Source of the DNA: Candidatus Thalassarchaeaceae archaeon
GTDB taxonomy: Archaea > Thermoplasmatota > Poseidoniia > Poseidoniales > Thalassarchaeaceae
Assembly: GCA_030747675.1 (NCBI GenBank)
Contig: JASLKH010000013.1
Span: 1-17,783 of the forward strand
Reading direction: 5' to 3'
DNA: 17,783 nt
Position numbers and translations under genes: made by a program
In this document: piece after piece, positions 1 to 17,783 of the stretch
How positions within the stretch are numbered: the stretch's first letter is position 1
Layout: every line of letters begins with the position of its first letter
Notes under the pieces: generated by a model
What the model was told of the DNA's origin: nothing
The model's database searches: none
Seen by the model: the letters and a program-made list of their open reading frames with translations, nothing else

Positions 1-2
1 AA

Positions 3-1172
3 CTAACATTCGCAGATGGAACTACATTGTCTGATGGTTACTATGGCCTTGGACCGTTGAAAGCAGTTGCCATTGGTAGCGTTGTTGGTATTTTAATCGG
101 CCTGGCTACTGAATACTATACGGGTATTGAGCCCGTATTCGGTGTACCAGTGAAGGCAATCCCATACATTGGTGAAGCAAGTAAGACAGGTAGTGCAACA
201 AATGCAATTGCAGGTCTTGCAGTTGGTATGCAATCGGTGTTCATACCTGTAGTATTGATGTGTGTGGGAATTTATGTTGCTAATGATGTAAGTGGCCTAT
301 ATGGAATTGCAATGGCAGCAATGGGAATGCTTGCAACAGTCGGAGTTACAATGACAGTCGATGCATATGGACCGGTTGTAGACAACGCAGGTGGAATTGC
401 TGAAATGAGTGGATTAGGAGATGATGTTCGTGAAATTACAGACGAATTGGATTCGATTGGAAACACAACAGCAGCGATTGGAAAAGGATTCGCAATTGGT
501 TCAGCAGCATTGACAGCCCTCGCTCTTTTCGCTGCATTCCGATCCAGCACTGATGACGCTCTAGCAGAAGCAGGAGATCCGTTACTTGACCTTTCACTAA
601 CCAACCCACTAGTTGTAATTGGTTTGCTCATTGGTGGCGCTCTACCATTTGTAGTGGCAGCCATGACAATGAAGTCAGTAGGGAAAGCTGCTGAGGATAT
701 GATTACCGAAATCCGTCGCCAATTCAAAGAAATTGATGGCTTACTTGAAGGAAAAGAGGGTGTTGAACCAGATAGTGCAACATGTGTTGACATTTCCACA
801 CAAGCAGCCCTTAGGGAAATGGTTGCCCCAGGAGTTGTAGCAGTATCCAGTCCACTGATTGTTGGGATGCTACTAGGTAGCTCCGCACTTGGTGGTTTAC
901 TTGCTGGTGCAACTGTAACTGGTGTTCTAATGGCATTATTCATGGCAAACGCTGGTGGTGCTTGGGACAATGCAAAGAAAGCAATTGAGCAAGGACATAT
1001 CCCTGGTGCTGAAAAGGGTGATGAAGCCCACGGTGCCGCAGTTGTTGGAGACACGATTGGTGACCCATTCAAGGATACAAGCGGCCCATCTTTGAATATT
1101 CTAATCAAATTGATGAGTATTGTCAGCCTTGTTATCGCTACTCTTGTAGTAAAACATGGCGGAATACTTTGA
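3..1172 (+). CDS. hppA: Membrane-integral pyrophosphatase (Na+/H+-translocating, K+-dependent signature), 5'-truncated by window edge
   Basis: The frame is open from position 3 (LTFADGTT...), so the track's TTG at 27 is internal. It contains the mPPase motifs [44 protein letters not shown] and [23 protein letters not shown], plus many hydrophobic helices. Confidence 0.97.
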
Positions 1173-1181
1173 GAAGTATTC
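1162..1181. repeat. Inverted repeat GAATACTT-TGAG-AAGTATTC with the hppA stop codon in the loop
   Basis: Perfect 8-bp arms at 1162-1169 and 1174-1181; TGA at 1170-1172 lies in the 4-nt loop. The sequence is certain, the function is unknown. Confidence 0.5.
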
Positions 1182-1197
1182 AAGAGAAGAATGTGTC

Positions 1198-1216
1198 AGC
1201 GCGCATCATGCGCGCT
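1198..1216. repeat. Perfect palindrome AGCGCGCAT-C-ATGCGCGCT overlapping the probable start codon of the lipoprotein gene
   Basis: 9-bp arms at 1198-1206 and 1208-1216 with a 1-nt centre; ATG at 1208 begins the right arm. Confidence 0.5.
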
Positions 1217-2164
1217 CAAATGCTGGTGTTCCTATTTTTGGGCGCTAGCCTTGCAGGTTGCTTGGGTTCAACAGGTTCTGGCTCAGGATCTGAGGATACC
1301 TCTGACTTATCACAACCAGCAAATTGGTCTGTAGGACAGTGGTGGTTGTACACTTTCTCTACACCTGAATGGGAGGATGACTCTGCCCGATTGGTTGTTA
1401 CTGAAACAGATGCAGAAGAAGGCACTGCATACATGTTGGGAATTACAAGTCAACGTGAAGCACGTCGACATGCCGTATTGAATCACAACCCTTTCCTCGG
1501 TAGAATTACACATGATAATTTATCTGCATATGAGAATGGTGCACCACAATCAGTACTACAATTTCCATTAGTTAAAGGTGCAAGCTGGTCGTTTACACTA
1601 TTTGCTCAAGAATGGACTACCATAGTGACTAATGCCATGGATGGAGTTGCTACACTTGAGGCGAGTACAACAGATGGCCAATCTCTGGATTATGTGTACA
1701 GTGGTTCAATGGGCTTCTTCAGTGATTTAGTCTGGACAAGCTCAGAAAATCAAGTATTATTACAAATGACTGCAGTCACTACTGGGTTGGATTACAAAGG
1801 CAATGTATGGTTCGTACAAGCCGGAGACATATTTTCAAAAGAATGGGACAACAACGGTGGGCCAGACGCTGAAATTGAGGATTCATTCTTTGTTTCAGGA
1901 CACCCTAGTGCAGGAGATTATGATGAAATGATTTACTGGCTCGATGCTGCAATGGGAACTGGGTCCACAGGAAGTCTAACTTTACGAGATCATTTTTCCA
2001 CTTCCGCATTGACTCGTCAATGGGGTTCAGGTGCTGAAGAAAATGGGAATTTAGGTACTATCCCCTATCCAAGTGGAGAATATACTCTGACTATTACTCA
2101 AACTGGAGATTCATATATTCGATTTTTCGTAGCAGGTGGCATCACAACAACTTGGACTTTATGA
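1208..2164 (+). CDS. Putative lipoprotein of unknown function (beta-rich, secreted)
   Basis: Short basic N-terminus, a hydrophobic stretch, a lipobox-like SLAGCLG and then a Ser/Gly linker (GSTGSGSGSE). The body is Trp/Tyr/Thr-rich with no further TM helix. ATG 1208 is preferred over the track's TTG 1169; ATG 1220 is also possible. Confidence 0.8.
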   Translation: MRAQMLVFLFLGASLAGCLGSTGSGSGSEDTSDLSQPANWSVGQWWLYTFSTPEWEDDSARLVVTETDAEEGTAYMLGITSQREARRHAVLNHNPFLGRITHDNLSAYENGAPQSVLQFPLVKGASWSFTLFAQEWTTIVTNAMDGVATLEASTTDGQSLDYVYSGSMGFFSDLVWTSSENQVLLQMTAVTTGLDYKGNVWFVQAGDIFSKEWDNNGGPDAEIEDSFFVSGHPSAGDYDEMIYWLDAAMGTGSTGSLTLRDHFSTSALTRQWGSGAEENGNLGTIPYPSGEYTLTITQTGDSYIRFFVAGGITTTWTL

Positions 2165-2173
2165 GTTGATTTG

Positions 2174-2752
2174 ATGGGCACGTTAGTCATGCTCCATGGC
2201 CTTACAGGTACAGCAGATTTGATTCGTCCTTTTGCAGAATCAATTTGCCCAAAAGGGTGGCATTTGTGCCTCCCTGAAGGGCCATTCAAACACCCAAAGC
2301 GAGGTTTTGGTTGGTGGATTCGAGATGCCCCTCCATCGACCCCTCTTGATACGAAAACGTCTGAGCAAGTGGACAAAAGTATTGCTTATCTTGAACAAAT
2401 AATTCCGGATGGCCCATTAATTGTAGGAGGGTTTTCGCAAGGAAGTGCCCTCGCTCAAGAATTACTAGCAACGTCATTAAATCAACGAATTATTGGTGTC
2501 ATAGTCATTGCTGGAAAAACAGCTAGACCTCTTGAACAAAGATTGATGCTTGCAAACATCCCTCCTTGTCGCTTGCTATCGATGCATGGTGAAAGTGATG
2601 AGATGGTCCCGCTATGGCAAGGTGACCAAACAGTCGAGATCCATCAAGAGGCAGGATGGGATGTATCCCTCTTACGTCATCAAAAAGGGCACATGGTTAA
2701 TTTGAAACAACTTCCCGAAATAATTGAATGGGTTTCAAAGACTATTGGATGA
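2174..2752 (+). CDS. Alpha/beta-hydrolase, phospholipase/carboxylesterase family
   Basis: MLHG oxyanion motif, GFSQG nucleophile elbow, MHGESDEMVP (catalytic Asp) and KGHMV (catalytic His); about 192 aa. Confidence 0.9.
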   Translation: MGTLVMLHGLTGTADLIRPFAESICPKGWHLCLPEGPFKHPKRGFGWWIRDAPPSTPLDTKTSEQVDKSIAYLEQIIPDGPLIVGGFSQGSALAQELLATSLNQRIIGVIVIAGKTARPLEQRLMLANIPPCRLLSMHGESDEMVPLWQGDQTVEIHQEAGWDVSLLRHQKGHMVNLKQLPEIIEWVSKTIG

Positions 2753-2791
2753 TTACCAGCCTTCAAGAAGGTCAATCATTTGGGCACATAC

Positions 2792-3061
2792 ATGAGCGCC
2801 CGCGTCAATTCAATATTGGCAAGAGCAAGAACTGATTTCGTGATGTTTGTTACGAATGTCTGTCCTTATTGCCACAAAGCGAAACGTTTGCTAGATAGTC
2901 AAAATATGTCTTGGTCGGATTTTAATGTGCAGAAAGACAGGTCTCTCCAAATGGAAGTTGTCGCAATGACTGGTCATCGCACAGTCCCAGTTATCTTCGA
3001 CACCCGAGATGATACACCCGTTTTTGTTGGTGGTTCAGATCATCTTGAAGATTATCTCTAA
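2792..3061 (+). CDS. Dithiol glutaredoxin
   Basis: CPYC active site, TVP cis-Pro motif and FVGGSD motif; 89 aa from ATG 2792. Confidence 0.93.
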   Translation: MSARVNSILARARTDFVMFVTNVCPYCHKAKRLLDSQNMSWSDFNVQKDRSLQMEVVAMTGHRTVPVIFDTRDDTPVFVGGSDHLEDYL

Positions 3062-5695
3062 TCAATTCACCTCAACACCCTCGCCAAGAACACGACGGGT
3101 TTCATCTGGGTCGATGAATAAAACTGCGAGAATGATTAATGATTCAAAGACCGCTGCTAAAAGTAATAGTGTTGCATAATCAAATCGACTTGCGAATAAA
3201 TCAGTCAATGAATACCCGATGACTGCAGATAGATTCATCATAGCCATGTACGCAGTGAATTGAGTGCCACCAACTTCACTCCATGTAATTTTCATCATCA
3301 TTGAAAATATGTTGATTGAGACAATTCCCCATACAAATGCTCGGATAGACCAGATTGTCACGAGGTATGTTGCATTATTCCACCATGCTTCGGTCAATCC
3401 CCAGATGACCGTCATCATGGTTCCAATCAAAGCCGCGTAGATGATGATTGATTTCCCACCAAATTGTTTTCCTAATTGGCCACCTACAATGTACCCAATC
3501 ATTGTGATGATCAATATTAATCCTCCCTTCGTAGCATTGAATTTCTCTGGAGACCAATCTAATTCTTTAAGGAAAAGAAGGGGTAAAACTGGTACTATGA
3601 AGTATGAGAGTGAGAGTGCCAAACTTAGCACAATTCCAAGGCGGGTTGAACGTAATGAAAATGCAGTAAGTACATTCGAAATAATCTCCTTGAAATCACG
3701 TTTTTCTTCTACATTGGAATTAAATTCAATTTCACAATCTTTCTGCCATGGAAACCGCTTTTCTCCAGGACGTTCAGTCATGAATAAAGGCACCATCATA
3801 ATTAGAAGAAGTATTGGAATTTGAAGTAAAACCGCACCTTTTATGCCCACAGATCCAATAATCGAGCCTAGTCCAGCACCACCAATCATTGCCCCGATAA
3901 TTTTGGAACTGAACATGTAACTGTTGACTTTTTCAAATTCATGCACTTTGAGAACATCGACTGCCAATGCATCAGTACTGACATCTTGCAGTGATGTGAA
4001 TATGTTGTATATGAGGAATATCAGGGCAATAGTATTGAAGTTCCCAGATGGGTTTGGAACAAATAAAATCAAGGATAGTGTTAGAATCATCCCAATTTCT
4101 GCAATTAGAATCCAAGGGCGTCGCCGACCCATTTTCCTATATTGGAATCGATCAATCACTGGCCCCCAGAGGAATTTGAAGGTCCAAGGTAACGTACCCA
4201 ATAGGAGTAATGTAGCAATAGAGCCTGCACCTAAACCTTCAGCTGCAAGGTACGTGACAAAAGTGACTGTAATGAATCCCCAAGGGAGTCCTTGTGCCAC
4301 GTATAGTGCACAGAGAGTGAGCACTCTTGCCCGATAACTTTCTGTTAGAGTATTGGATTTACCTCCCTCCTCATTAGTGTGGTCCTCTCCCTCAACCTCT
4401 TCTGCATCTATAATAAAACCCATTTGGAAATCATCACGGCGTAATGAGATGAATCCTACCAAGCAGAACATTGCTATTATCCATGGGATGAATATACCAA
4501 TTGCTAAACTTCCACCTCCAACTGCGAAGCTACCCTCTCCCTCATTTTCAGTACTCTCACTCCCATTTGTGTTCCAATCCCACCAAGCCATGGTGGCAAT
4601 GATATCTAGACCAGTTTGGAGGCCAGATTCAACATTGAGCCTTCCTCCTGCGAGGGAATTGATTGTAGTGACAGAATCGGTTTGAGCATGCTTTGGTGTT
4701 TGTTCACAAGTATCTCCTTCTTCCAAAATATACTGGTGCTGACCACGTAGCCAAGTTGCTGTATGGCCACCCATTATGAAATTGAAATGATCAGAATTCC
4801 CTTTCGTATCGTCAATAACTTTGACCCATTCTTCTGGATGGCTTAAATTGGTATTAATTTCTTTCAAGTATGCTTGAAACCATTCGGCCCGGTGTTGCAT
4901 TTCTTCTGTAACATCAAGCCCTTCATTCTCATAGTATGACCAATCGTCAACAGGCGATGTAAATTCGTATAGTGTCCAATAGTCCTCATCACAACCAGTG
5001 GCTTGACTTGCTAATGGTGTAGGTACTGGCCAGTTGAGTGCAAACATGTCAAGATTGACGTATGTGACATTCGTTCCATTTGGAATATGATTTTCTACAA
5101 AATGTAAACTACCTTTCCCTCCCCCTTCAGAAGAAGAAGATCCTTGCCATTCTTCGTAGTCCCACCATGCTAACTTCCAGGTGTGTAAAGGTGTACCATT
5201 CCAATTTGAGATTGTTTCAGCAAGTTCCAGTAATGAACCACTCCCTGTCCCATCATCGTAGGCACCCGAACTAGAACATCCAGCATATGTCTGCCCAATT
5301 AATGGTGGCGGAGAATAGCATATGGCATCATGATGTGAACCGAGGACATACCACGAGTCATCTAATGTCCCATTTATTGTTACGACAATATTTTCACAAT
5401 TATCACATTCGGATGTAGAAAATGGTTGCCTCTCAACATCATACCCCATCGCTTCAAGTTCCTCTGCAATCCAATTTCGTGCATTTACATTTGCTTGAGT
5501 ATCTATTTTTCGATAACCAAATTGTGTCATTGAGACCATATTGTCGTAAGCGGAACTTCCTTCTGGCCAGTCAGGAGGACTTTCTTGCATCACTTCAATT
5601 TCAGCACCAGCGGGTGATAATGGAGTTAGAGCTAGCATGAGCAGGGTGAGAATCACCAACACTCCGCCTCTGCCCATAGGCAGAGGCAAATCCAT
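3062..5695 (-). CDS. Fusion protein: signal peptide + M28-family metallopeptidase + TM linker + AmpG-like MFS transporter
   Basis: One uninterrupted ORF. N-terminal signal peptide (GRGGVLVILTLLMLALTPLSPAGA). M28 metal-ligand motifs GSHHD, GAYDDGTG, DYEE, NLDM, SDHFNF and a late His (KHAQTD). One TM helix at about 4444-4508, then an acidic linker. From about 4335 there are AmpG/MFS motifs LYVAQGLPWGF, LPWTFKFLWGPVIDRF, GRRRPWI, QDVSTDALAVD and GTQFTAYMAMMNL. Start is ATG 5695 or 5677. Confidence 0.9.
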   Translation of the reverse strand: MDLPLPMGRGGVLVILTLLMLALTPLSPAGAEIEVMQESPPDWPEGSSAYDNMVSMTQFGYRKIDTQANVNARNWIAEELEAMGYDVERQPFSTSECDNCENIVVTINGTLDDSWYVLGSHHDAICYSPPPLIGQTYAGCSSSGAYDDGTGSGSLLELAETISNWNGTPLHTWKLAWWDYEEWQGSSSSEGGGKGSLHFVENHIPNGTNVTYVNLDMFALNWPVPTPLASQATGCDEDYWTLYEFTSPVDDWSYYENEGLDVTEEMQHRAEWFQAYLKEINTNLSHPEEWVKVIDDTKGNSDHFNFIMGGHTATWLRGQHQYILEEGDTCEQTPKHAQTDSVTTINSLAGGRLNVESGLQTGLDIIATMAWWDWNTNGSESTENEGEGSFAVGGGSLAIGIFIPWIIAMFCLVGFISLRRDDFQMGFIIDAEEVEGEDHTNEEGGKSNTLTESYRARVLTLCALYVAQGLPWGFITVTFVTYLAAEGLGAGSIATLLLLGTLPWTFKFLWGPVIDRFQYRKMGRRRPWILIAEIGMILTLSLILFVPNPSGNFNTIALIFLIYNIFTSLQDVSTDALAVDVLKVHEFEKVNSYMFSSKIIGAMIGGAGLGSIIGSVGIKGAVLLQIPILLLIMMVPLFMTERPGEKRFPWQKDCEIEFNSNVEEKRDFKEIISNVLTAFSLRSTRLGIVLSLALSLSYFIVPVLPLLFLKELDWSPEKFNATKGGLILIITMIGYIVGGQLGKQFGGKSIIIYAALIGTMMTVIWGLTEAWWNNATYLVTIWSIRAFVWGIVSINIFSMMMKITWSEVGGTQFTAYMAMMNLSAVIGYSLTDLFASRFDYATLLLLAAVFESLIILAVLFIDPDETRRVLGEGVEVN

Positions 5696-5748
5696 CTTTG
5701 TCAAGAGGCTTCGCCTTGGCAGAAATGATTAGGTTTGTACCAAACCGG

Positions 5749-6591
5749 ATGTCAATGGCGAATTGGGACGTACCCGAATTTAGGACAAAGCCAGCCCTTT
5801 CTGGTGCTGAACTTCGTGATGAAATGGAGCAACCAATTAATGCCTCAATAGCAGCATGGTGGCTGACTCAAGCCTCTTGGATGATACGTTTTAGGGACGG
5901 TCCACTAATCCTTATTGATCCATGGTGGCGGGACCTGTATGCTGGTGATATGTGGGGTAAATTACTTGGTGAATTCCCACTTGAACCCGAAGAACATCCT
6001 GAACCCGATTTGATATTGTGCACACATTGGCATGATGACCACATATGTCCCGTAAGCATTCCTCGGCTTGCTAAAGCATTCCCTAATGTAAAATTCGTAG
6101 TCCCAAATCGTTCAGTCGATTTACTGTTAAATTGGGAAATCCCGTTGTCAAGAATAGTTACAATGAAAGGGTCTGATTCAGTAGATATAGGAGACATTAA
6201 AGTGCATGCAATTCCTGCAGCACACGAGGATTTGGACATCACTGAAGATGGTGCTTGGTACCTTGGTTATACAATTTCATTTGGGTCTAAAACAGTGCTT
6301 CACATGGGTGACAGTCGCCCGTATCCTGGATGGCATGAATCTTTCAAAAAAGCTTCACCAAATGGTTTCGATTTAGTATTTGCATGCATCAATGGTAATG
6401 ACAACCTCCGGCATGATGAAGCGGTAGATCTAGCACTTGCATTGAACCCTACCCTCATTGTACCCATGCACTATGGTATGGACCCTGGTAATACCGTTGA
6501 CCCTCAAATATTCGTGGATGACATTGAACTGAGAGCCCCCAATCAATCCTATCGTGTACCAACAGTTGGAGAAATATTCTCAATCAATTAA
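5749..6591 (+). CDS. Metallo-beta-lactamase-fold hydrolase, UlaG (L-ascorbate-6-P lactonase)-like
   Basis: WWL...LIDPW, THWHDDH (HxHxDH), AAH, LHMGDS and IVPMHY. The pattern 'LLLNWEIPLSRIVTM' resembles UlaG-like proteins. Start is uncertain (5725, 5749 or 5755); divergent from the M28-MFS gene. Confidence 0.85.
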   Translation: MSMANWDVPEFRTKPALSGAELRDEMEQPINASIAAWWLTQASWMIRFRDGPLILIDPWWRDLYAGDMWGKLLGEFPLEPEEHPEPDLILCTHWHDDHICPVSIPRLAKAFPNVKFVVPNRSVDLLLNWEIPLSRIVTMKGSDSVDIGDIKVHAIPAAHEDLDITEDGAWYLGYTISFGSKTVLHMGDSRPYPGWHESFKKASPNGFDLVFACINGNDNLRHDEAVDLALALNPTLIVPMHYGMDPGNTVDPQIFVDDIELRAPNQSYRVPTVGEIFSIN

Positions 6592-6626
6592 GAAGTTCTG
6601 TAAATAATAATCCATTAATTTGAGTC

Positions 6627-6666
6627 TGTGTTGTTAATATCATTAATACACAAAAAGGAGTTAAAT
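6627..6666 (+). promoter_or_regulatory. Candidate archaeal promoter (purine-rich BRE-like tract + TTAAAT box) with an upstream imperfect palindrome
   Basis: AT-rich 100-bp intergenic region. TGTGT-TG-TTAAT-ATC-ATTAA-T-ACACA at 6627-6652, an AAAAGGAG tract, then TTAAAT at 6661-6666, about 26-30 nt upstream of ATG 6692, which fits a leaderless transcript. Confidence 0.4.
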
Positions 6667-6691
6667 TCTCAAATGATTCGTGGTAAATGAA

Positions 6692-7753
6692 ATGACCCAG
6701 AAGTCTCCTCGGAGTATCATGCGGAGAGGGGCTGAGGCTATTTTCTGCTCGATTCCAGCCAGAATCGGCATTCTTGGCAACCCTTCAGATGATTATAATG
6801 GGCAATGCATCTCAACTCCATGTAAAAATTGGAGAGCTATGTGTGTATTAACTCCTCACGAAAACCGATGGGATTCCACACTTTCTCTCGATTTTTCCGA
6901 TTCAGAGCCAGCATTAGAATTCAAATCGGTGGAGAATTTAGCTTCTATGCCCCCTAATTTGAACGAAGGAGGGATTAGCCGTTTGGTGCTAGGAACAATC
7001 ATCCATTTTCAAGAAGAATGCGTGTCAAGTGGATTTGCCATGCCTGCTAGTGGATATACTATGAAAATAAGTACGGACATTCCTCGCCAGGTTGGGCTTG
7101 CAGGCTCATCTGCTATCGTAACTGCAGTGTTACGCTGTCTTTTGACACACCATGGTCTTGGCACTGCTTTACCTCCCCATGCAATAGCCGATATGGTTCT
7201 CAAAGTGGAAACAGAAAAACTAGGAATTGTTGGAGGATTACAAGATCGTTTACCTCAAGCTTACAATCAGATGTTGCACATGGATTTCAGGGAAGAACTG
7301 ATGGAGGGACGTGGTTGGGGTGCATATGCTGAATTAGACTCTTCTTTGCTTCCCCCTCTTTGGTTAGCACATGCTGAAATGGGTGAGGATTCAGGGAGGG
7401 TTCATGCTGATCTTCCCGAAAGGTGGGCGACTCAAGATCCTGTAATGGTACGTTCTATGAAGGAATTAGCTTGGTGTGCACATCGGGGTAGGGAAGCATT
7501 GGTTTCTAATGATATGGATGGATTAAGCAATGAGATTAATCGTAATTTTGACATTCGTATAGAGTTATTTGGTGAAGACAGTTTAGGTAATAATTTAGCT
7601 ATGGTCAAACTAGCAAGGAACCTAGGATCTTGCGCAAAACAACCGGGTTCAGGAGGGGCTATTTTCGGTGTCATTCCTGACGAGGGATTCATGGAGCGTG
7701 CCCGAAGTGCGTTCGATGAGCACGGTTGGAAACTCGTGCGCTTGGAGATCTAA
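6692..7753 (+). CDS. GHMP kinase, plant-type glucuronokinase-like (EC 2.7.1.43-like)
   Basis: ARIGILGNPSD, IPRQVGLAGSSAIV, LGIVGGLQDR, HMDF, LLPPL, DSGRVH, NFDIR..FG...LG and GSGGA. These are collinear with motifs recalled from Arabidopsis glucuronokinase (ARIGFLGNPSD, IPRQTGLSGSSAIV, LGIVAGLQDR, HMDF, LLPPL, DSGKVH, NFDIRRRMFGDECLG). Confidence 0.85.
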   Translation: MTQKSPRSIMRRGAEAIFCSIPARIGILGNPSDDYNGQCISTPCKNWRAMCVLTPHENRWDSTLSLDFSDSEPALEFKSVENLASMPPNLNEGGISRLVLGTIIHFQEECVSSGFAMPASGYTMKISTDIPRQVGLAGSSAIVTAVLRCLLTHHGLGTALPPHAIADMVLKVETEKLGIVGGLQDRLPQAYNQMLHMDFREELMEGRGWGAYAELDSSLLPPLWLAHAEMGEDSGRVHADLPERWATQDPVMVRSMKELAWCAHRGREALVSNDMDGLSNEINRNFDIRIELFGEDSLGNNLAMVKLARNLGSCAKQPGSGGAIFGVIPDEGFMERARSAFDEHGWKLVRLEI

Positions 7754-7755
7754 GA

Positions 7756-9216
7756 ATGGCTGATGATGGGCGGTTGCGAATTGCCTATGTCCACGACTCC
7801 CCATTACATGGGATATTGCCAACATCATATCGTGATCCCAAGAAATTGTTTGAATTGGGATTTACAGATGTTGTTGTTGCAGATCAAATGAGCGGTTGTC
7901 TTGGAGCAGCTTTAGAAGGCGCTCCTGAGAACTCATTTTCGGAATTAAATGCAAAAGTTCAGCAGGCTAAAGATGCAGGCTTAGCGGTTTGGTTGATGGA
8001 TGACATCTTCACTTTACCACGCAATTGTGATGCTGGTTGTCCAGGAAGAGATGACACTTGGGAAATTACCGCTCAAGCGATTCGTGATACCCTTGAGGAA
8101 ATACCGGAGGTGCGAGGTTTAGTGATGCGTTTCGGTGAAACATTTGATAGCCCGGACGACTGGGTGAAACGAGTTGACATGTTACAATGTGACTGCATTG
8201 GTTGTGCATCTTTGGATGGAATTGAACGCCGTCGGAAAGTGGTTGAAATGTTGGAAAATGTAGTTTGTCGTGAAATGGGTAAACGCTGTATCCTCAGGCT
8301 CTGGGATATTGGTGAATCTGGCATACATGCTGATCGTTTTTTACAGGGTAAAGTACTTTCAAAATGGTCTGGAGACCCCCGTTTCATGGTTTCAGTGAAA
8401 CATACAATCACTGATTATTGGCGCCACCAATCTTGGAATCCAAGTATTGCTGATCCAGGACCTCCCCGTTTGGTTGAGTTTCAATGTGAAAGGGAATATG
8501 AGTTTATTGGAATGGTTCCAAATTGGCAAGGTCCTGAATGGAGTCAAGGTGCAAATGAGTGTGGAGAATTTGGCACTAGAGGTTTGTCAAATGTGCGGCC
8601 AGAAGATTGGGCTGGGATGTGGATTATTCCTCTAGGGGGTGGCTGGTCATCTCGGCATGCAACTAGTGAATTGTGGGCTGATATGAATGTCCATACCGCC
8701 CTATCTCTTTGTTCAAATCCCGAGCGAAATCCTGACGAGATTCTCGCAGAATGGATGCAAATTAGAGGATTACCTGATGAGGCTCGTTCGTTATTTGTAA
8801 AAAGTCCAGATTTAATATTGCGATTGAGATATTTGGATGTATGGCGATTAATAAAAAATCAAAGGTGGATGCCAGCAGAAAATTGGTTTAGAGACGATAA
8901 TTTTGTCCCAGGTGCATGTGCAAAAATTGCAAATGAAGTTAGTAAACAAAAAATGAGAGATTTGTTACGGTCGGAGCGTTTACTTGCAACCGCCATGGCT
9001 AGAACTCATCTTCAGGAAGCAGAAGCATTACCACTCTGCGAATACAGCGACTTTATTGTTTCATCTTACAGATGGGCTCTTCAATTTGCAGAATGGACTG
9101 AAATCACTTGGAATCATCTTCTTGATGCAGTCCCATTAACCCGTGATGCCGCGAAACAAATTCTGCTTAGAAGGATGGAATTGGACCCCCTCCCTCCTCT
9201 TAGCGTAATGGATTGA
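7756..9216 (+). CDS. Putative glycoside hydrolase, divergent GH67 (alpha-glucuronidase)-like catalytic barrel
   Basis: Several segments are collinear with the GH67 catalytic domain as recalled: IPEVRGLVMRFGE vs IPDFGGFLVKANSE; CILRLW vs VMWRAF; VSVKHTITDY vs VQIKNGPIDF; VEFQCEREY vs MELQITQEY; NVHTALSLCSNP...EILAEW vs NWYAFGRLAWDP...IADEW. No signal peptide. ATG 7756 lies 2 nt after the kinase stop. CDS is certain, product is tentative. Confidence 0.6.
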   Translation: MADDGRLRIAYVHDSPLHGILPTSYRDPKKLFELGFTDVVVADQMSGCLGAALEGAPENSFSELNAKVQQAKDAGLAVWLMDDIFTLPRNCDAGCPGRDDTWEITAQAIRDTLEEIPEVRGLVMRFGETFDSPDDWVKRVDMLQCDCIGCASLDGIERRRKVVEMLENVVCREMGKRCILRLWDIGESGIHADRFLQGKVLSKWSGDPRFMVSVKHTITDYWRHQSWNPSIADPGPPRLVEFQCEREYEFIGMVPNWQGPEWSQGANECGEFGTRGLSNVRPEDWAGMWIIPLGGGWSSRHATSELWADMNVHTALSLCSNPERNPDEILAEWMQIRGLPDEARSLFVKSPDLILRLRYLDVWRLIKNQRWMPAENWFRDDNFVPGACAKIANEVSKQKMRDLLRSERLLATAMARTHLQEAEALPLCEYSDFIVSSYRWALQFAEWTEITWNHLLDAVPLTRDAAKQILLRRMELDPLPPLSVMD

Positions 9217-9245
9217 CCTATTTGTCCCATCCTCATCCGGTGTGC

Positions 9246-10124
9246 ATGGAGGCTGCCTTGTTTGCACGTTTGTGGGAGGAAATTGATTTTGATGATCATC
9301 CTCTGAACGGTGGCCATGATTCATCTCCTGAAGGTGAATTAGTTGTATCAGAAGGTGAAGGCTGGATTCGTTTAGAGGATTCAAGATTAAGCGTATCATT
9401 GGGTTGTAAAACAGATGCGACCTCATCACATATGTGGGCCTCGAATAGTGTGAAAGTTAACCAAGGCCCAGGCCGTCTTGGAGTGCATCGTTGGTCATTT
9501 TCACCAAATGAATTGAATCATGAATTATATCATTGGTTGGCAGGGAAGATAGGTGAACCCGGAGTAATAGAGGGGGACTCTGTTGACGTTGAGCGTATTT
9601 TACTCGGTGAATTACGTGTTATTCTTGAACCAATTCTTAGTGATTGGACTTGGCATCTAGAAATAGACAACAAACCTGACAGAATGGGTTGGTATATTCG
9701 GGCACCTAGTAAATGGTGTAGCCTTTTCACAATATTTGTTGGCCTTGATATGAATTCAAAAAATAGCCAAAAGGGATTTTTATTGTTTGAGAGAGCGCCA
9801 CCAGGGGAATTGGATCGACCAGATGAAAAGGAGGCCAACCAATTGGATGGTCTACGTACTGTTGCTTTATGCAATGCATCGAGAGGTGCCCTTTCATTGC
9901 TGGCAGGAGATATGCATTGGGCCTCAACTCCTCGCGCATATCCCTTACCAGATTTGCCTGGTTCAGTTCATCTATGGCCACCTTCAATGGGCCGCTGGCC
10001 GCTTCTACATGCCAAATCTGATGAAGGGGCGAATATTTGTGAATGGGCTTACGAATTAGTTCAAGCATTACTGCCTTCAATTTCAACATTGAATACTAAA
10101 ATCAAAGGACTTAGTTGGCATTGA
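9246..10124 (+). CDS. Hypothetical protein (Trp-rich, soluble)
   Basis: About 292-aa ORF with no recognised motif. An alternative TTG start at 9213 overlaps the upstream stop (TTGA). The 3' end overlaps the convergent kinase gene by 14 nt. Confidence 0.75.
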   Translation: MEAALFARLWEEIDFDDHPLNGGHDSSPEGELVVSEGEGWIRLEDSRLSVSLGCKTDATSSHMWASNSVKVNQGPGRLGVHRWSFSPNELNHELYHWLAGKIGEPGVIEGDSVDVERILLGELRVILEPILSDWTWHLEIDNKPDRMGWYIRAPSKWCSLFTIFVGLDMNSKNSQKGFLLFERAPPGELDRPDEKEANQLDGLRTVALCNASRGALSLLAGDMHWASTPRAYPLPDLPGSVHLWPPSMGRWPLLHAKSDEGANICEWAYELVQALLPSISTLNTKIKGLSWH

Positions 10125-10974
10125 CGACTAATCCTTCGTCATCGAAATCCCATTCGATAATTTCCCAATTCGCATTCTCGCATGCTTCCTTCACAATATC
10201 CTGCCGGCCATGACCTGCTAAGAGGGCAACACACCCACCTCCACCTGCTCCCAACGCTTTCCAACCTGCAACGTCTCCACTAGCACACAAAGGGTCTACA
10301 ATTGAGCGGAAAGGTGCGTGAAGAGCAGGGTCTAGTGCATCAACTCCATTGCATACATCTTGCAAGGCTTCAATGACAAAATTTCTACGGTCCTGATCTA
10401 ATCCTTTAGCCATTTTTCTAGCAGCCAATCGAATGGTCATTAATCCATCAATAACTTCTTGCTCACCATCAGCATATCTTTTCCAAATCCTATCGTGTAA
10501 TTCACCACTCACATGGGGGATTCCACTATTTGCGACAACGAGATGTTTTTGCAACCAAAAACGGGCACTCCGTGGTGGTTCAAATGGAAGCGGTTCAACA
10601 TTGTCGCCAATAAACATCAGATGGTTGAATCCACCATTTTTTGCGGCCCATTGATCCTGACGTCCCCCCGTATTTCCAAGCAGTGCTTCAAATTGATATG
10701 CAAGTTCTTCCGCATTTTCCTGACCCTTGATAGCAGCCATTAATGCGACATTGATTGCACCTGTTGTTCCTAATCCAGATCCTACAGGGGCATCACACGA
10801 ATAGGTGACATTCAATTTTTCATTGCCATCAATTGTCAGTTTTGCCCTAGCGTAGATGTTGATGGCACAATTCACCACTTCACCTCCCACGTCATGTGTG
10901 TACGGTGGAACGTCAGTCCAACCTCCTGCGAGGTCCAATCGAACAGGCGCCCTTGCCTCAATTTCCCTTGCCAT
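10111..10974 (-). CDS. Compact GHMP sugar kinase, L-fucokinase/HddA-like
   Basis: RAPVRLDLAGGWTDVPPY...GGEVVNCAI (GGWTD is fucokinase/Fkp-like), PVGSGLGTTGA ATP loop, GGRQDQ, VHxSG-like HVSGELH and WKALGAGGGG. SD-like GAGGGGT lies just upstream of ATG 10974. Confidence 0.85.
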   Translation of the reverse strand: MAREIEARAPVRLDLAGGWTDVPPYTHDVGGEVVNCAINIYARAKLTIDGNEKLNVTYSCDAPVGSGLGTTGAINVALMAAIKGQENAEELAYQFEALLGNTGGRQDQWAAKNGGFNHLMFIGDNVEPLPFEPPRSARFWLQKHLVVANSGIPHVSGELHDRIWKRYADGEQEVIDGLMTIRLAARKMAKGLDQDRRNFVIEALQDVCNGVDALDPALHAPFRSIVDPLCASGDVAGWKALGAGGGGCVALLAGHGRQDIVKEACENANWEIIEWDFDDEGLVVNAN

Positions 10975-10998
10975 GTTTCGACCCCTCGACAATTAGGT

Positions 10999-13900
10999 TT
11001 AGTTGAATCGCCAAGTTGCTATTGCTTTAGGATTCAATTTTGCAGGCCACCCCGATTTAGAAATACGCGGTTTGGTGGTTGCATTTTCTAACAAATCACA
11101 TCCACGAACATTGAACAGTGGTAGATCAGTCTCTATTCGACCTTCCCACACTTCGCTAGTTGGGTTGTATAGTCTGACGATAGTACCATTACCATCAGCA
11201 GCTGGCTTGACACAGGCGATGATAGGCATTGGACCAGTCCCTACCAATCGAACCGGTTGTAAGCGCTTTCCACCTTTTCCTGGGGTACAGATTTCATCAA
11301 ATTCTCCATCTAATTGCGGTTTTGGAAGAGCATTTTGTACATTGGCATCACAAGCAAATGATTCTGCAACTTGGTGTATTTCAGATTCGACCCAAGTGTC
11401 ATCATAAGCCATTATTGCCCACCGAGTCCACTGGGATCCCTTGCATTGTGCCCCTGGTGCTTCAAACACGGGTCCTGCTCGATTTCTTCTACTAGCAAAC
11501 CCATCCAAACTGAGATGACCAGTAGCGCGGAGCAAAGTGATTGCTAGTGTGGTTCCAGACTCACCAGTCATTGCTTCATATTCATTTGATCCTGGACAGA
11601 ATATGGCGACACCTCCATCCTTTTCTTCTGCGATTAATACATCTGAAAAGTGGTGTGTTGGTACATGTGGTTGCTGCCAATCTGCGTGGTGTGGCCAATT
11701 TGCTGGCCGCTCAAGAATATCAAATGCCCCTCCTGCAAAGACAGTTTTCGTATCGCATCCAGTTGGGATATGCATTCTTAGGCGATGATCTTCACTCGAA
11801 TTATTCACCCATGTTTCAACTTCAATCATACTGTGTCCACTTCGCATTGTAATGTAATGGTCAATTGTATTCCATTCCATTTCTTCACTACGCTTTTGAG
11901 TTCCTCTATCAAAGCGAGCTGGTAATGCCCATGCAACATGTAGTCTCACCGTAGCAGTCCAATCATCCTGATTTTCTATTGTCAAATACACTTGTCGGTT
12001 CGCCTCATCAACATCTGCAATTCTGCAATCAGTAGCCTCAACTCGTTCAGCCATTTTTTCTCCTTTACCTGCTGCTTGAGGTACAGGATGTCCGGCTGCA
12101 GACCAATCATAACTATCGCCAGCATCTTCTGAATCTTCTAAACGACCCGCTCCAATGATGTGCCGACCAGTTGAATGATCTAGTATGTCAAAGCGACCAT
12201 CGGCCCTGAACAAAACGCGAACTCGTCCATTATCCATCCAATCAGTTCGTCCAAACTCTCCACCAAGCCTTACGGGCTCTCCGGGTAAATTGTGTGACCC
12301 TCTGCCAGGTAGAGCATGGGCAACTGAAAGCCCAGGTGGGAGCCGGTGGACATGAATACGTCCCACAATACGGGGAAGTTCAACATTAGCCACACGGTCG
12401 TAATGCACATGTAAATCCCATGATTTTGGTTGGATTGACAACCCTTCCGTGTGGATTAAACAATCTCCTGCTGCAGCAGCCATGACAATTTTTACAGGGA
12501 GACCGTGATCTAACCAACAACGGAATTTTGGAACTGCGATATCAATCATGAGAGTCCCCGACCATGCTTTCGCCAATGGATTGTGGAAGAGCAGCGGGAC
12601 TGCATCACGATCTTCGTTGGATAAATCCATTTGTTCCCTCAATTCAAGGCGCACATCATCTTCTAACATAACGGCAACTTGCTGAGCATGTTTGAACCGA
12701 ACTTCCATGTCATCATGTGTTTCATCAACACTGCAACCACAAATGTCATCATGAGGGTGATTACGAAGAACTTCTCTCCATGCTAAATCCAATCTATCAC
12801 CACGGAACCTTCCACCATTTGCGCAAGAAATTGATGATAATTGTTCGACTCGATCTTTCAGCAATCTCATTGTGTGATCATTTGCACGTTTGAGATATAG
12901 GCGAGCACTGAATACTCCTGATAGAACATTCATTGACCACCCTGAGTGCAATTCACCTTGGTACTTGAATACCTTTGATTTCCCTAACCATTCCCGTAGG
13001 GCTTCAATATATGCCGGGAATGACGAATGTTGGAATTTTATTTTTCCATTAAATCGTTGACTTGCTTTACCAATTAACATTGGCAAAGTTGGCTGGGGAT
13101 GCGTGTGGTCACTCCCTTGACCGAATAGTAGAACTTCAGGCTTCCATCCAATTTCTTCGTGGCGATTTAGCAATCGTTCCATTCTACCCATGGCAGTTTC
13201 GACATCGACATCAAGCGAGTCTTTTCGATCCAATGGCCTTTCTTCAAAGCCCCAAGCCATTAAGCAAGGATAATCTGGAACTTGTTGAACTGCGAGAACT
13301 TTGGTCTTCCCATCACTGGCATACCAGTTGAATACGCCCCCTGCTTCTTGTATCCAAGGTCCTGCTCCACGAGTGTAAATGAATGAATCAAGTCCAGAAC
13401 CCTTGAGGATTGCAGGTAGTTGTGCTACATGACCAAACGGATCTGGAACATAACCCACTTCTGATCGACCACCCCATCTTTCAGCAGTACGATGACCCAT
13501 TAGCAAGTTACGAACTAGCGCTTCTCCTCCGACAATATATTCGTCAGGAAGTACATACCATGGGCCAATATTCAATCGCCCTTTTTTGATTAATTTTTGA
13601 ATCCGTCCAGCATTTTCTGGTCTTACTTCTAGATAATCCTCGAGTAAAACAGTTTGTCCATCTAATTCGTAGGAGGGGTATGCTTTGGCATTATTTTCCA
13701 TGATGTCAAGTAAATCATCAATGAATTCAATCAAGCGATATCTGTATTTTTGGAATGGAAGGTACCAAGCCCTATCCCAGTGTGTATGAGGAACTATGTG
13801 CCCAATCAAGGGCGCATCTTTGAGACGCCCAGTTTTAGCAACTGAGAGTTTTGGATATCGAGATCCATCAGCGACTTCTTTTGGCAGTGGTTCTATTTCA

Positions 13901-14598
13901 GGTAAGTCTTCGATTTCTTCTTCAATTACTTCCCATTTCTCGTCAGTATCTGATTTCACTACTTCTTCAATGATATTTTCACTACTTTCTGTAACTTTGG
14001 AAGTCTCTTCGTTTGCTTCTTGTGCAGCTAATTCTTCTGCATCTACAATATTTTCTTCCTGTCCGGTGATTTTGGCCACTGCATCGTCGAAGAGGGTACT
14101 TTCATCATCCCTTCTAGGGATATCAGTGACCAGTTCTTCTTGGACTGGGTTGGGCGGGCCTCTGACAGGTGGACCCTTTCTTGTCGGAGGCCCTCTGGAA
14201 GGTGGCCCCTTTCTTACTGGGGGCCCTTTAGCAGGTGCTTCAGTAGAAGTTTCAGTAGGTCTTTCAGAAGTGTCTTCTGAAGGTGGTTCTGGTATTTCTT
14301 CATCATCCTCTTCTTCATCTAATATTTCCTCAGTAGTAGAATTTAGGTCAGATGAAAGTCTACTCGGTGGCCCAGAGGGTGGTCTCCCAGATGGCCCAGA
14401 TGGCGGTCCACTCGGTGGCCCAGATGGTGGTCCCCCTGATGGCCCAGATGGCGGGCCACTCGGCGGTCCAGAAGGTGGCCTTTTAGTGGGGGGTCCTCGA
14501 CTAGGAGGCCCACGGCTAGGAGGTCCGCGCTTCGACGGCGCAGTCTCTTTTTCAGAGACATCATCTTCCTCTTCATTCGGTGGTCCAGCGGGTGGCAT
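10999..14598 (-). CDS. GH38 alpha-mannosidase (MngB/mannosylglycerate-hydrolase-like) with ~260-aa Pro-rich, charged disordered N-terminal extension
   Basis: HIVPHTHWDRAWY (Zn ligands), LDGQTVLLEDYL, IGPWYVLPDE, GYVPDPFGH (nucleophile), GSDH and HPHDDICGCSVDETH, followed by GH38 C-terminal beta domains. No signal peptide. Confidence 0.92.
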   Translation of the reverse strand: MPPAGPPNEEEDDVSEKETAPSKRGPPSRGPPSRGPPTKRPPSGPPSGPPSGPSGGPPSGPPSGPPSGPSGRPPSGPPSRLSSDLNSTTEEILDEEEDDEEIPEPPSEDTSERPTETSTEAPAKGPPVRKGPPSRGPPTRKGPPVRGPPNPVQEELVTDIPRRDDESTLFDDAVAKITGQEENIVDAEELAAQEANEETSKVTESSENIIEEVVKSDTDEKWEVIEEEIEDLPEIEPLPKEVADGSRYPKLSVAKTGRLKDAPLIGHIVPHTHWDRAWYLPFQKYRYRLIEFIDDLLDIMENNAKAYPSYELDGQTVLLEDYLEVRPENAGRIQKLIKKGRLNIGPWYVLPDEYIVGGEALVRNLLMGHRTAERWGGRSEVGYVPDPFGHVAQLPAILKGSGLDSFIYTRGAGPWIQEAGGVFNWYASDGKTKVLAVQQVPDYPCLMAWGFEERPLDRKDSLDVDVETAMGRMERLLNRHEEIGWKPEVLLFGQGSDHTHPQPTLPMLIGKASQRFNGKIKFQHSSFPAYIEALREWLGKSKVFKYQGELHSGWSMNVLSGVFSARLYLKRANDHTMRLLKDRVEQLSSISCANGGRFRGDRLDLAWREVLRNHPHDDICGCSVDETHDDMEVRFKHAQQVAVMLEDDVRLELREQMDLSNEDRDAVPLLFHNPLAKAWSGTLMIDIAVPKFRCWLDHGLPVKIVMAAAAGDCLIHTEGLSIQPKSWDLHVHYDRVANVELPRIVGRIHVHRLPPGLSVAHALPGRGSHNLPGEPVRLGGEFGRTDWMDNGRVRVLFRADGRFDILDHSTGRHIIGAGRLEDSEDAGDSYDWSAAGHPVPQAAGKGEKMAERVEATDCRIADVDEANRQVYLTIENQDDWTATVRLHVAWALPARFDRGTQKRSEEMEWNTIDHYITMRSGHSMIEVETWVNNSSEDHRLRMHIPTGCDTKTVFAGGAFDILERPANWPHHADWQQPHVPTHHFSDVLIAEEKDGGVAIFCPGSNEYEAMTGESGTTLAITLLRATGHLSLDGFASRRNRAGPVFEAPGAQCKGSQWTRWAIMAYDDTWVESEIHQVAESFACDANVQNALPKPQLDGEFDEICTPGKGGKRLQPVRLVGTGPMPIIACVKPAADGNGTIVRLYNPTSEVWEGRIETDLPLFNVRGCDLLENATTKPRISKSGWPAKLNPKAIATWRFN
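14149..14229 (-). repeat. Coding repeat cluster (K/R)GPP: KGPPVRKGPPSRGPPTRKGPPVRGPP
   Basis: Five GPP units in the translation of the GH38 N-terminal extension; boundaries approximate. Confidence 0.8.
14359..14529 (-). repeat. Coding tandem repeat: RGPPS x3 followed by a 48-nt (16-aa) unit PPSGPPSGPPSGPSG(G/R) x2.5
   Basis: Units at 14478-14431, 14430-14383 and a partial unit at 14382-14359. They differ mostly at synonymous positions, and the AGT Ser codon is always at codon 7 of the unit. Confidence 0.9.
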
Positions 14599-14651
14599 AG
14601 TGCGTCAAGGGCTGCGGCTGCCTATGAAATTGATTCATGAGGGGGTTGCGA

Positions 14652-16778
14652 TTATTGCGACCTCCTAAGGAGGTCGTCGAGAACTTGATTGGCCAGATTT
14701 AATTCATCTTCAATTTCATTTTCAAAATTGATTTTCGCTCCAGGATATCGTAACGCTGCTGCTACTCCAATCATGATGTTCGAGAATTCTAAATTATGTT
14801 CCATACAAAGTAAAACAGGTCCCATTAATCTGTCATGCATTCCAAGTTTTCGCATAGGGTCGCGGGCATTTCTCTCAATGGGATCTTGTATTGATTGGTC
14901 TTGATATTTGAGGAGGGCATTGCGACACCATTCTCTTTGCTCAGTCTCATCAAAATCAAATGCACTAACTAGTGCTGCCGATGATTCTGCACCAGCAGCA
15001 AGCGCAACCTTTGCAATATCGGAATCATTAGCAGCATCTGCAAGCCAGATATAACCACGAAGATATCCAAGGTAACAAACAACTGCATTAACACAATTGT
15101 AAGTGAATAACTTTCTTGTCAACTCACGTTCAAAGTTTGGAACTGGAACTAATCCCTTAACCTGTGGATTTGTCAATAGTGCGTCTCCGTCTAGTGGCAA
15201 TGTCCAATGGTCTTGAATTTGCACAGTCATCTTGGCTTGGCCGGAGGACGGTTCAATGCAAGAACGCAAGACTTGTGCTTGTACAATTCCAAGATTTTCA
15301 TTAATTAATTCAATTTGCCTTTCATCAGAATTTGAGATTAGATAATTACGAACTGCGGCTGCAGGTCTTGGATGATTTTCCGCCAATATGAGGTCAATTT
15401 TGCCCCTTTGAAGTCTTTTAAAGAGAATTTCTTTTATTTCTTCACACCATGGTAATAATTGGTTCGCGCCCATCGAAGTCATCAACAAATCCGCTGAATT
15501 AAGTGTGTCCATCAAAGACTTTTTTTCGCTCATATGGATGACATTTTTGACTACTATTGTTTCATTTTTTTTCGTAGATAAATTGTGCACATCCCACATC
15601 TTTGTTTCGCGTAAAGATTCAACTGTTGGAATATGTGAATCAACTAGGATGATTTCCCAACCTGAATGAGTTAGCAATTGACTGAGAAAACCTCTGCCAA
15701 CTTTTCCTGCCCCAAAAATCACTGCACACAGTTTTCTTTGAGCAAGTTTTGCGACACCAAGTACACTTACTTCTTGTCCTGCAACAAAGGATGCATTTCT
15801 AGACTGCACTAATTGTGGAATCATTGCTAAACCACCTCCTATCAGCATTTCTTGTGATGGGAAAAAATTGCGTATTTCTTCAATTGGACGATTAATTTCT
15901 TGCAATATTTTCCAAGCCCCCCCTTTCTTGCCATTTGCAGATTCTAATTTCAATTGTTCAATGAACTTTAGAGCAGAATCCCGGCTTGGTTTTTCACCTG
16001 AAATCTGAGACAGAGTCAACCCACCTGAGGATGTCGCGTTGTAACAAAGTGCAGGTAGGCAACCCAAAGGGGGCAACCAACTCATTTGGTCTTGGGGTTT
16101 CCCTCCAACCATGCCAACGTGTTCACTTGTATTTGCGAGATTGAATAAATCCCCCACTTTCGCATCTAAACCCAATACACCCGCAGTCAGGTCATCACAT
16201 CCACAGATGACTTCAGCACCTTCAGTAATTCCAGACAATACCGCTCCATTTTTGGTGACCACCCCGATTACACTCTGCGGTAGTTGGAAATGTCCTTTTC
16301 CAGAAAACCCTCTCATTGAACGTTTGTCTCTTGCAATAATTCCTGTAAGTTCCCAATTGTACAAATCTTTGAGCTGAATTGCAATCCCGTCTTTGAGTGG
16401 TCCATTCTCCATTTCCCATTGTGCTAGCCTCGCAGGTACCCAAGCACGGGTATCTGGCAATTGTTGTTCACCTTCCGTTGGTCGTTGGCATTCTTCAGGT
16501 AGTGGTTCATGCCATGATATGATTCTTCCACAAAGTCTCCTGTCTTTGATAACAACAGCTGAAGGTCCATGGGTTGTGATCCCAACTCTTGTGATTTTTT
16601 GCTTCTTGTTCCCCAACCAATCTCTTAGAGGATTCCATAACCCTTCAGAAGTAGGCCAAACGCCCATTTCCCATGTTGAATCTGATTTGAGAAGGAGTAC
16701 TTTCGTTGCGCTTGTACCGACATCGAGACCCAGTGTCAGTCGCTCAGGCATGGAGTCTCCGAGACACAGCCGGTTCAT
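14652..16778 (-). CDS. Fusion: compact FGGY-family carbohydrate kinase + mannitol-1-phosphate 5-dehydrogenase (MtlD)-family domain
   Basis: N-terminal half: LGLDVGTSATK, LTG...D, GCDDLTAGVLG, NTSE, IGGG and EVSVLGVAKLA (FGGY). C-terminal half from about 15730: AVIFGAGKVGRGF, TSMGAN, LAEN, RKLFTYN and IERNARDPMRKLGMHDRLMGP (MtlD). ATG 16778 overlaps the upstream stop (ATGA); ATG 16751 with an upstream GGAG is an alternative. Confidence 0.88.
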   Translation of the reverse strand: MNRLCLGDSMPERLTLGLDVGTSATKVLLLKSDSTWEMGVWPTSEGLWNPLRDWLGNKKQKITRVGITTHGPSAVVIKDRRLCGRIISWHEPLPEECQRPTEGEQQLPDTRAWVPARLAQWEMENGPLKDGIAIQLKDLYNWELTGIIARDKRSMRGFSGKGHFQLPQSVIGVVTKNGAVLSGITEGAEVICGCDDLTAGVLGLDAKVGDLFNLANTSEHVGMVGGKPQDQMSWLPPLGCLPALCYNATSSGGLTLSQISGEKPSRDSALKFIEQLKLESANGKKGGAWKILQEINRPIEEIRNFFPSQEMLIGGGLAMIPQLVQSRNASFVAGQEVSVLGVAKLAQRKLCAVIFGAGKVGRGFLSQLLTHSGWEIILVDSHIPTVESLRETKMWDVHNLSTKKNETIVVKNVIHMSEKKSLMDTLNSADLLMTSMGANQLLPWCEEIKEILFKRLQRGKIDLILAENHPRPAAAVRNYLISNSDERQIELINENLGIVQAQVLRSCIEPSSGQAKMTVQIQDHWTLPLDGDALLTNPQVKGLVPVPNFERELTRKLFTYNCVNAVVCYLGYLRGYIWLADAANDSDIAKVALAAGAESSAALVSAFDFDETEQREWCRNALLKYQDQSIQDPIERNARDPMRKLGMHDRLMGPVLLCMEHNLEFSNIMIGVAAALRYPGAKINFENEIEDELNLANQVLDDLLRRSQ
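14658..14676. repeat. Perfect palindrome CGACCTCCT-A-AGGAGGTCG just before the stop codon of the kinase-MtlD gene
   Basis: 9-bp arms at 14658-14666 and 14668-14676; the stop codon is at 14652-14654. Confidence 0.5.
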
Positions 16779-17563
16779 TGCAAGTTCTCTGCACTGTCTG
16801 GCCAAGAAATCGGTGACCAATCGAGAATTGATAGACCCGGTTCGAGATCTAAGAACCGATCAGGTGAATCCGATTGTGCGGCAGTAAGTAGATATCCGTC
16901 AATTGGATTTTCAACCGCAGCTTGGAAAAATCTGCGCACATCTTCGGCCAAGAATGCGGTGGCCTGCAATCGTCCACCACGTGTCCAGTGCTCCGTTTCA
17001 TCAGGGATCACAGTTCCAATCCGAACAGCGATAGTTTCCATGCCATGGATTCTAGCGTGCATTTCAGCCATCACTTCCGCATAGATCTTTGAAGCGCCGT
17101 ATGTTGATGTTGGCGACACTCCATCTTCAACACGAATCAGTCGACCATGCATCGGTCCGCCTTCGGCAAATAGAGGTTCAAGCCCCACTTGGGCCAGGCC
17201 GCTTGAGGCTACGATTACACGGCTGACATGAGATGCTTTTGTGCATCGGAAAATCGCGGTTGTCGGCTCGATATTGTTGCGCATCATCGAGACATCATCA
17301 TTTGACGGATTCGCATCTGCAGCCAAATGGATTAGGCAATCTGAACCTTCGAGAACCGCACACAACTCCTCGTCTGAAATCGTTGTCAAATCCATTTCAA
17401 TGGATACACGATTTCGCGCATTTTCATCCTCTGTGTTTCTGCCGGAAACCAACCAATCGTTCAATGGTCGATCAATTCCGATCACTTCGTGTCCAAGCGA
17501 TGACAAATGGTCGTGGACGATGCCTCCGATGAGGCCCGCAGCTCCAGTAATCACGACCCGCAT
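16775..17563 (-). CDS. Extended SDR / NAD-dependent epimerase-dehydratase family, uronate-dehydrogenase-like
   Basis: ITGAAGLIG (GxxGxxG), LIHLAA, NN, IVASS, YGASK (YxxxK) and VRIG. The layout after YxxxK (ETIAVRIGT...RLQATAF...D) resembles uronate dehydrogenases. SD-like GGAG upstream. Family is secure, substrate is tentative. Confidence 0.82.
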   Translation of the reverse strand: MRVVITGAAGLIGGIVHDHLSSLGHEVIGIDRPLNDWLVSGRNTEDENARNRVSIEMDLTTISDEELCAVLEGSDCLIHLAADANPSNDDVSMMRNNIEPTTAIFRCTKASHVSRVIVASSGLAQVGLEPLFAEGGPMHGRLIRVEDGVSPTSTYGASKIYAEVMAEMHARIHGMETIAVRIGTVIPDETEHWTRGGRLQATAFLAEDVRRFFQAAVENPIDGYLLTAAQSDSPDRFLDLEPGLSILDWSPISWPDSAENLQ

Positions 17564-17639
17564 GGCGTCTCCAAGTGGTCACAGGTCAAGAGGTTGCCCG
17601 AAGGGTGAACGCTATCACCTTGTGCTTCTTGCGCATCAT

Positions 17640-17783
17640 GTGAATGAAGAGCCAAATCGATTGCTGCCCGCATTGCTTGTGATGTTGCTTCTTCTTGGTG
17701 GTGTTGCAGGAGTTGGAATCTTTCAGGCATGGACAACTGATTCCATTGAGGACGCCCCTCCCTCTGAACTTGAACCTGAGCCT
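17640..17783 (+). CDS. N-terminus of a membrane-anchored/secreted protein, truncated by window edge (not in ORF track)
   Basis: GTG 17640 gives MNEEPNRLLPALLVMLLLLGGVAGVGIFQAWTTDSIEDAPPSELEPEP, a clear hydrophobic anchor plus an acidic/Pro linker, open to the window end and divergent from the SDR gene. Confidence 0.7.
   Translation, partial: MNEEPNRLLPALLVMLLLLGGVAGVGIFQAWTTDSIEDAPPSELEPEP

What the first reader, a model, noticed from the sequence alone, without database searches (positions are those of the whole stretch)
3062..5695. Secreted M28 peptidase fused to an AmpG-like MFS transporter in a single polypeptide
Seen: signal peptide, complete M28 metal-ligand set with several Cys pairs (consistent with an extracellular location), one TM helix, an acidic linker, then a full MFS domain. 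The extra helix is exactly what is needed to put the peptidase outside and the MFS N-terminus inside, which argues for a genuine fusion. Established: AmpG-family MFS proteins import muropeptides, and related RhtX/FptX proteins import siderophores; M28 enzymes are amino/carboxypeptidases. Inference: a 'cut-and-import' device that trims peptides or glycopeptides at the cell surface and passes the product to its own permease. It may also supply the neighbouring sugar locus, from which it is divergently transcribed.
Basis: partly seen in the sequence, partly recalled or inferred. Interest (0 to 1): 0.8.

Follow-up and report, generated by a model that had tools for sequence, protein, structure and literature searches.

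The report
Surface aminopeptidase fused to membrane permease
An uncultured Marine Group II ocean archaeon really does make one protein that joins an outward-facing zinc aminopeptidase to an AmpG-like membrane transporter, an apparently undescribed design; but relatives swap the outer "head" freely, so it is not yet clear that cutting and uptake are coupled.

Summary
Window 3062-5695 (-) is one uninterrupted 877-aa ORF with these parts:
- signal peptide
- M28 di-zinc aminopeptidase domain, all ligands invariant
- acidic stalk
- one extra helix (TM0)
- acidic cytoplasmic linker
- 12-TM AmpG/PAT-like MFS

Independent metagenome contigs cross the junction without indels. At least 56 protein clusters from Marine Group II (Poseidoniales) MAGs carry the same fusion.

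The "cut-and-import" reading is only partly supported.

For it:
- The same MFS clade is also fused to an S8 subtilase.
- A distant PAT-like paralogue is fused to M28, or sits directly downstream of an M60 peptidase gene.
- AmpG's proton-coupling residues are conserved.

Against it:
- Same-genus genomes carry M28 in the very same slot with only a single-helix anchor, and no match to the MFS part was found in them.
- Nearly identical MFS modules carry a blue-copper domain or an unknown head instead.
- No MFS column tracks the head type.
- The stalk is flexible.

The link to the sugar island follows the M28 slot, not the transporter.

This scan had already noted the same M28-MFS, S8-MFS and cupredoxin-MFS fusions on other DNA. 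I found no paper describing them.

New here are the same-slot allele exchange, the repeated head swapping, and the M60/MFS gene pair.

The parts
3062..5695 (-). Whole CDS, 877 aa: signal peptide + M28 + stalk + TM0 + linker + MFS. Stop codon at 3062-3064, directly abutting the stop of the convergent glutaredoxin gene (3059-3061).
5603..5695 (-). Sec-type signal peptide, res 1-31 (MDLPLPMGRGG-VLVILTLLMLAL-TPLSPAGA|E). No Cys, so not a lipobox.
   Evidence: read from the sequence; no dedicated predictor was run
4571..5578 (-). M28 di-zinc aminopeptidase ectodomain, res 40-375. Very acidic (59 D/E against 13 K/R over res 30-397). Six invariant Cys. Conserved N-x-S/T sequons at N108, N209 and N283.
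5327..5335 (-). H121-H122-D123. H121 corresponds to AAP His97 (Zn ligand) and D123 to AAP Asp99.
5255..5257 (-). D147, corresponding to AAP Asp117 (the bridging Zn ligand), in YDDGTG.
5150..5155 (-). E181-E182, corresponding to AAP Glu151 (general base) and Glu152 (Zn ligand). The HMM alignment is off by one residue at an adjacent 8-residue gap.
5048..5050 (-). D216 in NLDM, the expected equivalent of AAP Asp179. Assigned by motif only; no alignment to a solved M28 structure covers it.
   Evidence: the Pfam match of homologue P0092 reaches profile position 174
4787..4789 (-). H303 in SDHFNF, the expected equivalent of AAP His256. Assigned by motif only.
4505..4570 (-). Acidic Gly/Ser-rich stalk, res 376-397. 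Low pLDDT and variable in sequence, except for the x(V/A)GxGx(I/L)S motif just before TM0. That motif is shared with the cupredoxin- and UNK1-headed proteins.
4442..4504 (-). TM0, res 398-418, the extra thirteenth helix (N-out, C-in). It belongs to the MFS module. It aligns with the TM0 of proteins carrying other heads, not with the anchor helix of stand-alone M28.
4337..4441 (-). Cytoplasmic linker, res 419-453. It starts with RRDD (positive-inside), then turns acidic. Disordered in the model.
3116..4336 (-). 12-TM MFS domain of AmpG/PAT type, res 454-860.
4112..4186 (-). AmpG-type extended motif A, res 504-528 (WTFKFLWGPVIDRFQYRKMGRRRPW). K507 = Lys62, W510 = Trp65, P512 = Pro67, D515 = Asp70, R525/R526 = Arg79/80, W528 = Trp83.
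3971..3985 (-). TM4 pair D571 and D575, corresponding to the AmpG Asp125/Asp129 carboxyl pair. Invariant in 38 fusions. AmpG Lys132 is Ala578 here.
5696..5748 (.). 53-bp divergent intergenic region between the fusion gene and the MBL-fold gene (start at 5749). Its only A/T-rich element, GAAATGATTAGG, lies at about 5722-5733, roughly 26 nt from both start codons. A shared TATA-like element with leaderless transcripts is my inference only.
   Evidence: inference

Best explanation
Shown here:
- This is a genuine single gene of a Marine Group II archaeon (Poseidoniales). Its product is a 13-helix membrane protein.
- A Sec signal peptide takes the N-terminus out.
- A complete, disulfide-rich M28 di-zinc aminopeptidase of the AAP/SGAP type sits on the outer face.
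- About 22 residues of flexible acidic stalk tether it to helix TM0, which crosses inward.
- An acidic cytoplasmic linker leads into a 12-TM AmpG/PAT-like MFS.
- That MFS keeps AmpG's extended motif A, Lys62 and the TM4 Asp-Asp pair.
- The module 'stalk motif + TM0 + linker + MFS' is a conserved cassette of Poseidoniales. It carries exchangeable outer heads: M28, S8 subtilase, a blue-copper domain, or an unknown roughly 200-aa domain.
- In this genome the M28 head comes from a core ecto-peptidase gene. Elsewhere, including in the same genus and the same chromosomal slot, that gene carries only a single-helix anchor.

Inferred:
- The MFS is a proton-coupled importer.
- Tethering the aminopeptidase beside it raises the local concentration of hydrolysis products (amino acids, trimmed peptides or glycopeptides). 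They are then captured before they diffuse into seawater.
- The coupling would be by proximity, not by a fixed peptidase-to-pore channel.
- It is facultative, not a co-adapted machine.
For: Architecture and topology.

M28 identity:
- A profile search hits V. proteolyticus aminopeptidase 1AMP/1RTQ at E 2e-14, with H121, D123, D147 and E181/182 aligned to its ligands.
- The AF2 model of res 1-420 has pLDDT 82. Its Foldseek top hits are AAP and SGAP at E about 1e-16 and TMt 0.75.

MFS identity:
- The best solved relative by sequence and by fold is AmpG: 9j9z at E 2e-11; 8zgz at E 1.6e-11; 8zke at TMt 0.84.
- The AmpG functional residues named in PMC11568325 map to invariant K507, W510, P512, D515, R525/526, W528, D571 and D575.

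The fusion is real and conserved:
- 56 clusters at 54-86% identity.
- It is present in two families of the order.
- Contigs from other studies bridge the junction.

Peptidase-MFS association recurs:
- S8-MFS fusions, including one in the same chromosomal slot.
- M28 fused to a second, distant PAT-like MFS.
- An M60 peptidase gene 44-85 nt upstream of that MFS in 7 genomes of 2 genera.

Published context:
- A. baumannii AmpG1 docks the lytic transglycosylase Slt to couple cutting with import (PMC13507758).
- MGII are described as proteolytic and dependent on external amino acids, with extracellular M28 and S8 peptidases (PMC6461757, PMC6864105, PMC6336850).
Against: - In the same genus, G049 and G071 carry the M28 gene in the identical slot with only a C-terminal single-TM anchor. 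G039, G147 and G105 also show only an anchor-length M28 ORF (415-450 aa). None of the five has any further match of the full-length query at E<=1e-20, so no MFS-A match was found. Some of these assemblies are incomplete (81-93%).
- The anchored form is the commonest: at least 119 clusters against 56 fused.
- MFS modules 65-72% identical to this one carry a bona fide type-1 copper domain or an unknown head. Head types are interleaved in the MFS tree, and M28 heads need at least 3 changes.
- None of 488 stalk+TM0+MFS columns separates M28-headed from other-headed modules, so there is no sign of co-adaptation.
- The stalk is flexible and variable, so no defined geometry is expected.
- AmpG's sugar-contact residues Tyr152 and Lys132 are replaced by K598 and A578, and TM13/14 are absent, so the substrate is unknown.
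- An M28 aminopeptidase releases single amino acids, which are an odd cargo for an AmpG-like cavity (established knowledge plus inference).
- Transport direction is not established.
- The only sign of transcription is one 214-nt metatranscriptome contig.
Confidence: 0.5

Rival explanations
1. Anchor or platform reading. The TM0-MFS cassette has its own function, independent of the head and with an unknown substrate. Ectoproteins that need to stay on the cell (M28, S8, cupredoxin, the unknown head) are simply grafted onto it as a membrane tether. Peptidase and permease share a polypeptide but not a substrate.
For: - Heads are swapped repeatedly on near-identical MFS modules.
- A redox protein with intact type-1 Cu ligands (H..C..H..M) is among the heads.
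- No MFS column tracks the head type, and 188 of 488 columns are at least 95% conserved across all heads.
- Anchor-only M28 occupies the same slot in the same genus, with no MFS-A match found.
- The stalk is flexible.
Against: - A single helix is enough to anchor M28, as in P0122, so a 12-TM tether is costly without some benefit.
- Peptidases of three unrelated families (M28, S8, M60) are linked to PAT-like MFS proteins by fusion or adjacency.
- More distant members of the MFS family are fused to glycoside hydrolases.
- An AmpG relative is known to dock a cutting enzyme (PMC13507758).
Confidence: 0.35
2. Glycopeptide feeder for the neighbouring sugar island. The fusion trims and imports glycopeptides, whose glycans are then degraded by the cytoplasmic GH38, the GH67-like enzyme and the sugar kinases encoded next door.
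For: - The order HPPase-unk-Grx-[M28 gene]-MBL-GHMP-GH67-like-... is kept in both families.
- AmpG's natural cargo is a glycopeptide (PMC11568325).
- M60-like peptidases, found beside the paralogous MFS, are known as glycoprotein-directed enzymes (my own knowledge).
- The window encodes no other transporter.
Against: - The same neighbourhood is kept in genomes whose M28 gene has no MFS, and in which no MFS-A match was found.
- Cupredoxin- and UNK1-headed MFS genes lie among housekeeping genes.
- AmpG's sugar-binding Tyr152 and Lys132 are not conserved.
Confidence: 0.1
3. The N-terminal domain is not an aminopeptidase. It would be an M28-fold glutaminyl cyclase, or a non-catalytic binding domain.
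For: Bacterial M28-fold glutaminyl cyclases score almost as well as aminopeptidases in the fold search (6qql TMt 0.78; 7d1e).
Against: All five metal ligands of the co-catalytic site, plus the general base, are invariant. Glutaminyl cyclases are mono-zinc and lack part of this set (established knowledge, not tested here).
Confidence: 0.04
4. Assembly or gene-calling artefact: two adjacent genes merged by a chimeric contig or a sequencing error.
For: The genome is a 78%-complete MAG in 100 contigs.
Against: - The same uninterrupted ORF occurs in at least 56 protein clusters from many assemblies.
- Contigs from other studies cross 4335-4580 with 0 indels.
- The TM0/linker sequence is conserved.
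Confidence: 0.01

Closest known systems
AmpG anhydromuropeptide permease (E. coli / P. aeruginosa; PAT family; PDB 9c3f, 8zgz, 8zke, 9j9z)
   Same: - It is the best solved relative of the MFS part by both sequence and fold.
- The extended motif A is shared (Lys62, Trp65, Pro67, Asp70, Arg79/80, Trp83).
- The TM4 Asp125/Asp129 pair is shared.
   Different: - Identity is only about 18%, and the TIGR00901 score is 114 against a cut-off of 350.
- Tyr152 and Lys132 are not conserved.
- There is no TM13/14 vestibule; instead there is an N-terminal TM0 and an ectodomain.
- The host is an archaeon, and I know of no murein in this group, so muropeptide recycling is not the role (inference).
A. baumannii AmpG1 with its periplasmic domain that binds the lytic transglycosylase Slt (PMC13507758)
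   Same: An AmpG-family permease is physically coupled to an extracytoplasmic cutting enzyme, so that products are imported where they are made.
   Different: - There the coupling is non-covalent docking and has been tested experimentally. Here it is a covalent fusion and untested.
- The enzyme class (peptidase against glycan lyase) and the substrate both differ.
Vibrio/Aeromonas proteolyticus aminopeptidase (AAP, 1AMP) and Streptomyces griseus aminopeptidase (SGAP, 1CP7), M28 family
   Same: Same fold (TMt about 0.75) and the same co-catalytic ligand set.
   Different: - Those enzymes are soluble and secreted.
- Here identity is about 19-20%, with an 8-residue insert after the EE motif and a long insert between D216 and H303.
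- Here the enzyme is tethered to the membrane.
P. aeruginosa AaaA, an M28 arginine aminopeptidase held at the cell surface by an autotransporter barrel (PMC3426542; PDB 9oqa)
   Same: An M28 aminopeptidase is kept on the cell surface by a covalently attached membrane domain. It appears among the fold hits.
   Different: The tether there is an outer-membrane beta-barrel with no solute-import function. It is bacterial.
ERMP1/Fxna and fungal relatives: M28 domain plus nine TM helices (PMC11120530)
   Same: An M28 domain and a polytopic membrane domain share one chain.
   Different: - It is a eukaryotic ER protein.
- Its membrane part is not reported to be an MFS; I did not compare it here.
- Its function is also unknown.
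Stand-alone membrane-anchored M28 of Poseidoniales (e.g. P0122), listed in MGII surveys as extracellular M28D/E/F peptidases
   Same: The ectodomain is the same orthologous one (68-79% identity) in the same chromosomal slot.
   Different: It has a single C-terminal helix and a basic tail instead of TM0 + linker + MFS.

Membership tests
Peptidase family M28 (co-catalytic di-zinc exopeptidases) | Match to the family model above the curated cut-off | tested here: met
   PF04389 scores 59.4 bits against a cut-off of 21.3, but covers only profile positions 1-105. In homologue P0092 the match reaches positions 1-174.
Peptidase family M28 (co-catalytic di-zinc exopeptidases) | Metal ligands His, Asp (bridging), Glu, Asp, His, plus the general-base Glu and the HxD Asp | tested here: met
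   H121, D123, D147, E181, E182, D216 and H303 are invariant in 38 fusions. The first five align to AAP His97, Asp99, Asp117 and Glu151/152, with a one-residue offset at a gap. D216 and H303 are assigned by the NLDM and SDHxxF motifs only.
Peptidase family M28 (co-catalytic di-zinc exopeptidases) | Alpha/beta aminopeptidase fold | tested here: met
   AF2 gives pLDDT 82 and pTM 0.79. Foldseek's top hits are AAP and SGAP at E about 1e-16 and TMt 0.74-0.76.
Peptidase family M28 (co-catalytic di-zinc exopeptidases) | Aminopeptidase activity and two bound Zn ions | not testable with these tools
   Needs purified ectodomain, metal analysis and aminoacyl-pNA/AMC assays.
Major facilitator superfamily | 12-TM two-bundle fold with motif A between TM2 and TM3 | tested here: met
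   MFS_1 at E 3e-27. The model shows 12 helices at 454-859 with pLDDT 80-95. The motif GPVIDR...GRRRPW is invariant. All the top fold hits are MFS proteins.
AmpG family muropeptide transporter (TIGR00901; PAT family) | Score above the curated family cut-off | tested here: not met
   113.9 bits against a cut-off of 350. The equivalog models PRK11902 and PRK11010 score 60 and 45 bits against 656 and 756.
AmpG family muropeptide transporter (TIGR00901; PAT family) | AmpG-specific extended motif A (Lys62, Trp65, Pro67, Asp70, Arg79/80, Trp83) and the TM4 Asp125/Asp129 pair | tested here: met
   K507, W510, P512, D515, R525/526, W528, D571 and D575. All are invariant or nearly so in the fusions.
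AmpG family muropeptide transporter (TIGR00901; PAT family) | Disaccharide-binding residues Tyr152 and Lys132, and the TM13/TM14 hydrophobic vestibule | tested here: not met
   They align to K598 and A578 (read against PMC11568325). The alignment is at low identity, so this is tentative. The model has no helices after TM12.
AmpG family muropeptide transporter (TIGR00901; PAT family) | Import of GlcNAc-anhMurNAc(-peptides) for murein recycling | not testable with these tools
I did not search the genome for murein-recycling genes. The host is archaeal.
RhtX/FptX siderophore transporters (TIGR02718) | Score above the curated cut-off | tested here: not met
   107.5 bits against a cut-off of 356.

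The most novel reading that the evidence does not exclude
Poseidoniales (Marine Groups II and III) possess a previously undescribed class of modular 13-TM permeases. A conserved 'stalk-TM0-linker-MFS' cassette acts as a docking platform onto which different surface enzymes (M28, S8, blue-copper and unknown heads) are exchanged by recombination, sometimes within one chromosomal slot. The peptidase-headed versions would work as true digest-and-capture devices, helping these abundant planktonic heterotrophs harvest amino acids or (glyco)peptides from dilute seawater.
Probability: 0.3. Interest if true: 0.8.

Novelty: new variant of a known kind. Interest (0 to 1): 0.62.

Why it matters
Marine Group II archaea are among the most abundant heterotrophs of the surface ocean. 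They are uncultured and are thought to live on proteins and peptides.

A free-living cell in dilute water loses most of the products of its external enzymes by diffusion. A peptidase covalently tied to a permease would be a simple, genetically encoded answer to that problem. It is also directly testable in a heterologous host.

Even if cutting and transport prove to be uncoupled, two findings stand:
- One permease cassette carries interchangeable outer heads.
- A core ecto-peptidase alternates between a one-helix anchor and a 13-helix transporter at the same locus.

Both are unusual examples of domain shuffling in membrane proteins. They give a handle on a large, unstudied branch of the AmpG/PAT family in organisms that, as far as I know, have no murein.

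Tried and rejected
- Assembly artefact: rejected.
- Search for the fusion outside Poseidoniales. At 50% clustering, only one cluster (P0021) among 1.84 billion representatives is a listed full-length M28+MFS match. So I found none outside this lineage, though only the best 150 of 4473 hits are listed.
- Literature: seven full-text searches found no description of the M28-MFS fusion. The MGII papers I read mention extracellular M28 peptidases but not an MFS fusion.
- First full-length AF2 model. The M28 part was patchy (pLDDT 69, pTM 0.55), and no coordinates or PAE were available to me. The peptidase-to-pore geometry therefore could not be assessed.
- Head-specific signature in the MFS: none found.
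- Gene neighbourhoods of cupredoxin- and UNK1-headed MFS genes were uninformative housekeeping genes.
- The unknown 'UNK1' head has no Pfam hit. Only 11 short proteins, probably fragments, carry it alone.
- Expression: only one 214-nt contig (4671-4884) in one metatranscriptome. That is too little to claim transcription of the whole fusion.
- Hydropathy scan alone: it found only some of the MFS helices, so helix counts come from the AF2 model.
- One call failed on wrong frame or coordinates, and so did another. Neither has any bearing on the results.
Full report
OBSERVATION

The window is contig 13 of a 1.68-Mb, 78%-complete MAG. Names attached to close homologues place it in Marine Group II: Candidatus Poseidoniales, Thalassarchaeaceae, 'Euryarchaeota archaeon'.

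On the minus strand, 3062-5695 is one open frame of 877 codons starting at an ATG. Pfam finds Peptidase_M28 at residues 102-260 (E 5e-16) and MFS_1 at 462-827 (E 3e-27). NCBIfam's best models are AmpG (TIGR00901, 114 bits) and RhtX/FptX (107 bits). Both are far below their curated cut-offs of about 350 bits.

ANATOMY

Read from the sequence and from two AlphaFold models:

| Part | Residues | Notes |
|---|---|---|
| Signal peptide | 1-31 | ...TPLSPAGA\|E |
| M28 ectodomain | ~40-375 | very acidic |
| Stalk | 376-397 | Gly/Ser/Glu-rich, low confidence |
| TM0 | 398-418 | followed by RRDD |
| Cytoplasmic linker | 419-453 | acidic, disordered |
| MFS | 454-859 | twelve helices |
| Tail | 861-877 | short |

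That gives 13 TM helices with the N-terminus outside. This is what is needed to place the peptidase outside and the MFS N-terminus inside.

The positive-inside pattern agrees with this topology. It rests on RRDD after TM0, GRRR in loop 2-3, a K/R-rich central loop, and GKQFGGK in loop 8-9. Conserved N-x-S/T sequons lie in the ectodomain (N108, N209, N283) and in the predicted outer loop 7-8 (N720). This is weakly consistent with the same topology.

THE PEPTIDASE

In 38 full-length homologues, H121, D123, D147, E181, E182, D216 and H303 are invariant, as are six ectodomain cysteines.

A profile of the domain hits the Vibrio/Aeromonas proteolyticus aminopeptidase (1AMP/1RTQ) at E 2e-14. The alignment places:
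- H121 on His97;
- D123 on Asp99;
- D147 on the bridging Asp117;
- E181/E182 on Glu151/152, with a one-residue offset next to an 8-residue insert.

D216 (NLDM) and H303 (SDHFNF) are assigned by motif only.

A domain-only model (pLDDT 82, pTM 0.79) matches AAP and the S. griseus aminopeptidase best, at E about 1e-16 and TMt about 0.75. M28-fold glutaminyl cyclases, LapA and the surface-tethered AaaA follow. With the full co-catalytic set intact, an aminopeptidase is much more likely than a mono-zinc cyclase.

THE PERMEASE

By sequence, the closest solved proteins are AmpG (9j9z, 8zbb, 9c3f, 8zgz), then the acetyl-CoA transporter SLC33A1 and MFSD2A. By fold, AmpG is again first, with 8zgz at E 1.6e-11 and 8zke at TMt 0.84.

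I used the HMMER alignment and the residue roles given for E. coli AmpG in PMC11568325. The AmpG-specific extended motif A is fully present:
- K507 = Lys62
- W510 = Trp65
- P512 = Pro67
- D515 = Asp70
- R525/R526 = Arg79/80
- W528 = Trp83

The TM4 carboxyl pair is also present (D571 = Asp125, D575 = Asp129). All of these are invariant or nearly so in the fusions.

The disaccharide contacts differ. Lys132 aligns to A578 and Tyr152 to K598, and AmpG's TM13/TM14 are absent. I therefore read the domain as a working, probably proton-coupled, PAT/AmpG-like permease with a substrate other than muropeptide. It does not pass the curated AmpG family threshold.

IS THE FUSION REAL?

- Fifty-six protein clusters at 54-86% identity have the same architecture.
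- In a sample of 201 species-level genomes of the order, single ORFs covering both domains occur in four genera: G000 and G155 (the window's genus g1); G100, G132, G116 and G072 (g17); G152 (g16); G128 and G070 (g20). These genera span two families.
- Contigs from other studies' seawater metagenomes cross the junction without any indel. X4 has 1957 nt over 3531-5487. X3 has 9878 nt over the whole gene, though that one could be related to the source sample. X7 covers 4391-4690.
- A metatranscriptome holds one 214-nt contig inside the M28 part. That is too little to claim more.
- At 50% clustering of 1.84 billion representatives, only one listed cluster is a full-length M28+MFS match. I therefore found the fusion only in this lineage.

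WHAT THE RELATIVES ADD

(a) The commonest form of this M28 ectodomain is stand-alone. It has a signal peptide, the M28 domain, one C-terminal helix and a basic tail. It runs to about 410-440 aa, shares 68-79% identity, and accounts for at least 119 clusters.

(b) Synteny is striking. The order H+-PPase - unknown - (alpha/beta hydrolase) - glutaredoxin - [M28 gene] - MBL-fold - GHMP kinase - GH67-like - ... is conserved. The slot is filled differently in different genomes:

| Genome | Group | Occupant of the slot |
|---|---|---|
| window, G155 | genus g1 | fused gene |
| G049, G071 | genus g1 | anchor-only gene |
| G128, G070 | the other family | fused gene |
| G199, G041 | genus g10 | M28 fused to a different membrane domain; only the MBL gene beside it lay within the fetched flank |
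| G193 | genus g9 | an S8 subtilase-MFS fusion |

The anchor-only genomes of the window's genus gave no other match at E<=1e-20, so no MFS-A match was found in them. They are 81-93% complete.

(c) The MFS module travels with other heads. These are a plastocyanin-type domain with intact type-1 copper ligands (45 clusters), an unknown roughly 200-aa domain, 'UNK1' (13 clusters), and S8 subtilases of 1176-1289 aa that extend to Marine Group III.

(d) A junction alignment shows where the similarity between differently headed proteins begins. It starts at a short stalk motif, x(V/A)GxGx(I/L)S, and runs through TM0, R-x-D-x-F-Q-L and the acidic linker into TM1. The anchor helix of stand-alone M28 does not align with TM0. 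TM0 therefore belongs to the permease cassette, not to the peptidase.

(e) In an IQ-TREE (quick mode) of the MFS domain, all head-bearing modules form one clade (SH-aLRT 99), apart from the roughly 430-aa stand-alone MFS proteins. Inside that clade the head types are interleaved. Well-supported branches force at least 3 changes for M28 heads, at least 2 for cupredoxin and at least 3 for UNK1. In the M28 tree, anchored and fused forms are likewise interleaved, on uniformly short branches. These are quick trees with SH-aLRT support only, and rooting is not established.

(f) I tested for co-adaptation. In 112 modules (55 M28-, 45 cupredoxin- and 12 UNK1-headed; 488 columns), no column separates M28-headed from other-headed proteins at 90%/90%. 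188 columns are at least 95% conserved across all heads.

(g) A second membrane domain, 'MFS-B', is only remotely related: 25% identity over TM1-3 including the motif-A block, E 5e-7. It has a weak Acatn hit. In genus g10 it is fused to the same M28 ectodomain. In the window's own genome and six others (genera g1 and g2) it lies 44-85 nt downstream of a Peptidase_M60 gene on the same strand.

(h) More distant members of the MFS family carry C-terminal glycoside-hydrolase-type domains: 3-keto-disaccharide hydrolase, and an MGH1-like GH with an F5/8 type C domain.

MECHANISM

Shown:
- a real, conserved, outward-facing M28 aminopeptidase is covalently tethered through a flexible stalk and TM0 to an AmpG-like MFS that keeps AmpG's coupling residues;
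- the cassette is modular.

Inferred: the peptidase-headed versions let the cell capture hydrolysis products next to the site of release.

I give the proximity-coupling reading about 0.5. Points in its favour:
- Three unrelated peptidase families (M28, S8, M60) are linked to PAT-like MFS proteins by fusion or adjacency.
- The published A. baumannii AmpG1-Slt example shows that the AmpG family can couple an outside cutter to import (PMC13507758).
- MGII are described as proteolytic and dependent on external amino acids (PMC6461757).
- Surveys list extracellular M28 and S8 peptidases in MGII (PMC6864105 and PMC6336850).

I give the rival 'platform/anchor' reading about 0.35. Points in its favour:
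- heads are swapped, and a redox protein is among them;
- there is no head-specific signature in the MFS;
- the anchor-only allele sits in the same slot;
- the stalk is flexible.

A rigid peptidase-to-pore channel is unlikely. I could not examine inter-domain confidence, because neither PAE nor coordinates were available.

The idea that the fusion supplies the adjacent sugar island gets little support. The adjacency belongs to the M28 slot and persists without the MFS. The island itself was studied in earlier notes of this scan.

COMPARISON AND NOVELTY

- The parts are members of known superfamilies. M28 membership was tested and met. MFS membership was met.
- AmpG family proper: the curated threshold and the sugar-binding features are not met, while the extended motif A is met.
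- The nearest functional analogies are AmpG1-Slt (non-covalent), AaaA (M28 on an autotransporter barrel; PMC3426542) and ERMP1/Fxna (M28 plus nine TM helices; PMC11120530).
- I found no paper describing an M28-MFS, S8-MFS or cupredoxin-MFS fusion. IMG's automatic name for one S8 form, 'subtilisin family serine protease/MFS family permease', shows that pipelines see both halves.
- The scan itself had already reported the same M28-MFS fusion on other DNA (e1-3589826, e1-1497203). It had also reported S8-MFS (e1-2798658, e1-3324282, e1-4778171, e1-2800217, e1-963727) and cupredoxin-MFS (e1-4611587). I reached the same architecture independently.

VERDICT

- Observation: confirmed.
- Interpretation: partly supported.
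- Novelty: a new variant (domain architecture) of known kinds.
- Interest: about 0.6. The design is unusual and testable in a globally abundant uncultured group. Its proposed function, however, rests on association and is weakened by the modularity data.

Noticed in passing
Own genome contig C79 (L004/L028): 2-865 (+) and 907-2904 (+): A Peptidase_M60 (enhancin-like, HELGH) gene is followed 42 nt later by a head-less, distant PAT-like 12-TM protein ('MFS-B'). That protein carries an extra C-terminal helix and a roughly 200-aa extension. The pair is conserved in 7 genomes of 2 genera. In genus g10 the same MFS-B is fused to the M28 ectodomain.
   Followed up: partly
L020 (G193:C22) 2771-6502 (+): A 1243-aa protein: signal peptide + S8 subtilase + TM0 + AmpG-like MFS, with a large insert in the central loop. 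It occupies the same chromosomal slot (GHMP kinase ... glutaredoxin - unknown - H+-PPase) as the window's M28-MFS gene.
   Followed up: partly
P0073/P0124 and loci L022-L025: A plastocyanin-type domain with intact type-1 copper ligands is fused to an MFS module 65-72% identical to the window's. The neighbours in L024 are KaiC-like ATPases, a UbiE-type methyltransferase and V-ATPase subunit I. No explanation for a redox head on a permease.
   Followed up: partly
P0062/P0106/P0123 and loci L026-L027: An unknown roughly 200-aa Cys-containing head ('UNK1') with no Pfam hit. It is found almost only fused to the same MFS cassette. Its fold was not determined.
   Followed up: partly
P0164 (840 aa) and P0192 (1367 aa), representatives: More distant members of the same MFS family carry C-terminal domains: 3-keto-disaccharide hydrolase, or an MGH1-like glycoside hydrolase + GH65C + F5/8 type C domains. 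Hydrolase-permease fusions therefore recur in this branch of the MFS outside the archaeal clade. Their taxa are unknown.
   Followed up: no
window 3059-3064: The stop codons of the convergent glutaredoxin gene (TAA, 3059-3061, + strand) and of the fusion gene (TGA, 3062-3064, - strand) abut with no intergenic base. There is no room for a terminator between them.
   Followed up: no
window 5696-5748: Only 53 bp separate the divergent start codons of the fusion gene and the MBL-fold gene. A single A/T-rich element (about 5722-5733) lies roughly 26 nt from both. This suggests leaderless transcripts from a shared or overlapping promoter (inference).
   Followed up: no
Own genome C21:7046-7900 (-) and C26:12267-12719 (+) (L002, L003): Two further, distant M28-like ORFs (25-34% identity to the window's M28 domain) in the same genome. 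Not characterised.
   Followed up: no

Follow-up and report, generated by a model that had tools for sequence, protein, structure and literature searches.

The window, i.e., the whole 17,783-nt stretch of DNA analyzed here, belongs to a host assembly of 1.68 Mb that is 78% complete. We found that it encodes a sugar-1-kinase of the GHMP type assigned to the glucuronokinase (GlcAK) family (6719..7753, + strand, 344 aa). The gene lies in a single open frame of 357 codons (6680–7753, + strand) with ATG 6719 (344 aa), the start conserved with relatives, and the alternatives ATG 6692 and GTG 6680 as possible initiation sites; the two ATGs give a protein of 344–353 aa. Since it is shared among relatives, ATG 6719 is more likely the start than 6692; the initial annotation had placed the gene at 6692–7753, and of these only the end was retained. 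The translation carries, in order and along its whole length, the motifs ARIGILGNPSD, IPRQVGLAGSSAIV, LGIVGGLQDR, HMDF, LLPPL, DSGRVH, and NFDIR, exactly as had been read there at first sight, together with the GSGG motif of the family. In Pfam, the kinase exceeds the threshold of GHMP_kinases_N (PF00288; E 8.5e-12, 45.6 bits, cut-off 22.3), while GHMP_kinases_C (PF08544) is sub-threshold (17.2 bits, cut-off 21), as this domain is weak in many other family members too. None of the curated NCBIfam models came near its cut-off, the best being HddA (33 bits, cut-off 600), and the curated families that come next (HddA, mevalonate kinase, galactokinase) gave E-values of 4e-8 or worse, far under their cut-offs.

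The kinase gene is flanked upstream by a gene for a metallo-beta-lactamase (MBL)-fold hydrolase of the UlaG/TM1162 type (5698..6591, + strand; Pfam Lactamase_B_3/B_2), which gives weak PDB matches to the UlaG lactonase and TM_1162. The two genes are separated by an intergenic gap of 100–127 bp (6592..6718). Only 3 bp downstream of the kinase begins the gene of a predicted cytoplasmic glycosidase whose fold matches glycoside hydrolase family 67 (GH67) (7756..9216, + strand, 486 aa). It is followed by a gene for a conserved 292-aa protein of unknown fold (9246..10124, + strand), with 111 relatives and no Pfam match. Its AlphaFold (AF2) model has a pLDDT of 91 and yielded no convincing PDB match in Foldseek, in a VIA-wide search (best Z 7.8, within background), or in the Atlas search. 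Convergent to this gene runs that of a second GHMP kinase, GHMP2 (10111..10992, − strand), classed as HddA/fucokinase-like from its similarity to heptose-phosphate kinases and fucokinase in NCBIfam and the PDB, and next to it the core gene of the island, encoding a 1199-aa MngB-like GH38 alpha-mannosidase (10999..14598, − strand). The latter contains the N-terminal, middle, and C-terminal GH38 domains of Pfam and matches NF007331 at E 1e-110, under the cut-off. The island also encodes an M28 peptidase-MFS transporter.

We observed that the gene order MBL hydrolase, kinase, GH67-like glycosidase, 292-aa protein, convergent GHMP2, and GH38 is held in relatives down to 45–50% identity. In turn, more distant contigs possess the island (M28 peptidase, MBL, 292-aa protein, GHMP2, GH38, MtlD, FGGY) without the kinase/GH67-like pair, so that the pair is an accessory cassette inserted between the MBL and 292-aa genes. 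Since the 292-aa protein still accompanies GHMP2, GH38, and the M28 peptidase in such contigs, it is to be counted with the mannosidase island rather than with the kinase cassette. The kinase and GH67-like genes occur in the same 12 genomes out of 151 of the class, the GH67-like gene always being located immediately downstream and co-oriented. As these 12 genomes fall in only five genera, the co-occurrence of the pair does not represent 12 independent events.

To place the kinase, we compared it with 5.8 billion proteins, among which its closest relatives are Marine Group II proteins (70–85% identity). Several of the metagenomic ones, many copies overall, are already labelled "glucuronokinase" by JGI. 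Going by the names of the nearest hits (Thalassarchaeaceae/Poseidoniales), the host is a Marine Group II archaeon of the Thalassarchaeaceae. The next tier, at E-values of about 1e-60, mixes bacterial, Asgard, and eukaryotic proteins and includes Nematostella glucuronokinase 1 and the zebrafish "glucuronokinase with putative uridyl pyrophosphorylase" (38% identity, 94% of the query, E 9e-62). When 1.84 billion cluster representatives were searched exhaustively with HMMER, 308 clusters matched the kinase at E 1e-30 or better. Fusions of about 600 aa with an N-terminal extension account for many of these clusters; among the representatives is a plant "glucuronokinase 1" from Ziziphus (E 7.5e-56, kinase residues 16–346). 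Plant and fish glucuronokinases thus match the kinase over its full length at 38–39% identity, with E-values of 1e-56 to 1e-62. When plant, fish, cnidarian, algal, bacterial, and Asgard members served as queries against the host genome, the kinase ORF was the sole strong match, and the second match was more than 50 orders of magnitude weaker. Similarity to eukaryotic glucuronokinases at this level and over the full length is far more than chance would produce. The initial annotation's reading of an archaeal glucuronokinase homologue in an operon is borne out in this respect, and by its sequence the kinase gene is a real, intact, and divergent archaeal member of a known glucuronokinase family.

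The family itself is not confined to eukaryotes. Scanning prokaryotes with one genome per species and confirming relatives per genome stretch, we detected relatives of the kinase in at least 563 prokaryotic genome stretches from over a dozen phyla. Among the matches listed are Thalassarchaeaceae, Bathyarchaeota, Acidobacteriota, Armatimonadota, Poribacteria, Planctomycetota, Verrucomicrobiota, Latescibacterota, Hydrogenedentota, Gemmatimonadota, and Desulfosarcina, as well as cultured Cytophagales (Spirosoma, Larkinella, Fibrisoma, and Arsenicibacter). The paper reporting the cloning of the plant enzyme in 2009 already mentioned homologues in "a few bacteria" (PMC2823444). Judging from these matches, the glucuronokinase family is widespread in prokaryotes and the archaeal copy is not a rarity; the initial view that such a gene is unusual for a prokaryote is not supported. 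Closer to the window the distribution is patchy: the kinase is present in 11 of the 40 sampled genomes of its own family, which represent five of 12 genera, and absent from all 110 genomes of the other three families of the class.

Phylogenetic trees were built with FastTree (165 rows), with IQ-TREE under the LG+C20 mixture model (93 rows, outgroup-rooted), and from 40 rows under LG+G4; the first two set the family against HddA-like kinases, with galactokinase, galacturonokinase, and arabinokinase sequences outside the sampling. Database searches and a phylogeny had been proposed initially as the way to verify the assignment, and within this sampling they agree with it: the family, 160 members in all, stands as a clade against the HddA-like kinases with 100% support in both the FastTree and the IQ-TREE analysis. 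Inside the family, a branch of 0.7 substitutions per site (IQ-TREE, SH-aLRT 93) parts Marine Group II from all other members, i.e., from plants, algae, fused eukaryotic forms, bacteria, and Asgard archaea, including both characterized enzymes. The pairwise identities agree with this tree position. The kinase shares 35–42% identity with everything outside its own clade, while plant-fish, plant-bacterium, and fish-bacterium pairs reach 47–55%, more than the 39% between archaeon and plant. Of all lineages in the family, Marine Group II has diverged furthest; within this clade, identity goes down to 45%. The archaeal protein, at 38–39%, cannot be called a "close" homologue of the eukaryotic enzyme, as was done initially, since bacterial members are nearer to the plant and fish enzymes (45–55%).

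These trees also bear on the suggestion of cross-domain gene transfer, according to which the kinase was recently acquired from a eukaryote such as a plant or an alga. The archaeal and eukaryotic sequences do align over their full length, and in the AU test (40 rows, LG+G4) a grouping of Marine Group II with plants and algae was neither supported nor rejected (p-AU 0.48). Yet, the Marine Group II sequences form a clade of their own, supported at 100% in the FastTree and 40-row analyses and at only 26% in the outgroup-rooted mixture-model tree, and this clade is nested in neither plants nor animals nor any other eukaryotic group. Plant-fish and plant-bacterium pairs (48–52%) are again more alike than archaeon and plant, and the family is found in hundreds of prokaryotic genomes of many phyla. 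Moreover, the divergence of the clade down to 45% identity, together with synteny conserved across five genera, speaks for a long residence of the kinase in Marine Group II. As far as the sequences can tell, there is no sign of a recent acquisition from plants, and we consider recent transfer from a eukaryote highly improbable.

The less-known element of the cassette is the GH67-like partner rather than the kinase. Compared with Pfam and NCBIfam, the partner protein gave no match even at E 10, that of GH67 included, and its 58 relatives all belong to Marine Group II. It has no signal peptide. Its AF2 model, built on 36 sequences, reaches a pLDDT of 92, and the best PDB matches of this model are the GH67 alpha-glucuronidases of Cellvibrio (GlcA67A) and Geobacillus (AguA), with a Foldseek E-value of 1e-12. 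In VIA, the comparison with GH67 yields Z scores of 21–22 and an rmsd of 4.0 Å over 400–420 residues, the superposition spanning the (beta/alpha)8 barrel and the C-terminal helical domain. The partner differs from GH67 in its low identity (11–13%) and in missing the N-terminal domain, so that the model aligns only from residue 138/148 of the GH67 chains on. GH84 comes second with Z of 18 or less and an rmsd of 8–9 Å, twice the GH67 value, and GH138, whose listed entry acts on pectin rhamnogalacturonan II, is also found among the matches. A profile of the partner family recovered no GH67 chain when compared with PDB sequences; the link is thus made by fold comparison and hhalign.

In order to locate the catalytic residues of GH67, a bona fide Fibrisoma GH67 was aligned with wild-type and mutant PDB chains. 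The E292A mutant marks the acid Glu in VKA[DN]SE and the E386Q mutant the first Glu of E[FV]Q, while K360 and D365 fall in KNGPID and E393 in QEY. We take E292 to be the acid, D365 and E393 to be the base candidates, and the lysines to bind the carboxylate. The profile-profile alignment of the partner family with GH67 in hhalign is colinear over 281 columns at a probability of only 4% (E 0.0098). It pairs R125, E128, K215, D220, E241, and E247 of the partner with K288, E292, K360, D365, E387, and E393 of GH67, respectively, and all six partner residues are invariant in the archaeal family. Invariant residues of the partner thus seem to match the GH67 motifs in which the acid, the two base candidates, and two lysines are found; given the 4% probability, this pairing supports the GH67 link and falls short of proof. 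Based on its best matches, the modelled partner would be a remote GH67-like alpha-glucuronidase.

What the kinase phosphorylates has to be judged from this context and from its family. The characterized glucuronokinases of Arabidopsis (PMC2823444) and zebrafish (PMC3938481) are both strictly specific for D-glucuronate, and in the literature searched no prokaryotic member of the family was reported as assayed. Since both characterized enzymes fall in a clade from which Marine Group II is excluded, their specificity cannot be transferred to the latter by phylogenetic bracketing. Nonetheless, family membership and the constant adjacency to a glucuronidase-like gene suggest that the kinase probably recycles a freed uronic acid, and its genomic context supports a uronic-acid substrate. 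Our preferred explanation, held with some confidence, is that the kinase most likely acts as an ATP:D-glucuronate 1-phosphotransferase in a predicted cytoplasmic uronate-salvage cassette, together with the GH67-like alpha-glucuronidase.

It is possible, although we find it doubtful, that the specificity has shifted to another sugar of the island, e.g., galacturonate, mannuronate, iduronate, 4-O-methyl-glucuronate, or a neutral sugar. This would fit the position of the Marine Group II clade as the most divergent one, beyond the branch of 0.7 and at 35–42% identity to other members, as well as the lack of conservation in this clade of D64, G82, and G184, three positions well conserved elsewhere in the family. 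The partner, too, is a GH67 relative at the fold level only, with GH138 among its matches. On the other hand, an alignment of 40 members from archaea, bacteria, plants, and algae has 23 invariant columns, comprising the sugar-side GNPSD, the P-loop PxxGLxGSSA, QDR, and GSG, and in the kinase every catalytic and motif residue is retained. Furthermore, 74 other members show at least 90% conservation in 53 columns, of which the Marine Group II clade preserves 43, and most of the 10 differing columns represent conservative changes. The strict glucuronate specificity of both assayed members, the one from a plant and the other from a fish, also argues against a shift, as does the partner, whose best structural match is by a clear margin an alpha-glucuronidase with matching catalytic residues.

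A second salvage step would require a nucleotidyltransferase, for which the window has no gene adjacent to the kinase. Of 20 Marine Group II loci, 16 have a divergently transcribed gene for a nucleotidyltransferase of 235–250 aa between the MBL gene and the kinase; these ORFs match NTP_transf_3 and NTP_transferase. Alignment of the DNA with relatives demonstrates that about 700 bp present in a same-genus relative are missing from the window and from another genus (g2), and that the window has only the gap at this position. The adjacent gene is likewise absent from an 85%-identical relative (L117) and from two further loci. Since several lineages lack the nucleotidyltransferase, only the kinase/GH67-like pair can be called inseparable. 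We found no orthologue of the relatives' nucleotidyltransferase elsewhere in the host genome (78% complete) or in genome G002 (98% complete). The 292-aa protein was considered as the missing pyrophosphorylase and rejected, as it has no convincing structural match and is present in islands without the kinase.

Outside Marine Group II, one PF00483 subfamily is encoded beside the kinase in 35 of 71 loci, in 33 of them immediately adjacent. Its members, which belong to several phyla, share at least 53% identity with a query. This bacterial neighbor is the unfused counterpart of the kinase-pyrophosphorylase fusion of animals and fungi, and no characterized member of the bacterial kinase-nucleotidyltransferase pairing was apparent in the literature searched. 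Nor was an orthologue of this subfamily found in the host genome (78% complete). The latter encodes two generic PF00483 proteins and three or four proteins of the UDP-glucose/GDP-mannose dehydrogenase family; the former were examined as orthologues of the bacterial kinase-linked nucleotidyltransferase and rejected, being only 24–30% identical to it, an identity that makes them generic relatives. Searches for UDPGP (plant-type UDP-sugar pyrophosphorylase) and MIOX returned no match in the host genome and none in the control genomes either. A dedicated nucleotidyltransferase, whether fused to the kinase, adjacent to it, or located elsewhere, was not found in the host genome (78% complete), and its lineage has apparently lost the gene.

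The architecture of the locus can be compared with that of known systems. Like the archaeal kinase, plant glucuronokinase (Arabidopsis GlcAK1, EC 2.7.1.43; here represented by that of Ziziphus) is a stand-alone GHMP kinase, about 350 aa long, in which the motifs follow one another in the same order, and the Ziziphus glucuronokinase 1 is 39% identical to the archaeal kinase over 310 residues (E 7.5e-56). In plants, glucuronate originates from myo-inositol oxygenase and is passed on to a broad UDP-sugar pyrophosphorylase (PMC2823444), while the source of the sugar acid in the archaeon is likely the glycosidase encoded 3 bp downstream of the kinase. Zebrafish DrGKUP represents a glucuronokinase fused to a putative UDP-glucuronate pyrophosphorylase (PMC3938481); its kinase domain shares 38% identity with the archaeal kinase over 334 residues (E 9e-62). 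The same logic of a kinase combined with a PF00483-type enzyme recurs in relatives from Marine Group II and in many bacteria, there in the form of neighboring genes. In contrast to DrGKUP, the archaeal kinase is unfused and the nucleotidyltransferase is absent from the window, while that of Marine Group II relatives is a small, MobA-like protein with weak similarity to the bacterial kinase-linked subfamily.

The bacterial GlcAK homologues (from Spirosoma, Larkinella, Fibrisoma, Acidobacteriota, and Verrucomicrobiota, among others) are stand-alone proteins of about 330–345 aa with 39–42% identity to the archaeal kinase. They are encoded beside the conserved PF00483 gene in about half of the loci mentioned or, as in Latescibacteria, in housekeeping contexts, and never beside a GH67-like gene, that family being found in Marine Group II only. 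The neighbors of the Latescibacteria-type homologues (PhoH, YbeY, PrmC) offer no functional clue. A paper on bacterial UDP-xylose salvage deals with a galactokinase and not with the glucuronokinase family (PMC11267548).

In the pathway that we propose, uronic-acid-bearing oligosaccharides or glycopeptides would be imported, and the GH67-like enzyme would free (methyl)glucuronic acid in the cytoplasm. The kinase would then produce glucuronate-1-phosphate, which a nucleotidyltransferase could convert to NDP-glucuronate for reuse in glycan synthesis. In the host, with no dedicated nucleotidyltransferase, this fourth step would need one of the two generic PF00483 enzymes. For the first three predicted steps, support comes from family membership, conserved residues, and linkage; for the fourth, it exists in relatives and in bacteria. 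We infer the substrate, the order of the steps, and the fourth step in the host genome. The eukaryote-like salvage route put forward in the initial annotation is plausible, because relatives and half of the sampled bacterial loci have a nucleotidyltransferase gene adjacent to the kinase, while its second step has no dedicated gene in the host genome. The catabolic route through UxaC and UxuAB, described there as typical for prokaryotes, finds no counterpart in the host genome insofar as neither UxaC nor UxuA was found in it (78% complete).

Alternatively, in the lineage of the host the cassette may no longer feed nucleotide-sugar salvage, the imported uronate being trapped as a dead-end sugar phosphate or sent to an undescribed route. 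Such a fate would be in line with the loss of the adjacent nucleotidyltransferase in the window, in the relative closest to it, in genus g2, and in two more loci, no orthologue having been detected elsewhere, and with the intact and conserved state of the kinase and GH67-like genes in the lineages concerned. However, no pathway is known to use glucuronate-1-phosphate except through a nucleotide sugar. The host genome, only 78% complete, also retains the two generic PF00483 nucleotidyltransferases, and an archaeal sugar nucleotidyltransferase with broad substrate tolerance is noted in the introduction of the zebrafish paper (PMC3938481). We therefore regard a changed fate of the uronate as quite improbable and retain nucleotide-sugar salvage as the preferred reading. 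A more far-reaching proposal is that the pair, joined in most lineages by the small nucleotidyltransferase, constitutes a mobile Marine Group II cassette, i.e., a prokaryotic route leading from bound uronic acid straight to an activated nucleotide sugar and fed by a new glycoside hydrolase family, with glucuronate-1-phosphate possibly directed to an undescribed route where the nucleotidyltransferase has been lost; we find this unlikely and advance it as speculation.

Taken alone, the kinase is a modest result: it represents a divergent archaeal member of a known family and no evidence of gene transfer from eukaryotes. For the family, our data imply that the "glucuronokinase" known from plants and fish is really a widespread prokaryotic family, which in bacteria is often paired with its own nucleotidyltransferase. 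As for the organism, Marine Group II ranks with the most abundant groups of planktonic archaea. To our knowledge, none of them is in culture, and their carbon use has consequently to be deduced from genes alone. The cassette predicts that some Thalassarchaeaceae may take up uronic-acid glycans and recycle the acid via a sugar-1-phosphate, and not by the classical isomerase pathway.

Outside Marine Group II, glucuronokinase homologues are frequently associated with a nucleotidyltransferase gene. We found that a single conserved subfamily of PF00483 nucleotidyltransferases is encoded beside the kinase in 35 of the 71 loci (L035-L105), spanning several phyla, and directly adjoins it in 33 of these 35; examples include L053 (6988-7914), L088 (6993-7850) and L098 (4860-5735), along with 32 more loci. 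The animal and fungal kinase-pyrophosphorylase is a fused protein, and the putative kinase-PF00483 pair is the unfused counterpart of this fusion. In a Hydrogenedentota MAG (L079), a heparinase II/III-like gene (7005-8936) has its 5' end within the gene for the glucuronokinase homologue, a further case of the kinase being located beside an enzyme acting on uronic-acid-containing polymers.

Two proteins encoded in the window itself are composite. An 880-aa protein (3062-5704, minus strand) combines an M28 peptidase with an AmpG-like MFS transporter. Islands that are more distant encode the M28 peptidase as a separate protein of 424-463 aa (L118:4463-5854 and L119:3674-4948), and the M28-MFS fusion is therefore lineage-specific. 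Similarly, a 722-aa protein (14652-16820, minus strand) has an N-terminal half that weakly resembles FGGY, and its other half is mannitol-1-phosphate-dehydrogenase-like. L118 (10958-13074) encodes these halves as MtlD (414 aa) and FGGY (481 aa) in two separate, overlapping genes, which suggests that the 722-aa protein arose by gene fusion in the window's lineage.

The island varies in other respects. Between GHMP2, the second GHMP kinase, and the GH38 mannosidase gene, the 85%-identical relative L117 (6473-7573) and L119 (7855-8961) have a gene for a DUF2817 (PF10994) protein of some 366 aa; it is absent from the window, since GHMP2 and GH38 are just 6 bp apart there (10992-10999). The window likewise lacks the nucleotidyltransferase gene that adjoins the kinase in most relatives. 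The GH38/GHMP2 island is accompanied, even without the kinase cassette, by a gene encoding a 292-aa protein (9246-10124, plus strand). Its AlphaFold model is confident (pLDDT 91), and 35 columns are invariant, including W-x-W-x-L-E, D-R-x-x-W-Y and F-E-R-x-P. Comparison of the model with the PDB gave no convincing match: the top Foldseek hit has E 0.2, and the top VIA-wide hit has Z 7.8.

The island also encodes a 262-aa extended SDR (16775-17563, minus strand). The only proteins that align with it from end to end are uronate dehydrogenases (3RFT, 3AY3, 6MFH; E ~1e-7), and matches to epimerases are confined to its N-terminal two thirds. These alignments hint at a candidate oxidative fate for uronic acids within the same island.

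Follow-up and report, generated by a model that had tools for sequence, protein, structure and literature searches.

FGGY kinases such as GlpK, EryA and DalK take part in polyol routes, and phosphorylating a polyol before oxidising the polyol phosphate is the established logic of the GlpK/GlpD and EryA/EryB pairs. The dehydrogenases of these two pairs belong to another, FAD-dependent family than the one described below; the DalD-type enzymes act on unphosphorylated polyols, and none of them is fused to its kinase. Characterised mannitol-1-phosphate dehydrogenases (M1PDHs), for their part, are fed by the PTS. An M1PDH-type domain does share its chain with a second enzyme in MtlD of Acinetobacter baumannii (AbMtlD; 7OCN-7OCU), where the N-terminal partner is a HAD phosphatase, flux runs toward mannitol synthesis, and the fusion has been argued to stop free mannitol-1-phosphate (M1P) from accumulating (PMC9168451). 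In the archaeon Haloarcula hispanica, mannitol is first converted to fructose (PMC11519228).

Here we describe a kinase-dehydrogenase fusion in the window, by which we mean the whole stretch of 17,783 nucleotides analysed, from a Candidatus Thalassarchaeaceae archaeon of the order Poseidoniales. As in the GlpK/GlpD, EryA/EryB, DalD/DalK and H. hispanica routes, a polyol would enter metabolism through one phosphorylation and one oxidation, and as in AbMtlD, an N-terminal phosphoryl-transfer domain and an M1PDH-type domain occur in one chain. Here, however, the dehydrogenase is coupled to an FGGY kinase instead of being fed by the PTS, the context is catabolic, and the helix-loop-helix insert of AbMtlD is absent. 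The NCBIfam model for bifunctional M1PDH/phosphatases (NF046057) matches residues 560-691 only, at 48.5 bits against a cut-off of 800, and the N-terminal half is FGGY, not HAD. The 708-residue protein is laid out as an FGGY kinase fold (about residues 11-349), a four-residue linker and an MtlD-like region (about 350-704):

14652..16778, minus strand: fused gene, 708 aa plus stop (open frame, homologous clusters, AlphaFold2 model)
15741..16778, minus strand: kinase half, residues 1-346, minimal FGGY (ASKHA) fold (fold, profile, split orthologues)
15729..15740, minus strand: linker QRKL, residues 347-350 (translation)
14655..15728, minus strand: dehydrogenase half, residues 351-708, MtlD-like long-chain polyol dehydrogenase (Pfam, PDB, VIA)

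The frame runs uninterrupted for 708 aa from an ATG at 16778 (minus strand, 14652-16778); a second possible start, the ATG at 16751, gives 699 aa and so matches the recorded gene model (P0002) in length. The junction reads ...VLGVAKLA-QRKL-CAVIFGAGKVGRGF, just as the original prediction had written it, with the linker counted here as four residues. In the AlphaFold2 model of the fusion (pLDDT 92, pTM 0.84), both halves are confident and QRKL lies between the last kinase helix (337-346) and the first Rossmann strand (351-355). The same fusion is carried by at least 120 clusters (90% identity) and is present at 66 loci of species-representative genomes, and in four genomes of the same genus the dehydrogenase match falls in open frames of 673-691 aa. 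The kinase-MtlD fusion proposed from the sequence is thus real. A frameshift or stop at the junction, which that proposal had named as a possible refutation, is not seen, and an assembly artefact is ruled out by the open frame, by the four same-genus genomes and because more than 100 independent 90%-identity Poseidoniales clusters share the fusion. No second FGGY kinase or Mannitol_dh gene was found elsewhere in the source genome.

The pairing is not without precedent, since bacterial FGGY-Mannitol_dh fusions occur in metagenomes and unfused two-gene forms also exist. In other Poseidoniales the two halves are encoded by adjacent or overlapping genes in the same cluster (L057, L066, L065, L062, L073 and L074), with kinases of 466-494 aa and dehydrogenases of about 400-416 aa; in L063 the two genes overlap by TGATG. 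This occurrence in both split and fused form is Rosetta-stone evidence for a predicted partnership of kinase and dehydrogenase. The bacterial proteins (P0129 family) form a sister family of full-length fusions of 749-913 aa in metagenomes, named 'sugar (pentulose or hexulose) kinase/mannitol-1-phosphate/altronate dehydrogenase' by JGI, and are probably acidobacterial, judging from gene context and the names of the closest stand-alone kinases. They share with the archaeal fusions the domain order, a TSEH-type phosphate-2 motif and the motifs LRS(C/T)IEPT, RKLFTYNxIN and DPIERNxRDPxRKL...DR, so that both halves look orthologous. Their kinase, in contrast, is full-length and canonical (289 bits with the XylB model), with a C-terminal tail of about 65 residues before the dehydrogenase. 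A quick tree places the bacterial fusions in a separate clade (support 100/100) and gives a provisional count of at least four changes in the fusion/fission history. The adjacent-gene split forms in Poseidoniales and the full-length bacterial sister fusions are new here. Taken as a series, the split forms, the long fusions and the short fusions neatly illustrate how a domain fusion was followed by reductive evolution, the endpoint being an FGGY kinase of about 300-340 residues.

Direct recognition of the N-terminal half falls below threshold (Pfam E 0.013, NCBIfam E 0.032): Pfam FGGY_N scores 15.6 bits against a cut-off of 28.8, and FGGY_C gives no match. FGGY homology was therefore established through split orthologues, the family profile and the fold. 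The split-form orthologues L057 and L066 exceed the FGGY_N cut-off (32.3 and 31.5 bits), and distant fused members have precomputed PF00370/PF02782 matches. The family profile, which matched 6115 library proteins at E<=1e-3, aligns end to end with E. coli xylulokinase 2ITM (E 9e-17). In structure, Foldseek matches the kinase half to FGGY kinases at E ~1e-12, and VIA aligns residues 11-349 with glycerol kinases, LsrK, XylB and rhamnulokinase (Z 29-31.6, rmsd ~3.0 A over ~331 residues). Common to the window kinase and these enzymes (2ITM, glycerol kinases, LsrK, 5HU2/5HV7) are the two-domain fold, the phosphate-1 Asp, the catalytic Asp and the GGG, found in the following segments:

16701..16730, minus strand: phosphate-1 motif GLDVGTSATK, with Asp19 and Lys26 (translation, alignment)
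16179..16208, minus strand: ICGCDDLTAG, with Asp196 the predicted catalytic base (translation, alignment)
16119..16130, minus strand: TSEH, family-specific phosphate-2 motif, GTSG in XylB (translation)
15831..15839, minus strand: GGG, residues 314-316, adenosine-motif glycines of domain II (translation; invariant in 61 sequences)

Residues D19, G21 and K26 of the first segment and G193 and D196 of the second are invariant in 61 sequences; Asp19 aligns with XylB Asp6, and Asp196 with XylB Asp233 in GGGDNAAG. Within TSEH, the archaeal family never departs from E219 and H220; the motif is also found in the bacterial fused family, with TSDH in two bacterial rows, and reads TTEH or SSEH in two split forms. 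Fold, profile and retained catalytic residues all support the assignment of the N-terminal half as an FGGY-type kinase. As for its subfamily, none of the nearest outgroup proteins reaches the cut-off of the XylB equivalog, and for some of them gluconokinase scores almost as well, so that kinase specificity is unreadable from these scores.

The kinase half is also strongly reduced. At about 340 residues, compared with 480-500 for full-length FGGY kinases, it is without the C-terminal helices, FGGY_C signature and several of the loops of its relatives, has TSEH for GTSG and is only ~14-16% identical to them. The archaeal kinase family stops at about position 434 of the 484 in XylB. The window form has about 130 residues fewer than the split forms, the FGGY_C segment F-x-P-x-L-x-G-x-R-x-P being among those lost, and the GxRG segment, absent here, is kept by the long and split forms; the bacterial relatives keep the full-length architecture. 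These losses, together with the sub-threshold FGGY_N and FGGY_C scores, would suit an N-terminal half that has ceased to be a kinase and has taken on a structural, regulatory or ligand-sensing function, the dehydrogenase receiving a phosphorylated or carboxylated substrate (fructuronate, for instance) from elsewhere. So would the fast divergence on the branch to the short forms: short and long forms are 39% identical in the N-terminal half and 54% in the C-terminal half, and between L063 and P0063 the kinases are 30% identical and the dehydrogenases 73%. Within the short fused group, however, conservation of the N-terminal half matches that of the dehydrogenase half (64% and 61% identity), and the shortened kinase is thus under constraint. 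The catalytic Asp pair, TSEH and GGG are all invariant, and active FGGY kinases can be superposed on almost the whole half. Short kinases of the FGGY type are known to be active, and those of Synechococcus elongatus (~420 residues; 5HU2 and 5HV7, D-ribulose bound) are among the best target-normalised TM-scores. We therefore consider loss of kinase function very unlikely.

The dehydrogenase half is recognised directly. Pfam Mannitol_dh (residues 352-505, E 5e-20, 72.8 bits) and Mannitol_dh_C (residues 554-689, E 5e-21, 75.6 bits) both match above cut-off, and PDB entry 3H2Z is matched at E 8e-35 and, by VIA, over 350 residues (Z 35.2, rmsd 3.5 A). The half has the same full-length fold as characterised M1PDHs (Z 35.2 and 33.3), their catalytic Asn/Lys/Asn, and their DxxxR and Arg-rich phosphate motifs. 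Identity to them is 22-26%, however, and all nine NCBIfam MtlD equivalogs score below their cut-offs of 269-719 bits (the best, NF002653, reaches 184.3 against 404). Three segments carry the residues discussed below:

15255..15281, minus strand: QAQVLRSCI, with Leu504 for the Asp of the VDRI segment (alignment to 3H2Z)
15087..15113, minus strand: KLFTYNCVN, with catalytic Lys556 and Asn561, and with Asn564 replacing the PSLDR His (alignment, translation)
14829..14885, minus strand: DPIERNARDPMRKLGMHDR, with DxxxR and RxxxRKxxxxDR, the M1PDH phosphate-binding motif (translation, alignment)

Alignment to SaM1PDH (N119, K200, N205) identifies N468, K556 and N561 as the catalytic triad, invariant in 61 sequences; the roles of the catalytic Lys and Asn, and of the His discussed below, have been described (PMC6623548, PMC9168451). 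In the third segment, D632-x3-R636 and R639-x3-R643-K644-x4-D649-R650 match DxxxR and RxxxRKxxxx(E/D)R, and all of these residues are invariant in the 61 sequences apart from D649, which is not on the invariant list. The Arg-rich motif binds the phosphate of fructose-6-phosphate or M1P and is the hallmark of M1PDHs that prefer M1P over mannitol (PMC9168451), with mutational support (PMC6623548). The catalytic Lys/Asn and the Arg-rich segment had been predicted to be retained, and this proves correct.

The His-to-Asn change seen by the original prediction likewise holds, and extends to the whole family. RKLFTYNCVN aligns with RKLFTLNTGH of Shigella MtlD; the KLFTYNCVN residues are invariant in the archaeal family, and the motif is found in 7/9 bacterial fusions by pattern and in all rows of the alignment with the bacterial family. 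The PSLDR consensus KxxxxNxxH, whose His binds the hydroxyl beside the phosphate-bearing carbon (PMC9168451), thus becomes KxxxxNxxN; Asn564 never varies among the archaeal proteins, and the bacterial ones carry it too. The second change replaces the VDRI Asp (Asp230 in Pseudomonas fluorescens M2DH), a head-group ligand that binds the terminal CH2OH (PMC9168451), with Leu504. The archaeal family shows no variation at L504, R505, S506, C507 and I508, and the bacterial fusions, with (I/V)LRS(T/C)IEPT, retain the Leu. The VDRI Asp is not an absolute M1PDH feature, since AbMtlD itself has Asn there (PMC9168451). Judged from these alignments, the invariant His-to-Asn change fits a substrate other than, or in addition to, M1P.

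Since the C-terminal half retains both catalytic and phosphate-binding residues, a kinase that supplies its phosphorylated substrate is the logic that fits best. Our leading explanation, to which we give a little less than an even chance, is a bifunctional two-step enzyme in which the kinase acts first and oxidation of the polyol phosphate follows, with mannitol as the leading candidate. The minimal FGGY kinase would use ATP to phosphorylate the terminal hydroxyl of a sugar alcohol, which would be mannitol in the first place, or else a close hexitol or a related open-chain compound from alpha-mannoside breakdown. The Arg-rich phosphate site of the MtlD-like domain would then hold the kinase product, and with NAD+ the domain would oxidise this polyol phosphate to a ketose phosphate (fructose-6-phosphate if mannitol is the substrate). 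Fusion of the halves would prevent build-up of a potentially toxic polyol phosphate. Reaction order, direction and substrate are what we infer from the evidence given here, and no characterised example of the fusion or biochemical study of the family was found in the literature searched. Against this explanation stand the shortened kinase, about 130 residues below the split forms and without the FGGY_C segment, and, by sequence comparison, the closest kinases, which are xylulokinase-like and hence kinases of ketoses.

This last point would favour the opposite order, with a free polyol oxidised to the ketose and then phosphorylated by the XylB-like half, as in the D-arabitol dalD/dalK operon (mannitol to fructose, for example, or arabitol to xylulose). 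Xylulokinases are the kinase's nearest characterised relatives, and a Mannitol_dh-family dehydrogenase paired with an FGGY kinase is the dalDK/atlDK paradigm. The sole described archaeal polyol pathway also oxidises before it phosphorylates (PMC11519228). The C-terminal half, however, is of the short MtlD type (~380 aa), not of the long M2DH/DalD type (Z 35.2 with 3H2Z vs 28.1 with 4IM7), and its invariant RxxxRKxxxxDR motif would serve nothing with a neutral polyol, which makes a dehydrogenase-first order quite unlikely.

The gene neighbourhood adds a further constraint on the substrate. In the window, the fusion stands in a run of genes on the minus strand:

16775..17563, minus strand: upstream extended SDR, 262 aa, uronate-dehydrogenase/Azf-like, stop overlapping the fusion start (ATGA)
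10999..14598, minus strand: downstream GH38 alpha-mannosidase, 1199 aa, MngB-like, 53 nt past the fusion
10111..10992, minus strand: GHMP sugar kinase, 293 aa, closing the run and conserved in related loci

The SDR lies directly or nearly directly upstream of the fusion in related loci. The fusion's cluster also holds an MBL lactonase-type gene, and ManD-like, PfkB and KDPG-aldolase genes lie near the module in L001, L073 and L074. Across 81 Poseidoniales genomes, every one that has the module also has GH38 (13/13); the module is strictly tied to the GH38 alpha-mannosidase cluster. The downstream gene of the bacterial fusions is also an overlapping glycoside hydrolase; it is GH2 or DUF5054 where the archaeal neighbour is GH38, and the kinship of DUF5054 with GH38 comes to faint collinear Pfam matches (E 0.03-0.075), with no BLASTP similarity and no PDB relative found. 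This strict linkage to GH38, and to GH2 or DUF5054 in the bacterial loci, speaks less for free mannitol than for a substrate derived from glycosides, which could be mannose or a sugar acid. Because of the GH38 tie and the second changed contact residue (Asp to Leu504), mannitol is only the leading guess within the kinase-first explanation, and a substitute for the mannitol PTS, which the original prediction proposed without weighing the mannosidase, is a candidate role. Moreover, invariant Asn564 and Leu504, unlike every characterised M1PDH, together with the low NCBIfam scores, mean that the substrate may differ from M1P.

The setting in a catabolic cluster of glycosidase, kinase and transporter genes, and the co-occurrence with GH38, also speak against a biosynthetic role, in which fructose-6-phosphate would be reduced to M1P for osmolyte mannitol, with a dephosphorylating or regulatory function for the FGGY-like half. 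Such a role would draw on the analogy with the Acinetobacter HAD-MtlD fusion, whose order of accessory domain, then dehydrogenase is mirrored here, and on Rinke et al. and a later paper on Marine Group II (MGII) archaea, which assign mtlD to mannitol metabolism and include synthesis and roles as an osmolyte. The phosphatase domain is absent, however, and an ASKHA kinase acting as a phosphatase is undocumented here; we regard biosynthesis as highly improbable.

Of the alternatives that make use of the neighbouring genes, one is a sugar-acid route, in which the SDR would oxidise mannose or a uronate to the lactone and thence the acid, the FGGY half would phosphorylate the aldonate, as FGGY-type gluconokinases do, and the MtlD-like half would oxidise the 6-phospho-aldonate beside the carboxylate (6-P-mannonate to 2-keto-6-P-gluconate, for example). 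The SDR matches uronate-dehydrogenase/Azf-like proteins over its full length and is translationally coupled to the fusion; a lactonase-type gene is at hand in the cluster; gluconokinases score near XylB among the kinase's closest relatives; and Leu504 in place of the head-group Asp would avoid a charge clash with the carboxylate. The ManD-like, PfkB and KDPG-aldolase genes close by in L001, L073 and L074 count in its favour as well, but ManD, KDG kinase and KDPG aldolase already complete a mannonate route without the fusion. In addition, no downstream enzyme for a 2-keto-6-P-aldonate was seen, the bacterial loci have no adjacent SDR, and we know of no PSLDR that oxidises 6-phospho-aldonates. 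On balance, we hold the sugar-acid route to be unlikely.

The same neighbours would also permit a route from mannose. A cytoplasmic GH38 would free mannose, the SDR would reduce it to mannitol, the FGGY half would be a true mannitol kinase and the MtlD-like half would then yield fructose-6-phosphate, in a redox-neutral sequence at the cost of one ATP. The SDR, FGGY kinase and MtlD-like trio would thereby form an undescribed PMI-independent route from mannose to fructose-6-phosphate, a possibility to which we attach a small probability. Type I PMI was not found in 81 Poseidoniales genomes, but borderline small-cupin PF01050 matches in 53/81 genomes leave room for a cupin-type PMI and thus weaken the absence of PMI as support for the mannose route.

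In the surface ocean, MGII archaea rank among the most abundant heterotrophs. They are uncultured, so that their carbon sources are inferred from genes alone. Surveys of the group (Rinke et al. and a later paper) count the present gene as 'mtlD' under mannitol metabolism. Our analysis shows that this 'mtlD' is one of two halves, the other being a kinase, of a module whose active site is altered and which is linked to an alpha-mannosidase cluster and shared with soil bacteria. The variant module (Asn564, Leu504 and TSEH) of Poseidoniales and soil bacteria may represent a new catabolic pathway for a glycoside-derived compound. If mannitol is the substrate, no mannitol kinase route would have been molecularly defined before this one, and Archaea would gain a second known polyol pathway; if the substrate differs, the module would mark a step in the degradation of mannose-containing algal glycans that has so far gone unrecognised.

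The fused kinase-dehydrogenase gene is located in a minus-strand run, the members of which are listed below. Its start codon and the stop codon of the SDR gene just upstream overlap (ATGA), and a second ATG at 16751, nine codons downstream, gives the 699-aa recorded model (P0002).

Genes of the minus-strand run in the window
16775-17563, minus strand: SDR, 262 aa, first of the run, upstream of the fusion
16778 to 14652, minus strand: fused kinase-dehydrogenase gene, single open frame, 708 aa from the ATG at 16778
10999-14598, minus strand: GH38, 1199 aa, 53 nt downstream of the fusion
10111-10992, minus strand: GHMP kinase, after GH38

In the translation and the AlphaFold2 model, the final helix of the kinase (337-346) ends in VLGVAKLA and is followed by a four-residue linker, QRKL, and by the first Rossmann strand, starting CAVIFGAGKVGRGF; this is the junction sequence that the original prediction had read. 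A frameshift or stop at the junction is ruled out, and an assembly artefact is likewise rejected: a word-indexed search finds the same two halves fused in at least 120 clusters at 90% identity (where named, Thermoplasmatota or Thalassarchaeaceae), and a scan of species-representative genomes finds both at 66 loci, all from Poseidoniales (Marine Group II a and b) except for a few apparently mis-binned names. Four contigs with archaeal fusions carry bacterial names (Poribacteria, Yoonia, Alphaproteobacteria), and their fusions are 52-60% (L015, L017, L067) or 37% (L055) identical to that of the window; errors of binning or naming in the MAGs are the probable cause.

The FGGY identity of the N-terminal half is not evident from HMMs alone, since it matches Pfam FGGY_N only faintly, at the phosphate-1 motif (15.6 bits; cut-off 28.8), and the NCBIfam XylB model only faintly, at the catalytic-Asp segment. 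The assignment to FGGY kinases in the original prediction is nevertheless upheld by three lines of evidence: unfused orthologues that exceed the FGGY_N cut-off (32.3 and 31.5 bits); a family profile of the kinase half (alignment A2) that aligns end to end with E. coli xylulokinase (2ITM, E 9e-17); and the model fold. The AlphaFold2 model, built from 61 homologues, is confident (pLDDT 92, pTM 0.84), and superposing its residues 11-349 on glycerol kinases, LsrK, xylulokinase and rhamnulokinase gives Z of 29-31.6 and rmsd of about 3.0 A over some 331 residues. A profile search of 1.8 billion representatives returns 6115 proteins at E<=1e-3. When scanned, the ten nearest outgroup proteins proved to be typical XylB-like FGGY kinases with lengths of about 485-560 aa, together with a single FGGY-MtlD fusion of 896 aa. 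All 61 sequences keep Asp19 and Lys26 (GLDVGTSATK), Asp196 (GCDD) and Gly314-316, and the first three align with XylB Asp6, Lys13 and Asp233, the last of which is the catalytic base of XylB. A non-catalytic role for the N-terminal half is, in our estimate, very unlikely. The phosphate-2 motif is NTSEH in the window as against GTSG in XylB; the TSEH/TSDH form is common to archaeal and bacterial fusion families, and because Glu219 and His220 are in addition invariant across the archaeal family, they are good candidates for substrate contacts.

The module also occurs unfused in Poseidoniales, as a kinase gene of 466-494 aa followed by an adjoining or overlapping dehydrogenase gene of about 400-416 aa (L057, L066, L065, L062, L073, L074). 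The pairing of the two halves, whether fused, overlapping or adjacent, is obligate. In L063 the sequence TGATG holds both the stop of the kinase and the start of the dehydrogenase, and in L073 the genes overlap by 8 nt, so a single-base change could fuse or split them.

Unfused modules, each a split form in an SDR/GH38/GHMP cluster
L057:7995-10679
L066:7995-10645
L065:7977-10534
L062:6073-7554, kinase
L063:3707-6216
L073:10001-12683
L074:10001-12684

Fusions are either long (748-807 aa, kinase half of about 390-430 aa) or, as in the window, short (640-740 aa, kinase half of 288-368 aa). The window kinase lacks the N-terminal hairpin insert, two domain I loops and the greater part of FGGY_C around F-D-x-x-x-x-G-x-R-G, and the kinases of all archaeal forms of the module, split ones included, end near XylB residue 434 of 484, without the C-terminal helices. 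Sequence conservation shows no decay of the short kinase half: pairs drawn from the 48 short fusions share on average 64% identity in the N-half and 61% in the C-half, as against 39% and 54% between short and long forms, a pattern consistent with rapid remodelling that later gave way to constraint. The split L063 and the short-fused representative P0063 have dehydrogenases that are 73% identical and kinases that are only 30% identical (466 aa split, 349 aa fused), pointing either to very fast remodelling of the kinase after fusion or to separate histories of the halves through recombination.

The C-terminal half matches Mannitol_dh (residues 352-505) and Mannitol_dh_C (554-689) well over the Pfam cut-offs, and in the model residues 350-704 fit Shigella MtlD (3H2Z) with a Z of 35.2 over 350 residues. 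Aligning this half with 5JNM and 3H2Z places N468, K556 and N561 at the catalytic triad (N119, K200 and N205) of S. aureus mannitol-1-phosphate dehydrogenase, and R636, R639, R643, K644 and R650 at its substrate and phosphate ligands R280, R283, R287, K288 and R294 (PMC6623548). Acinetobacter MtlD structures with bound fructose-6-phosphate and mannitol-1-phosphate define the motifs DxxxR and RxxxRKxxxx(E/D)R, the latter of which is described as holding the phosphate and as separating mannitol-1-phosphate dehydrogenases from mannitol dehydrogenases (PMC9168451). The window segment DPIERNARDPMRKLGMHDR matches both perfectly, and the Asp and Arg/Lys residues of these motifs, D649 excepted, are invariant in the family. 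Two other contacts are changed: the His of KxxxxNxxH, a ligand of the hydroxyl next to the phosphate-bearing carbon, is Asn564, and the Asp of the VDRI segment, which in P. fluorescens M2DH binds the terminal CH2OH, is Leu504 (PMC9168451). Both changes are invariant in archaea and also present in the bacterial fusions, and all nine NCBIfam MtlD equivalog models score under their cut-offs (best 184 bits, as against 404). From the kept catalytic and phosphate residues, the two changed contacts and these scores, the dehydrogenase half appears to resemble mannitol-1-phosphate dehydrogenase and to be built for a phosphorylated substrate, without being a demonstrable MtlD equivalog.

The 896-aa fusion retrieved by the kinase profile (P0129) pairs a canonical XylB-like kinase, scoring 289 bits, with an MtlD-like half, scoring 243 bits, and represents a bacterial sister family of about 17 fused clusters (749-913 aa), annotated by JGI as 'sugar (pentulose or hexulose) kinase/mannitol-1-phosphate/altronate dehydrogenase'. 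The family is probably acidobacterial, since its nearest stand-alone kinases bear the name Acidobacteriota. It shares its unusual motifs with the archaeal family, namely TSEH-type in the kinase and, in the dehydrogenase, (I/V)LRS(C/T)IEPT, RKLFTYNxIN and DPIERNxRDPxRKLxxxDR. On this evidence the two families look orthologous in both halves, and the module is common to both domains of life. A quick, midpoint-rooted ML tree of the dehydrogenase halves separates bacteria from archaea with support of 100/100, intermixes archaeal split and fused forms such that at least four changes are needed (a provisional count), and places the split L073 and L074 as the earliest archaeal branches, beside the bacterial clade. 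A glycoside hydrolase gene follows the fusion in all three bacterial loci examined and overlaps its end in two.

Bacterial fusions and their downstream genes
L075:10001-14751, DUF5054, overlapping
L076:10001-15120, GH2, overlapping
L077:10001-13370, GH2 after a 13-nt gap

The DUF5054 protein shows faint collinear GH38N and GH38C matches (Pfam), and a 711-aa protein upstream in the same locus has a faint match to MGH1-like mannosylglycerate hydrolase.

Glycosidase linkage also holds in archaea. The order SDR, kinase and dehydrogenase, GH38, GHMP kinase is kept where the fusion is only 35-45% identical and in split-form loci, often with M28 peptidase and MBL genes nearby. Mannitol_dh is present in 13 of 81 sampled Poseidoniales genomes (6 of 19 genera), and a strong GH38 match in exactly those 13, mostly on the same contig and about 2 kb away, with a divergent GH38 alone in one further genome; we read this as a pattern and not as a statistical test, because the sampled genomes are mutually related. 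The catalytic domain of the window GH38 begins near residue 267, after a long N-terminal extension, and homologues at other loci are 842-1327 aa. An 880-aa ORF of the window (3062-5704, minus strand) joins an M28 peptidase domain (105-263) to an MFS transporter domain (465-830), which are separate genes in related loci. The plus strand holds an MBL lactonase-type gene, a glucuronokinase-like GHMP kinase and two unassigned proteins.

The SDR has haloarchaeal Azf glucose-6-phosphate dehydrogenase as its top NCBIfam match, and matches uronate dehydrogenases 3RFT and 3AY3 over its full length (E about 1e-7). PfkB, KDPG-aldolase and ManD-like genes lie upstream of the run in L001, L073 and L074, and in the window genome a ManD-like (MR_MLE) gene adjoins KDPG aldolase on a separate contig (G000:C79:3229-4952), suggesting a parallel oxidative branch for mannose or uronate. 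A sugar-acid route for the fusion itself is unlikely. No second FGGY or Mannitol_dh gene was found in the window genome (1.68 Mb, 78% complete), and a search of 81 Poseidoniales genomes (53 of high quality) found type I phosphomannose isomerase in none (0/81), and the type II domain only as borderline matches to small cupins of about 125 aa.

The best-supported reading, to which we give a little under an even chance, is that of a two-step enzyme, a kinase followed by a polyol-phosphate dehydrogenase, whose order, direction and substrate we infer. The FGGY half would phosphorylate a terminal hydroxyl, and the MtlD-like half would grip that phosphate through its Arg cluster and oxidise, with NAD+, the penultimate carbon at the opposite end. 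The simplest instance would be mannitol to mannitol-1-phosphate to fructose-6-phosphate. Mannitol is plentiful in marine algae, and would account for about two thirds of the probability of this reading; given the Asn564 and Leu504 substitutions and the tie to GH38, the substrate may instead be a different hexitol, mannitol formed from mannose (should the SDR be a mannose reductase) or a 6-phospho-aldonate. Osmolyte synthesis by the module is highly improbable. GlpK/GlpD and EryA/EryB follow a similar logic. In the only archaeal polyol pathway described to date, mannitol is oxidised first and fructose phosphorylated second (PMC11519228). Dehydrogenation first, as in dalDK, seems quite unlikely for the fusion.

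Both domains are members of well-known superfamilies. The sole documented MtlD fusion is the Acinetobacter HAD-MtlD (PMC9168451); the literature searched describes neither a molecularly defined mannitol kinase nor an FGGY-MtlD enzyme, and MGII surveys enter the gene simply as mtlD. New from our work are the split forms, the sister family in bacteria, the variant motifs common to both families, the strict co-occurrence with GH38 and the comparison of conservation between the halves. The fusion module is real, widespread and uncharacterised; its chemistry is predicted and its parts are familiar, and its role in a pathway is testable and may be new.
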